Positions 1 through 64,000 of a DNA stretch of 64,000 nucleotides are shown here, one piece after another. Source of the stretch: an uncultured delta proteobacterium. GTDB lineage: Bacteria; Myxococcota_A; Polyangia; Polyangiales; Polyangiaceae. The DNA lies in assembly GCA_963850305.1 (NCBI GenBank), contig CAWKKR010000001.1:768001-832000 (forward strand), given 5' to 3'. Positions within the stretch are counted from its first letter, which is position 1. Each line of letters begins with the position of its first letter. Below the pieces are notes generated by a model that worked only from the letters and a program-made list of their open reading frames with translations, was not told where the DNA came from and searched no databases. Position numbers and translations under genes: made by a program.

Positions 1-1201
1 AGTCCCCGGGAAGGAGCTCGGCGGCGAGGGTGCCGTCCGATGCGATCGTGGCGCTCGAAGTGAAGGCAGCGAACACGCCGTCCGCGATCCCATCGAGGCT
101 CGTCGCCGTGAAGGTGGCGGTACCCACGACAGGAACGTCGTCACCGGTCGCGAACCCGGCAGCCCCGTACACGACGGCGGCCAGGGTCACCGGTGGGCGA
201 AGCACACCGAGGTCCGGCATGATCGCGCGCTTCGGCGAGAGCGCCTCTAGCCCGGATATCGCAAGCTGGAAGCTCGGCCCGAGCACGCCCTCCTTCGGGG
301 ACAGACGGAGGAGCTCCTGTCCGGGCTTCACGGTGTCGTCGGTGCCGATGGGCGAATACGGCACGACCGCCGTGTAACCGATGCCGCCCGAGGGGATCGG
401 AGCGGGTGCGCCGTGAAGCGCTTGAAGGCCTGAGAGGAGCTGGCCGGTGACCGGATGAACCACGCTCAGGGTCCAGCCATCGAGCGACGTGGCGCTCGCG
501 TTCCACGGAATGTCGACGTCGAGTTCCTTGGGCGGGTTCGACGGTAAGGACAGGCAACTGTCCCCGACTGGAACGGACCTCGAAAGGAACAGCTCCGGCA
601 CGAACTCGCAATGATCGTCCGCGCCCGCGTCGGCGACGCCCGTCGACACCGGGCGCACATAGACATCGTAGACGCCCGTCGGAACGCTGACGGAGAATTC
701 TTGGACGGCCGCGACCGTCAACGGAAATTGGCCGATGCAGGCGGTCGACACACTCCCGAGCAACGTCGTCGCCACGTAACTCACCGTCGGCAACCCGTAC
801 GCTTGTTCCTGCGGAGTGAGCGTCACGGTGGCGGGCAGCGTCGAGCCCGCCCCGGCGCACCCCTTGGACCCGCTGACGAAGCCGTGCACGGTCGAGACGC
901 CGGTCGCGGGCAAGTCAATCTCGAAATCCTCGTTGCTATGAACGACGTTCTCCGAAACCTGAAGAAAAGGAACGCCGCCCACTCCCGGCGCCGTCGTGGG
1001 CGGCGTGATCTCGAGCAGGAGGGTCGACAAGAGTCCTTGATACGCGACGCAAGTACCGGCCGAACACACTCCGCCGCTGCAGTCAGAGTCCGACGCGCAC
1101 GTGTTGCTGCTCACGCCGCCCTTGTCCTGTTTGACCAGGCTCACGGAGCACGCGAGCGGTATAAGGGCAACCATCGAAGCGCTCAGATAGCGAAACGTCA
1201 C
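1..1201 (-). CDS. Putative lipoprotein, partial (runs off the left edge); not in the ORF track
   Basis: GTG at 1201 overlaps the TGA of the upstream gene (GTGA). It reads MTFRYLSASMVALIPLACSVSLVKQDKGGVSSNTCASDSDCSGGVCSAGTC, a lipobox-like LAC followed by a Cys-rich motif. Confidence 0.7.
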   Translation of the reverse strand, partial: MTFRYLSASMVALIPLACSVSLVKQDKGGVSSNTCASDSDCSGGVCSAGTCVAYQGLLSTLLLEITPPTTAPGVGGVPFLQVSENVVHSNEDFEIDLPATGVSTVHGFVSGSKGCAGAGSTLPATVTLTPQEQAYGLPTVSYVATTLLGSVSTACIGQFPLTVAAVQEFSVSVPTGVYDVYVRPVSTGVADAGADDHCEFVPELFLSRSVPVGDSCLSLPSNPPKELDVDIPWNASATSLDGWTLSVVHPVTGQLLSGLQALHGAPAPIPSGGIGYTAVVPYSPIGTDDTVKPGQELLRLSPKEGVLGPSFQLAISGLEALSPKRAIMPDLGVLRPPVTLAAVVYGAAGFATGDDVPVVGTATFTATSLDGIADGVFAAFTSSATIASDGTLAAELLPGD

Positions 1202-1800
1202 GGTCCAACGCTTCCCGTGGGAAAGCAGGAGTGCGCCGCGCCGGTCGGACCGAGAAAGTCCAGGAACCAGGTGACTTGCGCGGCGTCGAGTGGGTCCCTG
1301 GTCTCGTAGGAGCGGACGAAGTTGTCATGAGGAGACAAGATCATCGTGATCGTGTGGCAACCCACGGGCCGATTGTCCGGTAGCTGCCAGGCCTCGGAGA
1401 CCTCGCGCCCCGTTTGCTCGGCGAACGGTCGTGGGTCCGAAGGCACGGCGTTGTCGTCGACGTCCGAAGTCGGCGATACGTCCTTCGTCGGATCTAGATC
1501 GATGACGAAGTACGCGTGAAGATCCTGTCCGCCGTCGTCCGCGCGAAACGGGACGTCGAAGTCGAAGGTGGAGGCAGTGGCCGGGACACTCGCAACGCCG
1601 GTGGTCGCGGGATCGATCTGCGACGTGATCAGCACTGGCGGGACGAGGGACGGCACGGAATAGTCGGGTGGGGCGTCCACGCAACCGTCGACAGGGAGCA
1701 TTCCCGCGACGACAAGCGAGCCCCATGCCAAACGCCGAACGTGCGCGAGAAGTCGCGTTCGTGTCCGCCGGAAGGCTGACATGCCTGTCACACCCGTCAT
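1198..1800 (-). CDS. Hypothetical lipoprotein
   Basis: Basic N-terminus, hydrophobic stretch and GC lipobox. It is packed between the giant TPR gene and the downstream lipoprotein gene. Confidence 0.7.
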   Translation of the reverse strand: MTGVTGMSAFRRTRTRLLAHVRRLAWGSLVVAGMLPVDGCVDAPPDYSVPSLVPPVLITSQIDPATTGVASVPATASTFDFDVPFRADDGGQDLHAYFVIDLDPTKDVSPTSDVDDNAVPSDPRPFAEQTGREVSEAWQLPDNRPVGCHTITMILSPHDNFVRSYETRDPLDAAQVTWFLDFLGPTGAAHSCFPTGSVGP

Positions 1801-1803
1801 CCC

Positions 1804-4800
1804 CTAGCCCGAGCTCCCGATGCGGCCGCCACCTCGCAGCTGGTTCCACCGAGCGTTCGCATATTCCTGACTGGTCGCGAGTCGCACGAGGTCCGCGACC
1901 GCGGGGCTCGCGCTGCAGAGGGCGGCCAATCCTCCCGGCGCGTCGAGGCCCCAGGTGGAAACGCCGAGGTCTGCGCAGGTCTCGCGAACGGCGACGGTGA
2001 GATCGCCCGAGACGAAGAGACCCGCACGGCGCACCGCTTGCCGCGCGGCGTTCCGCGCCTCGGAATAGTCGATACGCGACGGGTCGTCGCAGAGCTCCCG
2101 CAGGCGGCGCTGGGATCGGGACGGAACACTTTCCCAGAGCATTTCGGCCAACGTCGCGATCGATGCGAGCCCTGTGCTCGTCGCCCGCGGCGGTCCGAAT
2201 GCTGCGACCAGGGCGCGAAGAACGTTCTCCACCTGCGCCTCGGACGCACCGTAGAGGAGAACGTGTTCGGGCATCGTCGCTGCCAGCATGGCTCCGAGGT
2301 GATAGCCGAGCACGGAGCTCTCGGCCTTCACCTCCCCCGTGAGGAGCAATGCGGGTGGCGAGAGGAGCGCGACGTTGATCGTGATGGCCTCCCCGCTCCT
2401 CCGCTGGAAGAGCGGCGTGCGCGTCATGCCCAGCAATCGACACGCGGCGGCGAACTGGCGAGCGAGCGGCGACGGGGCGGTCGGCGCGACGCGCTCCAGT
2501 CCCGTCACGCCGTAGCTCGACGGATCGCGACGGAACATGTGCTGAGCGCCCGTCCACACGAGCCCGAGAGCCTCGGTCGCGGGAGCGGTTGCTTCCCGAA
2601 ACAGGAGCGAGTGCACGCGATCGGGTTGCTCGACTTGCTCCGTGAGCAAAGGCGGCTCGAGAGACGCAATGTTGGGGTCGAACGCGCGCAGGACGTGCTC
2701 CACACAGCGCGCGTACACGATACTGCGATCGGCGAGCGTCGAGGCGTAGAGTCGATCGAGCACGGAGCGATCGCCGGGAAGGAGATACGCCACTCGACGG
2801 CACACGTTGACGAGATCGTGCGTGCGATCGGTCCTATTTTCGAGCTGGAGTATGAGCTCGCGGCCCGCCTCGATCGACCCGCGCGACAGAGCGTTGACGA
2901 GCATCTCCTCGTTCACGCTCGCCGCGTTGAACGCCGAAAGGCGAGGCACCGAGGGCGGCCGGACGACGGACGCCGGCGGCTCTGCCGGCAGCACCGAACG
3001 CGGCGCAGAGTCCAGCAGGGGTAGAGGCAGCTCGGGCGGCGGCATCGGTGGCGCTGCCCGAGGCGATGACGGCGGAGGACCGGACAGCGGGGCCGTCGAT
3101 GTTCGTGCGCCAGGTTTCGGCGGCGCACTGGCGCGCAGACTCCCCGGGACATGCGAGGCGCGGCGAGACTCCGGCGTGTCGTCGACATTGGTGACGTCGC
3201 GACGAACGCGGAGCTCGATCGGCGGCTCGCTCTGCCGGCGCAGTTCGAGAACGGGCTCGGCCGAGACGTCCCGGGATGCGTTCGCGTCGGGTGCGGGCCC
3301 GCCGTCCGAGTCCGGGTGCACCGCCAGCGTCTCTTCGAACGCGGGCATGAGCGGAACGGGCGGTGCCGAAAGTGGACGCGAAGGAGCTGCCGATTCCTGG
3401 ACTCGCGCCGCGTCGCTCAACCGGCCGAGGGCGGTACGCAGAATCCGTCTGTGCAGCGAGCGCCCGCGCCCGTGTGTCCGGCATCGCTGCGGCGACTTCG
3501 AGGTATTCGAGAGCCCGTTCCGGCAGTTTTGCGCGCTCGGCAGCGGCTGCCGCGACCAGCGCGACCTCGCCGCGCCGGCGCAGCTCGCGCAGCTCCCCCT
3601 CGAGAGCGGCGTCGAACGACGGGAGCGACCGCGCCGGCTCGATTCCTCGCGCGAGCCGCTCGGCCATTCCGAGCGCGATGAGCGGGAGCGCACCGAGTTC
3701 CGCGTGCACGCGGGAAAGCTCGCGCATTCCCTCGCCGTCGCTCGCCGACACGTCGAGCGCCTCGGCCAGCAGGAAAGCCTGAAGCTCGCGCTGTGATGGG
3801 TCGAGCGCGTCCCGGATCGCCCGGAGCTCCGTGACGGTCAGCGCCGCCTCGTCCCGCGTTCCCGCCCCGCGTTTCCGGTATTCGAGCAGACGCGCGAAAA
3901 GCTGCGGCTCCGCGAGGTCCCGGGCAATTCGCGCCGCCCGTTGCGCTTGCCCGAGCGCAAGAGGCAGCTGACCGCCGACGAGTGCGGCGCGAGCCGCTTC
4001 GACCAGCAGACCCGCGCGGGACCGGGGGGATCCATCGAAGAAAGGGCCATCTCTTCGAGCGCCTCGGATAGCGCAAGCGGGTTCTCGCTGCGCCGCTCGA
4101 TGTCGACTCGCAGCGCGACGAGCCTGGGCGTTCGCGGGTACTCGCGCATTTCGCCGAAGAGCCGCCGCGCCATCTCGACGTCCCCGCCGTCCAGGTAGGC
4201 CTGGCACGCGCGCCGAGACAGTTCGCCCGCTTCCGGGCGATCCTTCGGCATCGCACTCGCCCGCAGCCAGAGCGGCGCAGCTCGGAGCTTCGCACCCAGC
4301 CGCTCGTTGAGATCGGCCAGTCGCGTGAGCACCTGGAGATGATCGCCCGTCCCGGCAAGCAGCGCCTCGAGCTCCGTCCTTGCATCCTCGGACCTCCCCA
4401 GACGCGTCTCCAGGATCTGCGCACGGTGAAGCCGCACCTGCCGCGCCTCGTCCGCGCTCTGCGGCAAATTCGCCCGCCGCGCGAGTAACTCGGCCAGGGC
4501 GTCCCAGTCCCCTCGACGTTCCGCGTCGCGTTCGAGGGCGCCGAGCGCGGCCGTGTCCCGCGGATCGAGCGAGAGGATGGTCCGAAAACGCGCGACGGCA
4601 CCGACGTCGTCACCTTCGGTGCTCAGCAGATCAGCCAGCTTTCGGAGGAGTGGCAACCGCTTCGCGACGTCGGTTTCGAGCTCGGAGAGGCGTGTCAGCG
4701 CTTCTATCTGACGACGCGGAGCGTCCGCGGCGACCGCCTGCGTGAAGAAGTCGGCTAGCAGATGTCGATCCGTCGGAGCCAGGGCCAGCAGTGCGTCGAA

Positions 4801-7800
4801 CACCTCGAACGCCTCGTCGTGTCGCCCGAGGTCGGCGAGCAGCGCAGCGAGTTCGCGTCCCTGTGCGATGCGCGAAGGCGCGGTCGCATCGACCGGAACT
4901 TCGCGAAGGAGCACCTCGAGCTCGTCCCAGCGTCTGGCCTGGCGATAAAGGTCGCGTAACCGACCGGCGAGCTCCAAGCGAATTTCATCCGAGAGCCGAT
5001 CGAGGCCCCATGCCTCCTCCAGCGCCGATATGGCGCGCGGCAAGTCGCCCTTTGCGGCAGCGGCCTCGGCTCGCTCCCGTAACGACGCCACTCGTCGTTC
5101 GAGGGGGACGACGGCGAGCACCTCGCGGAGTAACTCGGCGTCGCCGGATTCGCGCGCGGCGAGCTCTGCCCGCGAAACGATCTCCGCATCTTCGGGCTCG
5201 CGCCCCGCCGCTGCTGCCAGCAGGCGCGCGCGGAGAAGCCGATCGCCGAGCACACGCGAGAAGGCCTCCGCGAGCTCGATCAGCGCAGGCCCGAGGTTCG
5301 CATGGGGCGAACGGATGAGGCTCTCCACGTGCGCGACGAACCGGCGGATTTCCGCGGGCTCGACCGCGAGCGCGGCACCGAGGGCCACGCAGTTGCGATA
5401 CTCGTCGATGCTCGAATCCGTGTCCGTCGCACGCATGAGCGCGCCGAGCGCGACGCCCGTTGCCCCGAAAGTGGCGAGCGCCGTCTGCGCGGCCTCCACC
5501 GCGACGCGAGCCCCTTCCGGACCTTCGAGTCGCGGTAGCATCGCACGCAGCGCCCGCGTGAAACGCAGCTCGGCGATGTCCTTTTCTTCGGGAACCGCTT
5601 TCACCAGCTCGGTCAGCGCGACGCCGAGAGATCGAAGCGTTTCGGTGTGCGGATTCGCATCCAGCGCGCGAAGCAGGACCTCGACCCGCTGCCGCTTTCC
5701 CTCGTCGCCAGAACCCGCGACGAGCGCGGCGCGACGAAGCCACGCCGCGCGCTCTTCCGCGTTCTTGGCGTGCGATGCGACGCGTTCGATGGCCTGCACC
5801 GCCTCGGTCGAGTCCCCCGCGCGCTCGGCCAAGCGCATCATGAGCACGAACGTGACCCCCTCGGCGGGGACGGCCTCGAACGCGAGGATCGCATGCCTCA
5901 GCCCCCGCTCGCGAAATCCCCGCCGCTCGAGCTGCCGCGCGGCGCGATAGTGCGCGGCACGCTCGCCGTAGAGTCCGAGAGCGCCCCGTGCGACGATGTC
6001 GTAAGCTCGCTCGAGCGCTTCGATGTCCCTGTCGGTTGCAGCGCGTTCCGCGATACCGAGCACGTCGGCCCGCGACGAGTCGGCCTCGAGCGCGCGAATG
6101 GCGAGCGCCAGAGCCATCGCGTCGAGTGAGCCGTCCAGCGCGACGCAGGCGGCTGCCGCGAGGGCCCTGGCGACGTCCGCGCGGTTTCGTCGACGTGCCG
6201 CGATGTCATCGAGCCGTCGAGCAGCTTCCTCGTGGCCAGAGAACGCGACGAGGTCCCGTGCAAATTTCTCGAGGCCATTCTCGCGATCCAGCGCCGCTCC
6301 GCGCTCCCACGCCGCGATGGCGCCGTCGCGGTCGTCGGCCAGATCCCACCGGGCTGCGCCGAGGTCACGCCACGCGTTCGCCGTTCCTTCGAGCTCCGCG
6401 GACGACAGCCCGCTCAAGACCTCGGCGCGACATTCGAGGAGCGATATCTCGCCATCCGAACTTTGCGCCGGCAGAGCGACATCGAGCTCGGAGAGAACGG
6501 CGCTCGGGTCCGCGCCTTCCGCGAGAGCTCGCACGAGAGTGCGCGCAGCGCCGTCCGCGTCCCCCGCGTGACGAAGACGTCGCGACAGGTCGAGAAGCAT
6601 TTCTGCTCGATCGCTCCCCGGTGTCCCGGATGCGAGCTGACGTTCCAGCACGGCGATCGAAAGCCCGCGCTCGCCTACCGAGTCCGCAGCCGCCAGCACG
6701 GCGTCCCGAAGCTCGCGGACGCGGGGGCCAAAAACGTCCAGCGCGCGACGAGCCAGCGCCGCACCACGAACTGGATCGAGCTCGGCGAGGCGGCAAACCG
6801 CACGGCTCACGAGGGGCACCAGATCGGAGAGCGGCTGCGGTTGCGCCAGGAGCCAGGACAGAGAGTCGCCGAGTCTCGACGCGTCCCCGGCTGCGGTCAC
6901 GCGCTCGAGCAACGCTGCACCCACCGTCCGGTCTCCGGGGCGGAGCGCGAGCGCCTGCTGAGTCCACGCGAGGGCTCGGCCGGGCTCTCCGAGCACATCG
7001 AAGGTTTCCGCGAGCGCCCGACACCAGAATCCCCTCGGCACGACGACCCCGACGGCGCGTTCGAGCGCGAAGGCCGCGACGCGATCCCGCTGGCCCAGGG
7101 TTGCACGCGCCAGGGCCGCGATCGACCGAGGGGAAGAGCTATCGGCGTGGCACGCCTGTTCGGCGGCGCGACGGGCATTCGACTCATCGCCAGCGGCGAT
7201 GAAGAGGTCGGCAGCGATGCTCGACAGCAAAGCGGCCAGGTGCGGTTCGAACCACTGAGCGATCCGGCGGAGCGCATCGGCACGGAGGCCCGCCCGTCCG
7301 GCGGACGTGGCGAGAGCAAAGAGCATTGCCAGGCCCGCCCGGTGCGACCCTGGATCCTCGAGAAGCGGCTCCAGCGCTTCGAGCGCCGCCGGCACGTCTC
7401 CGCGCGAGCGAGCGAGCGTCGACAAACCCAGACGCGCTCGTTCTCTTTGCGCTCGGGAACTCGATCGTGTCAGGTCGTCGCGCCAGAGTCTGTCGAGCGA
7501 ATCCGAGCGCCCCTGACGAGCGAGCGCCCGTTCGAGCGATTGTCGAAGCGAGCGCTCTTCCGGCACCTCGCCGATCAATTCCTGGAGAATGGCGATGTAT
7601 TCCTCGACCTCGTCGGGACGTCCCCGGAGCGCACCTGCGGCGAGTCGCAGGAGATCGAGGCGCGCCGGGCCCGTCTCGTTCCGCAGCTGAATGCGAGTCG
7701 TGGCGAGCGCCTCGTCGTCCCGACGAACGCGCTGCGACAGACGACTGCCGATGGCTCGCAACTCTTCGTCGCGGCCGTCATCGACGAGCAACTTCCGGAC

Positions 7801-9195
7801 GGCCCAGAGCGCGAGCGACGGCTCGGAAAGACGTTGATCCGCGAGCACGACCAGTTCTCGAAGGCACGAGGTACGTGCAACGCTCGCGGCGCCATCCTCG
7901 ACGCTGCCGGCGCGGAGCAGCGCCTCGACGAGCGGCATGGGATCGCCCGTGCCCGCGGCGTGCTCGCGCAGAAGCGACTTCGCGTCCTCGTTCGACGGCT
8001 GCGCGACCAGCGCGTCAATCCATGCTTCGACCGCGCGCTCGGTACTGCCCAACGAACCCGCGCAGACGCGGCCCAGCGCCAGACGAGCGCGAGCGCGCTC
8101 CGCGCCCGATAACGCTTCTGCAGAGAGTTCGAGACGCGCCGCGATGACCTCGTGAATCCCCAGATCTGCGAGCAAGCGGTCGAATGTGACGAGATCGGCA
8201 CCCGAGTCCTCGGGTTCCGCCGAACGCACGACGGAGCTGGGGTCGAAGCCGCGATCGAGACCAGCATCGAACAGCGCACCGAGCGCGCGCGCCGAATCGC
8301 CGTCGACAATGGCATCACGAAGCCGCGCGCGGTGTATCGCGATCCCCTTGTCGCCACACGCCCGCGCGTGCTCCCGCAGGATCTCGTCGGCCGCGCCCGT
8401 TCTTCCGCGGAGCGCGAGGTCACCGGCGAGCCGCTGCGCCGCAGGGCCGAAGGCCGGGGCCATCTCGAAAGCACGGAGCATGTCTTCGAACGCGGCAGCC
8501 TTGTCGGCTTGGTTCTCGCGCCGGCGCGCGGCTTCCAGATATGCGGCGGCGGCTTCGTCGGCAGGAACCGCGTCCGGGGCCCACGCGCCGATCGCGCCGA
8601 GGAGTTCTTCCGCGACCGGATCATCCGGCCACTCTCGCGCCGCACTCGCAAGGGCCTCCGCCGCAGCGCGCGCTTCACCGTGCCGCCCCAGAAAGACCGC
8701 GACACGAACGAGAAGCCGCCCTAACCGTTCACCCGACTCGACCTCGACAAGAGGGCGCAGCGTGGCGGCGGCAAGCCCGGGCTCGCCGAGCGCGGCAAAC
8801 CAGGACGCGAGCTCTTCGCGAAGCACCGGATCTTCGCCCAGCATGAGCGACCGCCGACCAAGCTTCGTCGCCGTATCGAGCTCGGTGCCTCTGGCGGCGA
8901 GCGTGCGAGCGAGCGCCGCCGTGGCAAGCCGTTCGCCCTCCGCCTCCCCGGTTTGCGCAGTCTCGAGCTTGGCTCGGAGGGACGCGATCTCGGCCCGCGC
9001 TCCGCGTCGGCGCGCGACCGGCGCGTGTCGCGAGAGCCACTCGAGTGCAATGCCGGACACGGAGCGCGGCGCAGACCACTGCGGCGGGGGCAAGGTCCGA
9101 CGGCGCGGGGGCATCCCCTCGACCCGCTGCTCCCGCAGGGCATCTTCTTCGAGTGCTCCCTGCCCCTTCAAATCGGGCTCCTGTGGCAGTGTCAT
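1804..9195 (-). CDS. Giant TPR-repeat protein (~2460 aa if repaired), split by two frameshifts near 4025 and 3445
   Basis: ORFs 3838..9195, 2834..4207 and 1804..3693 carry consecutive Ala/Leu/Arg-rich TPR-like helical repeats. A Pro-rich linker precedes the C-terminal globular domain. The first shift lies at a G run. Confidence 0.75.
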
Positions 9196-9325
9196 GCGGG
9201 GAGTCCACTCCGCTCCGGGGAAATCCGGGGCGCCCTGTCACTATATCGAAGCCGGGGCTTGTCGCGCCGTGCCTTGACGTTCTAGCCTGAAGTACTTCCC
9301 CGACATCGAAGACGGAGATTCGACG

Positions 9326-10405
9326 ATGCGAACGCATTCCATTATCGCCCACTTTCCCGGATTCGGGGGGGCCGTTCTCGGTCTCACCCTCGCCACGACC
9401 AGCCTGCTCGCGACTCCTGTACACGCCGCACCCAGGAAGGCCAAGGCCGCGGCCAGCGCGGGTGGCCCGGATGCAGCCAAAAAGAAGGAGGCGCGCGACG
9501 CGTACGGCGCGGGAGAGAAAGCCTACGCCGCCGGCGATTACACGACGGCCTACGACGATTTCAAGAAGGCCCATGACCTCATACCGACAATCCATGCCGA
9601 GTATTGGATGGCGATGAGTCAGTCTCAGGGGACCGACATTCCGACGGCTTACGATGCTCTGGCGGCAGTCGTCGCGTCCCCGGACGCCTCGAAGCTCGGC
9701 GACGAGAAACTGGCGGCGGCTACGGCGCGGCTCGCCGAAGTGAAGAAAATTCCTGCCACGGTGGCGGTAACGTCGCTCCCTTCGGGCGCAGAGCTCTCCG
9801 TGGACGGTGCAGCCCAGCCGGGAACCACGCCCCAGACATTGAGCTTGACCGCCGGCAGTCATCGGCTCGGGGTCGCTCTCGCTGGGTATGAAGCGTACGC
9901 CACTGATTTGACACTGAAACCCGGGCAAAAACTCAATCAGCAGGTCGAGCTCAAAGCCTCCGCTCCGCCGCCGGCAGCAGCAGCCGCGGTGGCCCCACCG
10001 CCACCACCCGCAGAAACCGCGCCCGCACCCCCTGCAGCACCCCCTCCGGCTCCCGAGGCACACAGCAAGGTCCCCGCTTACATAACACTCGGGGTCGGCG
10101 TCGTCGGTGCCGGCGTGGGAACGATCTTCGGAATCTCGGCGCTGAGCGCCAAGAGTGATTTCAACAAGAACCCGACGAACAGCGGCGCGGACAAGGCGGA
10201 GCGTGATGCGCTCATCGCAGACATGGGATGGGCCGTGGCCATCACACTCGGTGTCACGGGGATCGTCCTCTTGACGACGAGTGACTCGTCATCGGAAGTC
10301 TCGGCGCAGAACGGCCTCGTGCACCAGCACGTGCGCGCACGCCTCGACTTCGCGCCGGTGGTCACAGCCAGGGTGCAGGGAGCCGCTGCAAGGTTGACGT
10401 TCTGA
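9326..10405 (+). CDS. TPR + PEGA domain secreted protein
   Basis: Signal peptide, one TPR-like pair, a PEGA motif (VTSLPSGAELSVDG...GSHRL...GY), a Pro linker and C-terminal hydrophobic segments. Confidence 0.85.
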   Translation: MRTHSIIAHFPGFGGAVLGLTLATTSLLATPVHAAPRKAKAAASAGGPDAAKKKEARDAYGAGEKAYAAGDYTTAYDDFKKAHDLIPTIHAEYWMAMSQSQGTDIPTAYDALAAVVASPDASKLGDEKLAAATARLAEVKKIPATVAVTSLPSGAELSVDGAAQPGTTPQTLSLTAGSHRLGVALAGYEAYATDLTLKPGQKLNQQVELKASAPPPAAAAAVAPPPPPAETAPAPPAAPPPAPEAHSKVPAYITLGVGVVGAGVGTIFGISALSAKSDFNKNPTNSGADKAERDALIADMGWAVAITLGVTGIVLLTTSDSSSEVSAQNGLVHQHVRARLDFAPVVTARVQGAAARLTF

Positions 10406-10522
10406 GCGCAGCCTCGAGCTTCGCTCGGGAACACGCCAGGTAAGCCGCGGACCCCCTCTCTGCCACGCTGGCCTCGCGGCTGGACCGCGGGATACGCTCG
10501 TCGCGAGAAGGGGGAGGGTCTA

Positions 10523-12133
10523 GTGATGGGCACGCGGGTCAGACGGTGGGCGGCGCTCGTTCGGTCGGCCGAGGGAGCCGCACTTGCGATCACGCTCATC
10601 GCGCTCGCGCTCCGGCTGATCCGAATTGGGCCCGTGTGGGGTAGCTCCGACGCCGCCGATCTTCCACGGCAGGTAAGCCACCTGGTGTGTCGACCCGGCG
10701 GATTCTTCCACGCGATTCGCGAGGCCGCGCTTTACCGGTTGGGCGGCGTGGAGCCTCTTCTTCTCTTTCTTCAGATGAGCGCGATGCACGCGCTCCATCT
10801 CCGAGTGACCGAGCTCGGCTGGACGCTTCTCGACCTCCTCGCCGGGACCGGAGCTGTCTACCTGGCCTTCCTGCTCGTGCGCGAGTTCGGCGGAGTCGGA
10901 GCGGGGATCGCCGCAGCTTGCCTTTTCGCGGTGTGCCCGACTCACGTCATGGAAAGCCGGCACCTGGCGGCGCCCTGGATGTACGAGCAAAGTCTGCAGC
11001 TGTTTCTCGTCTACTCGCTCGTCCGGCTGGCGAACGCCCCCACTCGCGCGCTGAGGGTCGCGTTTCACGTCGCGCTCGCGACGTACTTCTGGGCGGGCAA
11101 CCAGATGCTCGGCATTCTACCGGTGCTCGCGTACGGCTTCGTCGCAGCCGCCGTCGAGCGCGACCGCAGCGAGAAGGCGGTGCGATTCCTTTCCCGTCGC
11201 TACGGCGGACCGTCTGCTCTCTTCCCCGCCATCTCGGCACTGGTTCTGCTCTACGCGACGTTCGTGCTCCACGAGGGGCATCTGGCCCACGCGTTGTTCG
11301 ACAAGCGGCACCGTGTCGGCTTTTACTTCGATCACTGGCTCGGCGACGTGTCCTCGGACATCGGCCCGGCGGTGACCTGGTTCGGTCTCGCATCGGTGCT
11401 CGTGGCGTCGGCGATTGCACGTCGGCTCTTCACGAAGGAGCGGCTCCTCGTGGTCCTGTTCGTCTGTTACGCGGGCCCGTTCTGGTCCTTCGTGCCACCG
11501 GGTAGCACGTTGACCCGCGGCTACGTCGTCTACGGCATCGGAGCGCTGTTGCTGGTGCTTGCGTCGTCACCGTGGGCGAGCGAGTCGCGGTCATGGGCGC
11601 GGTACGCGCTGCCGGGGTTCTCGGCCCTCGTCCTCCTCGCAGGCACGGGACAAGCCGTGTACGAGCTCTATTCGCTACCGATCCTCTCGGCCAAGGGTTT
11701 CCAGGGTAGCTATTCGCCAGACAATGGCGTGAAAGCCGCGGCGCTCTGGATCCGGAATCGGCCGCCGTCGAAAGGCTTCGTTTTCTCCGACGCCGCCGGA
11801 GGCGGAGGACTCGAGCCCCCACTGGTCGAGCTGTATTTTCAGCGACCGTACCTCGCGATGTACGACGCGGTCCCGGCAAATCGCCCCTACGTGCACTTCA
11901 AGTCGCGCGCCGCCGACATCGATTATCTCCTCGTTCTGCCGCAAAATCGTCCCCTCGTGCACCGATACTTCCGCGACGAGTTCGTCCCGGCCGTTCGCAT
12001 CACCGACGGGATGTTCGGCGAACGTTTACTCGTCTATGCGCGCAAGGGAACCGTCGGCGCGATGACGACGCTCGACGTCGCCGGCGCCGATCCGGCCTTC
12101 GACGCGAAATACTCGCTGCTCTGCGGGACCTGA
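10523..12133 (+). CDS. Polytopic membrane protein, GT-C (ArnT/PMT-like) glycosyltransferase-like
   Basis: Many TM helices, an early SSD loop motif, an A-x-x-P-x-H-V-x-x-S-R motif and a C-terminal soluble domain. Confidence 0.6.
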   Translation: MMGTRVRRWAALVRSAEGAALAITLIALALRLIRIGPVWGSSDAADLPRQVSHLVCRPGGFFHAIREAALYRLGGVEPLLLFLQMSAMHALHLRVTELGWTLLDLLAGTGAVYLAFLLVREFGGVGAGIAAACLFAVCPTHVMESRHLAAPWMYEQSLQLFLVYSLVRLANAPTRALRVAFHVALATYFWAGNQMLGILPVLAYGFVAAAVERDRSEKAVRFLSRRYGGPSALFPAISALVLLYATFVLHEGHLAHALFDKRHRVGFYFDHWLGDVSSDIGPAVTWFGLASVLVASAIARRLFTKERLLVVLFVCYAGPFWSFVPPGSTLTRGYVVYGIGALLLVLASSPWASESRSWARYALPGFSALVLLAGTGQAVYELYSLPILSAKGFQGSYSPDNGVKAAALWIRNRPPSKGFVFSDAAGGGGLEPPLVELYFQRPYLAMYDAVPANRPYVHFKSRAADIDYLLVLPQNRPLVHRYFRDEFVPAVRITDGMFGERLLVYARKGTVGAMTTLDVAGADPAFDAKYSLLCGT

Positions 12134-12152
12134 CGGACCCGGCGCGCCGGCG

Positions 12153-13478
12153 TCACGAGAAGTGCCGGGTGATCACGTCGATGACCTGCCCGTAATCCGG
12201 GGGCAGATAGACGGGCGGATTCCCAAACCGCGCGTCAATGCCGTCGAGCGCATGCTCGTGGTAGCGAACCTTGAACTCCGTGAACTTCAACCCGTTCGCC
12301 GTCGAAATGCAGACGACCCTCTCCTCGGGCTTGATTGTGCCCTTCGCCACGAGTTTCTCGATGACGGCGAGCGCAACGGCGGTGTGCGGGCAGGTGTACA
12401 TCCCGGTCCGGTCGGCTCGGGCCGCAGCGTCCGCGAGTTCTTGCTCGCTCGCTTGCTCGACGACGCCGTTCATCGCTTCCAGGGCGCGCATTGCCCGCGG
12501 CGCACTGACCGGGTTGCCGATCTGGATCGCGCTCGCGAGCGTCGGCTTGGCCACGATGGCCTCGACCTCTCGCTGTCCGGCGGACCAGGCCCTGTAGAGC
12601 GGGTTGGCGTTCTCCGCCTGGGCCACCGCGAGCCGCGGGTATCGGCTGATGATGCCGAGGTCCCGCATCATCTTGAACCCCGCGAACAGCGCCGACGCAT
12701 TACCCAGGTTGCCGCTCGGTATGACCACCCAGTCCGGTACTTCCCAGTCGAACTGTTGCACGATCTCGATGCCGACCGTCTTTTGACCTTCGATGCGCAA
12801 CGGGTTCATCGAGTTCGCGAGATAGATCAGGCCCTCTTCGGCGAGCCGCTGGACAATCGCCATGCATCCGTCGAAATCCGTATCGAGCCCGAGAACGAGC
12901 GCGCCGTTCGCGAGCGGCTGGACGAGCTGCCCGGTGCTGATCTTGCCACGAGGCAGGAGCACCACGACCGGCAGACCCGCTGCAGCACCATAGGCAGCCA
13001 GGGACGCGCTGGTGTCCCCCGTCGACGCGCAACAGAGCGCTTTGACCTTGAGGCCCCGCTCGATCGCGAGGCGCGCGACGCTCACGAGGACCGTCATGCC
13101 GAGATCCTTGAAGGACCCGCTGTGACTGTTGCCACAGAGCTTCACCCACAGATCGGGGAGCCCTATTTGCTTGCCGTGGCGCTCGGCCCAGAAAAGATTC
13201 GTCCCCCCCTCGTCCATCGAGACGATGAGTTCGTCGGGAACGGCGGGCATCACCCACTCGCGCTTCCCCCAGACCCCTGACCCGTAAGGCCAGGCCGTGC
13301 CCTTGTACCGCTCCTCGAACACCTTCATCCAGGCGGCGCCGCTCCGGTCGCGAAGGGCGTCGATGTCGTGGGTGACTTCGAGAAGCCCGCCGCACTTCGG
13401 ACAGCGATAGATCGGCTCAGTCACATTCCAGGAGCCCTCGTGACCGGCCAGGCAGGTGAAGCGACACGTGTACTGCAC
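12153..13478 (-). CDS. thrC: Threonine synthase
   Basis: [12 protein letters not shown]-lysine motif, [17 protein letters not shown] and CPHTAVA. Confidence 0.95.
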
Positions 13479-13585
13479 GTCGCCACTATAACAAGGAAGC
13501 GCGATGGAGGGCTGAGCGTGCGGTCCTCCATGCCGCCGCGATCATTTGCTCTCGTTTGCGGCCAGAGCGCGCTACCGTGCGCGCC

Positions 13586-14677
13586 GTGAGCGGACCCTGG
13601 GCGCTCGTCCTGACCCCATCGGGCGGCGATCCGGCTCGCCGGGTCGGCGGTCTTTCGATCGCGCTTCGGCTGGCGCTCGACGCGGCGCGGGCCGGCGCCA
13701 TCGCGGTCGTCCTCGACGCCGGCAGCGGCGTGTCGCGGCAGGTGCTGTCGGACCCTCGACTGAAGATCCCCGTCCTCGACGCGGTGCCCGAGGACGTGCG
13801 CAGCGTCTCCGCGGGGGCGAGCATCATCTTTCATCGCGATGTGTTCAAGGCGGCCGCAGCGAACCGCGGAAACGTGGCGCTCACGCTCGACACCCCCAAG
13901 GGCCCGGCCGCGTACGCATTCTCGCCCATCGACGTCGCGGACGGGGAAAGTGCCGCACGCGCGGAGGCGGAGCTCTTTCGATCGCTCCGAAAGCCGCAGG
14001 ACGGCTGGACGTCCCGCCATCTCAACCGATACATCTCGCTCTCGCTCTCGCGATGGTTGGTCAGGACGCCGCTCTCGCCGAATCAGGTGTCGGTCGGCAT
14101 TCTCGCGATCGGCCTGCTCGGCGCGTGGCTCGCATCTCGCGGCACTTACGGCACGATGCTGCTCGGCGCGTTTCTATTTCAAGCCCAGAGCGTTCTCGAC
14201 GGGTGCGACGGCGAGATGAGCCGGGTGACCTACCGGGGTTCGCTCCTCGGCGAGTGGCTCGACACAATCGGCGACGATCTCACGAACTACGGCTTCTTCG
14301 CGGGGACGTCGCTCGGTCTTCACGCGGCGACCGGCAGCGAGCTCTATCTCGCGGCCGGCGCGGTCACCGTAGGTTGCGGGGTCACCGCGAGTCTCGTGGA
14401 ATACCGGTACCTCGTGAAGATCGGCTCCGGGGATCTGCTCCGCTATCCGACGAGCCAGGTGGCCTCGCAGGGCAAAGGCTTCTTCGCGATCATCGCGCCG
14501 CTCTTCAAACGCGACACGTTCGTGTTGCTGACCCTCGTGGCGGCGCTCTTCGACCTCCTCGGGCCGATGCTCGTCGTGTTCGCGTTCGCCGCGGTGGGCA
14601 TCCTCGTCAACGTCTTCATCGCCGAGGCGCAAATGGCGCGCGGCCGGCGGGCTCCCGGGTCGTCGTCCCGGTCATGA
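13586..14677 (+). CDS. CDP-alcohol phosphatidyltransferase family protein with an N-terminal extra domain
   Basis: DGCDGEMSR...GEWLDTIGD signature and SPNQVS. The start at GTG 13586 is uncertain. Confidence 0.85.
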   Translation: MSGPWALVLTPSGGDPARRVGGLSIALRLALDAARAGAIAVVLDAGSGVSRQVLSDPRLKIPVLDAVPEDVRSVSAGASIIFHRDVFKAAAANRGNVALTLDTPKGPAAYAFSPIDVADGESAARAEAELFRSLRKPQDGWTSRHLNRYISLSLSRWLVRTPLSPNQVSVGILAIGLLGAWLASRGTYGTMLLGAFLFQAQSVLDGCDGEMSRVTYRGSLLGEWLDTIGDDLTNYGFFAGTSLGLHAATGSELYLAAGAVTVGCGVTASLVEYRYLVKIGSGDLLRYPTSQVASQGKGFFAIIAPLFKRDTFVLLTLVAALFDLLGPMLVVFAFAAVGILVNVFIAEAQMARGRRAPGSSSRS

Positions 14678-16196
14678 ATTCTCGCGGCGGAAGGGCGGCC
14701 GCTCTCGCGACGGCCACCGGTCTGGCGATGCTCGGGAACGACGCTCAGGGCGCGGGCCCACTCGGCCCGGATGGCGCGCCGATCCGCACGAGCAGTTACA
14801 GCGTGGACCTCACGCAGACACCCGTGCTCGCCAGCTCGCGCGTCACCGGCCTGGCAGGAGCCTACGTCGCGATCGCCGAAGGGATCGACGGCGACACGCA
14901 GACGCCAGTGGCGCCCGCCGTTCGAACCCCGAATTCGCTGGAGCACTTCGACTACGAGCTCGGTCTCGGCTTGACGCTGCCGGCAACGCTCACGTCGACG
15001 GACTTTTTCAACACCGGGCACCAGCGCACGGTGCTGAGCAACGCCAAGCAACAACGCTTCGTCTTCCTCACGCCCGCGCTGAATCTCGCATGGGGGACAT
15101 TCGGGCTGGGCGCGACGGCGGAAATCTCGAACTACTCTCTGGCGCGCCGCACCGGGGACGAGAACGCCATCAACGACGACCTCTCCACCATCTTCGTGAT
15201 CGGTCACGTGCAGGCGGCGAACGCGTTCGCGCACGGCCAGTTCGTCGGCGGCGTGGGCCTGCGCGTCGTGGGCCTGAACGTGACCGATCCCCAGGCCCCT
15301 GCGAGCGCGACGAATCTCTTCGCGACGCTCGGCGCCGGAGTCGAGCTCGGTGCGCTGTGGATGCCAATGCGATTGCCGTTTCGCATCGGCGCCGCTTTTC
15401 GGTCCGGCGTGTCGAATACTCCGGCGCCCAAGAGCCCCTTCGCTCTCGATGCGCAGGGCGATCGCGTCGTGGGCAATCCATCCGATCCAGTCAACGCATT
15501 CTGGCTCCCGAACCAGATCAATCAAGCGTGGGACCTGAACGTCGGCGCGGCGGTTCAACTCGGTCCGCGCCCGATGAACCCGGAGTGGATCGACCCCGAG
15601 ATCGAGGAGACCGAAGAACGAACGGTCGAGGACGCCCGGTCGGACGCGCGCGCGAGAAGGCGCGCCATCGACTACGGCGATGGGAGTGGCGAAGGGCTGA
15701 TCGAGCGCGCCGTGGGCGCAGCCGAAGACTCCCTGGTCGACGCTGACCGGGCCGAGGCCGAGCGAAGGCTCGAGCAAGTGCGGCACGACGCGCGGCGCGC
15801 CGCAGCCCGCAGGCGCGACGCTCTACCGCGACGCTACTTCCTCGTTTCGGCATCGTTGCTGGTCACCGGCCCGCTCGCGAACGCGGTGGGCGTCGAGTCC
15901 TTTCTGGAGCGCGTCGTAGCGCGCTCCGGGGGCTCGGCCACCTTCTCGCCGCGACTCGGTGTCGAAACGGAGATGGTTCCCAATTTCATCAGGGTCCGCG
16001 CCGGGACCTACGAGGAACCCTCTCGATTCGCGACGAGCTCGAGCAGACTCCACGGGACACTGGGCTTCGACGTCAAAGTCCTCCCCTGGACGGTCTTCGG
16101 GCTCTTCGACCCGGACTCCGAGTGGCGCCTCACGACTTCGGGGGACGTCGCCGCGCGGTACTTCGGCTGGGGCGTGAGCATCGGGATTGGCACTGA
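14674..16196 (+). CDS. Putative outer-membrane beta-barrel protein; frameshift near 16187 in the last codons
   Basis: ATGA overlap with the upstream gene, a signal peptide and amphipathic beta-strands. Restoring one base gives a C-terminus WGVSIGIWH followed by TGA at 16194-16196. Confidence 0.65.
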
Positions 16197-16226
16197 TCGA
16201 CTGGCCCGGGGTAGAGTCCGAAGGTT

Positions 16227-18899
16227 ATGGGCGGGCCTCTCGACCACTCCCTGCTCCGCCAAGTCGAGGAGCTCATCGAGCACGACGACATGGCAGAGGC
16301 ACAGCGCGTCCTGGGCTCGCTCGGCGACCGACGTGAGTTTGCCGACGGGGTGGCGTACCTGTCGACCCGGATTCTCTACGCTCGCGGCCGACTCGACCTG
16401 ACTGGCGTCACGGATCGACTCCAGGACCTGCTCTCGCGATCCCCTCGGTTTCCGGAGGCTGCCGCGTTCCTGTCACGCGCGCTCGCCGGAATGTTGCCTC
16501 CGCCGACGGCCGTCTCCGCGGCGCCCAGCGCGCCCACGGCGGCGCCGGGCAGGATGTCTTCGGCACCGAACGCGGCGTCGCCACCTCCGAGACCTCCGTC
16601 AGGTCCGCAGGCGGGGCACTCGACGGCTCCCATGGGTTCCCAGGTCCATCCCGTCATATCGGCGCCACCTACGGTGCGCGCGTCGCCGCGAGCTCCGGGG
16701 CCGAAGCGGGAAGCCGACAATCATTTCCCCACCGAGCCGCTCGGCCATTCGCACTCGAGCCCCGAACGGATGCCGCCCGGCGATACCGAAAGCGACATCA
16801 AGCCCGAGGTTCGTTCGCGGCAGTTCTCGCCGATTTCCGGACTCGAGCCTTTCACCAGCCCGCAGGCGACGACCTCCAGACCGCCAGACCCCGCGCGTAG
16901 CAAGATCCCGGACATCCCTCGCGCGCCGGCCCTGCCGCAGTTCCGTGACAACAGCTCTCCACCGAGCTACGCGCCGCACGGAGCCGAGCCCGAATACCGG
17001 CCCCCGAAGAGCCTCCTGCCCAGAAACGCAGGGCGATACAGCGAAGCGCCGTCGGCCGCCGATATCGTCGGACCGCGACGGGCGCGCGCGAGCCATCCCC
17101 CACCCTCGAATCCGCCGGTCTCCGACCGCAGGGGTCGCGAAACGGTGCGCGGGACTCCACACCGCATTCGTTCGGGGATCCCGCCGCGGGATTCGACGAA
17201 CCTGCCCACACTGTTCGAGATCGCGTCGTGGATCGACGAAGGGCGCCATCGGGACGCCATTGCGGCAGTGAACCGCGCGGGACCCGACGCCGGGCTCGAA
17301 TACGCGGTGCTTCGCGCGCGTGCTCTCGCCGGCGCGGGTTACATGGACCAGGCTCTCGACGCTCTGGAGAAGATCGAAGCCGCCCCGCGGCTGGATCCGG
17401 AGCTGCGAGCGGCGTGCGCGCGCTTGTACGTGGAGCTCGGCGATCCGTCGCACGCCTTGCGGCTCGCGCGGGCGGCGGTCGAAGGCGCCCCGGATCGCCC
17501 GCTCGTTCGACTCACGTACGCGCTCGCTGCCGTGCGTCTCGCGCGACGAAAACCGGACGAGGCGCTGCTGGAAGAGGCCGACCGCGCGATCGAGCTACTG
17601 AGGGGCCGCGAAGGTCCGCTTCCGGCGCTGCTCCAGGCACTGAAAGCCTGCGTGCAGGCGGGCAGCGGGGACCCGGAGCGGGCCATCGGGCTCGCACAGC
17701 GCGCCCTCGGGCTCGATCCGAAATCGCCGGACGCGCTCGCCGCCGTCGCGGAAGCTTCCGCGCGGCTGGGCCGCGTCGTCGACGCACGTCACGCGTGGGA
17801 GCGTCTCTCGACAGTGGCCCCGGAGGAGGCCGATGCGGTGGCGCCACTCCTCGCGCGCGCCGGGGTCTCGATTGCCGGTCACGGTACGACGGCTGACGTG
17901 TCCCACCATGCTGGCTTCTGGGAGCCCGCCGAGATCGAGATCGGCGCAGGACGCCGCACGGGCGCCATCGCCGTCGTGGAGCAGGCGGCTCACGACATCG
18001 TGCGCCGGATCATCCGACCCGCGTCGCAGAGCGGGCTCACCGGGATCGCATCCGTGGCCGCCAGCTTCCTGACGTCCACGCAGGTGCTCTCGACGTTCGC
18101 GCCGTACGACATGTCGCTGTGGAGTATCGAGCGACTCGATGCGGCGCTCGACGTCCTTTACGGGGGAGACCTTCGCCCGCGCGTGAGGACGGACGAAGCC
18201 GGGCTCGTCTTGCTCCTCGGTGCTTACCTCGGAGAGTCGCTCCGGCTGGCTCACGGCGGGCACTGGAACGGGAAGGTCTCGGAGCTCGACAGCGCCAGGC
18301 TCATCGCCGGCGAACGGACCTCGTACCCCTTCCGCATCCTGTCCGCGCGCGTTCACCAAGGGCGCCGCGCGAAGCTCGCGGACACGCTCGGGGACGCGCT
18401 CTCGAAGCATCATTTCCCTCCCTGGCGCACCCGCATTCCGAATCCGGTCGCGCCGCCATCGCCGTGGGGTCCGACGACGTGGCCCAAGCCGAGTCAGATT
18501 GCGGCGCTCGGTCGGTCCGTGTCGAAATCACCCATCGGCAGGTACTGCGAAGAGCTGGCAGAGGGGCCGCTCGACAACACGACGTCGAGTCTGATCGCCC
18601 TGGACACGTACCTCGACCTCATTGCACCCCGTGACGCGGCAAGCGATCCCGACGCCGCGTGGACGCGCCGCATCTCGGTCCTCGTGGGCGGCTACCTGGG
18701 GGAGACCATCCGGGAACTGGTGGGCGGCGAGTGGATCTACGGCGTCGACACGGCGACCGACGCGCACGCGTTCAAGCTCGAGCTCAAGGGCACGGTCGAG
18801 GCCATGCCCGTCGCGCACGTGCTCGAACGCGTCATCGGCGAGCGTTCGTCGACCATGGTCGATTACGCGAAGACCCTGGTGCGGCGCGCGGGCCGCTGA
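16227..18899 (+). CDS. Pro-rich / TPR protein with a duplicated C-terminal domain
   Basis: 890-aa ORF with a Pro-rich linker, TPRs, and two copies of a G(A/G)YLGE...GGxW module. Confidence 0.8.
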   Translation: MGGPLDHSLLRQVEELIEHDDMAEAQRVLGSLGDRREFADGVAYLSTRILYARGRLDLTGVTDRLQDLLSRSPRFPEAAAFLSRALAGMLPPPTAVSAAPSAPTAAPGRMSSAPNAASPPPRPPSGPQAGHSTAPMGSQVHPVISAPPTVRASPRAPGPKREADNHFPTEPLGHSHSSPERMPPGDTESDIKPEVRSRQFSPISGLEPFTSPQATTSRPPDPARSKIPDIPRAPALPQFRDNSSPPSYAPHGAEPEYRPPKSLLPRNAGRYSEAPSAADIVGPRRARASHPPPSNPPVSDRRGRETVRGTPHRIRSGIPPRDSTNLPTLFEIASWIDEGRHRDAIAAVNRAGPDAGLEYAVLRARALAGAGYMDQALDALEKIEAAPRLDPELRAACARLYVELGDPSHALRLARAAVEGAPDRPLVRLTYALAAVRLARRKPDEALLEEADRAIELLRGREGPLPALLQALKACVQAGSGDPERAIGLAQRALGLDPKSPDALAAVAEASARLGRVVDARHAWERLSTVAPEEADAVAPLLARAGVSIAGHGTTADVSHHAGFWEPAEIEIGAGRRTGAIAVVEQAAHDIVRRIIRPASQSGLTGIASVAASFLTSTQVLSTFAPYDMSLWSIERLDAALDVLYGGDLRPRVRTDEAGLVLLLGAYLGESLRLAHGGHWNGKVSELDSARLIAGERTSYPFRILSARVHQGRRAKLADTLGDALSKHHFPPWRTRIPNPVAPPSPWGPTTWPKPSQIAALGRSVSKSPIGRYCEELAEGPLDNTTSSLIALDTYLDLIAPRDAASDPDAAWTRRISVLVGGYLGETIRELVGGEWIYGVDTATDAHAFKLELKGTVEAMPVAHVLERVIGERSSTMVDYAKTLVRRAGR

Positions 18900-18957
18900 C
18901 CGACCCTGCCGGCGCCCGGCGGCGGAAAATCCCTCGACGGTCCCGCGAGACGGACGG

Positions 18958-20013
18958 TCAGACCTCACGCATCGCCGACAGGAGCGCCGCGATCTCCGCG
19001 TCCGTGCCGACGGTGATGCGGAGCCCATCATCGAGCAAGGGGCGATCGAAATAGCGGACCAGGATGCCGCGCTCCTTCAGGGAACGATAGGCGTCGCGGG
19101 CGCGTTCGGCGCTCCCGAGCCGCGCGAAGACGAAGTTCGCCGAGCTCGGCAGGACCTCGAGACCGAGCCCCGATAACCCCTTCGCCAGCGCGGCACGGGT
19201 GGCGCGGATCTTCGCGACGTTCGCGCGCATGAAGTCGCCGTCCCCGAGCGCGGCCGCGCCCGCGACCAGCGCGAGCCGGTCCAGGTTGTAGCTATCCTTC
19301 ACCTTCGCGATGCCGGAGACGAGCTCCGGCGCGCCGAACATCAGCCCCACGCGCATCCCGGCGAGGCTATAGCTCTTCGAGAACGTGCGAAGCACGAGCA
19401 CGTTCGGCAACGTGCGCGCGAGCTCCAGCGCGTTTCGATCGGCGAAGTCCGCGTAAGCCTCGTCCACGACGAGGAGCCCGCGAGGAAGACTGACGGCGAG
19501 CTCCGCGAGGGCCTCCGCGGGATACGACGTCCCGGACGGCGAGTTCGGGCTCGCGACGAACACTATCTTGGCGTCGGAGCCGTAGAGCTGCCGGGGCAAC
19601 GCGTAGTCGCGGTCGAACGGGAGGGCGCGCGCCACCGCGCCGGTCGCTTCCGCGAGCGTCTCGTAAAGGACGTACGTCGGGTACGGGTATTCGATCACGT
19701 CGCCCTCGTCGCAAATGGCGCGCATGATGAGCGCGAGGAGCTCGTCGGAGCCGTTCCCGGCGAGGATCCGTTCGACGGGGAGCCCCGTGACCGACGAAGC
19801 CGCGCGCCGCAGACCGAGGGCCGCGGGGTCGCTGTAAAGCCTGAGGCGCTCGCCGCCGCTCGCGAGCTCGGCGGCAATCGCTTCCGCGACTCTCGGACTC
19901 GGCGCGTAGGGGTTCTCGTTGGTGTTCAGCTTGATGACGCGGGACCCCGGCGCCGGCTGCTCACCGGGCACGTAACCGTGCATCTTCGCCACGTTCGCAC
20001 GAAAGAATGTCAT
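18958..20013 (-). CDS. hisC: Histidinol-phosphate aminotransferase
   Basis: KLNTNENPY, GNGSDE, SPNSPSG, DEAY and RTFSKSYSLAGMRVG motifs. Confidence 0.93.
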   Translation of the reverse strand: MTFFRANVAKMHGYVPGEQPAPGSRVIKLNTNENPYAPSPRVAEAIAAELASGGERLRLYSDPAALGLRRAASSVTGLPVERILAGNGSDELLALIMRAICDEGDVIEYPYPTYVLYETLAEATGAVARALPFDRDYALPRQLYGSDAKIVFVASPNSPSGTSYPAEALAELAVSLPRGLLVVDEAYADFADRNALELARTLPNVLVLRTFSKSYSLAGMRVGLMFGAPELVSGIAKVKDSYNLDRLALVAGAAALGDGDFMRANVAKIRATRAALAKGLSGLGLEVLPSSANFVFARLGSAERARDAYRSLKERGILVRYFDRPLLDDGLRITVGTDAEIAALLSAMREV

Positions 20014-20039
20014 GGGTTGGGCGGGGTGACGGGTTTGGT

Positions 20040-21851
20040 TCAGATGCCGGGCCAGCGGTGAGCTTCCGCGAGGCGCCGGCTGAAGCCCCGGGTCCTTCGC
20101 TCGCGCGCCTCGCGTTCGACACGCGCGCGCCGCACTTCCTTCCACCGCTCGAGGTAAGCGTCGAGGACGCCCGGGTCGGCATCGTAGCGGCGGAACGCGT
20201 CGGCGTTCGCGGAGCGGAGCGCGACCGCACCGTTGTAACCCCCGAACCCCTGCGTGGGGACGAGGACGCCGCCATCCGGATCGCCGCGCAGCGGCTCGCG
20301 CCCCAGCCGGAAGTGTTCCGCGGGTTCGCCCAGCTCATCGTCCAGACGCTTGAGCGTCGGCACGCCGACGGATGGCTCGCCCAGTAGATAATAGATCGCC
20401 TCGCTCACCGCCTTCAGCCCTGTTTCGCCCATGGAGTGGCCGTCCCCGATGGCCTTCGGAGCGCCGACCGTCATCGGCGGCAACCGTGAGGTGAACCCCT
20501 GGAGCTCCGCGGCCGCCAGCCGGGCGGCCTGCGCCGCCGCGAGGTCCGTCCTCGAATTCGTCCGTGTTCCGGTCGCGTGCGCGACGAGGTGACGGAAGTC
20601 CGCGATGCCGTAGCCGTGGCCCAGGAAGGCCATCTCGAGTGCGGTGATCGTGGCGTTCTCGCCCCCGAATCCCACGCCGGCGAAGTGCCCCTTGCCGCCC
20701 GTTTCTCCGCTCTGCCCCCACCCGACGATGAGCGACGTGACGTCGAGGAAGTTGCGCAGCGCGAAGTCGAGCGTCGTCACGATCACGCCGGAGGCAGCGT
20801 GCCCGACGATCGTCCCATGGGCGTCCACGTCGAACGGCGCGAGGCACTCCGCAACGGAGCGCCGCTCCTCCGGGCGCCGCTCCGCGTTCAGGACCTCGAG
20901 CTTCTGCCGGCTCATCATCGCCCCGACCCCGAAGGCTTCGAGGAGCCGCGCGTCGGGCTTCAGCGCGGCGTCCGCCGCCGTCCAGAGCAGCATCTCCGTC
21001 GGCTGATGCCCCGGGTACGACAGGAGCATCGCGGACGCGGCGTCCGCAATGCACACGAGCGCGCTCGCGCACGCTGCGCTCGTCGTCATGGGCGCCTGGG
21101 GCACGCGGCGCATCGGCGACGAGGGGGAGCGCAGCGCGTCGAGCAGCGCCGGGTTCCTGCGAACGCGGCTCAGGTTGAACGCGGGCGACAGCATGGTGGA
21201 TACCAGCGCGGGGCCGTGGCTGCTCAGCGTCGCGGCCAGCCGATACGCAAGCTTGTCGTTCTTCCTGTCGGGGACCGTCTCGTGCTTCGGCTGCATGCCT
21301 AGCAGCAGACTCTCGAAGCTGTCGTTCCCCGAGAACGCGCTCGCCGCGATCACCCGGAACCGCCGCGGATCGGGCAAGAGCTTCGCGAGCGGCTCCGGCA
21401 AGGCCGCGAGCGCGCCCAGCCCGCCGTACAGGAACAGCTGCGCCTGCAGGCTCGGCCCGAGCCGTGGATCGTCGTCGAAGAGACCGAACATGTCCGACAA
21501 TTCGGATTGTCGGATATCCGCGAAGCCGATTCCCGCGAGGCGGCGCAGCCCGCCGTCCTCCAGGTCGTGCGGCAGCGGAGCCGCCAGGTCCGTCGACAGG
21601 TGCGGCGCCATCACCGAAGGGTCGAGCGCGCGGATCCCCATCCGACTCCGGAGCTCCGTTCCCCAGCGCGCCTCCATGTCCTCGACGGACATGCGCCCGC
21701 CCGCCCCTTTTCGCAGGAATGCGGGCTCCTCGGCCGTGCTCGCGGACGCATCCACTTCCACCAATCCCGCGTCGAGCGCGGCGAAGCCGATGGCGAGCGG
21801 GCTCCCCGTCACGACCGCCCGGTGCGTCTCGGTACTGCCGACCGCCGACAT
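20040..21851 (-). CDS. Stand-alone long beta-ketoacyl synthase (KAS I/II fold)
   Basis: Catalytic Cys (AACAS), His (AHATGT) and His (GHSMG), plus a C-terminal GFGGYN motif; about 603 aa. Confidence 0.8.
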   Translation of the reverse strand: MSAVGSTETHRAVVTGSPLAIGFAALDAGLVEVDASASTAEEPAFLRKGAGGRMSVEDMEARWGTELRSRMGIRALDPSVMAPHLSTDLAAPLPHDLEDGGLRRLAGIGFADIRQSELSDMFGLFDDDPRLGPSLQAQLFLYGGLGALAALPEPLAKLLPDPRRFRVIAASAFSGNDSFESLLLGMQPKHETVPDRKNDKLAYRLAATLSSHGPALVSTMLSPAFNLSRVRRNPALLDALRSPSSPMRRVPQAPMTTSAACASALVCIADAASAMLLSYPGHQPTEMLLWTAADAALKPDARLLEAFGVGAMMSRQKLEVLNAERRPEERRSVAECLAPFDVDAHGTIVGHAASGVIVTTLDFALRNFLDVTSLIVGWGQSGETGGKGHFAGVGFGGENATITALEMAFLGHGYGIADFRHLVAHATGTRTNSRTDLAAAQAARLAAAELQGFTSRLPPMTVGAPKAIGDGHSMGETGLKAVSEAIYYLLGEPSVGVPTLKRLDDELGEPAEHFRLGREPLRGDPDGGVLVPTQGFGGYNGAVALRSANADAFRRYDADPGVLDAYLERWKEVRRARVEREARERRTRGFSRRLAEAHRWPGI

Positions 21852-22062
21852 CGTGCACGGCGTGCCGATGGTGCAGAGGACTCGGCTCGGGTGAAGTCGC
21901 ATCACGGCGCTCCACGACCCTAGCGCAGCCGGGCTCATGGATGGATTCGAAACCGGTACCGGATTCGGCGGTCGGCCCCGTGACCCGGGACCCCCCACCG
22001 CTTTTTCGCGCCGCCGTGACAGCTCGTTCCAAACGGGTGAACGGAGTGATATTGCCGAAACA

Positions 22063-23248
22063 ATGAGCGAGCCCATCAGTGTCGATGCCCTTTCCGCCCT
22101 CGATGAACACCTGACCGAAGACGAGCGGATGGTCCGCGACACCGTGCGCCGCTCTGATCCGGGAGCGGTATTTGCCGCGCGCCGGCGACCTCTTCGAGAA
22201 AGAGGAGTTCCCGGACGACCTCATCCCGGAAATCGCCGCGATGGGTCTGCTCGGCGCGACGCTCAACGGCTACGGCTGCGCGGGAATGAGCTCCGTCCAG
22301 TACGGGCTCGTCCTGCAGGAGCTCGAGTACGGCGACAGCGGGCTCCGTAGCTTCGTCAGCGTCCAGGGGTCGCTCGCGATGTACGGCCGATCTGGGCGTA
22401 CGGGAGCGAGGAGCAAAAGCGGAAGTACCTGCCCGAGATGGCGACGGCGGAAACTCATCGGCTGCTTCGGCCTGACCGAGCCGGACAGCGGCTCGGACCC
22501 CGGCTCGATGAAGACGCGCGCGAGGCGCGACGGTGACGGCTGGGTGCTCTCGGGCACGAAGATGTGGATCACCAGCTCGCCCTTCGCGCACCTCGCGGTC
22601 GTCTGGGCGAAGGTCGACGACGGCGAGGCCGACTCCATCCAGGGCTTCATCGTCGAGCGCGGAGCTGAAGGGCTTCGAGACGCCGCGCATCCACGGCAAG
22701 ATGAGCCTCCGCGCCAGCGAGACCGGGGAGATCGTCCTCGACGAGTGCCGCGTGCCCGAGAACAATCGCGCTCCCCAACGTCCGTGGACTGAAGGGTCCG
22801 CTCGGGTGTCTGACGCAGGCCCGCTTCGGCATCGCCTGGGGCGCGATCGGCGCGGCCAAGGCGTGCTTCGACGCCACCGTCGACTACGCCCGCAAGCGCG
22901 TCCAGTTCGGCGAGCCCATCGCCTCGAAGCAGCTCATGCAGGAGCAGCTCGTCGACATGGGCTCGGAGATCATCAAGGGCGATCTCCTCGCGCTCCACTA
23001 CTCCCGCCTGAAGGACGAGAAAGGCATCAGTCCCGATGCAGGTCTCGCTCTGCAAGCGGAACAACGTCGGGCACGCCCTCGCCATCGCGCGCACCTGCCG
23101 CGGCATCCTCGGCGGCAACGGCATCCTCCTCGAGTACCCCGTAGTGCGGCACATGCTGAACCTCGAGAGCGTCTACACCTACGAAGGCACGCACGAGATC
23201 CACACGCTGGTGCTCGGCAAGGCGTTCACCGGCTACGACGCATTCTGA
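22063..23248 (+). pseudogene. Glutaryl-CoA dehydrogenase-like acyl-CoA dehydrogenase with about six frameshifts (sequencing error or pseudogene)
   Basis: Motifs DSGLRSFVSVQGSL, GCFGLTEPDSGSD, GTKMWIT and YEGTHEIH are spread across frames. Shifts lie near 22153, 22387, 22451, 22663, 22770 and 23035. Confidence 0.8.
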
Positions 23249-23393
23249 ATCCGCGCCTCGACCGAGCCTTCAGGCGCGCCCCGCAGGAACGGGCGCGGCA
23301 CAAGACGGTTCGCGGCGCTCCGTGCCGTGGACCGTCGCGTGGCACGGTGCCGCCGCGCCGGCGCGTCGCTGTCGACGCCCGTCTTCGCGCGGC

Positions 23394-24017
23394 TCAGGGA
23401 CAGCCCACCACGCCGGCGTTCAGCGAGGGGCAGAGCCCGGCGCACGGGGCGCGGCTCGTGCAGCAGTCCAGCGAGTTGAACTCCGTCGTTGCCGGCGCCG
23501 AGCCGACGGCGCACGCCGCGCACTGGAGCGGGATGATGCAGCTCTCCACGCAGACGACCATGCTCCAGCAGGCCGGGTCGGCCTTGCACGTCACGGTCTC
23601 CTGCTGACAGTGCTGCGTCGCGCACGCCGCGCACTGCGCCGAGACGATGCCACCCGTCGGGAAGACGATGGGAGCGACCCCGGCTTCTTCCAGAGGTGGC
23701 GTTGCAGCATCTCGTCCTGCCGATCCCGCGTCGGGGTTGCCGCCGAAGGAGGCTCCGCCGATTGGCTCCTGACCGCCGGCCCCCGCTCCGCTCTCGACGC
23801 CACCGAATCCAGCGCTCCCGCCGAATCCAGCGCTCCCGCCGGAGGCCGGCGCGCCCGCCCCGGCCCCGCCGCCGCCCGATGACCCGCCGAAGAGGTTCCC
23901 GGTCCCCGCCGAGCCGCACGCGAGCACCTGCACCGCGCCGAGTACGAGCACTGTTCCGCGAAGCCCCGCGCCTCGCCGCGCGCTCGCGCCGCGAAGGCTC
24001 GCTGCATCACGGCCCAT
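23394..24017 (-). CDS. Cys-rich lipoprotein
   Basis: VLAC lipobox, Gly-rich linker, and a C-terminal CxxC...C Cys-rich domain. Confidence 0.7.
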   Translation of the reverse strand: MGRDAASLRGASARRGAGLRGTVLVLGAVQVLACGSAGTGNLFGGSSGGGGAGAGAPASGGSAGFGGSAGFGGVESGAGAGGQEPIGGASFGGNPDAGSAGRDAATPPLEEAGVAPIVFPTGGIVSAQCAACATQHCQQETVTCKADPACWSMVVCVESCIIPLQCAACAVGSAPATTEFNSLDCCTSRAPCAGLCPSLNAGVVGCP

Positions 24018-24106
24018 CGGCCAGGAGCCCCTTTGACCTGCGAAGAGCTGGAGCATACCGAAGCTGGCCGCGGCCAGTAACCAGAACGCTACTCGGTTTC
24101 CCCGGT

Positions 24107-24341
24107 GACGGCGGGGGGTTTTGTTCTTGGGGGGCGTCCCGCCCCCCGGGGCTTGCTTCGCAACCCCGCCCCCCGGTACTCGCTACGCTCGGCTCCGTGA
24201 ATCGGCTGGAGCAAGCGGGGGCAGAGACGGCGGGGGGTTTTGTCCTGGGGGGCGTCCCGCCCCCCGGGGCTTGCTTCGCAACCCCGCCCCCCGGTACTCG
24301 CTACGCTCGGCTCCGTGAATCGGCTGGAGCAAGCGGGGGCA
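24107..24341. repeat. Tandem duplication of a ~117-bp structured element (period 119 bp)
   Basis: 24107-24223 and 24226-24341 are near identical, differing only at TTGTTCTTGG vs TTGTCCTGG. Each copy has an internal CGGGG-CTTGCTTCGCAA-CCCCG hairpin. Confidence 0.95.
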
Positions 24342-24377
24342 CAAGTCGGCGGGGACCCGGACCTCGAGGCGTCTGTT

Positions 24378-24397
24378 TTCCGGACACCTGTCCGGAA
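24378..24397. promoter_or_regulatory. Inverted repeat TTCCGGACA-cc-TGTCCGGAA (possible operator)
   Basis: Perfect 9-bp arms with a 2-bp spacer, 13 bp before the 11-mer array. Confidence 0.5.
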
Positions 24398-24410
24398 GAC
24401 GAACACTCTG

Positions 24411-24504
24411 CGAACGATGATCGAACGATGATCGAACGATGATCGAACGATGATCGAACGATGATCGAACGATGATCGAACGATGATCGAACGATGATCG
24501 AACG
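24411..24504 (+). repeat. Perfect tandem array (CGAACGATGAT)x8 plus a 6-bp partial copy
   Basis: Read directly. Each junction forms a GATC. Confidence 0.97.
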
Positions 24505-24568
24505 GCACCGCGTTTGCAGCGCTCGGGCTCGGCGGTAACGCCTTTGATCGATACCCCCGAGGTCGGAG

Positions 24569-24826
24569 ATGGCGCAGGTCAGGAATAATCTGGTCGTTCA
24601 GGGTTTGTCCGGCATGCTCGGCAAGCAGCTGGTGCTGCGGACCCGCAAGAACGGGAAAACCTTCGTCTCCGCGGCCCCACGTCGCCGTGCGGACTACGTG
24701 CCGTCGGAAGCGCAGAAGAAGCAGCAGGCACGCTTTCGCGCCGCGGTCGCCTACGCGAAGGAAGCAAAGAACCGGCAGGAGTACCGGGCGGGTTTTGGCC
24801 GATTCTACCCGCCGATGTTCATTTGA
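24569..24826 (+). CDS. Small basic uncharacterised protein, possibly C-terminally truncated
   Basis: GAGGTCGGAG precedes the ATG. The Lys/Arg-rich sequence reads MAQVRNNLVVQGLSGMLGKQLVLR...GKTFVSAAP...SEAQKKQQARFRAAVAYAK. Confidence 0.75.
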   Translation: MAQVRNNLVVQGLSGMLGKQLVLRTRKNGKTFVSAAPRRRADYVPSEAQKKQQARFRAAVAYAKEAKNRQEYRAGFGRFYPPMFI

Positions 24827-24852
24827 GTGAAACTGAGCGATGATCGATCATC

Positions 24853-26178
24853 GTGCCTGAGGAGCGCGCGCAAGTGATTTCGGTCGAGGAGCGGGCGGCG
24901 CTGATGGCGGCGCCGCGGCCCCGACGCGATCTGCCGCTCGCGGCATTGTCCGCGGAAGGTGCGCGTCGCCGGTTGCCGCTCGCCGACACGGTGCGGGAGA
25001 AGGATCGCCGCGCGCGCCCCACCTCCGCCGTTTGGGAGCTCACGCTGAAATGCGATCTCGCGTGCCGCCATTGCGGATCGCGCGCCGGACACGCGCGCAA
25101 CGACGAGCTGACCACGGCGGAGGCGCTCGACCTCGTTCGGCAGATGGCCGAGCTCGGCGTGCTCGAGGTCGCCGTCATCGGTGGCGAGGCGTATCTGCGC
25201 GACGACTGGACTGCGATCATAGCGGGGATCCGCAAGCACGGGATGCAGGCCACACTGGTGACCGGGGGCCGCGGGGTGACCCGTGAGCTCGCCGAGGCGG
25301 CCGCAGCCGCCGGCCTCCAGAGCGCGAGCGTGTCCATCGACGGCGCCGAAGCCACGCACGATCGGCTGCGCGGCGTGCGTAGGTCCCATGCGTTGGCGCT
25401 CGAGGCGCTCGGCCACTTCGGGCGAGCCGGCGTGGCGTTGTCCGTCAACACGCAGATCAACCGGCTGAGCCTCCCGGATCTCCCGGACATCCTCGATACA
25501 GTGATCGGGGCGGGGGCCCGGAGCTGGCAGTTCATGCTCACGGTCGCGATGGGGCGCGCCGCGGACGAACCGGACGTGCTGCTCCAGCCGTACGACCTGG
25601 CAGTGCTGTTCCCGATGCTCAGCAAGCTCAAGCAGCGAGCGGACGCGGCGGGTGTGCGCTTCTGGCCAGGCAACAACATCGGGTACTTCGGGCCGTACGA
25701 GTCGTTGCTTCGGGAAGGGACCCTCCGGGGGCACACGGCATCGTGCGGCGCGGGCCAGAGCGTTCTCGGGATCGAAGCCGACGGCACGCTGAAGGGTTGC
25801 CCGTCGCTCACCACGGATAGCTGGGCAGGCGGCAACATCCGCCAGCACTCGCTGCGGGACGTGTGGGAGCGCGCCGCCCCGCTCCGCTACACGCGAGATC
25901 GCACCGTCGACGATCTCTGGGGCTTCTGCCGCACCTGTTATTACGCGGACGAGTGCCGCGCCGGATGCACGTGGACAGGGGACGTGCTGTTCGGGCGCCC
26001 CGGGAATAATCCGTACTGTCACCACCGAGTGCTCGAGCTCGCAGGCCGGGGGCGACGGGAGCGACTCGTCCAGGTGAGTGCCGCGCCAGGGCGTCCGTTC
26101 GACAACGCGCGCTTCGAGATCGTCGAAGAAGATTTGCCTTCGAGAGCAGTGAGCTCGAACGAGGAGACGCATTCATGA
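24853..26178 (+). CDS. Radical SAM/SPASM peptide maturase, Y_X(10)_GDL-associated / PlpX splicease-like
   Basis: VWELTLKCDLACRHCGSRAG (CxxxCxxC). SPASM region CGAGQSVLGIEADGTLKGCPSL...LWGFCRTCYYADECRAGCTWT...GNNPYCHHR. GTG 24874, after GAGGAG, is an alternative start. Confidence 0.88.
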   Translation: MPEERAQVISVEERAALMAAPRPRRDLPLAALSAEGARRRLPLADTVREKDRRARPTSAVWELTLKCDLACRHCGSRAGHARNDELTTAEALDLVRQMAELGVLEVAVIGGEAYLRDDWTAIIAGIRKHGMQATLVTGGRGVTRELAEAAAAAGLQSASVSIDGAEATHDRLRGVRRSHALALEALGHFGRAGVALSVNTQINRLSLPDLPDILDTVIGAGARSWQFMLTVAMGRAADEPDVLLQPYDLAVLFPMLSKLKQRADAAGVRFWPGNNIGYFGPYESLLREGTLRGHTASCGAGQSVLGIEADGTLKGCPSLTTDSWAGGNIRQHSLRDVWERAAPLRYTRDRTVDDLWGFCRTCYYADECRAGCTWTGDVLFGRPGNNPYCHHRVLELAGRGRRERLVQVSAAPGRPFDNARFEIVEEDLPSRAVSSNEETHS

Positions 26179-26708
26179 TTCTTGTGCCCTGTCCCGCCTG
26201 TCGCCGTCACGTGCGCCGCAGCGAGCCCGCGTGCCCTTTCTGCCACGCGACCCTCGGGTCCTCCACGAGCATTCCGGAACGCGTTCGTGCGCCGCGAAGG
26301 CGCAGCCGGGCCGCGCTCTATGCCCTCGCGGTCGCGAGCGCCGGGTCGACCGCGTGCGGTGGCGTCACCAGCGAAGCGAGCCAAGGTCGCCCGCAGCAGG
26401 GCGCCGGAGGCGCCGGGAGCGGCGGCGCACGCGGCGACGGGGGCAGCGTCGTCATGACAGGCGGCGCTCCGGGAACGGGCGGTGAGCCGCGCATCGTCGT
26501 GCAGCCGAGCACTGGTGGCACGACTTCATCCCCCGACGCCGGGAAGGACGCCGGCAGGGACGCGAACTGGTGCGACTACAACCAGTGCGGCATCTACAAC
26601 GGGCCGCCGCCTCCACGACGCGCGCCCGATGGTCGCGGAGGGTTCGTCTTCTACTTCGAGCGGCGCGACGAGGATTCCGACCTCGTGGAGGACGACGAGG
26701 CGGACTGA
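26175..26708 (+). CDS. Putative rSAM substrate: zinc-ribbon N-terminus, lipobox-like Cys, Gly-rich linker, C-terminal IYNGPPPP
   Basis: ATGA overlap with the rSAM gene. Motifs CPACRRH...CPFC, ALAVASAGSTACGG and WCDYNQCGIYNGPPPP. Confidence 0.7.
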   Translation: MILVPCPACRRHVRRSEPACPFCHATLGSSTSIPERVRAPRRRSRAALYALAVASAGSTACGGVTSEASQGRPQQGAGGAGSGGARGDGGSVVMTGGAPGTGGEPRIVVQPSTGGTTSSPDAGKDAGRDANWCDYNQCGIYNGPPPPRRAPDGRGGFVFYFERRDEDSDLVEDDEAD

Positions 26709-26929
26709 GGTCCCCACACAGCGAAGAGGAAGAAAGGCCGGCGGGTCCGCCAGCCCCCTTCGCGTCCGTGTAGGCGAAAGACCCACGTGGCACGGGCGGA
26801 AAACATTCCGCTCCGGTTCGCATGCGGCTCGGGATGCCGGATGACGGCGCGCGGCAATCGGTGGGGCCGGCGTGGACCCCCGACAGACCACGCTTGCTTA
26901 TTGGCGGCCGCCTTAGGAAGAATGCGTCC

Positions 26930-28634
26930 GTGCTTCGAAAAGCCCTCTCTTTGGCCCTGGCCGTGCTGTCGGCGCTGGTGTTGTTCGGGGCGGTCGCGGC
27001 GGCCGCGCCGAGAGACAAGGCCGCGGAGAAGAAGATCAACGAGGCCATCAACTCGAACTTCCTGAACACGGACTTCGACGGCGCGGAGGGGCTGCTCCTC
27101 GGCACCATCCGCGCTTGCGAGGACAAGTGCAGCCCCCAGGTGCTCGGCAAGGCCTGGATGTACGTGGGCATCGTCCGCGGGACGGGCCGGAACGATATGG
27201 CCGGCGCGGCGGAGGCCTTCAAGTCGGCCTTCGCGTCGGACCCGAACGTCGCGCTCGATGGACAGAATCGCGACCGATCCCGTGAAGGCGCTGTTCGCCA
27301 AGCTTCAGGCCAGCAGCGCCGCGGCCACGCCGGCGGAACCCGCGGCCCCGAGCGCTGCGGCCTTCAAGTGCGCGCCCGCGGTGACAGAAGTGCAGACGCG
27401 ACGCGCCGTTCCGCTCGAGTGCGAGACGGACGCCGAGCTCAGCTCCGCCTTCCTTCACTACAAGACGTTCGAAGACAAGGGCTGGGACAAGGTGAAGATG
27501 GCGCAGAACGCCGGAGCCTGGCGCGGCACCATCCCCTGCGCCGCGACGCAGGACACCGGCACTCTGAAGTATTACGTGGAAGGGCTAGACGCGGATGGCA
27601 ACGTCTCTGCTCTCCTCGGGAGCAAGGAGAAGCCCAGCACGGCCGACATCGTCTCGGAGACGAGCGCGGATCCCCCCGCCTACCCGGACGAAGACCCGCC
27701 GAAGCGCTGCGACGTCATCGAAAACGCGGGTTCTTCGGAGTCTTCGCCGAGCGCCGCTTCCTCGTCCTCGGGCGGCACTTGCGGAGCCTGGGGCGAGCCT
27801 TGCGGGACCGACGGGTGCTGCGCGGAGGGACTCACCTGCAACTCCGGCACCTGTGAGAGCCACTGCGAGGCCGACTCCGACTGCAAGGACGGGCAGAAGT
27901 GCGACGACGGAAAGTGCGGGGGCGGGGGCGGCGCGGGCGGCGGAGGCGGCGCGGTCAAGAACCTCGTCGGCATCCACTTCGGGATGGATCTCGCGAGCAT
28001 CTCCAGCGACGGCGCCTGTCTAGCCGGGTCGCGCGCGGACCACATTGCCTGCTTCGTGAACGGGACGACCTACGAGGGCACGCCGAGCGCCGCCGCGCCG
28101 GGTCGCATCTCAGGCGGGCTCACCGTGGCCACCATCCCAATCCTCGCGTCGTACGAGCACCTCTTCGGCCACTTCGGCCTCGAAGCGCGGCTCGGGTTCG
28201 CGTTCAACGGCGGTCAAACGCCGACGGGCGGGTCCGCCTTCGTGCCCATCCACGCCGAGGTCCGCGCCAAGTACTGGCTCCTCGGCGATGCCGCCTACAC
28301 CAAGCCCGGCATCCGCCCCTGGGTGCACCTCGGCGGCGGCTTTGCCGAGTTCGACGCGACGGTGAAGACCGGCATAGTGGACTGCCCGAACCCGACTGAT
28401 CCGAAGGTGCAGGCCGCCTGCGTGAACGTCACCGACGTCAACCAGGTCAAGGGGAACCCGACGACCGCCAACGCGACGAAGCAACTCGGCCTGAGCTTCG
28501 TCACCTTTGGCGGCGGGGTCATGTACGCCGTCGCGAAGAACCACGGCCCGATGCTCAACATCGACCTGATAGTGCCGTTCCCGTCCTCGGGCTTCGTCGT
28601 GGAACCTACGCTCGGGTACGAGTACGGGTTCTAG
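26930..28634 (+). CDS. Secreted multidomain protein (TPR-like, Cys-rich, C-terminal beta-barrel); frameshift near 27266
   Basis: Signal peptide from GTG 26930 in ORF 26822 joins ORF 27258 at ALDGQ/IATDPV. The C-terminus GYEYGF is typical of outer-membrane barrels. Confidence 0.75.
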
Positions 28635-28881
28635 TAGTGCTAGGGCTCGGGGTGGCTCATGCCTTCCCTGGCGCAGGACCCGTGACAACGAAGCGTCGTG
28701 CATGGGCCGCTCCTTGCCGCCGCTGGCGCGGGGCGTGCGCAGTGCCTACGACGTCGGCTTCTTCAGCGCGCTGCTAGAGGCTGGGAGCGGGGCGGGCTCG
28801 GGGAGCAGGGCTCGGACTGTCTCAGGAAGGCCATTTCTTGGCCCTGCCCCGCACCTTCGGCCATGACGGAGGCGGAGTCTG

Positions 28882-29305
28882 ATGCCTCGGGTGCTTCGCG
28901 CAATCGTTCCGGCTGCGGCCAAGGCGCCGGTGGCGGCGCTCCGGCGGCGCCGGCAACAGAATCGTCGTGCGCGCTCCGGGGTCGGTGCGCGCGTTCTCCC
29001 TCGACGAGCGGCGAATTCATTCGCCCACGCTGCCCGGCCTCGGCTTTCGCGAAGAGGCGGACACCATCCCCGTCATCGGCGGCCCGAACGCCGACGAAGT
29101 AACCCCCGTCTCCCACGTGCGAGCCCGTGTCGCCGTCCTCGTCGCGCACCCGAAGCCCGCGGACGCGAGTCCCATGAACGTCGGCAGCCCCGTCGCTCGG
29201 ACTCGTCCTGTGACCCTCCTCGACGACGTCCACGACAGCCTCTCCCGCGACTACCTCGCCGAAGCGCGTGCGCTCCTGGCAAGCGGGATCTTCAAGGACG
29301 ACTAG
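28882..29305 (+). CDS. Hypothetical protein, probably frameshifted near 28940-28965
   Basis: GGAGG precedes ATG 28882. ORF 28967..29305 looks coding, and its stop overlaps the rlmE stop. Confidence 0.35.
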
Positions 29306-29934
29306 CCTCTCCCGCGCCCGCCCTTCAACTCGAACCCCACCACGTATATCTCCGTGCTGTTCGAGCGCGTGCCTTCTGGCTTGAGCACGCGACACGTCGC
29401 GAAGCGGGTCGCAACCGAGCGCCGGGCGTCCGGAAAGTCCCCGCTCATGAAGATCTTCCCGACGAACGCCGCGCCCGGTCTCCCGAGCTCTACCGCAACC
29501 TCGAGAGCGGACATGAAGAGCTCGTAGCTCCTGACCTGGTCTGTCAATCTGGTCCCGCTCGTCGCGGGCGCCATGTCGCTCAGCACGACGTCATACGGTG
29601 AGCGCGCGACGACAGGGTCGTCCGCGTCCCTGCCGTTCGCGGCGTCACGAACGGCAAAGGCGTCGCCGCGAACGACCATGACGTTCGCGAGCGCGAGCCC
29701 CACTATCTCCTGCAGGTCCACAGCGACGACCGCGCCGCGCGCGCCAACCCGCTCCGCCGCATAACGACTCCAGGAGCCCGGCGCCGCGCCGAGATCGAGC
29801 ACACGCTGCCCGGGCCGGAGGAGCCGCCAGCGTTCGTCGATCTCCTTGAGCTTGAAGACGCTCCGCGCGGCGTAGCCCTGGGCCTTCGCCGCGCGCGTGC
29901 GCGCGTCGGGCCGCGCGTAAGGGTTCCGGCTCAG
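29302..29934 (-). CDS. rlmE: 23S rRNA U2552 2'-O-methyltransferase; probable CTG start
   Basis: VLDLGAAPGSW, VLSDMAP, KIF and E motifs. The conserved N-terminus NPYARPDARTRAAKAQGYAARSVFKLKEID extends in frame to CTG at 29934. Confidence 0.9.
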   Translation of the reverse strand: MSRNPYARPDARTRAAKAQGYAARSVFKLKEIDERWRLLRPGQRVLDLGAAPGSWSRYAAERVGARGAVVAVDLQEIVGLALANVMVVRGDAFAVRDAANGRDADDPVVARSPYDVVLSDMAPATSGTRLTDQVRSYELFMSALEVAVELGRPGAAFVGKIFMSGDFPDARRSVATRFATCRVLKPEGTRSNSTEIYVVGFELKGGRGRG

Positions 29935-30599
29935 GCTTTCGCCTTGCCGCCGTCCTTTTTGCGGGACGCGCCGCGCACCACGACGACCGAGTTCGGCGCG
30001 CCTGGAACGCCGCCGCCGACGAGAACCAGGTTCTTCTCCGGCACGATCTTCACGATGCGCTGGTTCATGACGCTGACGGTCCAGTTCCCGTGCTGCCCGG
30101 GCATGCGCATTCCCGGGAACGTGCGACCCGGCGTCTTCCTTTGCCCGATGGACCCGCCGTGACGCCGATACTCGTGTGTGCCGTGCGTCTGGATGTTGCC
30201 GGCAAAGTGATGCCGGCGCACCACGCCGGAGAAGCCGCGACCGCGCATCGTGCCTTGCACGTCGACAATCTGGCCCTCCTGGAAGACGTCGGTCAGGACG
30301 AGTCCCTGTCCGACCTCGAACTTGGCCGCGTGCTCGGCGCTGCAGCGGAACTCCTTGAGCACGCGCTGCGGAGCGACGCCGATCTTCTTGTATGCGCCCG
30401 CGAGGGGCTTCGAGGTCTGCTTTTCCTTGCGCTCCTCGATGCCGAGAACGAGCGCGTCATAGCCATCCTTCGCCTTGGTGCGCTTGGCGACCACGATGGG
30501 CTTCGACTCGATGACGGTGCAGGGCAGGACACTGCCGTCCTCGGCGAAGAGCTGCGTCATTCCAATCTTGCGGCCGACGACCCCGGGGTGTTGATTCAT
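29931..30599 (-). CDS. rplC: 50S ribosomal protein L3
   Basis: GRKIGMTQ, DGYDA, GRGFSGVVRRHHF, HGGSIGQ..TPGR and GGVPG motifs. Confidence 0.97.
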   Translation of the reverse strand: MNQHPGVVGRKIGMTQLFAEDGSVLPCTVIESKPIVVAKRTKAKDGYDALVLGIEERKEKQTSKPLAGAYKKIGVAPQRVLKEFRCSAEHAAKFEVGQGLVLTDVFQEGQIVDVQGTMRGRGFSGVVRRHHFAGNIQTHGTHEYRRHGGSIGQRKTPGRTFPGMRMPGQHGNWTVSVMNQRIVKIVPEKNLVLVGGGVPGAPNSVVVVRGASRKKDGGKAKA

Positions 30600-30676
30600 G
30601 ACTGGCTGGTGCCGACCCGCCCGATGCTGTCACCCGAAAAGCCAGGCGCGCGCGGAATGGGAACGGAGGGCCAGGC

Positions 30677-30705
30677 GGAATAACCTCCGATCCGGAACGA
30701 GTCAA
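30677..30705 (-). promoter_or_regulatory. Putative sigma70 promoter of rplC-rlmE
   Basis: TTGACT-17 bp-TATTCC on the minus strand. Confidence 0.5.
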
Positions 30706-30793
30706 GCCTCGGGCCCACGTTTCGGCGGTGCTCCTGGGACCCGAGGAGGCCGCACGTAGCCTCCCCCAATCGACGAGAGCCCGCGGGAGCGGA

Positions 30794-30821
30794 TTGACGA
30801 CATGGCACAGGAATGCATAAT
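30794..30821 (+). promoter_or_regulatory. Putative sigma70 promoter of rplS
   Basis: TTGACG-16 bp-CATAAT in an AT-richer patch. Confidence 0.55.
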
Positions 30822-30911
30822 GCGCGTCCTCTTCGAGGCCTCGCCCCGCTCACGCCCCCGCGCGCGGGACCGGTCGCCTGATTGACGTCCCCTTCGGAAG
30901 CGAGCGCGACC

Positions 30912-31271
30912 ATGTCCATGAGCCCAGCCAAGATCGAAGCCTTCGAGCAGAGCTCGCTGCGAAGCGACATCCCGGACTTCCGCGTCGGGGACACCGTGGC
31001 CGTGCACTACAAGATCGTGGAGGGCGACAAGCTCCGCGTCCAGATCTTCCGTGGGATCGTGATCAAGCGGCACCGCGCCGGCGCCCGGAGCACCTTCACG
31101 GTGCGGAAGATGAGCTTCAGCGTCGGGGTCGAGCGCACGTTCCCCTTGCACTCTCCCCGGCTCGAGAAGGTGGACGTGGAAGCCCGGGGCATCGTCCGCC
31201 GCGCCCGGTTGTTCTTCCTGCGCGACCTCGAAGGCAAGGCGGCGCGTATCCGCGATCAGAAGGACCGTTGA
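30912..31271 (+). CDS. rplS: 50S ribosomal protein L19
   Basis: [32 protein letters not shown] and [10 protein letters not shown] motifs. Confidence 0.97.
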
Positions 31272-31360
31272 TCGCGTCGTTTGGGTAAGCGGCTCGGCCC
31301 GGAGTAAGCTGCGCCGGCACGGGATTCCGGAATGCGCCGGACCCCTGCCAGTGAGCCTCG

Positions 31361-32108
31361 ATGAGCCAGTGTCAGCGCTGCGGCGCCACGAATGAGCCAG
31401 CCAGCAGATTCTGCGTCGCCTGCGGGGCTCCGCTCGTAGCCCAGGGCTCGGCCCAGATTGCGGCCATGCCGAGCGGGCAGCCTCGGAGGCCCGCGGCCGG
31501 AAGCGCTGCGCCGGCCGATGCGGGCGGCTTCGAGTATGCGCCGACCGCGGCACCCCCGACTCGCGAAGAATTCGAGGCGTTCGAGGCGCAACGCGCCGCC
31601 GCCCAGGCCGCCGCGGCCGTCATGCGAGGGTCAGGCGCGCCGCCCGCGGTCGCGCCGATGACCGCGCCGCCACCGGACCACGGACGGCCACCATCGGTCG
31701 CGCCCGATGCTCCCGGTACGCAGCGTGCGTCGGTGGGCATCGCCGGTGTGGCGCAGGACCCCGAGGACGTACCGGACGGCGCGCCGCGGCTGCTCGCGGG
31801 TTTCATCGTGAGCTACGACTCGCAACCGCTCGGGCGCTTCTGGCCGCTCTACCAGGGCCGAAACCGCGTGGGCCGCGAGGGTTCCGGCGCCGACCTCGAC
31901 GCCGGACTCGATCACCCGACGACCTCTTCGCGTCACGCCGTCATCCTCGCCGCGGCCCGTCCGGGGCGCCTGAAGCTCGAGGACATCGGCAGCACGAACG
32001 GCACTTTCTTGAACGGAACCCGGATCGCTCCGGGCGCCCGCCACGAGCTTCGAGACGGGGACCAAGTCCGCTTCGGGCTCCTCTCCTCAATCATCAGAGA
32101 TCGTCTAG
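31361..32108 (+). CDS. Zinc-ribbon + FHA domain protein; frameshift near 32096
   Basis: CQRC...FCVAC at the N-terminus and FHA motifs GR...SSRHA...DIGSTNGT. The likely true stop is TAG at 32106-32108. Confidence 0.8.
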
Positions 32109-32183
32109 CGCTGACGCCGCGAACCTCCGTCGCCGACGGTAGAACTCGAAGTCGACGGCTTCTGACAGGACCCGGAACAATCG

Positions 32184-34217
32184 ATGAAGCGCTTTTCGTT
32201 CCCGATGCTCGTGAAGTCGCTTCTCGCGCTCGCATGCGTACTCGCCACGTCCGGCGTGTCCGCGGCACCGGAAGCGCACATCCTGCGGCTCGACCCGCGG
32301 GCGAGCCGGTCGAGCGGCGACCCGATCATCACCATGGTCGCCGAGATCGCGCAGTCGCGCCGCGTGAGCGACGCGCTCGCTCCCTGCGCCACGCAAACGG
32401 GAGACGCCGCGCTCGCGTGCATGGCCGATGCGCTGGAGAAGCCTTTCGCCCTCTACCAGTCGGTCCCGTTTCCGAAGCAGTCCGCCATCTTCACCGTCAC
32501 CGTCGATGATGCCGATCGACCAGCAAAGCTCATGAGCGCCGAGAGCTGGGGACAGGCGACGAATCAGCCCGGCGTCGGAACGGCGTGGCTCGTACTGATC
32601 GACGCCGATCGACGGATGGAGGGGGGGTTTTCGGACGCCAAACAGGTCGCGGGCGATTTCGTGGATAGCCTCGGCCCAAACGACATCGTCGACGTGAGAT
32701 TCTTCGATGAACGGGAGGTCGTCGAAGACTCGAAGTGGATGCCGGCGTCGGCAAGGTCTCGTGTCCTCTCGTTCATCCAGCGCGTGGCCGGCACCTATCC
32801 AGGCAACGCGCGGAGCCGCGCGCTGCCGGCCCTCATCAAGACTGCGGCGACCGACGGTTTCACGGCGCTCGGCAACGTGAGCGAGGCGGTGACCGTCCCG
32901 CTTCATCAAGCGATGGTCGTCCTGTCGAGCGGTTACGGCGGCACGGGGGCCGGCGCGCTGAAGCTTCGACAGTACATGACGGGGGGCCGGTTCCCGGAAG
33001 ACAACACCGAGCTTCCCAAGACACCTGTGCCGGTCATCAGCGTCTACTTCCCGATGCCCGCCCCCGACGAATCTCGCCGGGACTCGCTGGATTTCATGGA
33101 GAGCCTCACCAACCCGGAGATGGGCGGGTTCTTCGACGTCGTTCCCGCGGGACAGGGCGCACGCGGGGCGAACATCGTGAGGGCCGTGCGCACCCGCTTT
33201 TCGACGATGCAGCTCATCAAGTGGCGGGTGTCGTGCGTCGCACCGACGGCCACGCAAACCTTCGGCCTCGTGTTCAGCAACGTGAACCCGCCCATCCTCG
33301 GCGACAACTCGTTCAAGGACGCGCCGATTGGCATCGACCCGACCGCCTGGCCCCTCGACGTCGACATCGCGAGCACGCAAGCTGCAACCCTGGCTGCCGG
33401 CGGCATTTACCCGGGCGGCAAGCTCAAGGTCTACGGAGACTTTTGCTGGGGCGGCGACACCACTCGCGTGGAGGCTTACTTTCTCCCTGCAGGCCACGCC
33501 ACTCCCAAGGCTCCGCCCGTCGACGGTGCCGACCGGGAAAAAGGGACGCAGCAACGACTCATGGCGGAAGGCATGCGCGGCACTGCCACCGAGGCGGCCG
33601 ACACCTATGCCGAATTCGACGTGCCCGACAACGACAAGCTCGTGCACGGCTCCGGCGACCAGGCGGTGGCTGCGGTGATCATCTACGACAACAAAGCCCG
33701 TCGTACGAGCGGCATGACCGCCGACACGATCTTGCAGGTGAAGGCGACGGCCGCGCCATTTCCGATGCGGTGGGTTCTCGCTGGCGTTCTGGCCACCGGA
33801 GCCCTCGCGCTGCTCTCCTCGCTCGTGCTCCGGCGCGGCGCGGGTCGAAATCGGGGCGCCGTGTCGCCGTCGCCGCCGCCGATCGCGACCGTGTACGCCC
33901 CGAATTCGCCCGGACCAGACTATGCCACGCGCGCGACACTCCACGGGCAAGCCGGCAATTTCTCCGTGCCGCCAGGCAGTGAACTGCGGGCGGGCCGCGA
34001 CGCCGCCGAGTGCGCGATAGTGCTGAGCGATCCGCGCGTATCGAGCGTGCACGCTTCATTCAAGCTCGAGAACGGGCAACTCCTGATACGCGACGAGGGA
34101 AGCGACGGGGGCACCTTCGTGGACGGTGTCCAGTGCTCTCGCGGGTTCTGGACGCGGGTTCCGCATGGCGGCTCGGTGCGGCTCGCGGCGGTCGAACTGT
34201 CCGTTCGCCTCGCGTGA
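32184..34217 (+). CDS. Membrane-anchored VWA-like + cytoplasmic FHA domain protein
   Basis: Signal peptide, a VWA-like LVLID segment, a TM helix, and a C-terminal FHA (GRD...VSSVHA...DEGSDGGT). Confidence 0.8.
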   Translation: MKRFSFPMLVKSLLALACVLATSGVSAAPEAHILRLDPRASRSSGDPIITMVAEIAQSRRVSDALAPCATQTGDAALACMADALEKPFALYQSVPFPKQSAIFTVTVDDADRPAKLMSAESWGQATNQPGVGTAWLVLIDADRRMEGGFSDAKQVAGDFVDSLGPNDIVDVRFFDEREVVEDSKWMPASARSRVLSFIQRVAGTYPGNARSRALPALIKTAATDGFTALGNVSEAVTVPLHQAMVVLSSGYGGTGAGALKLRQYMTGGRFPEDNTELPKTPVPVISVYFPMPAPDESRRDSLDFMESLTNPEMGGFFDVVPAGQGARGANIVRAVRTRFSTMQLIKWRVSCVAPTATQTFGLVFSNVNPPILGDNSFKDAPIGIDPTAWPLDVDIASTQAATLAAGGIYPGGKLKVYGDFCWGGDTTRVEAYFLPAGHATPKAPPVDGADREKGTQQRLMAEGMRGTATEAADTYAEFDVPDNDKLVHGSGDQAVAAVIIYDNKARRTSGMTADTILQVKATAAPFPMRWVLAGVLATGALALLSSLVLRRGAGRNRGAVSPSPPPIATVYAPNSPGPDYATRATLHGQAGNFSVPPGSELRAGRDAAECAIVLSDPRVSSVHASFKLENGQLLIRDEGSDGGTFVDGVQCSRGFWTRVPHGGSVRLAAVELSVRLA

Positions 34218-34236
34218 CGGGCCTCCCCCTGCGGCC

Positions 34237-35304
34237 TCAGCTCCCACAGACCTTGCTCGCACAGCTACCGCTCTGACAATCGGCGTTCCGGATGCATGCG
34301 GCGCCGGTAGGGCACTTCGGACACACACCCCCGCCGCAATCCACGTCTGTTTCCGCGCCGTTCTTGGCACCATCCGCACACGTCGGGGTCGCGCAGTGCA
34401 AAGCGGGGTCGCAATACAGGGAAGTGCAATTGGCGGAAGTCAGACACGTCTTGCCCACGGCGCACAGCCTGCAAGGGTAAACGCCGCAGTCGACGTCGGT
34501 CTCGACGCCGTCTTCCTTGCCGTCGGTACATGTCGGGGTCTTGCAAATGTCGCTCGAACAGTTGCGCGACGTGCAGTCTATGTCGGAAAGGCACGCGTCG
34601 TTCGTCGGGCACGGAGGGCACGAGCCCCCACCGCAGTCGGTGTCGGTCTCGTTGCCGTCGATGATCCCGTCCGCGCAAGGCGAGATGCACACCTCGACCC
34701 CGCCGTCGGTGGCGCCACACGCGGCGCTCTCGCAATCGCGGCTGGCCTCGCACGATTGGCCGAGCGCGCATGGCCCGCAGTCGGGTCCGCCGCAGTCGCG
34801 GTCCGTCTCCTCGCCGTCGAGCACGCCGTCGTCGCACAGCGCGCGCGCGTCGATGGCCGCGTCGTGAGCAGGACCGCCATCGGATGCATCCGAAGCAGCG
34901 TCCAGAACGACGAATGCGCCGCCGCTGCCCGCGTCCACGGACACGGCGCCTCCGGTCGAGCCACCCGCTGCTCCGCCCAGGCCCCCCGCGCCTGGAGCTC
35001 CGCCAGCACTCGGCGCGCCGCCCGTCAGTACGGCCCCGCCGAAGCCGCCGTTCGACGCCCCGCCTCCCGATGAGCCTCCGCTCGACGATCCGGCAGCACC
35101 GGAGTCTGCGATCTCGCCCGGAAGGAGGCATCGATTGGTGCTCTTCTCGCACACGTAGCCTGGCGCGCACGTCCCGGCGAGGCACGGAAGTCCGTCGATG
35201 ACCGAGCTCTCCTCCGGCATGGCGCAGGAGATGGCAAGCGCGAGGCCGGACGCCACCGCGAGGACGGGTCCCGCCCGATGCAGCGCCAGGTCAAAAAGCC
35301 CCAT
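34237..35304 (-). CDS. Cys-rich repeat lipoprotein
   Basis: AISC lipobox and four C-x-DG-x-x-(D/N)G-x-ETD-x-DCG repeats. Confidence 0.85.
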   Translation of the reverse strand: MGLFDLALHRAGPVLAVASGLALAISCAMPEESSVIDGLPCLAGTCAPGYVCEKSTNRCLLPGEIADSGAAGSSSGGSSGGGASNGGFGGAVLTGGAPSAGGAPGAGGLGGAAGGSTGGAVSVDAGSGGAFVVLDAASDASDGGPAHDAAIDARALCDDGVLDGEETDRDCGGPDCGPCALGQSCEASRDCESAACGATDGGVEVCISPCADGIIDGNETDTDCGGGSCPPCPTNDACLSDIDCTSRNCSSDICKTPTCTDGKEDGVETDVDCGVYPCRLCAVGKTCLTSANCTSLYCDPALHCATPTCADGAKNGAETDVDCGGGVCPKCPTGAACIRNADCQSGSCASKVCGS

Positions 35305-36235
35305 GGACCTCCACGCCGCACGACGGCCCCGAACAAGCTGCCGTGACGTCCGTGGCGCCGCGCTTCCACAGATCGAAATACAGCAGCACTCCGCCGGCGA
35401 CGGCGAACGCGGAACCTACGCCGAGCGACACGCGGGAGATGGTCTGGTAGGTGGTCGCCTCATCGTAGCGGTCCTTCCCCTCGACGTTGGTCTCGCTCTT
35501 CGCACTCGACACGGCTGCGGCGCGCGCGAATTCGAACCCGAGGGCGGCGCCGAGCCCGGCAACGCCGACGCCGAGGGCGCTCCACGTGACCGGCGTTATT
35601 CGCCGGACCCGTTGCACGGACGCTTCGGCGACTGGAACCGAAACGGGGACGATCGGATGCAGCGGTTCGACCTGCAGCTTCAGCGAGACGTCCACGGCGC
35701 GGTCCGCCGGCAGCTCGAACGAAGTGGCAGCGTCGAGGTACCCGCGAAGCTCCAGCGAGACCTGGTGCGCGCCCGGTGGCATTTCACCCGACCATGGCGT
35801 CACTCCGACGCGCCGCCCATCGAGTGTGATGGTCGCTCCATCGGGCGTGGATAGAATCGTCGCTTGCTGAACGCCGCGAGCCAGGAGCCGCTGTTCGGCC
35901 TGGACGATCTTCGGCTCGATCTCGGCGCGATCCGGCGCCGCCGGCAGAGCGCGGAGATACGCTCGGTACCACTTGAGCGCGTCGGGCGCGTCGCCGAGCT
36001 CTTCGTACGCGAGTCCGATGTTGTACGCGAACGCCGGATTCGGAGAGAGACGGTTCGCTTCCAGGAACCGCTCGATGGCGTCCATGTAGCTGCCGGCGGC
36101 GTAGGCCGCTGCTCCTTCCTGATAGCGCTGCCGCGATAGCTCCTTCGGATCGGTGGACGGTCCGTCCGCGCGGGCGGGTTCTGCCAGCGAGGCGAGCAGG
36201 GCGAGCATCAAGAAAGCGCGTGAACGCGGGAACAT
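35291..36235 (-). CDS. TPR + PEGA domain protein
   Basis: Signal peptide, TPR (AYNIGLAYEELG), PEGA (STPDGATITLDG) and C-terminal TM segments. Confidence 0.85.
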   Translation of the reverse strand: MFPRSRAFLMLALLASLAEPARADGPSTDPKELSRQRYQEGAAAYAAGSYMDAIERFLEANRLSPNPAFAYNIGLAYEELGDAPDALKWYRAYLRALPAAPDRAEIEPKIVQAEQRLLARGVQQATILSTPDGATITLDGRRVGVTPWSGEMPPGAHQVSLELRGYLDAATSFELPADRAVDVSLKLQVEPLHPIVPVSVPVAEASVQRVRRITPVTWSALGVGVAGLGAALGFEFARAAAVSSAKSETNVEGKDRYDEATTYQTISRVSLGVGSAFAVAGGVLLYFDLWKRGATDVTAACSGPSCGVEVHGAF

Positions 36236-36264
36236 CGGATTGTACGATTACGCCGCTGAGGCCA

Positions 36265-37683
36265 TCATTGAAAGGGGTCTTTCAGCGTTGGCTTCCGCAT
36301 GTGCCCGGACCAGTGCGGCCGCGTGGGTGTTCCGCTCGTGAGTGCCTTGCTCGACGTTGCATTGAAGGTGCCGTCCGACGCCGACGGCGCGGGATCCACT
36401 TCGGGTGGGCGCGCCGGAGCAATCTTGTGAGAATCGTCGCGGTCGGCGCGCGGCAGCGCAGGCGAGTGTCTTGCCAGCGGAGCGGGCGGTCGTGCGGCGG
36501 CGGTCGACGGTGTGGCCGCGTGTCGTGCAGGCTCAGGTCCGCGCAACCACTTGCCGACCAGGAGGCCGCCCCCCAGACCGGCAGCCGTCATCGCGACTGC
36601 GACGATCACCAGAGGATTTCTTGCCGGGTGCGAGACGACTCGCAAGCGCGACGTCGTGATGCCGCTCTCCTCCGACACCCGGTCGCTCTGCTCGTCCCCG
36701 GCCGGGCTCAAGGACATCAGAGCATCTCCCGTTGCCGAGGAGGTTCTCTGGGACCAGGCGGACTCCAGAGTTGCTCCCGCAATGTCCTCGGTCACACCCT
36801 GCGAAAGCAGCCAGTGTGACAATGCTTCTCCCAGTGCGCGCATCGTCGGGAATCGGTCATCGGGCGACTTCGACAGACCCTTGGCGAGAATCTCAGCGAG
36901 AGGCACGTCCGCGGCGCTGGAAACGGACAGCGGTTCCGGGTCGCCGGTCAGAATCGCGTGAAGCGTCGCATTGTAGTTATCGCGTGTGAAGGGTTTCTTC
37001 CCGCTGACGAGCTCATAGAGGACCACACAGACCGACCAGATGTCGGCGCGGTAATCGACCTCATCGCCACGCGCTTGCTCGGGCGACATGTACGTCGGAC
37101 TCCCGAGCACTTCACCGGCCTGGGTCAGCTTGACCTCGCTCTGCTCTATCTTCGCGATGCCGAAGTCCACGATCTTCGGCTGAAGCCGCTCCCCCTCCAC
37201 TTTCACGAGAAAGACGTTCTCGGGCTTGAGGTCGCGGTGAACGATACCTTTCGCATGAGCGGCGGCGAGAGCGTGCACGATCGGAAGCAAGGTACGAACG
37301 GCCTTGGTCGGTGTGATCTGCCCGTGTCGAGCCAGCGCCGTCGCCAAGTCTTCCCCCTCGAGCCGCTCCATTACGATGTACGGCTCGCCGACCTCGGTCC
37401 GCCCGAAATCGAACACGTGCACGATGGCCGGATGTTCGAGGCGAGCGGCGGCACGGGCCTCCTGGAGTAGGCGCTCGGCGGCCTCGCCGCTTGCGCCCGG
37501 GCGGATCAGTTTCACCGCGACGTCGATGTCCAGGGTCTCGTTGTGTGCCAGCCAGACGTCCCCCATGCCGCCCTGGCCGAGCAACCTGGTCAGACGATAA
37601 TTGGCGCCAATCAGCTCACCTATCCGGCGAGTGAGCGGCGGCGCGGCAGGCGCGCCCTCCTGGACCTCGGCATTGGCGACCAT
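36265..37683 (-). CDS. Hanks-type Ser/Thr protein kinase with a TM helix
   Basis: LGQGGMG, VAVK, HRDLKPEN, DFG, YMSPE and DIWS motifs. Confidence 0.95.
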   Translation of the reverse strand: MVANAEVQEGAPAAPPLTRRIGELIGANYRLTRLLGQGGMGDVWLAHNETLDIDVAVKLIRPGASGEAAERLLQEARAAARLEHPAIVHVFDFGRTEVGEPYIVMERLEGEDLATALARHGQITPTKAVRTLLPIVHALAAAHAKGIVHRDLKPENVFLVKVEGERLQPKIVDFGIAKIEQSEVKLTQAGEVLGSPTYMSPEQARGDEVDYRADIWSVCVVLYELVSGKKPFTRDNYNATLHAILTGDPEPLSVSSAADVPLAEILAKGLSKSPDDRFPTMRALGEALSHWLLSQGVTEDIAGATLESAWSQRTSSATGDALMSLSPAGDEQSDRVSEESGITTSRLRVVSHPARNPLVIVAVAMTAAGLGGGLLVGKWLRGPEPARHAATPSTAAARPPAPLARHSPALPRADRDDSHKIAPARPPEVDPAPSASDGTFNATSSKALTSGTPTRPHWSGHMRKPTLKDPFQ

Positions 37684-37900
37684 TGACTCGTGACCGACCT
37701 CGAAGAGTACACCGGGGATCCCGCCGAGGCAGGTAAGGAACCGTCTTTTTTCGGGGCTTTCCCGGCAGGCGGGGGTCGGAGGATGTCCCGAGAATCGAGG
37801 GCCGCCATTCTTCGTGGCGAGGCTCGACTGGCATTCGGGTTATATTCCGAGATTATCGCTCGGGGAAACGGTGTCTCCGGGGCCTGTTTCGAGGTGGAAG

Positions 37901-39388
37901 ATGCAACGCGCAAAAATCTCGGCTCTCCTGTTCGTGACCGCAATCGGCTTTGGCCCGGGTTGCGGCTCGAGCGAATCGAACGGCCTGGTGCGTCCGAAGG
38001 CGACAGCGGCGCCGACCGGCAGCGTGAGCGTGACGACGACCTTTCCGAGCCCCGCAGTCGAGACCACCACTGACACCATTCACGTCTGGGTCCTGACCGG
38101 CGACGGCGATGCCGGCGCCAACTGCAACGACCTCGTCGGCGGCAGGCTCATCCCCTACTCGCCCGATCTCGAGCTCCGCGGAGACGTGGTCCAGAAGGAT
38201 CCGAGCAAGGCGACAACCCTCGCGGCAGTCGGCCTGGGCGCGGCGTTCGTGTACGTCGAAGCGGTCAACTATGACGGCACCGTCGAATATGCCGGTTGCC
38301 AGGCGGTCGACGTCGAAGGGGCGACGACTTCCGCACAGGTCACGCTGGGCAAGGCGAAAGTCTACGATTGCGCGGACCGCGGGGTTGCGGATGGATCGCC
38401 TTGCGACGACGGAAAGCTCTGCACGGTAGGCGAAACTTGCAAGGCGGGTACATGCCAGGGTGGCTCGGCTCGAACCTGCACCGGACAGACGAGCGCGTGC
38501 TCCGCGGGCACGTGCGACGAAACCAATGGCTGCACGCAGACCCAGGTCGCCGACGGAACGCCCTGCGACGACGGGCTCGCCTGCACGACCGGGGACGTTT
38601 GCACGGGCGGCACGTGCGCCGGGACGACCCGTGACTGTGCGGCGGAAGCAGGAACCTGCCGGACCTCGTTCGGCTGCAGCGAGGCCGCCGGCGGATGTCA
38701 GTTCGAGTCGGCGAACAACTACGGCGCGGCCTGCGACGACGGCCTATTCTGCACGACGAACGACACCTGCGACTTCTCCGGGAACTGCACCGGCACGCCG
38801 CGCGATTGCACGAACGGCGGATGCTCCACGGGGACCTGCAACGAAGCCGCGGGCCGTTGCGACTCGACGCCGACGTCGTCGACCGCTGCGTGCAACGACG
38901 GCCTCTACTGTACGACGAACGACCGCTGCGACGGACTCGGGAACTGCGTCGGAACGCCCGTCGTCTGCAATTCTTCGTGCGCGACGTGCAGCGAGGCGAC
39001 CTACGGTTCCTGCTCCCAGTACGCGACCGCAGGAGCGAGCTGCGACGACGGCAATCCCTGCACGACCGGCGGCGTCTGCGATTCGTACGGGGATTGCACG
39101 ACGGGGACGGCTCTTCCGAGTGGCACCGCGTGCAACGACGGCAATCCCTGCACGACGAACGATCAGTGTTCGTCCGGGTACTGCTACGGCGAGAGCTACG
39201 TCACGGCAGGGACGGCTTGCGGCGCGCCGTGCGTCATCGGAGGGTCCTGCGATGGCTACGGCGACTGCTACGGGGTAGGCGACGCGACCGAGGGCACGAC
39301 CTGCAGCGACGGCGATTCTTGTACGAACGGAGACGTCTGCAACGGGTCAGGCACCTGCCGCGGCACGCCGATCCCGCTCTGCCAGTGA
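37901..39388 (+). CDS. Cys-rich repeat lipoprotein
   Basis: GAGGTGG precedes the ATG; GPGC lipobox; about seven C-(D/N/S)-DG-x-x-CT repeats. Confidence 0.85.
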   Translation: MQRAKISALLFVTAIGFGPGCGSSESNGLVRPKATAAPTGSVSVTTTFPSPAVETTTDTIHVWVLTGDGDAGANCNDLVGGRLIPYSPDLELRGDVVQKDPSKATTLAAVGLGAAFVYVEAVNYDGTVEYAGCQAVDVEGATTSAQVTLGKAKVYDCADRGVADGSPCDDGKLCTVGETCKAGTCQGGSARTCTGQTSACSAGTCDETNGCTQTQVADGTPCDDGLACTTGDVCTGGTCAGTTRDCAAEAGTCRTSFGCSEAAGGCQFESANNYGAACDDGLFCTTNDTCDFSGNCTGTPRDCTNGGCSTGTCNEAAGRCDSTPTSSTAACNDGLYCTTNDRCDGLGNCVGTPVVCNSSCATCSEATYGSCSQYATAGASCDDGNPCTTGGVCDSYGDCTTGTALPSGTACNDGNPCTTNDQCSSGYCYGESYVTAGTACGAPCVIGGSCDGYGDCYGVGDATEGTTCSDGDSCTNGDVCNGSGTCRGTPIPLCQ

Positions 39389-39450
39389 CGCGGGTGCAGC
39401 ACGGGGGGCCGCTTCCGCCGGACGCATCTCTCTTCGGTGACTGCCCGAGC

Positions 39451-41316
39451 TCAGTGATTGCCCGAGCACGAGACCGACCCCGCGGGTGGGGTATCGTTGC
39501 AGACTTTCCAGCCCCCGTGATCGACGCACTGACCGCGGCATTGTTCGTTTGTCAAGCACGGCTCGCCGGTCGCAACGAACGGAGCACAACGTGGCGGGTC
39601 TTCCGAGCTGTCGCAGTACAGTGCCTTGGGGTCGCAAGGCGGCTTGCCGAGGCTCGCGCCGCAGAGGTCGCCCGCGGATAGTCCGGCCGTGCACGTCGAC
39701 GAACTCGTCGTGCCCCCACCGAGGAGACCGCCGGTGCCTCCGGTGTTCAAGCCCGGAGGCGCGCCGTAGCAGACGAGCGTCGCGCACTGATCGTTGCTCG
39801 AACACGCGGAGCCCGTGTCGAGCGGTAGTGTCGTGCACACGCGGGACGTCTCGAGCCCGCAGAAGCCCGACGTGCACTGAGTCGATTCCGTGCAGGCTTC
39901 CCCACTCGCGAGCGGAGGCTTCGCGCAAAATCCGGCGACGCAGGCAGAAGATTGACAGTCCGTGTCCAGGGCGCAGATGGCGCCGTCGGGCTTCAGCGCG
40001 ACGCAGTAGGGGACACACTCGAACCGGGTCGTGTCGCATTTGCCCGAACCGCCGGGGCAATCGGTGTCCGCGGAGCAGTAGGTACCGGCGCCCACGCACG
40101 TTCCGCCCGCACATTGGGCGCTATCGCCGCTCGGGCAGAGGCCCGGCGGTGTCACTTGTGGAGCGCAGGTCCCCGTCGACACATCGCAGAATCCGCTCAC
40201 ACACTGTTCGTTCGCGTCGACCGCGAGGGATGAGCTCGTCGCGCCGCAGGGGGAACCCGTCGCAATCTTCGCCTGGCACACGCTCCGCGTCGAATCCGTT
40301 GGATCGACCGCGCAAGTGAGGGTGTCCGCGCAGTCCGAAGGAACGGTACACGGAACGCCGGCTGCACGCGGCACGCCACATCGACCCGTGCCGAAAGACT
40401 CCGCGCCGAGACCGACGCCAATACCGAGACACTTCAGCTGAGCCGTCGCGTCGCAATCGTCGTCCGTCGAGCACGTCGCGCCGTCCTGACACGCGACGAC
40501 GCACGTTGAGGTGAGCCAATCACAGGACAGGTCGCTGCGACACTGCGTGAGGAGTGTCGCGGGGTCGGGGGGCACGTTCCGGTCCCCGTAAACACACGTA
40601 TCCCCCGGACCGGCCGGCGTGTGGCATTTGCCGTCGAGCCCCGAGCAGTAAAGGCCGTCGGCGCAGCTTCCGCCGGACGTTGCGTCCGAACAGAACTCAC
40701 CCTCCTGTGAAAAGCGGACACACTCGCCCTCGGTGCCGAAGTCCGCATCGGTCGAGCAGTGCAGGCCGGGCCCACACTCGAAAGCCCCCCCGAGACTGGT
40801 ACAGGTGTCCCCTTCCTTGAGCTTGCCGATGAAAATCTTCGTCGGGTCGCACGGCGTGTCATCGACCGGCGGCGTCGGCGGCGTGCATACCGCCGGCACG
40901 GCATTGACCGCGGCGACCGGGGGCGCATTACAGGCGAGTGTCGAGAGGTAGTCCGTGCAGGCCTGGAGCGCCTTCGAGTCGATGCTCGTACGCCCATCGT
41001 TCACCGCGCGATCGAGTGCCGCAGCGTTGGGGATGACGACTGCCAGGCCGGGAAACGCACTGAGCGTGAAATCGACCTGCCCGGTGTCCTCGGTGGCGTC
41101 GAGGATCCGTTCGGCGCAGTTGTCCTCCGTGACGAAAGGTTGCAGGTAATAGGCGACCTCGCCGGCCTGACAGCAGCGGTATGCAAAGGAACACGCCGCC
41201 TGGGCGAGCGACTCGACCGAAGGCGTGACTTGCTGGTGTTTTGCGCTCCCACAGGAGGAGGCGAATGGCAAAAGGAGTGTCGCGACCAGCCAGACGTTTA
41301 CGGATCGCCTTCGCAT
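39451..41316 (-). CDS. Cys-rich repeat lipoprotein
   Basis: ASSC lipobox and many G-x-x-C-x4-C-x-SG-x-C repeats. Confidence 0.85.
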   Translation of the reverse strand: MRRRSVNVWLVATLLLPFASSCGSAKHQQVTPSVESLAQAACSFAYRCCQAGEVAYYLQPFVTEDNCAERILDATEDTGQVDFTLSAFPGLAVVIPNAAALDRAVNDGRTSIDSKALQACTDYLSTLACNAPPVAAVNAVPAVCTPPTPPVDDTPCDPTKIFIGKLKEGDTCTSLGGAFECGPGLHCSTDADFGTEGECVRFSQEGEFCSDATSGGSCADGLYCSGLDGKCHTPAGPGDTCVYGDRNVPPDPATLLTQCRSDLSCDWLTSTCVVACQDGATCSTDDDCDATAQLKCLGIGVGLGAESFGTGRCGVPRAAGVPCTVPSDCADTLTCAVDPTDSTRSVCQAKIATGSPCGATSSSLAVDANEQCVSGFCDVSTGTCAPQVTPPGLCPSGDSAQCAGGTCVGAGTYCSADTDCPGGSGKCDTTRFECVPYCVALKPDGAICALDTDCQSSACVAGFCAKPPLASGEACTESTQCTSGFCGLETSRVCTTLPLDTGSACSSNDQCATLVCYGAPPGLNTGGTGGLLGGGTTSSSTCTAGLSAGDLCGASLGKPPCDPKALYCDSSEDPPRCAPFVATGEPCLTNEQCRGQCVDHGGWKVCNDTPPAGSVSCSGNH

Positions 41317-41440
41317 ATGGGCCCTCGACTGCCCAGGCTAACAGAATCCCCGGCCGGAACGGAGAAGAGAAGGTGAGCCGAGCTCGAGAGCCCCCGGCGA
41401 TTCAGTTGCGACGGCCGTGGGCCTCGTCTAGAAAACCCCG

Positions 41441-42311
41441 ATGGACCGAAGGGGCATCCTCCTCGCAGGCGGTACGGGAACCCGTCTCTATCCAATCACG
41501 AGAGGCGTCAGCAAGCAGCTCCTCCCGGTCTACGACAAGCCGATGATCTACTATCCGCTGACGACCCTGATGTTCGCCGGCATCCGCGACATCCTGGTCA
41601 TCACTACCCCCGAGGAGCAGCCCAGGTTCAAAACGTTGCTGGGCGACGGCCGGCGCTGGGGCCTATCGCTTTCATACGTGGCGCAAGCCAAGCCGGACGG
41701 CATCGCCCAGGCCTTCATTCTAGGTCGGGAGTTCCTGAACGGCGCCCCCTCGGCTCTCGTCCTGGGGGACAACCTCTTTTACGGACATGGCCTCCAGGAA
41801 CTCGTCGTCCGCGCCGCCAAGCGCCCCACGGGCGCGACCGTATTTGGCTACTGGGTGCGAGAATCCGGGAGCGTACGGCGTCGCCGAGTTCGATGAGAAC
41901 GGAATGGTGGTTGGGCTCGAGGAGAAGCCCTCAGCTCCGAAGTCGAACTACGCGGTCACGGGGCTCTACTTCTACGACGGAACGGCACCGGATCGCGCCG
42001 CACGGCTCGAACCCTCTTCGCGAGGAGAGCTCGAAATCACGGACTTGAACCGCACTTATCTCGGTGACGCGGCGCTACACGTGGAGCTGCTCGGGCGGGG
42101 GTTCGCCTGGCTGGATACCGGGACGCACGAAGCGCTCCTCCAGGCCTCGAACTTCATCCACACCATCGAGGCTCGCCAGGGCCTGAAAGTCGGATGCCCC
42201 GAGGAAGTGGCGTTTCAGAAAGGGTGGATCGACAGGGATGGCCTGAACGCCCTCGCCGCCGAGCTCGGCAAGACCGAGTACGCCGCTTACCTGCGCCAGC
42301 TCGTCGGCTAA
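41441..42311 (+). CDS. rfbA: Glucose-1-phosphate thymidylyltransferase; frameshift near 41865
   Basis: [41 protein letters not shown] and WLDTGT, spread over two frames. Confidence 0.92.
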
Positions 42312-42358
42312 ACCCCGAGAGCGCCGTCGAGCCGAAACCCGCCACGCCCCCCGACGCT

Positions 42359-42649
42359 TCACGGGCAGGGGCGCGGCACGGGAACCGGAGTTCGGTCGAC
42401 GGCGCCGGCAGCCCGCACGGGAATGCCGTCGGGCTTGGACGTTCGCGCTTCACGGCGACGCCGCGCCACCTCGTCACCGACGAGCAAGGGGAGCAGGAAG
42501 ACCCCACCGGGCGCAATGACCATCAGCACCCAAAGCACGGCGCGAATGACGAGGGGCACGGTAGCCTCAACATGAGCACAGGACATGCCAAACGCAATCC
42601 CACCGAGCGCGAAAACGTTGACGCGGAGGCACCACGATCGGGCTGTCAT
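42359..42649 (-). CDS. Possible small membrane protein
   Basis: Hydrophobic VLWVLMVIAPGGVFLLPLLV segment followed by RRRR; start uncertain. Confidence 0.4.
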   Translation of the reverse strand: MTARSWCLRVNVFALGGIAFGMSCAHVEATVPLVIRAVLWVLMVIAPGGVFLLPLLVGDEVARRRREARTSKPDGIPVRAAGAVDRTPVPVPRPCP

Positions 42650-42733
42650 ACCTGGGCCAGGGGCGCACAGGTGTTTGCGTGGCGGTCCTCGAAAACGAGG
42701 GCTCCCGGCCCCCGTGGCGGCGATGGGCTCGTC

Positions 42734-43045
42734 TCAGAGTTCGCCGCGTTTTGCCTTGTCGATCCAGCGACCGATCTCCCGATCGACGGCGCCGAGCGCC
42801 CGGTCCTTGAACGGCCGGAGAAGGAACGGCACGTCGAGGTCCATGTCGATCGAGTGCGGGCGCACCTCCAGCACGCCGCGGAGGGTGATCCCCTTCGCGG
42901 TGAACGAAATGTCTGCGCGGTCGTCGCTCGTCCAGTTTGCGGTCGGATGGTACTTGGCGTAGCGCTCGCCGTAGGCCGCGAACGCCGCCATGGCTGCCTT
43001 CTTCGCCGTCTCTCTTCCGAGATCATGGGAAACGCTGTGCTTCAT
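42734..43045 (-). CDS. Polyhydroxyalkanoic-acid-system (PHA_gran_rgn)-like small protein
   Basis: MKHSVSHDLG...LDVPFLLRPFK; ATGA overlap with the upstream gene. Confidence 0.7.
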   Translation of the reverse strand: MKHSVSHDLGRETAKKAAMAAFAAYGERYAKYHPTANWTSDDRADISFTAKGITLRGVLEVRPHSIDMDLDVPFLLRPFKDRALGAVDREIGRWIDKAKRGEL

Positions 43046-43968
43046 TTCCGGTCCTCTCCGAGATCCTGCCAGGCGCGTTCTCGACGGAGTTCCCGCGCTT
43101 TGCTCGCGACGTGGGCGAGCGCCCGATCCCTGTACCATCGCCCGCGTTCGGCGTCCTCCAGCAGCAGGAAACTCGATTCCGCGTCCACGATGACGGATTC
43201 CATCTCCCGGAGCAGGCCGGCGAGGGCGACGTGCGTTGCCGCACGGCGCGGGTCGAGCCCCGCCGCACCCCCGACCCCGACGACCAGACCGATGAGCCGC
43301 TCGCGCAGGGGCTCCGGAAAGCGGTATCGGGCGCCGAGCGAGACTAGATAGCCGAGGAGCGCGCCGTTCACGTGGATGTCCTCGATCGTGCGAAACGCCT
43401 TCGTGAAGTCCGTGTACCCGTCGCCTGGGAGCACCTGGTCCGGTGTGACGCGGACCGCGTCGAAGGCCAGCTCCGCGTGGGGCACTTCCGGGACGAACGG
43501 CGGTGCCGGCATCGGGGTCACCTTGATTTTGGGGGCACCCGCATCGACCCTGACGGCGCGCAACCGGGGCCGGTTCGCGTCATCCACGCCGGTGGTCGCG
43601 ATGACGACCAGCACGTCGGAGAGGGGAGCCATGGTGCTGAAGCGCTTGCTCCCGGTGAGCACGAATTCGTCCCCGTGCGCCTCGAGCCGCGTCGCGATCG
43701 CCCGCGGGTGATTCCCGGCGTCTTCGGTCACGCAGAACGACGCGATCGACTCCGGCCCGAGCGACGGGACCAGCGCGTGGAGTGCCGCTTCGTACCCCGC
43801 CGCGAACGCGAACCCGACCCGGTCCGCGACGAACCCGGCCGCGACGGCGCGCTCCGCGGGCGCGGGGAAACGGTCGCGGACCGACTTCGTCAGGGACCAC
43901 CACTGCCGCAGATCCGTAGCGGGGACCACGGGCGGCCGCTCGCGGAGCAGGAACTCGAGAAGAGACAT
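43042..43968 (-). CDS. Short acyl-CoA dehydrogenase-like protein
   Basis: FCVTE, LTGSKRF and LPGDGY motifs; 308 aa. Confidence 0.75.
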   Translation of the reverse strand: MSLLEFLLRERPPVVPATDLRQWWSLTKSVRDRFPAPAERAVAAGFVADRVGFAFAAGYEAALHALVPSLGPESIASFCVTEDAGNHPRAIATRLEAHGDEFVLTGSKRFSTMAPLSDVLVVIATTGVDDANRPRLRAVRVDAGAPKIKVTPMPAPPFVPEVPHAELAFDAVRVTPDQVLPGDGYTDFTKAFRTIEDIHVNGALLGYLVSLGARYRFPEPLRERLIGLVVGVGGAAGLDPRRAATHVALAGLLREMESVIVDAESSFLLLEDAERGRWYRDRALAHVASKARELRRERAWQDLGEDRK

Positions 43969-43979
43969 CGGGTTCGCGA

Positions 43980-45050
43980 TCAGAGAAAGTGCGGCATGAC
44001 CTTTTCGGCGAAGGTCTTGATGCTCTCCGTGACGAGCTCCATCGGCACGGTGCCCATCTGCATCACGAGGATGAGCTCGTCCACGCCGATGTCCACGAAG
44101 CGCTGCACGTAGTCCCTCGCCGCGGAAGGATCGCCCACGCACACGTTCGCCGAATCTCCGGGGCGGTTTCTGTTGGCCATCGCCGCTTTCAAATCCGATT
44201 CGACAAAAAAATCTCGATGGATCGGGAGCTTTCCGACCGGTCGATCCGCGCCCATGTAGTACTTGCCGAGCGCCTCGCTGAAGAAGCGCGCCGCTCGGAA
44301 CCCGTACTCACACGCCTTGCGATCATCCTCGAGCACGAGGGTCGGCGGCGTGCAGGCGAAGTGATTGACGACCATCTCCCCGACGGGCACGGCCTTCGAC
44401 ACGGCCTCACGGTAGGCGTCCACCTTGTCCGCAAGATAGTCGTCCGACCCCATCGCGAAGTTGAGCGCGCCTAACCCCATCTTCCCGACCGCCGCAGCAG
44501 AGTCCGGCTTGGTGCACGCGGCGAACATGGGCGGGTGCGGCGATTGAACCGGCTTCGGCACGATCTGCGTCGGGGGAATGTCGAAGAATTTCCCCTTCCA
44601 CTCGAAGACGTCCCTCTTCCACATCTGCGGGATCATCGTCACTGCCTCGACCCATTGTTCGTGGAGCGTCGCGAGGTCGTTCTGGAACGCCAGCTGTTCG
44701 ACCTTCGACGAGCTCTTGCCCGAGCCCCAGTTCACCCGCCCGCCGGAGAGAACGTCGAGCGCCGCGATGCGTTCCGCGATGCGGATCGGGTGGTTGTAAC
44801 GATGCGGGAGCAGCGTCACGCCATGACCCACACGGATGCGCTCGGTTCGCGCGGCGACGAAGGAGAGAAAGATCTCCGGCGCCGACGAGTGCGAATACTC
44901 GAGCAGCCCATGGTGCTCGACCGCCCAGATCGCGTGGTACCCGAGCTTGTCCGCCAGCACCGCCTGGTCGACCGCCGTACGGAACATCGCCGCTTCGGCG
45001 CCGCGCGTGGGCTCGGAGATCTGCATCTCATAGAAAAGGGAGAACTTCAT
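43980..45050 (-). CDS. LLM-class flavin-dependent oxidoreductase
   Basis: MKFSLFYEMQ, WAVEHH, SAPE, HPIRIAERIAALDVLSGGR and PKPVQSPHPP motifs. Confidence 0.9.
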   Translation of the reverse strand: MKFSLFYEMQISEPTRGAEAAMFRTAVDQAVLADKLGYHAIWAVEHHGLLEYSHSSAPEIFLSFVAARTERIRVGHGVTLLPHRYNHPIRIAERIAALDVLSGGRVNWGSGKSSSKVEQLAFQNDLATLHEQWVEAVTMIPQMWKRDVFEWKGKFFDIPPTQIVPKPVQSPHPPMFAACTKPDSAAAVGKMGLGALNFAMGSDDYLADKVDAYREAVSKAVPVGEMVVNHFACTPPTLVLEDDRKACEYGFRAARFFSEALGKYYMGADRPVGKLPIHRDFFVESDLKAAMANRNRPGDSANVCVGDPSAARDYVQRFVDIGVDELILVMQMGTVPMELVTESIKTFAEKVMPHFL

Positions 45051-46421
45051 GCTCTGGATGCTCCTCGCTCGAACCACGTCGACAGTCCTCTGGCGATGCG
45101 TCCCTGAACCCCGGCGGCCGCAGTCGAGCGGCGAAAACCGCTCACGATGCCGCCGAGGAGGAGCCCCGCGAACGGCTCGCCGCGCACACGGATCTTGCCG
45201 ATCATCGTCGCGGTCGCCGTATCGAGGTGGCCCGAGAGGAGTTCGAGAAACGTCTCGGCCGCGAGCGTGATCGTCGCATCGACCGGGCGCGGGATACCCC
45301 GCTTGAGACCGAGGACGCCCTCGTTCAACGACAGGCCGAAATCGCCGCCGCCCGGTCCGGTCACATCGACGTGAACGGTTATTTTCACGTTCAGGGCTTC
45401 CCGCGGCATTTCGCCTCTGCCGCGCGCGAGCCGCGCGAGTCGGGGCACCATACCCAGAAAATAATCGGATCCGGGGGTCGGGCTCCGCGCGCACGTTCTT
45501 GCCGAACGCGATCGCGACGTCCGCGCTCGTCGGGTAGCGCGGCTTCCACCCGAGGACGTCCCGCGCTTTCCGTCCGTCCACGATCATGTCGTGCTCGCCT
45601 GCCTGAATCCACCCGAGCTCGACCCGATGCTCGCCGAGCAACGGCGCGAGCGCTCCCGTCGCTCGCGCGGCCGCGTCGACCACCTTCTTGGGGAGCTTGC
45701 GCGCCTGAAAGCCCGCGAGCCGGGCGAGCTCTTGCCCTGAAAGCGGATCGCTCGCCACGAGGTTGAAAGCCCCGCGCGCGGTGCCCGTGACGGCGAGGAC
45801 AATCGCATCGGCTACGTCCTCGTCCCAGACGATGGGCCCTCGAGCTTCGCTGACGAGAGGCATGACGCGCCGGCGCAAGAATCGCTCGCTCACGTGCGCG
45901 ATCCGACGCCCGACGAGAATGCCCGGCCGCAAGCGAACGACGGCAACGTCCGAGTGCGCCGCTTCGAAAGTGTCGAGGTACTCTTCGACCTCGTACTTGT
46001 TGTCCGCGTACACGAGCGTCGGACTTCCGCGACGCGGCGTCATCTCAGTGATGGGGTTCGGATGTCGGACCCCGACGCCATAGGCAGCAACGGACGAGAC
46101 GTGCACGATCCGGCCGACCTCGTGTTGCGCTGCCGCATCGAAGATTCTCTTGCTACCCTCGACGTTGACGGCTCGCATCGTCTCGACGGACGCGCGCCGC
46201 GCGACGATGAACGCGAGGTGCACGAGCACGTCCGCGCCCTCGAGGTGCCGCTCGAGGCCGGGGTCCCGCATATCGCCGATTCTCCAGTCGATTCGCGCGC
46301 TCGGAACGACGGGCGGTACGAGGTCGAGACAGACGATCTTCTTGATCTTTCGCGTGAGCACGAGGCGCTCGAGCACCAGGGTGCCGAGCTGACCGGAGCC
46401 TCCCGTCACGACAACCTTCAT
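45047..46421 (-). CDS. Extended SDR (NAD-dependent epimerase/dehydratase) fused to an SCP2 domain; frameshift near 45460
   Basis: TGGSGQLG, HLA, SS and YADNK motifs. The SCP2-like C-terminus (DATIT...GKIRVRG) is in ORF 45047..45451. Confidence 0.8.
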
Positions 46422-46504
46422 GCGCGCCTATCCATGCCCAGAGTGCCGCAAATATCCGCTACGCTCACCAGCGTAAAGCTCTTTCTCCTCCGCCGAGAGC
46501 CCAC

Positions 46505-47668
46505 ATGACCACGCCAGCGCTCGGAAACCGTCTGCGGTTTCTCAAACAGTCCGAGATTCGCAAGATGACCATCGAGTGCGCGCGCGTCGGCGGGCTCAAT
46601 CTCTCGCAAGGCGTTTGCGACACGCCGCCGCCAGCGATCGTTCAGCAGGCGGCCCGTGACGCCATTGCGGAGGGCTGCAACACCTACACGCGCTACGACG
46701 GCCTGCCCGAGCTCCGGACGGCGATTGCCAGGAAGCTTGCGAAGGAAAACGGCATCGACGTCACCGGCGACGGCGACGTCGTGGTGACGAGCGGCTCGTC
46801 GTCCGCGTTTTACGGCGCGTGCCTCGCCGTCCTCGACCCTGGCGACGAGGTCGTCTTGTTCGAGCCGTTCTACGGCTATCACCTCGACACCTTGACGGCT
46901 CTCGGCGTCGAGGCGCGCGTCGTGACCATGCGCCCCCCCGGGTGGACATTTCACCCCGACGACCTGCGCGGCGCGATCGGGCCTCGCACGCGGGCCATCG
47001 TCGTCAATACGCCCTCGAACCCGTGTGGCAAGGTGTGGACTCACACGGAACTCGAGCTCGTCGCGACGATCGCCGAGGAGCACGACCTGTTCGTCCTCAC
47101 TGACGAGATCTACGAGTATTTCGTCTACGACGGGCGGCGGCATGTGAGCCCCGCGTCGCTGCCGTCGCTTCGGGATCGCACGATCACGATCAGCGGGTTC
47201 TCGAAGACGTTCTCGATCACCGGCTGGCGCATCGGGTTCAGCGCAGGCAAGCGCGAGCATCTCGAGCGGCTCGGCCTCGTGAACGACCTGGTCTACATCT
47301 GTGCTCCGGCGCCGCTCCAGCGCGGCGTCGCCCGTGCGCTCGAAACCCTCGACGCGTCCTTTTACGACGACCTCGCTACGGAGTATCTCGCGAAGAGGGA
47401 CAAGATCTGCGCCGCACTCGACCGCGCTGGCCTTCCGCCAATCGTTCCCCAGGGCGCATACTACGTGCTCGCCGACACGTCGCGGCTCCCCGGAGACACG
47501 AGCAAGGCGCGGGTGATGCACTTGCTCGAAAAGACCGGCGTCGCCGCCGTTCCGGGAGATGCATTCTACGCCGGACCGGGGGGGAACGCGCTCGCTCGGT
47601 TCTGTTTTGCCAAGACGAGCACGGACCTGGACGATGCGTGCCGGCGGCTCGAGCGCTCGTCCGTCTGA
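46505..47668 (+). CDS. PLP-dependent aminotransferase class I/II
   Basis: NLSQG, NTPSNPCGK, DEIY and SKTFSITGWRIG motifs. Confidence 0.92.
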   Translation: MTTPALGNRLRFLKQSEIRKMTIECARVGGLNLSQGVCDTPPPAIVQQAARDAIAEGCNTYTRYDGLPELRTAIARKLAKENGIDVTGDGDVVVTSGSSSAFYGACLAVLDPGDEVVLFEPFYGYHLDTLTALGVEARVVTMRPPGWTFHPDDLRGAIGPRTRAIVVNTPSNPCGKVWTHTELELVATIAEEHDLFVLTDEIYEYFVYDGRRHVSPASLPSLRDRTITISGFSKTFSITGWRIGFSAGKREHLERLGLVNDLVYICAPAPLQRGVARALETLDASFYDDLATEYLAKRDKICAALDRAGLPPIVPQGAYYVLADTSRLPGDTSKARVMHLLEKTGVAAVPGDAFYAGPGGNALARFCFAKTSTDLDDACRRLERSSV

Positions 47669-47682
47669 TCTGCGAGGATCGA

Positions 47683-48813
47683 ATGCAACTCGACGAGTCG
47701 TACGAACTTTATCGACGGACCTGCCTCAAGTTCACGGAAGAGTGCATCGCGCCGAACGTCGCTGCGTGGGAAGAAGCTGGCGAGTTTCCGGTCGAGCTAT
47801 ACCGGAGGGCGGCGAGTGCGGGCATCCTCGGCGTGACGTTTCCCGAGGAATACGGGGGTGGCGGCGGCGATCTGTTCCACGCCATCGTCACGACGGAGAC
47901 GCTGCTCACGGCGGGGTCCACCGGTGTCGCGGCTGGCCTCGGCTCGCTCGGGATCGCCCTGCCGCCCATCTTCTTTCTCGGGTCGGACGCGCAGAAACGC
48001 AGGTTCCTCCCGCCGGTGCTCGCGGGCGAAAAGATCGCGGCCCTGGCCATAACGGAGCCCGGCGCGGGCAGCGACGTGAGCGGCGTCACGACGCGCGCCG
48101 AGCGCCGCGGCGATGGCTACGTCCTGAACGGCGCCAAGACATTCATCACGAGCGGCGTCCGGGCGGATTTCGTGTCCGTGCTCGCGCGCACGGGGCCCGA
48201 CCCGCACGGCGGGCTCACATTCTTCGTCGTCGAGAAGGGCATGAAGGGCTTCTCGGTCTCGCGCGCGCTCAGGAAGACGGGCTGGTGGGCGAGTGACACC
48301 GCGGAGCTCGCGTTCGACGACGTCGAGGTCCCCGAGGAAAATCGCATCGGAGACGAGGGGTCTGGTTTCGTCGCTCTCATGCGAAACTTCCAAACCGAAC
48401 GACTGGGTCTCGCCGTCATGGGACACGCCACCGCAGAAATCATGCTCGAAGACGCACTCGCGTACGCGAAGCGGCGCCACGCGTTCGGCCGCCCGCTCGC
48501 AGGGTTTCAGGTGACGCGTCACAAGCTCGCGGAAATGGCGACCCTCGTGAACGTCGCGAAGAGCTACAATTATGACCTCGCGCGGCGCGTGACGAACGGC
48601 GAGTACCTCGTCGGAGAAACGAGCATGGCGAAGAATTTTTCCTCCGAGGTCGCGATGAAGGTCTCCTACGAAGCCGTGCAGATCCTGGGCGGTATGGGTT
48701 ACATGCGGGAGACGCGGGTCGAACGCCTGTCGCGAGACGCCCGGCTCTTGCCCATCGGCGGAGGCACGACCGAGATAATGAACGAGATCATCGCCAAGAG
48801 GCTCGGATTATGA
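47683..48813 (+). CDS. Acyl-CoA dehydrogenase
   Basis: AITEPGAGSD, NGAKTFITSG, QILGGMGY and IGGGTTEIM motifs. Confidence 0.93.
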   Translation: MQLDESYELYRRTCLKFTEECIAPNVAAWEEAGEFPVELYRRAASAGILGVTFPEEYGGGGGDLFHAIVTTETLLTAGSTGVAAGLGSLGIALPPIFFLGSDAQKRRFLPPVLAGEKIAALAITEPGAGSDVSGVTTRAERRGDGYVLNGAKTFITSGVRADFVSVLARTGPDPHGGLTFFVVEKGMKGFSVSRALRKTGWWASDTAELAFDDVEVPEENRIGDEGSGFVALMRNFQTERLGLAVMGHATAEIMLEDALAYAKRRHAFGRPLAGFQVTRHKLAEMATLVNVAKSYNYDLARRVTNGEYLVGETSMAKNFSSEVAMKVSYEAVQILGGMGYMRETRVERLSRDARLLPIGGGTTEIMNEIIAKRLGL

Positions 48814-49709
48814 TCGGCATCGACATGGGCGGGACGAGCGTGAAGATCGCCGACATCGAAGGCGTCGAGGTCCTCCAGTCCGCGAACATCCTCACACCGG
48901 TCGGACAGACACCGGATCGCATTCTCGATCAGATCGCCGCCGCCGTTCACGTGCTGGATCCGTCGCCGCGGGAGCTCGGCATGGCGATTCCGGGCGAGGT
49001 AGACAGTGACGGCAAATGCTATCGCCTTCCGAATATTCCGGGTTTCGAGGACGTCCAGATCGCACGTGAGCTATCGAAGCGCACGGGGGCGACCGTCACG
49101 GTGGAGAACGACGCGACCACTGCGGCGTACGGCGAGGCGCTCTTCGGACACGGGCGTGAACACGCGAGCTTCCTCATGGTCACGCTCGGCACGGGCATCG
49201 GAGGCGGCCTCGTGCTCGGGCGGCGGCTCATTCGCGGCTCGCACGGCTTCGCGGCGGAGATTGGCCACCTCACGGTCGACTCGGCACCGGACGCTCGGGC
49301 CTGCGCGTGCCGCAACCGCGGCTGTCTCGAAGCGTACGCGGGCACGCACGCCCTGCTCGATTTCTTCGCTGCCGCAGGCGGCACCGCGCACGAAATCGTG
49401 CAGGTGGCCGACAGCGCGCATCGCGGCGAAGCCGCCGGGATCGGCGCGTTCGATCGCATGGCGGACGCGCTCGCCATCGCGCTGAACTCGATTCAAAACA
49501 TGCTCGACCTCGACGCCGTGGTCTTCGCGGGCGGCATCTCCAAGTCGTTCGACCTCGTCGAACCGCGGTTGCGCGAACGCCTGCGTGCGCGGTGCTTCGC
49601 CAAGCCCCTCGGCGAAGTGCCGCTCCTCGTCAGCAAGCTCGGCAGCGCCGCCGGCGTGGTCGGCGCCGCCAATCTTCCGGGGCTCAGCCGCGCCCTGCCG
49701 CCACCCTGA
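48810..49709 (+). CDS. ROK family sugar kinase (glucokinase-like)
   Basis: GIDMGGT, ENDA, GTGIGGG, EIGH and CACRNRGCLE motifs. Confidence 0.9.
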   Translation: MIGIDMGGTSVKIADIEGVEVLQSANILTPVGQTPDRILDQIAAAVHVLDPSPRELGMAIPGEVDSDGKCYRLPNIPGFEDVQIARELSKRTGATVTVENDATTAAYGEALFGHGREHASFLMVTLGTGIGGGLVLGRRLIRGSHGFAAEIGHLTVDSAPDARACACRNRGCLEAYAGTHALLDFFAAAGGTAHEIVQVADSAHRGEAAGIGAFDRMADALAIALNSIQNMLDLDAVVFAGGISKSFDLVEPRLRERLRARCFAKPLGEVPLLVSKLGSAAGVVGAANLPGLSRALPPP

Positions 49710-49767
49710 TATCGGACTTTCCAGCGCGACACCGCGGGCAACCCCTGGTCCCCGAACCACCAAACCC

Positions 49768-50745
49768 ATGAAAGCCATCATCGTCACCGAACCCGGAGGT
49801 CCGGAGAACCTGAAGCTCGCGGACGTCCATGAGCCCGCCCTCCGCGACGGGTACGTGCTCGTGGACGTCGAGGCCACGGCGTTGAATCGCGCGGACCTTT
49901 TGCAGCGCCGCGGGTTCTACCCACCACCGAAGGGCGAGACCGACATCCTCGGGCTCGAGTGCGCCGGCGTCGTCTCGGAAGTCGGAGTCGGCGTCGCGTC
50001 GCTCCGGAAGGGTGACCGCGTGATGGCGCTGTTGCCCGGTGGCGGCTACGCCGAGCGGGTCCTCGTGCACGAAAAGATGGCCGTCCCGATCCCCGCGTCA
50101 CTCGACTTTCGCCGCGCGGCGGCGATTCCGGAGGCGTTCCTGACGGCGCGTGAGGCGCTCTTCACGCTCGGTCAGGTCGCGGCGGACGACGTCGTGTTGA
50201 TCCATGCGTCCGCGGGCGGCGTCGGCTCGGCGGCAGTGCAGCTCGCGCGTCGCGCGGGGGCCACCGTCGTCGCGACCGCCGGCACCGCCGACAAGATCGC
50301 CAAGGTGAGAGCCCTCGGCGCGCACGTCGTGGTCAACTATCATGACGAGGACTTCGTCGAAGCGGTCGCCGCCGTCAGCCACGGCAAAGGGGCGAACGTC
50401 GTCCTCGACTTCGTCGGGGCGGCGTACTGGCCAAAACACGCGTCGTGCCTCGCCGTCGGCGGGCGCGTGATCGTCATCGGTATCCTCGGCGGCGCGTCGG
50501 CGGAGGTGAATCTCGCGCAGTTTCTCTCCCGCCGGTATCAGCTCCTCGGCCTCGTGATGCGCTCGCGCGATCTCTCCGACAAGATCCGGATCACGCAGGC
50601 CTTCATCCGGGAAACGCTACCCCACCTCGCGAGCGGTGCCCTCGCGCCGGTCATCGACAGCGTCTTTCCGCTGGCCGACGCCGCGAAAGCCCACGAGCGC
50701 ATGGAAGCGAACGCGAACATCGGCAAGATCGTGCTCGAGCTCTGA
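49768..50745 (+). CDS. NAD(P)H-quinone oxidoreductase (PIG3/zeta-crystallin family)
   Basis: NRADLLQRRGFYPPP, GLECAG, HASAGGVG and GKIVL motifs. Confidence 0.92.
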   Translation: MKAIIVTEPGGPENLKLADVHEPALRDGYVLVDVEATALNRADLLQRRGFYPPPKGETDILGLECAGVVSEVGVGVASLRKGDRVMALLPGGGYAERVLVHEKMAVPIPASLDFRRAAAIPEAFLTAREALFTLGQVAADDVVLIHASAGGVGSAAVQLARRAGATVVATAGTADKIAKVRALGAHVVVNYHDEDFVEAVAAVSHGKGANVVLDFVGAAYWPKHASCLAVGGRVIVIGILGGASAEVNLAQFLSRRYQLLGLVMRSRDLSDKIRITQAFIRETLPHLASGALAPVIDSVFPLADAAKAHERMEANANIGKIVLEL

Positions 50746-50879
50746 CGGCTCGGTCATCGCCGGAGTCTTCCGGGGGCGCCCCGCTGAAACGAGCGCGGCG
50801 TGAGCCCCGGGCGGCGCCGGGTCACGCCGCGCGGCACATGGCGATCTGCAGCCGCGCATGCGCGTCGAGGTCCCGAGCG

Positions 50880-51653
50880 TCACTTGACGATCCGGCGCGT
50901 CATGGTCCGCAAAGAGAGCCACGCCGCGGGCCCCAGGAGCACGAAGATGGCGGCGAGGTGCAAGGTCAGCCCGGCCGTCAGGTGCCCGCGAACGAGGGCT
51001 CGGGAGAGCTCGACGACGTGCGTGAGCGGTACCGCCTGGGACACCACCCGGACGACCTTCGGCATCTCGTCGAGCGGAAAGAAGACGCCGCCGAAGAGGT
51101 ACATCGGTGCGATGACCAGCGTGAAGTAGTAGTTGAACACCTCGTAGCTCTTCGACAGCCCCGCGACGACGAGCGCCATCGCGGAGAACAGGAGCCCCGC
51201 GAGAAACGCGAGCGGCACCACGAGCACGGCCGTCCACGAAGGGACGAGCCCGAACACCGTCGCGACCAGGAGTACGACCGTGCCGCCGAAGCACGCCTTG
51301 AGCGCGCCGAACAGGATCTCCCCCGCGACGAGCTCCGGAAGCCCGATCGGCGTCGCGAGGATCGCGTCATACGTGCCCTGCCGCTCGAGCCGCGTGTACG
51401 CGCCGAACGAGCACTCGAACGTCGCGGTGTACATCACCGTCGAGACGACCAGGCCCGGCGCGATGAACTCCGCGTACGACATGCCGTCCAGCTTCGGCAC
51501 CACGCGCCCGAGCCCGAAGCCGAGCGCGACCAGATAGAGCAGTGGTTCGCCCACGTAACCGACGGCGCTCGCCGCCGCGAGCCGCCGCCACACGACGAGG
51601 TTCCGCGCGGTCACGGCGCCCGCGTTCCGGGCGAACTCGGCGAGGTTCGTCAT
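50880..51653 (-). CDS. ABC-2 permease (NodJ-like)
   Basis: EPLLYL, FIAPG, TYDAILATP and GVFFPL motifs; six TM segments. Confidence 0.88.
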   Translation of the reverse strand: MTNLAEFARNAGAVTARNLVVWRRLAAASAVGYVGEPLLYLVALGFGLGRVVPKLDGMSYAEFIAPGLVVSTVMYTATFECSFGAYTRLERQGTYDAILATPIGLPELVAGEILFGALKACFGGTVVLLVATVFGLVPSWTAVLVVPLAFLAGLLFSAMALVVAGLSKSYEVFNYYFTLVIAPMYLFGGVFFPLDEMPKVVRVVSQAVPLTHVVELSRALVRGHLTAGLTLHLAAIFVLLGPAAWLSLRTMTRRIVK

Positions 51654-52585
51654 TCGGACAGGTCGCGTCCGGCGAGGCGCAGGAAGACGTCCTCGAGCGT
51701 GGCGCGCCGCACGAGACACGGCACACGCTCGCCGCGCGCGCGTTCGAGAAGCAGAGCGAGGAGCTCGCCGTGCTCCCGAAGGAAGAACAGCCGCACGTCC
51801 CCCGCGCGCTCGGTCACGATGCCGTCGAGCGGGAGACCATCGATCACGCTTGCTTCCTTTTCGGCTGGCACGCGCAACTCCACGACCTCGGTCCCCGCGT
51901 GTTCGGCGACGAGCGCCTCGGGCGTTCCCGACGCGATGATGTGGCCATGGTCCATGATGACCAGCGTGTCGCAGAGTCGCTCGGCTTCCTCCATGTAGTG
52001 CGTCGTCAGCACGATCGTGACGCCGCGGTCCCGCAGCTCGCGGAGCTTTTGCCAGACCAGGTGACGCGCCTGTGGGTCGAGCCCCGTCGTCGGTTCGTCC
52101 AGGATCACGAGCTCGGGCTCGTTCAGGAGCGCCCGTGCGATGACGAGCCGGCGCTTCATGCCGCCGCTCAGCTCCCCGATCTGCTTTTTCCGGGCGTCCC
52201 CGAGGGACACGAAGTCGAGCAAAGCGTCGGCGCGCCTCCGCGCGACGACCGCGGGAATCTGGAAATAGCGCGCGTACACCTCCAGGTTTTCGCCGACGGA
52301 CAGGTCCGGATCGAGATTGTCGTCCTGGGGAACGACCCCGATGCGGCGGCGCACTCGTGCCCCCTCCGACGCCGGGTCGAGCCCGAGGACGCGCAGCACG
52401 CCGCTCGTCGGCGCGCTCACGGCTTGCACCATCCGCATCGTGGACGTCTTGCCCGCCCCGTTCGGCCCGAGGAACCCGAAGCACCGCCCCGCGTCGACCT
52501 GGAACGAGACGCCCGCGACGGCCTCGAAATCCCCGAAGCGCTTCCTCAAGTCCGACGCTTCGACGGCAACGAGCGGCGCGCTCAC
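51650..52585 (-). CDS. ABC transporter ATP-binding protein (NodI-like)
   Basis: GPNGAGKT, VVPQDDNLD, LSGGMKRR and DEPTTGLDPQARH motifs. Confidence 0.92.
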   Translation of the reverse strand: MSAPLVAVEASDLRKRFGDFEAVAGVSFQVDAGRCFGFLGPNGAGKTSTMRMVQAVSAPTSGVLRVLGLDPASEGARVRRRIGVVPQDDNLDPDLSVGENLEVYARYFQIPAVVARRRADALLDFVSLGDARKKQIGELSGGMKRRLVIARALLNEPELVILDEPTTGLDPQARHLVWQKLRELRDRGVTIVLTTHYMEEAERLCDTLVIMDHGHIIASGTPEALVAEHAGTEVVELRVPAEKEASVIDGLPLDGIVTERAGDVRLFFLREHGELLALLLERARGERVPCLVRRATLEDVFLRLAGRDLSE

Positions 52586-52887
52586 CCGTCCACCGACCGC
52601 AGGCGCACGAGGCCCGCACCCGGCTTGAGCACGGCCTGACACGCGAGGCGCCCCGTCGAAGGCCCCCGCAGGATCGACAGGAGCTCGGCTTCCTCGGCGT
52701 TGGGGGGCTCGAGGTATTCGGCTCCCTCCGTCACGACGACGTGGCACGTCCCGCACGTCGCCGACCGGCACGAAAACGGGATCGGCGCGTAGTGCGCATC
52801 GCACACGTCGACGAGCGCACCCCCGTCCGGCGCATCGACCGCCTTCGCCTTGCCGAACACGCTCTCCAGGAACTCGACCCGAGCCAC
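52582..52887 (-). CDS. 2Fe-2S ferredoxin
   Basis: CRSATCGTC...RLACQ; GTGA overlap with the ABC ATPase gene. Confidence 0.9.
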   Translation of the reverse strand: MARVEFLESVFGKAKAVDAPDGGALVDVCDAHYAPIPFSCRSATCGTCHVVVTEGAEYLEPPNAEEAELLSILRGPSTGRLACQAVLKPGAGLVRLRSVDG

Positions 52888-53014
52888 CGGCGTGGTTTAG
52901 CTGAGCGGGAGCAGAGTTGCATGGGCCGTGTGACGGCTGGACCGATCATTCGGCCTTCTCGCCTTCCTGTGCCCTCTCTCTTCTCGACCCCCGAACCGTG
53001 CTACCCGGAGCGGC

Positions 53015-53812
53015 ATGGTTCCCGTCGTCGACGTGTCGGTCGAGAGGCACTATCGGGTCGAGCTCGCGGAGCCCATCCTGGAGGGGATTCGCTTCCGGGT
53101 GCTGCCGGGGGAACACTGGGCGCTCGTCGGCGCGAACGGGTCCGGCAAGAGCACCCTGCTCTCGATCGTATCGGGGGATCTCTGGCCGAGCCTCGGCGTG
53201 GTGCGCGTCCTCGGCGAGGAGTACGGCAGGGTCGACAAGCGGGAGCTCCGCAAGCGCATCGGCGTCGTCAGCGCCGCGCTCGTGTCGAATCTGCCCGCCG
53301 CCGACACGGGGCTCGAGATCGCGGCTTCGGGCATCCGGGCGATGATCGGCCGGCTCGGGCCGCTCGACCCTGAGGAGCTCGCGCGGGGAGCCCGCGCGCT
53401 CGAGCGCGTGCGCGCGACGGACTGCGCTCCGAAGCCGTACGGGGTGCTCTCGCAAGGGGAGCGGCAGCGCGTCATGATCGCCCGCGCTCTCGTGAACGAC
53501 CCCGCGCTCCTGATACTCGACGAGCCGTGCGGCGGGCTCGACCCCGTCGCTCGCGAGCGCTTTCTCGCCGACCTCGGTTCACTCTCGCGCGAACCGAACG
53601 GACCGACTCAGTTGCACGTGACCCACCATCTCGAAGAGGTCCCCCCATTCCTGACCCATGCGTTCGTGCTCCGGAACGGGCGAGAGCTGGCGTCCGGACC
53701 CGTCGCGGACGTGCTCACGTCGGCAGTCCTCACCGAGGCGTTCGGCGCGCCGTGCCGCGTCGACGCGGAGAGCACCGGCGCCGCGCGCCGCTATCGGCTC
53801 TGGGTCAGCTGA
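53015..53812 (+). CDS. ABC ATP-binding protein (YlmA/ModF-like)
   Basis: GANGSGKS, LSQGERQR, DEP and THHLEE motifs. Confidence 0.88.
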   Translation: MVPVVDVSVERHYRVELAEPILEGIRFRVLPGEHWALVGANGSGKSTLLSIVSGDLWPSLGVVRVLGEEYGRVDKRELRKRIGVVSAALVSNLPAADTGLEIAASGIRAMIGRLGPLDPEELARGARALERVRATDCAPKPYGVLSQGERQRVMIARALVNDPALLILDEPCGGLDPVARERFLADLGSLSREPNGPTQLHVTHHLEEVPPFLTHAFVLRNGRELASGPVADVLTSAVLTEAFGAPCRVDAESTGAARRYRLWVS

Positions 53813-54609
53813 TCCGCCGGCACCCTGGACTGCTCGCGGCAGATCTCCGCCTCCTCCTTCGGACAGCTCACCCGGACGTGGAAGTGGTCGTCGTGCGACT
53901 CCGCGTTCTCCGGCTGCTCGAGGAGCGCCGCAGCCTCCGTCACGTAGCGAGCGTACTTCCGGTGGCTCCGCGCGAACGCCAGCAGCCGTTTGCGGAGCGG
54001 ATTGGATACGAAGATGTGGGAAAGGCCCGCGCGCCGATCCTTCGCCCATGACTCGACGAGCAGCCAGTTCCGCTCGTCGTCGAAGAGCAGCGGGCGGCCG
54101 TCCTGCGCCCTCCCGTCGCCGTCGAACGCGACGAATTCGCGCGAGTGCACCGGCCTGCCGCGGAGGTCCGTGACGTAGAACGCCAGATCCGCGTCTCTTC
54201 CGCTCTGGTGCGAGTGATGTCCGGACAGGGGTCCGCCGCTCTTCGCGGACAGATCGCCGACCAGCAAGACCGAGCCTCGGGCCGCGCGCGCGACGTCACG
54301 CGCGCTTCGCTCCAGCATGAGCACGAGCGACGGGTGCCCGTAACACCGGTCGCGGCTCCTCGGGCGAATCCGGAGCTCCGGGGTGTTCGTCAGACGCTTC
54401 GCGCGGAGCTGCCACCCGTCGTTCGGGTACCCCACGGACAGCGACAGCAGCGCGAGCCGTCCGTGCCGGAACTTCGCCGGCAGGTCGGGCGCGTCGCCCG
54501 CGCGGGCGCTCGAGGCTACGAGCGCGGACAAGCTTGCCACGGCGACACTGCAAGCGAGTCCGCGCCCGAGCCGGCAGCGCATCTTCAAGACATTCAAATC
54601 GAAGGGCAC
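53791..54609 (-). CDS. Penicillin-insensitive murein endopeptidase (MepA-like, LAS family)
   Basis: GDLS..GG...HHSHQSGRDAD and HDDHFHVR motifs. Confidence 0.88.
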   Translation of the reverse strand: MPFDLNVLKMRCRLGRGLACSVAVASLSALVASSARAGDAPDLPAKFRHGRLALLSLSVGYPNDGWQLRAKRLTNTPELRIRPRSRDRCYGHPSLVLMLERSARDVARAARGSVLLVGDLSAKSGGPLSGHHSHQSGRDADLAFYVTDLRGRPVHSREFVAFDGDGRAQDGRPLLFDDERNWLLVESWAKDRRAGLSHIFVSNPLRKRLLAFARSHRKYARYVTEAAALLEQPENAESHDDHFHVRVSCPKEEAEICREQSRVPADQLTQSR

Positions 54610-54625
54610 GCGGACGAGCCCCTAG

Positions 54626-54712
54626 CACAACCCCACGGGGGGGCGTTGCCCGCAGCTTGCTTCGCGACTGCGACGAGTAGCGGCGCGGGATTGGTTTGTG
54701 GGGCGTTGCCCG
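54626..54712. repeat. Intergenic structured element related to the 24.1-kb repeats
   Basis: GGGGGGCGT...CGCAG-CTTGCTTCGCGA-CTGCG; GGGGCGTTGCCCGC occurs twice. Confidence 0.55.
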
Positions 54713-54717
54713 CCGGG

Positions 54718-55194
54718 TTATTGGCAGGGCTGGCCGGGGGCGTATCCGATCTGGGCGGGGTCCACGCAGCCCGTGCCGTAGACGGTGTCTTCGTAACCGC
54801 AGGTCCCGTTGGAGCGACAGCATCCCGTCCCGGCGCCGTCGAGAACGAAGGCCGTCGGACAGCTCATGTCCACCGCGCCGCCGTGATCGGGGGTGACGCA
54901 ATAGTTGTCGGGTGACTTTCCGATGAGCATGCCGCACTTCAAGTCCGACGTGCAGCACGCGATCTGACCCGCGCTGACGTTCGAGGGACAGACCGTCGGA
55001 TCGCAGCCGCTGGACAATCCGCCGCCACTGCCACCGCCCGCGCTCTCGCCCGGGCCGCCGGGTCCGCCGATGAGACCGCTGTCACTCGAGGAGCCACACG
55101 CGGCCGTCGCGAACGACGCCGATATCAGGATCACGTAGCCCACCGTGCGGCGCACCCTCCCCGCGCCGGCCGCACACCGAAACTCTCGCTTCAT
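54718..55194 (-). CDS. Small Cys-rich lipoprotein
   Basis: TAAC lipobox, Gly linker and two CC...CG modules. Confidence 0.7.
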   Translation of the reverse strand: MKREFRCAAGAGRVRRTVGYVILISASFATAACGSSSDSGLIGGPGGPGESAGGGSGGGLSSGCDPTVCPSNVSAGQIACCTSDLKCGMLIGKSPDNYCVTPDHGGAVDMSCPTAFVLDGAGTGCCRSNGTCGYEDTVYGTGCVDPAQIGYAPGQPCQ

Positions 55195-55305
55195 GGATGA
55201 AAGGAACGAGCGTAGTTTCAAATGCCGTCGCAGGCGAGAGCGCCTTTCGGCGGTGCGCTCGAAGCACACGCGCGGCGGATGTGGGTGCAGCGACGACCTC
55301 GGCGC

Positions 55306-56028
55306 TCATGCGGGGCGTTCGGCGTCCAGGTGACGGTGCAAAAACGCCGTCATCGTGCCCCAGGCATCGAGCGCGGCTTCGGGTCGGTACGCTTGCGGCC
55401 GCGTGTCGTTCGCGAACGCATGCCCGGCGCCTGCGTACACCTTCACCCGAGCGTCGGGGTCCTTCGCCTGCACGCGGCGCTCGAGCTCCCGGATGTCGTC
55501 GAGCGAGACGAACGCGTCTTCGTCGCCGTAGAATGCGCACACGGGACACACGAGCCGCCTCGCCGCATCGAGCGGCGCCATGGGTTTCTTCATGGGCGAG
55601 AGCGGCGTCGCGGACGCATACAACCCGGTCTCGTACGACAGCACGCCGTAGAACGGCACGATCGCGCGCACGCCGGACACCAATGCGCCCGCGAGCAGCG
55701 CGTACGAGCCGCCCATGCAAAACCCCACGACGCCCGTGCCGCCTCTCGTGTCCGGATGCGCACTCACGAAGTCGACCGCGCGCCGAAGCGTGGCGAGCAC
55801 GTCCGGGTCCGGGAGCTCGCGCAGGAACGCTCCGGGATCGTCTCCGCGCGGACGCTCCGCGAGCCCCCGGTACAGATCCACGGCGAGCACCACGAACCCC
55901 TCGGCTGCGAGCCGCCGCGCGACGTCTCGAAAGTGCTCATACAACCCCCAGACATCGTGAACGACGACCACCCCTGGGCCGCCGCCGTCCGGCACTGCGA
56001 GATATCCGAGCTCGAGCTCCGCTTTCAT
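55306..56028 (-). CDS. Dienelactone hydrolase family protein
   Basis: HDVWG, GFCMGG nucleophile motif and GAGHAF. Confidence 0.92.
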   Translation of the reverse strand: MKAELELGYLAVPDGGGPGVVVVHDVWGLYEHFRDVARRLAAEGFVVLAVDLYRGLAERPRGDDPGAFLRELPDPDVLATLRRAVDFVSAHPDTRGGTGVVGFCMGGSYALLAGALVSGVRAIVPFYGVLSYETGLYASATPLSPMKKPMAPLDAARRLVCPVCAFYGDEDAFVSLDDIRELERRVQAKDPDARVKVYAGAGHAFANDTRPQAYRPEAALDAWGTMTAFLHRHLDAERPA

Positions 56029-56130
56029 CGCGTCCTCGACTGCCACGAAACCGCCCGAAGAGAAACCCCGCAAGCATCAGCGCCAGGGCCGGATTGCGGA
56101 CCCTGGTACGCCGGATGCCGGGCGCGGCGC

Positions 56131-56676
56131 TCAGCGCGTCGCCGGGTACTTCATGAGCTTGCGCTGGAGGCTGCGGCGGTGCAGGCCGAGGAGACGCGCG
56201 GCATGGGAGATGTTGCCTCCGCAGTCCGAGAGCACCCGGTTGATGTGCTCCCACTCGGTGCGTGCCAGCGACGGCACTTCGTAGTCGATGGGCGGCGCAT
56301 CCGAAGGAGGGCCGTCCGCGCGCGAGAAGGCCGCCAGGACCTCGTCCACGTCGGCGGGTTTCGTCAGGTAGTGCGTCGCGCCGAGCCGTACGGCCTCGAT
56401 GGCCGTCGCGATGCTCCCGTACGCGGTGAGGACCACCACGTTCGTCGTCGGGTCGATGGCCTTGAGCTGCCGCACGACCTGGAGCCCCTGCACTCCCGGC
56501 ATGCGCAGATCGACGACCGCGAACTCTGGACTCTCTCGCCGGGCCAGATCGAGCGCGGCTTCCCCATCCGGCGCGGCCCGCACCTCGAAGCCGCGCGTCT
56601 CGAACGCGCGCGCGAGCCGCGTCCGGAAGATGGTGTCGTCATCCACGACGAGCACGGTCCGCGCCGCGTCAGCCAT
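56131..56676 (-). CDS. regA: RegA/PrrA/ActR-type response regulator
   Basis: Receiver domain plus SLARTEWEHINRVL...NISHAARLLGLHRRSLQRKL. Confidence 0.92.
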   Translation of the reverse strand: MADAARTVLVVDDDTIFRTRLARAFETRGFEVRAAPDGEAALDLARRESPEFAVVDLRMPGVQGLQVVRQLKAIDPTTNVVVLTAYGSIATAIEAVRLGATHYLTKPADVDEVLAAFSRADGPPSDAPPIDYEVPSLARTEWEHINRVLSDCGGNISHAARLLGLHRRSLQRKLMKYPATR

Positions 56677-58021
56677 GCGTCGCGCCCTCCGTGTGCGAGC
56701 GAGGGAGCTCGAGCGCCACTCGCGTTCCCTGCCCCTCCTCCGAGGAGTAAGCGAGCTTGCCGCCGCAGCGATCGGCGAACGCGTAAGCCAGGAAGACGCC
56801 GAGGCCCATGCCGCTCCCGGGAGCCTTCGTCGTGAAGAACGGCTCGCCGATGCGCGCCAGGTTCGCCACGCTCATTCCCGAGCCGCGATCGACGACGTGG
56901 AAGCGCACCGCGGCCGGCGTCGCGTCGGCCGCGAGCAGGACATCCTCCGTGCTCGCGTCCACTCCGTTTTGCACGAGGTTCAGGAGCACCTGCACCAGCC
57001 CTTCCACCGGACAGACGAAGCTCACGTCTTCCACCGCGCCCGCCTTCACGCGAGCCGACTTCGCGCCGGAGCGTTCGACGCACCGGGCGACGATCGCGCT
57101 CGACGTGGTGCGCTCCGGGAGCTCTCCGACCGTCTCTCCCGCGCGCGCGCCCATCCGCTGAACGATGGCGTGGCAACGCTCGACCTCGCTCCGGATCAGG
57201 CGCGCGTCTTCGAGCGCCTCGTCCGGAGACGAACGGATCGCCCGCTCGATTTCCTTGGACGCCACGGCGATGGTGCCGAGCGGTGTGCCGAGCTCGTGCG
57301 CCGCCCCGGCCGCGAGCGTCGTGAGCGACGCGAGCTTCTCGGCGCGCGCCGCCACCTGCTGCACCCGCGCCAGCTCCGCCTCCCGCTCGCGGAGCGCGGA
57401 CGCCACGCGCGAGACGAAGTATGCGATCAGGGTCGCGGCGATCGTGAAGGCGACCCACATGCCCTGAAGATGAATCGAGAAGGCCGACCCGCCGTGATGC
57501 GCGTGCTCCAGCGCCACGATCCGTTGATGGCGAAAGAAGAGCACGGCGTACGACGCCGCCGACAGAACGACCGTCGCGAGTGCCCAGCGAAGGCCGAGCA
57601 CGAGCGCCGCCACCGTCACGTAGACGAGGTAGAGGATGCTGAAGGGGTTCGCGGGGCCGCCGGAGAAATAGAGGAGGCCCGTGAGCATGAGCGTGTCGGC
57701 TGCGAGCACGATCACCGCCGCAGCGTCGGAGACCTCGGTGGCTCGCCGGAGCCACAGCGCGAGCGCCGCGTTCGACAGCGCCGTCACGGTCACGAGAATG
57801 CCGAGCGGGAGGATGGGCAGCCCGAGCCGCAAGACGAGCTCCGACGTGAGGATCGTCACCGCCTGGCCGATGACCGCGCCCCAGCGCAGCCGGACGAGCC
57901 ACGCCAGCGTGATGGCGACCGGCGACGCCGCCCGCCCGCCGCCGCGAAGGAGCGGGGCCACGGCTTTCTCGGCCGCGCCGGGAACCCGCGGCGAACCGTC
58001 CGGCGCTGCGAGGCTTTGCAC
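56669..58021 (-). CDS. regB: RegB/PrrB-type sensor histidine kinase
   Basis: LRW, the GGPANPF quinone-binding motif, the AHELGTPL H-box and GMGLG. Confidence 0.9.
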   Translation of the reverse strand: MQSLAAPDGSPRVPGAAEKAVAPLLRGGGRAASPVAITLAWLVRLRWGAVIGQAVTILTSELVLRLGLPILPLGILVTVTALSNAALALWLRRATEVSDAAAVIVLAADTLMLTGLLYFSGGPANPFSILYLVYVTVAALVLGLRWALATVVLSAASYAVLFFRHQRIVALEHAHHGGSAFSIHLQGMWVAFTIAATLIAYFVSRVASALREREAELARVQQVAARAEKLASLTTLAAGAAHELGTPLGTIAVASKEIERAIRSSPDEALEDARLIRSEVERCHAIVQRMGARAGETVGELPERTTSSAIVARCVERSGAKSARVKAGAVEDVSFVCPVEGLVQVLLNLVQNGVDASTEDVLLAADATPAAVRFHVVDRGSGMSVANLARIGEPFFTTKAPGSGMGLGVFLAYAFADRCGGKLAYSSEEGQGTRVALELPRSHTEGATHG

Positions 58022-58085
58022 GACGGCGAGCCTAGCGCACCCGGCGACCCGAGCCGAGAGTGTCCGCGCGCGTCATCGTGATCCC

Positions 58086-58131
58086 TGCGACACCGCGACG
58101 CACGCGGCCCCTCGCCCTTTGGTGTTAAGCT
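58086..58131 (+). promoter_or_regulatory. RegA/RegR-type box plus extended -10
   Basis: TGCGAC-ACCGC-GACGCA (GCGRC-N5-GNCGC) at 58086-58102 and TGtTAAGCT at 58123-58131. Confidence 0.55.
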
Positions 58132-58139
58132 GCGCGCCG

Positions 58140-58541
58140 ATGAACGCCCGCCCGCGCGCTCTCGTCGTGCTCGCCGCGCTCGCCCTCGTGGCGTGCGGCA
58201 GCCCGGAGTCTCCGAAGAACGAGATCACCGCGGGCGAGACGCTGACCGTCACCGGCGACAGCGGCGTCGCGACGGCCAAGATCACCGCGGGCAGCACCAT
58301 CGCCGAGGGACGGAACACGTTTCTCGTCGCGTTCCAGCCGAGCGGGGTCGATCTCACCGCGGCGAGCGCGATGATGCCGTCGATGGGCCATGGCTCGCCC
58401 ACCCCCACGATCGCGGCGACGGCCACGGGCTACACCGTCTCGAACGTGATCTTCAGCATGCCGGGGCTCTGGGAAATCCTCCTCGACGTGACCGTCGACG
58501 GCAAAGCCGATCGACTAGAGTTCTCGACCGACGTTCCATGA
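58140..58541 (+). CDS. YtkA/FixH-like lipoprotein
   Basis: LVAC lipobox, MPSMGHG and FSMPGLW motifs. Confidence 0.8.
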   Translation: MNARPRALVVLAALALVACGSPESPKNEITAGETLTVTGDSGVATAKITAGSTIAEGRNTFLVAFQPSGVDLTAASAMMPSMGHGSPTPTIAATATGYTVSNVIFSMPGLWEILLDVTVDGKADRLEFSTDVP

Positions 58542-59497
58542 GGCGCTTCCTCTCGTTCCGCGCGAGCGCTGCACTGCTGCTCGCCGCCGCGCGCGCGCCC
58601 GCGTGCCCCTGTCAGGGCTCGTCGGGGCCCGGCGGTGCCGTGACGACCTCGATGGACCGATTCGGCGGGAGCGTCACCGAGACGAGCCGCTTCGTCAGCG
58701 GTGAGTGGTTGGCGAACGGGAAGTACGAGCCGCTCGCGCCCGGCGATCAGCAGCTCTCGCTCGATACGACCGTCGCGCTCGGTTACCGGCCCATCCCTGC
58801 GATCGAGCTCGGCGCGGAGAGCGCGTTCGGGCACCAGTCGGTAAGCTCGGCGAGCTCTCCCGCGACGTCGAGCACGCACACGGGCTTCGGCGACCTCATC
58901 CTGCGCGCCCGCTGGGAGGCCCTCGACGAACCGATGCCGTGGGAAAAGACGGCCCTGCCGTGGCCGTCGGTCGCGTTCGTCGCGTCCGTGCGCGCGCCGA
59001 CCGCGTCGCTCGGTCGCGGCACGGAGAGCGTCTTCTCGGGCACGACGGGCTCGGTCGGCTCGGCCGCGTCGAGCGAGGGGCTCGGCGCATGGGAGACCTC
59101 GATGGCCGTCGCTCTGGTCCGGAGCATCGGACCGAAGTTTCAGCTGAACCTCGCGGGCGAGGCCGCGTATCGCTTCGCGGATTCCGCGCTCGGGATCCAG
59201 CGGCACCTCGCGCCGCGCTTTCTCGGCCAGGTCGGCGCGCGCTACTCGCCGTCGACCGCAACGGGCTTCGGCGTCATGACGGACCTCGGCGCCGAGGGCG
59301 ACGTGACGTACCAGGGCGCCGTCGATCCCGCGACGAACATGCGACTCTGGGCGATCGGTGCGTACGCCTTTTATCGCGCGGAGCCCACGGCGCTCCGGTG
59401 CGGCGTCATGGTCCGCTACGAGCCAGCCCTCGACGACGTGAGCCGGAATGCATCGCGAGCGACGAGCTTTGCCGTATCGCTCGGGTACGCGCTCTGA
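58538..59497 (+). CDS. Putative outer-membrane beta-barrel transporter with an N-terminal CPC motif
   Basis: Signal peptide followed by ACPC, GFGD, PT and alternating beta-strands; ATGA overlap. Confidence 0.65.
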   Translation: MRRFLSFRASAALLLAAARAPACPCQGSSGPGGAVTTSMDRFGGSVTETSRFVSGEWLANGKYEPLAPGDQQLSLDTTVALGYRPIPAIELGAESAFGHQSVSSASSPATSSTHTGFGDLILRARWEALDEPMPWEKTALPWPSVAFVASVRAPTASLGRGTESVFSGTTGSVGSAASSEGLGAWETSMAVALVRSIGPKFQLNLAGEAAYRFADSALGIQRHLAPRFLGQVGARYSPSTATGFGVMTDLGAEGDVTYQGAVDPATNMRLWAIGAYAFYRAEPTALRCGVMVRYEPALDDVSRNASRATSFAVSLGYAL

Positions 59498-59684
59498 GTT
59501 TTGGGGCGCACCGCAGGGAAGAGCGCGGCGAGAGCGTGGCCTGGTCCCCGCGCTCCACTCTGCCCTCGTTACAACCCCGCGCTGGCGCGGCTGCAGGTCG
59601 CCCGCGCGTCTCACAGCGTGACCCCTCGTCGCTTCGCGTCTCTGGCCGCGCAACGTCCCTGCGGTGCGCCCCCACTCTCGCTCG

Positions 59685-60221
59685 TCAGAAGTAGAGCATC
59701 CAGTACAGGACCACGCCGCTCACGGACACGTAGAGCCAGAGCGGCAGGGTGCGGCGCGCGATGTACCGGTGGCGGGTGACGTCGCCCATGAGCGCACGAC
59801 GAAGGGTGACGAGGGCGAGGGGGACGATGACGGCGGCGAGCAGGATGTGCGGCAGGAGGACGGCGAAATAGACGGACCGCGTCCAGCCGACGCCGCGGAA
59901 GGGCACCGACCCGACGCGAGCGTGATGTACGAGGTACGTGACGAGGAAGACCGAGGACAGGACGAAGCTCGTCAGCATGCACGCGCGATGGAGGGGGACG
60001 CGCTTCTGCCGGATCGCTCCGTAACCCACCAGTAGAGCCAACGCGGAGCCGCCATTCAAGAGGGCGTTGACGGTGGCCAGCGAATCGGGACCCGTTCCCC
60101 CTCGGACGTCGTGATGGGGCACGCCGTAGACGACGATCGCCACCGCGGCGACGACGAACACGGAGAGTCCGGCGATGACACGCCGCGCTGTAGCCTCGGA
60201 CGGAGACGCGAATGTCGTCAT
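59685..60221 (-). CDS. DUF420 family membrane protein
   Basis: NALLN, H..CM, FLVTYL.HH, HI.LA and PLWLYVSVSGV motifs. Confidence 0.88.
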   Translation of the reverse strand: MTTFASPSEATARRVIAGLSVFVVAAVAIVVYGVPHHDVRGGTGPDSLATVNALLNGGSALALLVGYGAIRQKRVPLHRACMLTSFVLSSVFLVTYLVHHARVGSVPFRGVGWTRSVYFAVLLPHILLAAVIVPLALVTLRRALMGDVTRHRYIARRTLPLWLYVSVSGVVLYWMLYF

Positions 60222-60279
60222 CCGCGCTAGCTAGCGCGTTCGTGGCGCGCGCGGGTAGTGATAAGGTCCGGGGTGGTTC

Positions 60280-60675
60280 ATGTTTCAAGGAAGGGTCAGC
60301 GGCGGCAACCGCAACATCGCAGCGGTCCTGGTCATACTCGCGGTTGCCGCGGCCTGCGCCGACGATGAGGGACCCGGGTCGTTCACGACCGCCGGCACTT
60401 GCTACGCCGGGGACGTGGAGACTTGCACGTGCACGACGGCCGGGCACGTGGGCGCCGCCGGCGTGCACACGTGCGGCGCCGACGGCCGCTTCGCGAGCGA
60501 GTGCCGCTGTGCGGGCTGCACCGTCTCCCCCGATTGCTCTCAATGCCCGAAGGAATGCCTCGAACAATGTCTTTGCGAAACCTCCGGACAGCAGACGGAC
60601 TGCACGGCGCGCTGCGCCCAGGACGCCGGCAAGACGACGGCGAGTTACGAGCCGCCCCAAGGACGAGCCGAATGA
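60280..60675 (+). CDS. Small Cys-rich lipoprotein
   Basis: AAAC lipobox and 14 further Cys. Confidence 0.65.
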   Translation: MFQGRVSGGNRNIAAVLVILAVAAACADDEGPGSFTTAGTCYAGDVETCTCTTAGHVGAAGVHTCGADGRFASECRCAGCTVSPDCSQCPKECLEQCLCETSGQQTDCTARCAQDAGKTTASYEPPQGRAE

Positions 60676-62360
60676 GACGGGCCGGGTTCGCCGCGGGGAC
60701 GGCACTGGTCGTGTCGGCATCCACGGCCCTCGCGCAGGGACCAGTCGTCGCGGCGCCGAACGCCCCTACCCCGCCGGCAGCCGCGCCGAGTGCCGCGCCG
60801 AACGTCGCTCCGCCGCCGGCAGTGCCTGCACCGCCTGCGACGATCACGCCCGCGCCGAGGGCTCGCCGCGCGGCGCCTCCCCCTGACGATGACGTCGAGC
60901 AGCGACTCGTCGTCTACACGGACGGGCAATCGCCGCGGATCGTCGCCTCGGGGACCAGCTCCGTGCACGGGGAGCTCGAGCTCGAGGTCCGGTTCCGGAA
61001 CGCGAACCCGCTCTGTTACGAGTATTCGACGAACGTCGCGGCAAGCCGCGTCGCGGCCAGCGATCAACCCCTCCCCGACCTCGTGCCGGGCCTCGGAGCG
61101 CTCGGCGCCCCTTCATCCACGGGTTTTTCGGGGCTGGAGGACGCGGTCACGGCGGTCAACAACTCCGAGACCGAGCTCGACGACATCGAGAACGCGGCGA
61201 GGATGCAGACGTCGCTCGATGACGTGTGGGCGGCCTGCGACGGCGGGGGCGACTTTCTCATGCAGCGGGCGCGAGTGGAGTCGGCCGCGCGCATCGCCGC
61301 GCAACGGCTCGGACCCCTCGGCGCGTGGCGACGGGTGCTCGAGAACGCGGAAGCGGTCGCGCTCGGCGCCAAGCGTCTATCGCGCGATCTCGCCGCGGGG
61401 GAGCACGACGCGGCGGAGGACGACGAGGCTCGCAAGGTTGCGCTCACGGACGCCGAGCGCAAGGAGAGCGCGACGCGGGCAGCCGTGGCGCGCGCGGGGT
61501 ACACGAAAAAGTCGCAGGCAGAGATCGAGACGGCCGAGCGGGATCTCGCCGCCGCGCAGCGCAAGCTCCGCGAGGGCGATCTGACGCTCATGCGGCACCG
61601 GCGCGCGGGCGAGCTCGAGCACGCCGCGGAACGACTCGCCGACCGCGTTCACCGCACCCTCGACATGCTCGGCACGAACGTCGCGGACATCAGCCGCGCC
61701 CGCTCGCTACTCGCGCGCTCACCGACGGCCATCCGCCGGCGCTTCGGCGTGAACGAGGCCGTGTCCGTGGTCGTCGAGCGCACCCGTCTCGACCGGGGCG
61801 AGCGCGTCGCCGATCGGGGCCCTCAGCGGTTCGAGGTCCCCGCTTACGTGACGCGGCGACCGGTGTTCTTCGACATCGGCATCGGCCCCGCCCTCGGCAT
61901 CGGTCGCGACACGGCGGCGTACGCGGCCGAGTGGGCTCCCGCGAACGCACAAGATCCGAACCCCGCCTGGCGCATCGAACGCACGAAGCAGGGTTTGCCG
62001 CTCGACGGGATGCTGTCGATCAGCGCCTACGTCTGGGAACCCCGGTACTACGACGACAAGGTCTTCGACCCCATGCAGCTCGTGCCGCGGCCGATGCTCG
62101 GAGTCTCGCTCATCCATCCGACGCACGAGCTCTATGCGGGCCTGCAGATCGATCCGCTGCAATTCCTGGATATCTCGGGCGGCGTGCGATTCGCGGACGA
62201 GACGACCCTGGTCGGACCTCAGGTCTCCGACCACGCCCTCATCGACGCAAGCGGTGCCCCGGAGCCGCCCATCACGCGGAACGAGGTGCGCGCATCCGGC
62301 TTCGTGGCGGTCACGGTGAGCGCGAACCTCATCTACAACTTCTTCCGCTCGGGACCATGA
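60672..62360 (+). CDS. Hypothetical secreted protein (Pro linker, coiled coil, beta-rich C-terminus)
   Basis: ATGA overlap, signal peptide ending ALA-Q, and a 562-aa coding-like ORF. Confidence 0.7.
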   Translation: MRRAGFAAGTALVVSASTALAQGPVVAAPNAPTPPAAAPSAAPNVAPPPAVPAPPATITPAPRARRAAPPPDDDVEQRLVVYTDGQSPRIVASGTSSVHGELELEVRFRNANPLCYEYSTNVAASRVAASDQPLPDLVPGLGALGAPSSTGFSGLEDAVTAVNNSETELDDIENAARMQTSLDDVWAACDGGGDFLMQRARVESAARIAAQRLGPLGAWRRVLENAEAVALGAKRLSRDLAAGEHDAAEDDEARKVALTDAERKESATRAAVARAGYTKKSQAEIETAERDLAAAQRKLREGDLTLMRHRRAGELEHAAERLADRVHRTLDMLGTNVADISRARSLLARSPTAIRRRFGVNEAVSVVVERTRLDRGERVADRGPQRFEVPAYVTRRPVFFDIGIGPALGIGRDTAAYAAEWAPANAQDPNPAWRIERTKQGLPLDGMLSISAYVWEPRYYDDKVFDPMQLVPRPMLGVSLIHPTHELYAGLQIDPLQFLDISGGVRFADETTLVGPQVSDHALIDASGAPEPPITRNEVRASGFVAVTVSANLIYNFFRSGP

Positions 62361-62367
62361 AGGAGCG

Positions 62368-62952
62368 ATGACCATTTACCTCGTGCGCCACGGAAGGGCA
62401 GCGGCCGGCGTCGAAGAGCTGGACCCGGGGCTCGACGCCGTCGGGCACTCGCAGGCGGAGCACGCCGCTCAGGCGCTCTCCGGGCTGACGATCGAGCGTC
62501 TCGTCTGTTCACCGCTCCGTCGGACGCGAGAAACGGCCGCACCCATCGCCGCCGCGCTCGGACTCGACGTCGAGATACGAGAAGAAGTATCCGAGGTGTT
62601 CGAGCCGACGCTCTCCGCGAAAAACCGACGCGCCATGCTCGGCGCGTTCCTCTCGGGCCTCTGGAGCGAGCAGGCGGAGGCCCTCGTGCGGTGGCGCGAT
62701 CGCGTGGTCGAGACGCTCATCGGCCTCGGGACGGCGCACACGGTCGTCGTGTCGCACTTCGTGGCGATCTCGGCCGCGATCGGCGCTTCCACCGGGGACG
62801 ATCGCATCTCCCCGTGCGCGCTCGCGAACGCCTCCATCACGACGATGGAGGTGCACGACGGGCACCTGGTGCTCCGCCGCCCCGGCGAGATCGCGCACCT
62901 CCCGCGAGAAGAGATCACCGCGACGAATCACCCGATCCCGGGCCGCCGCTGA
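62368..62952 (+). CDS. Histidine phosphatase (PGM family)
   Basis: LVRHG, SPLRRTRETA and VVSH motifs. Confidence 0.9.
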   Translation: MTIYLVRHGRAAAGVEELDPGLDAVGHSQAEHAAQALSGLTIERLVCSPLRRTRETAAPIAAALGLDVEIREEVSEVFEPTLSAKNRRAMLGAFLSGLWSEQAEALVRWRDRVVETLIGLGTAHTVVVSHFVAISAAIGASTGDDRISPCALANASITTMEVHDGHLVLRRPGEIAHLPREEITATNHPIPGRR

Positions 62953-62967
62953 TCCGGTCGATACGGC

Positions 62968-63789
62968 GTGAGTCGCCGGTCCGACCTGTGCGACTCTCGG
63001 GCGGCAATGCCGCCACTCGAGCGACTCCAGCGAGCGGGGTTCATCATACTCTGCGCATCGGCGTCGAGCGGCTGTCGGAAGCCGACCTCCGAGGCGCCCC
63101 CGCCGCCGAAGGTCGCGGCCGCCGCGGATCTGGCGCTCGCCTTCGGGGAAGCGGGCGACGCCTTCGCTCGGGAGTCCGGGACGAAGCCTGTCTTCACCTT
63201 CGGCTCGACGGGGCTCCTGGCGAAACAACTGGAGCAAGGTGCTCCGTTCGATCTCTTCGCCGCCGCGAACGTCGCTTACGCAGACGAGGCTGTGAAGAGC
63301 GGCGCGTGCGACGCGACGACGAAGGCGCTCTACGGGCGCGGTCGCGTCGTGCTCTGGTCGAGAAGCGGCCTCACGACGGCACCGCCCCGATCCGTGGCGG
63401 ATCTCGCCGACCCGCGCTTCGAGCGCATCGCCATCGCGAATCCCGAGCACGCGCCCTACGGACGCGCGGCGCAGCAAGCTCTGGAGCACGCCGGAGTTTG
63501 GGCCACCGTGAAGCCCCGGGTCGTCTTTGGTGAGAACGTCCAGCAAACGTACGAGTTTGCGGAGACGGGCAACGCGGACGTCGCGATCGTCGCGCTCTCG
63601 CTCGCCATCGGGGCGAAGAGCGGCGTGACGGTCCCGATCGACGACGCCCTTTACGCACCGATCGACCAGGCCATGGTCGTGTGCACCCACGGCAAGAACC
63701 CGAGCGGTGGCAAGAGCTTCGCAGCGTTCGTGAATAGCCCGCCGGGGAGGGCCATCATGGACCGCTACGGGTTCCGGCTTTCCAGGTAG
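62968..63789 (+). CDS. modA: Molybdate ABC transporter substrate-binding lipoprotein
   Basis: AAAADL, FGSTG.L..Q...GAPFDLF, IANPEHAPYG and GENV motifs. Confidence 0.92.
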   Translation: MSRRSDLCDSRAAMPPLERLQRAGFIILCASASSGCRKPTSEAPPPPKVAAAADLALAFGEAGDAFARESGTKPVFTFGSTGLLAKQLEQGAPFDLFAAANVAYADEAVKSGACDATTKALYGRGRVVLWSRSGLTTAPPRSVADLADPRFERIAIANPEHAPYGRAAQQALEHAGVWATVKPRVVFGENVQQTYEFAETGNADVAIVALSLAIGAKSGVTVPIDDALYAPIDQAMVVCTHGKNPSGGKSFAAFVNSPPGRAIMDRYGFRLSR

Positions 63790-63840
63790 TCCTTATCGTG
63801 CCCTTGCTCTAATGTAGGCGCGCGTGTCTCCGGCGACGCC

Positions 63841-64000
63841 ATGAGCGCAGCCCATTTTGCTCCGCTCGTCTTGAGCTTCGAGGTAGCGGGTATCGCCGTC
63901 GTCATCGCAGCGATCCTCGGCATCGGCATCGCCGCGTTGCTTGCGGGCCGAAAGCTCCCCGGAGGCGATCTCATCGACGGCCTGGTCACCGCGCCCATGG
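63841..64000 (+). CDS. modB: Molybdate ABC permease, partial
   Basis: MSAAHFAPLVLSFEVA...LIDGLVTAPM lies downstream of modA and runs off the right edge. Confidence 0.8.
   Translation, partial: MSAAHFAPLVLSFEVAGIAVVIAAILGIGIAALLAGRKLPGGDLIDGLVTAPM

Follow-up and report, generated by a model that had tools for sequence, protein, structure and literature searches.

Among the described systems close to the locus considered here is parC of plasmid R1, a site made of 11-bp direct repeats to which dimers of the autoregulating ParR protein bind cooperatively (PMC2241845). KfrA of plasmid RA3, a protein with an HTH head and a long coiled coil, has five 9-bp repeats over its own promoter (PMC7783346).

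A comparable arrangement, an 11-bp array followed by a small gene, lies in the 64,000-nucleotide stretch of DNA analysed here (the window, C1:768001-832000) from the genome of an uncultured delta proteobacterium (G000; 6.26 Mb, 66% GC, 11 contigs); its gene content points to a myxobacterium-like organism. Judged by sequence comparison, the locus is a truncated copy of a pairing between a widespread gene and an 11-bp array. Gene and array co-occur across distant lineages with an exact 11-bp period and a loose consensus. No published description of this gene family paired with an 11-bp array was found in a search that had subscription papers and supplements outside its scope.

Organization of the locus

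The features of the locus are as follows (window coordinates).

24107..24354, no strand: a dispersed REP-like repeat of 118 bp, present twice in tandem; it belongs to the flanks and is found beside both paralogues too
24378..24397, no strand: inverted repeat with 9-bp arms and a 2-nt spacer, just left of the array
24400..24508, plus strand: 11-bp-period array of one degenerate, eight perfect CGAACGATGAT and one partial unit (from the sequence and TRF)
24559..24563, plus strand: Shine-Dalgarno-like GAGGT, 5 nt before the ATG
24569-24826, plus strand: 85-aa open reading frame, starting 64 bp after the array
24569..24790, plus strand: conserved residues 1-74, a basic DUF6266-related N-terminal domain (phmmer matches, family model)
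24791..24826, plus strand: non-conserved 11-residue tail and stop, with the third conserved helix and any Ig domain missing
24838..24853, no strand: perfect palindrome of 16 bp that has a 10-mer in common with the array
24853..26178, plus strand: radical SAM/SPASM maturase-like gene, a neighbour outside the module whose matches fall below NCBIfam cut-offs

As assembled, TRF places the array at 24411-24504, with period 11, 8.5 copies and 100% matches to the unit CGAACGATGAT; its phase reaches one degenerate unit further left, giving 10 CGAA units at 24400-24508. Such regularity is far beyond chance: at least 25 of 33 lag-11 matches were reached in 9 of 20,849 300-bp stretches of the genome (7 sites), and the window array scored 33 of 33. 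Among 32 arrays compared it is the longest and the sole 33/33 scorer, the others having 3-7 degenerate units. The sequence-only reading had described the array, the 85-aa gene 64 bp beyond it and a palindrome on either side, and all are present, although the left one is in fact two 9-bp arms around a 2-nt spacer. Inverted repeats of that type number 137 in the genome and perfect 16-bp palindromes 398, with CGATGATCGA present 97 times, so neither palindrome is remarkable alone. The right-hand one had been taken as part of the module. However, the array's own unit was found downstream of the gene no better than in shuffled sequence, as was the inverted unit near the array (32 arrays), and the palindrome at 24838-24853 is more likely due to chance or to the leader of the next gene than to a module end.

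The GAGGT motif bears out the good ribosome-binding site noted earlier. The 85-aa protein contains 7 Lys and 11 Arg versus 1 Asp and 3 Glu, and its conserved part is predicted to form a beta-meander, one long helix and part of a second helix. The suspicion that this copy is truncated was well founded, since homology is confined to about residues 1-74 and the profile match stops at position 72 of 90; 53 of the 66 complete genes reach position 85 or beyond. Because the third conserved helix is lost, the window copy is probably crippled, inactive or weak. GC3 is 0.82 in codons 1-74, 0.58 in the last 11 codons and 0.84 in the downstream radical SAM gene, which leaves little of the claim that the gene is atypical of its neighbours. 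Reading the tail as a frameshifted remnant of the ADFLHPP segment was rejected (best p 0.034 of five comparisons, profile p 0.39). No plus-strand promoter-like site was found in the window; one sigma-70-like match lies on the minus strand in the tail of the gene (24802-24831), pointing toward the array.

The module is flanked by a minus-strand cysteine-rich gene (23394-24056) and by the radical SAM/SPASM gene (24853-26178). It is absent at the three congener loci of the latter that have upstream DNA; the congeners are non-syntenic upstream of the radical SAM gene, so no empty site can be defined. Downstream of the radical SAM/SPASM gene is a gene for a protein of 177 aa whose N terminus has a Cys motif and whose body is Gly-rich (24853-26708 together). 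The same pair is found in congeners, and again on C8, there with two genes of the second kind after the first; it is possibly a peptide-maturation system. The 118-bp REP-like repeat has 26 blastn matches in the genome, 12 of them of at least 90 bp, and shorter relatives form clusters at 70-78-bp spacing elsewhere. About 1.2-2.4 kb upstream of the array an acyl-CoA dehydrogenase is split over several reading frames (22172-23248), and indel errors in the nearby assembly are therefore likely; 26822-28634 looks split in the same way. At the start of contig C1 (C1:3459-8823), an inverted duplication of several genes together with a 22-bp array is possibly an assembly artefact. About 340 bp upstream of a gene with no assigned family, for a protein of 212 aa (C8:1745141-1745776), C8 has an array of 22-bp period and 13 copies (C8:1744506-1744799), and the two may constitute a two-turn array-gene pairing. 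Further 22-bp arrays are at C1:3459, C1:7752, C1:603725 and C8:244646.

A basic N-terminal domain related to DUF6266

With the 85-aa protein as query, phmmer found 357 cluster representatives at E 0.001; matches of the best 150 are mostly confined to residues 1-78 of the query. Lengths of 180-199 aa are the most frequent (62 of 151), and most full members append an Ig-like domain to the N-terminal domain. In the model of a full member (pLDDT 95.2), a short beta-meander and three helices are followed by a seven-stranded domain resembling Ig/FN3-like folds (CopC, Z 10.5, rmsd 2.4, 88 residues aligned, with many Ig-like folds tied). Natural family forms of about 100 aa are predicted to retain all three helices. 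The N-terminal domain is basic and confidently modelled, and has no hydrophobic signal-like start. Taken alone, it gave no match with Z of at least 5 among 48,161 PDB representatives, which is not proof of a new fold, nor among 933 Foldseek-ranked chains, and no BFVD match at E 0.001. Profile searches of PDB sequences returned nothing significant, PHROGs and NCBIfam held no family for the window protein, and a word-indexed homologue search matched it to itself only. ParR is a ribbon-helix-helix binder; folds of that kind were not among the matches listed in the PDB fold searches, although the domain may still be of that kind, and its predicted topology differs. A resemblance of the N-terminal domain to a permuted HMG box was set aside, Pfam giving a single weak match (E 0.27), in a distant member.

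The gathering score of DUF6266 (PF19781) was reached by neither the window protein nor any of 62 full-length members. A relationship is nevertheless found, as the sequence-only reading had supposed: the domain profile of the window family gives 25 bits for L013, a DUF6266 protein with a 98-bit match to Pfam, and profile-profile comparison against a four-row mixed alignment gives a probability of 96.9. Atlas clusters with 11% and 23% DUF6266 members appear at scores 0.93 and 0.92. By these profile comparisons, the N-terminal domain of the family is homologous to the DUF6266 N-terminus and belongs to the same superfamily. A search for DUF6266 by name found no literature. In a quick and poorly resolved tree, the three G000 copies group with those of G222 and G500 in an 18-row group (support 87); because of the poor resolution, no donor is claimed.

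Arrays beside family genes in distant lineages

At least 168 loci yielded 163 matches and 140 non-identical genes, of which 124 were kept (start codon, score of at least 25, 300 bp upstream) and 79 were mutually less than 70% identical. An array was called at 23 or more of 33 lag-11 matches within 300 bp upstream; controls were block shuffles and, from the same loci, the upstream regions of other ORFs, which had been crudely called. The metagenome loci are the matches listed, chosen by search pattern, and the sample is thus biased toward pattern-matching genes. Among these matches listed, a lag-11 array lay upstream of 31 of 79 family genes, versus 3 of 92 control regions and 0 of 1,580 shuffles, so that homologues are enriched for upstream 11-bp arrays, as the sequence-only reading had anticipated. 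By subtraction, 29 of 76 remain when the three genes of G000 are removed. Other lags in the 79 genes gave one array (lag 10), none (lags 12 and 13) and 13 (lag 22); lag 7 gave 7, from unrelated heptamer repeats.

The unit consensuses of 32 arrays align to a loose motif of CGAAGGATGAA or TATAGGATGAT type, which the window unit fits; the information of the motif is 6.47, versus at most 5.53 in 15 shuffled sets. Units stand in the orientation of the gene in 25 arrays and inverted in 7. The window unit is 9/11 identical to the array units of three metagenomic homologues (L101, L089 and L161), and the window array is likely the cognate site of the 85-aa protein. The more nearly identical two family proteins are, the more similar their array units tend to be (rho 0.25, Mantel p 0.0005, n=32). 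Of 60 genes with both flanks, 22 have an array upstream only, 9 downstream only, none on both sides and 29 on neither (p 0.011); 6 of the 9 downstream arrays begin within 6 bp of the stop codon, and 4 of the 9 cases fall in one clade. The correlation between unit and protein and the upstream/downstream split may reflect shared descent alone. Arrays that lie on either side, and never on both, are less easily understood as promoter operators than as loading sites placed near the gene. Two genes that are 96% identical (L088 and L129) keep the array while the surrounding repeat elements differ, and L069, 95% identical to L129, has no upstream array. The seemingly exact, cassette-like gene boundaries in these three loci were set aside, being explained by repeat turnover in the flanks.

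These data bear on an alternative that we regard as unlikely, in which the array serves some other regulator acting in trans as its operator, or tunes a promoter as a minisatellite, and the small protein is no more than the regulated product. Such a regulator would sit well with the position of most arrays, up to about 300 bp upstream, with one consensus over distant lineages, as for a host-factor site, and with the arrays of genomes in which the family gene was not detected. It accounts poorly for the arrays downstream of genes, so often abutting the stop codon; moreover, no regulator gene is conserved nearby, and the G655 paralogues L017, L021 and L028 carry different units.

Paralogues and arrays without a gene

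G000 contains two paralogues of the window gene, at C6:41236 (69% identical) and C4:379985 (61%), both with helix 3 kept and the Ig domain absent. The C4 paralogue has a degenerate 11-bp array upstream in opposite orientation and the C6 paralogue has none; in total, 2 of the 7 lag-11 sites of the genome lie upstream of its three family genes. No family gene accompanies at least four G000 arrays with five or more units, one of which is made of the exact window unit; the scan found none at periods 10, 13 and 14. Three gene-less arrays (C1:702841, C2:30023 and C8:247032) have about 100 bp of flanking sequence in common, with inverted ends, like an array-carrying MITE. Another (C8:60160-60235) is preceded by sequence resembling that before the C4 paralogue and is possibly a relic after gene loss; beside it stands a gene pair that, by eye, we take to be a likely PIN/AbrB toxin-antitoxin.

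Among relatives the family gene is rare: counting G000, it was found in 2 of 401 order genomes and in 2 of 301 phylum genomes. Upstream of the copies in G222 and G500, by about 300-350 bp, short phased motifs can be made out by eye that score under the array cut-off. A distant subtype that contains Trp and is about 105-115 aa long is encoded at three G500 loci (L010, L011 and L012), with phased and partly mirrored CTCCGT-type motifs upstream; the weak HMG-box match (E 0.27) was obtained in this subtype. The strict TCGAA array pattern is present in 4 of the 401 order genomes; G152, G085 and G315 have it without a detectable family gene, and 11-bp arrays of this kind can therefore exist without the gene.

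The gene-less arrays of G000, including the three with shared flanks and inverted ends, and the REP-like repeats adjoining all three family genes of this genome are what would be expected if the arrays were selfish MITE- or REPIN-like repeats collecting in shared repeat-rich intergenic hotspots, with a link to the gene that is positional and not functional. BrickBuilt offers a precedent, being a minisatellite inside a MITE (PMC4596501). We nevertheless hold this explanation to be quite improbable, since other genes in the same loci seldom have arrays (3/92), the period stays at 11 despite sequence divergence, the unit follows the protein, the array outlasts turnover of neighbouring repeats, and no HUH tyrosine transposase/RAYT was found among 95 neighbours (Pfam, E 1e-7).

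Gene neighbourhoods, viruses and plasmids

The neighbours of family genes are heterogeneous, the sole cluster that reaches four loci being tandem paralogues, and a Pfam scan of 95 of the 114 nearest neighbours gave mixed cellular functions with two integrases. No conserved third gene or regulator was found near family genes and no replication, packaging or extrusion gene recurred there; a ParM-type NTPase was found neither in the window nor among 95 of the 114 nearest neighbours. Two queries of 50,697 phage records and one of 72,556 plasmid records found no family member, and three scans of viral contigs gave a single match. This viral-contig copy (L178:5751-6053, the L095 locus) is a 100-aa gene upstream of a DUF2586 gene, with a TTCG-phased array downstream by eye; the 270-aa gene on its other side may be capsid-like.

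The sequence-only reading had proposed a self-contained mobile cassette and a filamentous-virus capsid context. The former finds no conserved neighbour or recombinase and no common ends, and the latter is confined to the single viral-contig match; as no partner gene is conserved and the family hardly occurs in viral or plasmid collections, both ideas lack support. Capsid proteins of Adnaviria (SIRV2/SIFV-type) are small, basic and helical and wrap DNA. A family protein of this kind, a capsid-like coat that nucleates on the array, encloses DNA in filamentous particles and displays the Ig domain on their surface, would match the coat-protein build of a basic helical domain with an optional Ig domain, an array on either gene side as packaging or nucleation signal, and the A-form period of 11 bp. 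We consider it very improbable in view of the neighbourhoods and the phage, plasmid and viral-contig searches above. Nor does an 11-bp period imply A-DNA, as had been suggested, because the repeats of R1 parC, an ordinary plasmid operator to which ParR binds, are 11 bp long as well (PMC2241845). In the fold searches, the SIFV chain 6wq2_A came 20th (Z 3.8, rmsd 5.6, 52 residues aligned), tied with unrelated helical proteins.

The least probable proposal takes the repeats, as part of the gene's own transcript or of a flanking one, to be an RNA site through which the bound protein regulates translation or decay: the prevailing orientation of the units and the AGGATG contained in many of them, which resembles repeated GGA protein-binding motifs, are outweighed by the 7 inverted units of 32, a window unit without GGA, a strict helical period that matters for duplex DNA and not for single-stranded RNA, and the absence of any Rfam family at threshold.

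A possible mode of action

Our preferred reading, drawn by analogy and on which our judgement is evenly balanced, is that the family encodes a cooperative DNA-binding protein with its own repeated site, which would act like parC-ParR without belonging to that system. We infer that the family protein binds DNA, with the N-terminal domain presumably reading one repeat per subunit or dimer. Proteins bound to the repeats side by side would form a short protein-DNA filament on the array. An 11-bp step on 10.5-bp DNA amounts to about 17 degrees per subunit, so that 3-8 units would form a one-sided, slowly twisting strip; this strip would lie on one face of B-DNA, as ParR does on parC (PMC2241845). 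The Ig-like domain, where present, would face outward and join subunits or partners. The array would be a loading site needed near the gene but on either side, own-promoter repression would be a side effect where the array is upstream, and gene-less arrays could be outposts that are silenced, bent or bridged by the same proteins. As the window copy is without helix 3 and probably inactive or weak, the C4 and C6 paralogues would supply any activity in G000.

A bolder version, which we regard as possible but doubtful, is a new class of minimal genetic element, distributed over bacterial phyla and made up of one small protein with a private 11-bp array, in which the protein would polymerise from the array into an Ig-studded DNA coat, gene-less arrays would dock it and paralogues would have their own repeat codes. 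Docking of the coat at gene-less arrays would then silence, protect or export DNA.

Comparison with known systems

A large uncharacterised family has a probable binding site adjoining its gene, so a simple binding assay can assign its function. If paralogues read different 11-bp units, they would offer a natural set of orthogonal protein-DNA pairs, and a layer of chromosome organisation or silencing in Bacteroidota and in other lineages. The pairing would further account for intergenic repeats of a class for which no reader is known. The window copy itself is mainly evidence of the sporadic reach of the pairing into myxobacteria-like genomes, with decay.

The family proteins are small, basic and helical like the capsid proteins of Adnaviria, but no viral gene context was found. 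DUF6266 (PF19781) has a homologous N-terminal domain, and the DUF6266-sized L037, L040 and L049 carry 11-bp arrays too; unlike DUF6266, the window family has a C-terminal domain that is an Ig fold of about 95 residues or is absent. Dispersed intergenic repeats, some with inverted ends, are shared with REPIN-RAYT and BrickBuilt (PMC3116915, PMC4596501), and a master gene beside its cognate repeat is shared with REPINs (PMC3116915). The partner here is not a tyrosine transposase, however, and the repeat is a phased direct array and not a hairpin doublet (PMC3116915). Similarly, a helically phased direct array differs from the 23-nt minisatellite of BrickBuilt, a MITE which resembles only the gene-less copies of the array (PMC4596501).

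Like KfrA of RA3, the family combines a helical DNA-binding protein, here a predicted one, with a short-repeat site adjoining the gene, but its period is 11, its loci were found outside plasmid records and its site need not lie on the promoter side (PMC7783346). The differences from parC-ParR are a predicted protein of beta-meander, three helices and optional Ig domain, the absence of a recurring ParM-type or other NTPase neighbour, and no plasmid occurrence found. There is also usually one run of repeats, which may be downstream, and not two around a promoter (PMC2241845). With these differences, the pairing is still like that of R1 in placing 11-bp direct repeats, in runs of about five in parC, beside the gene of a small protein (PMC2241845).
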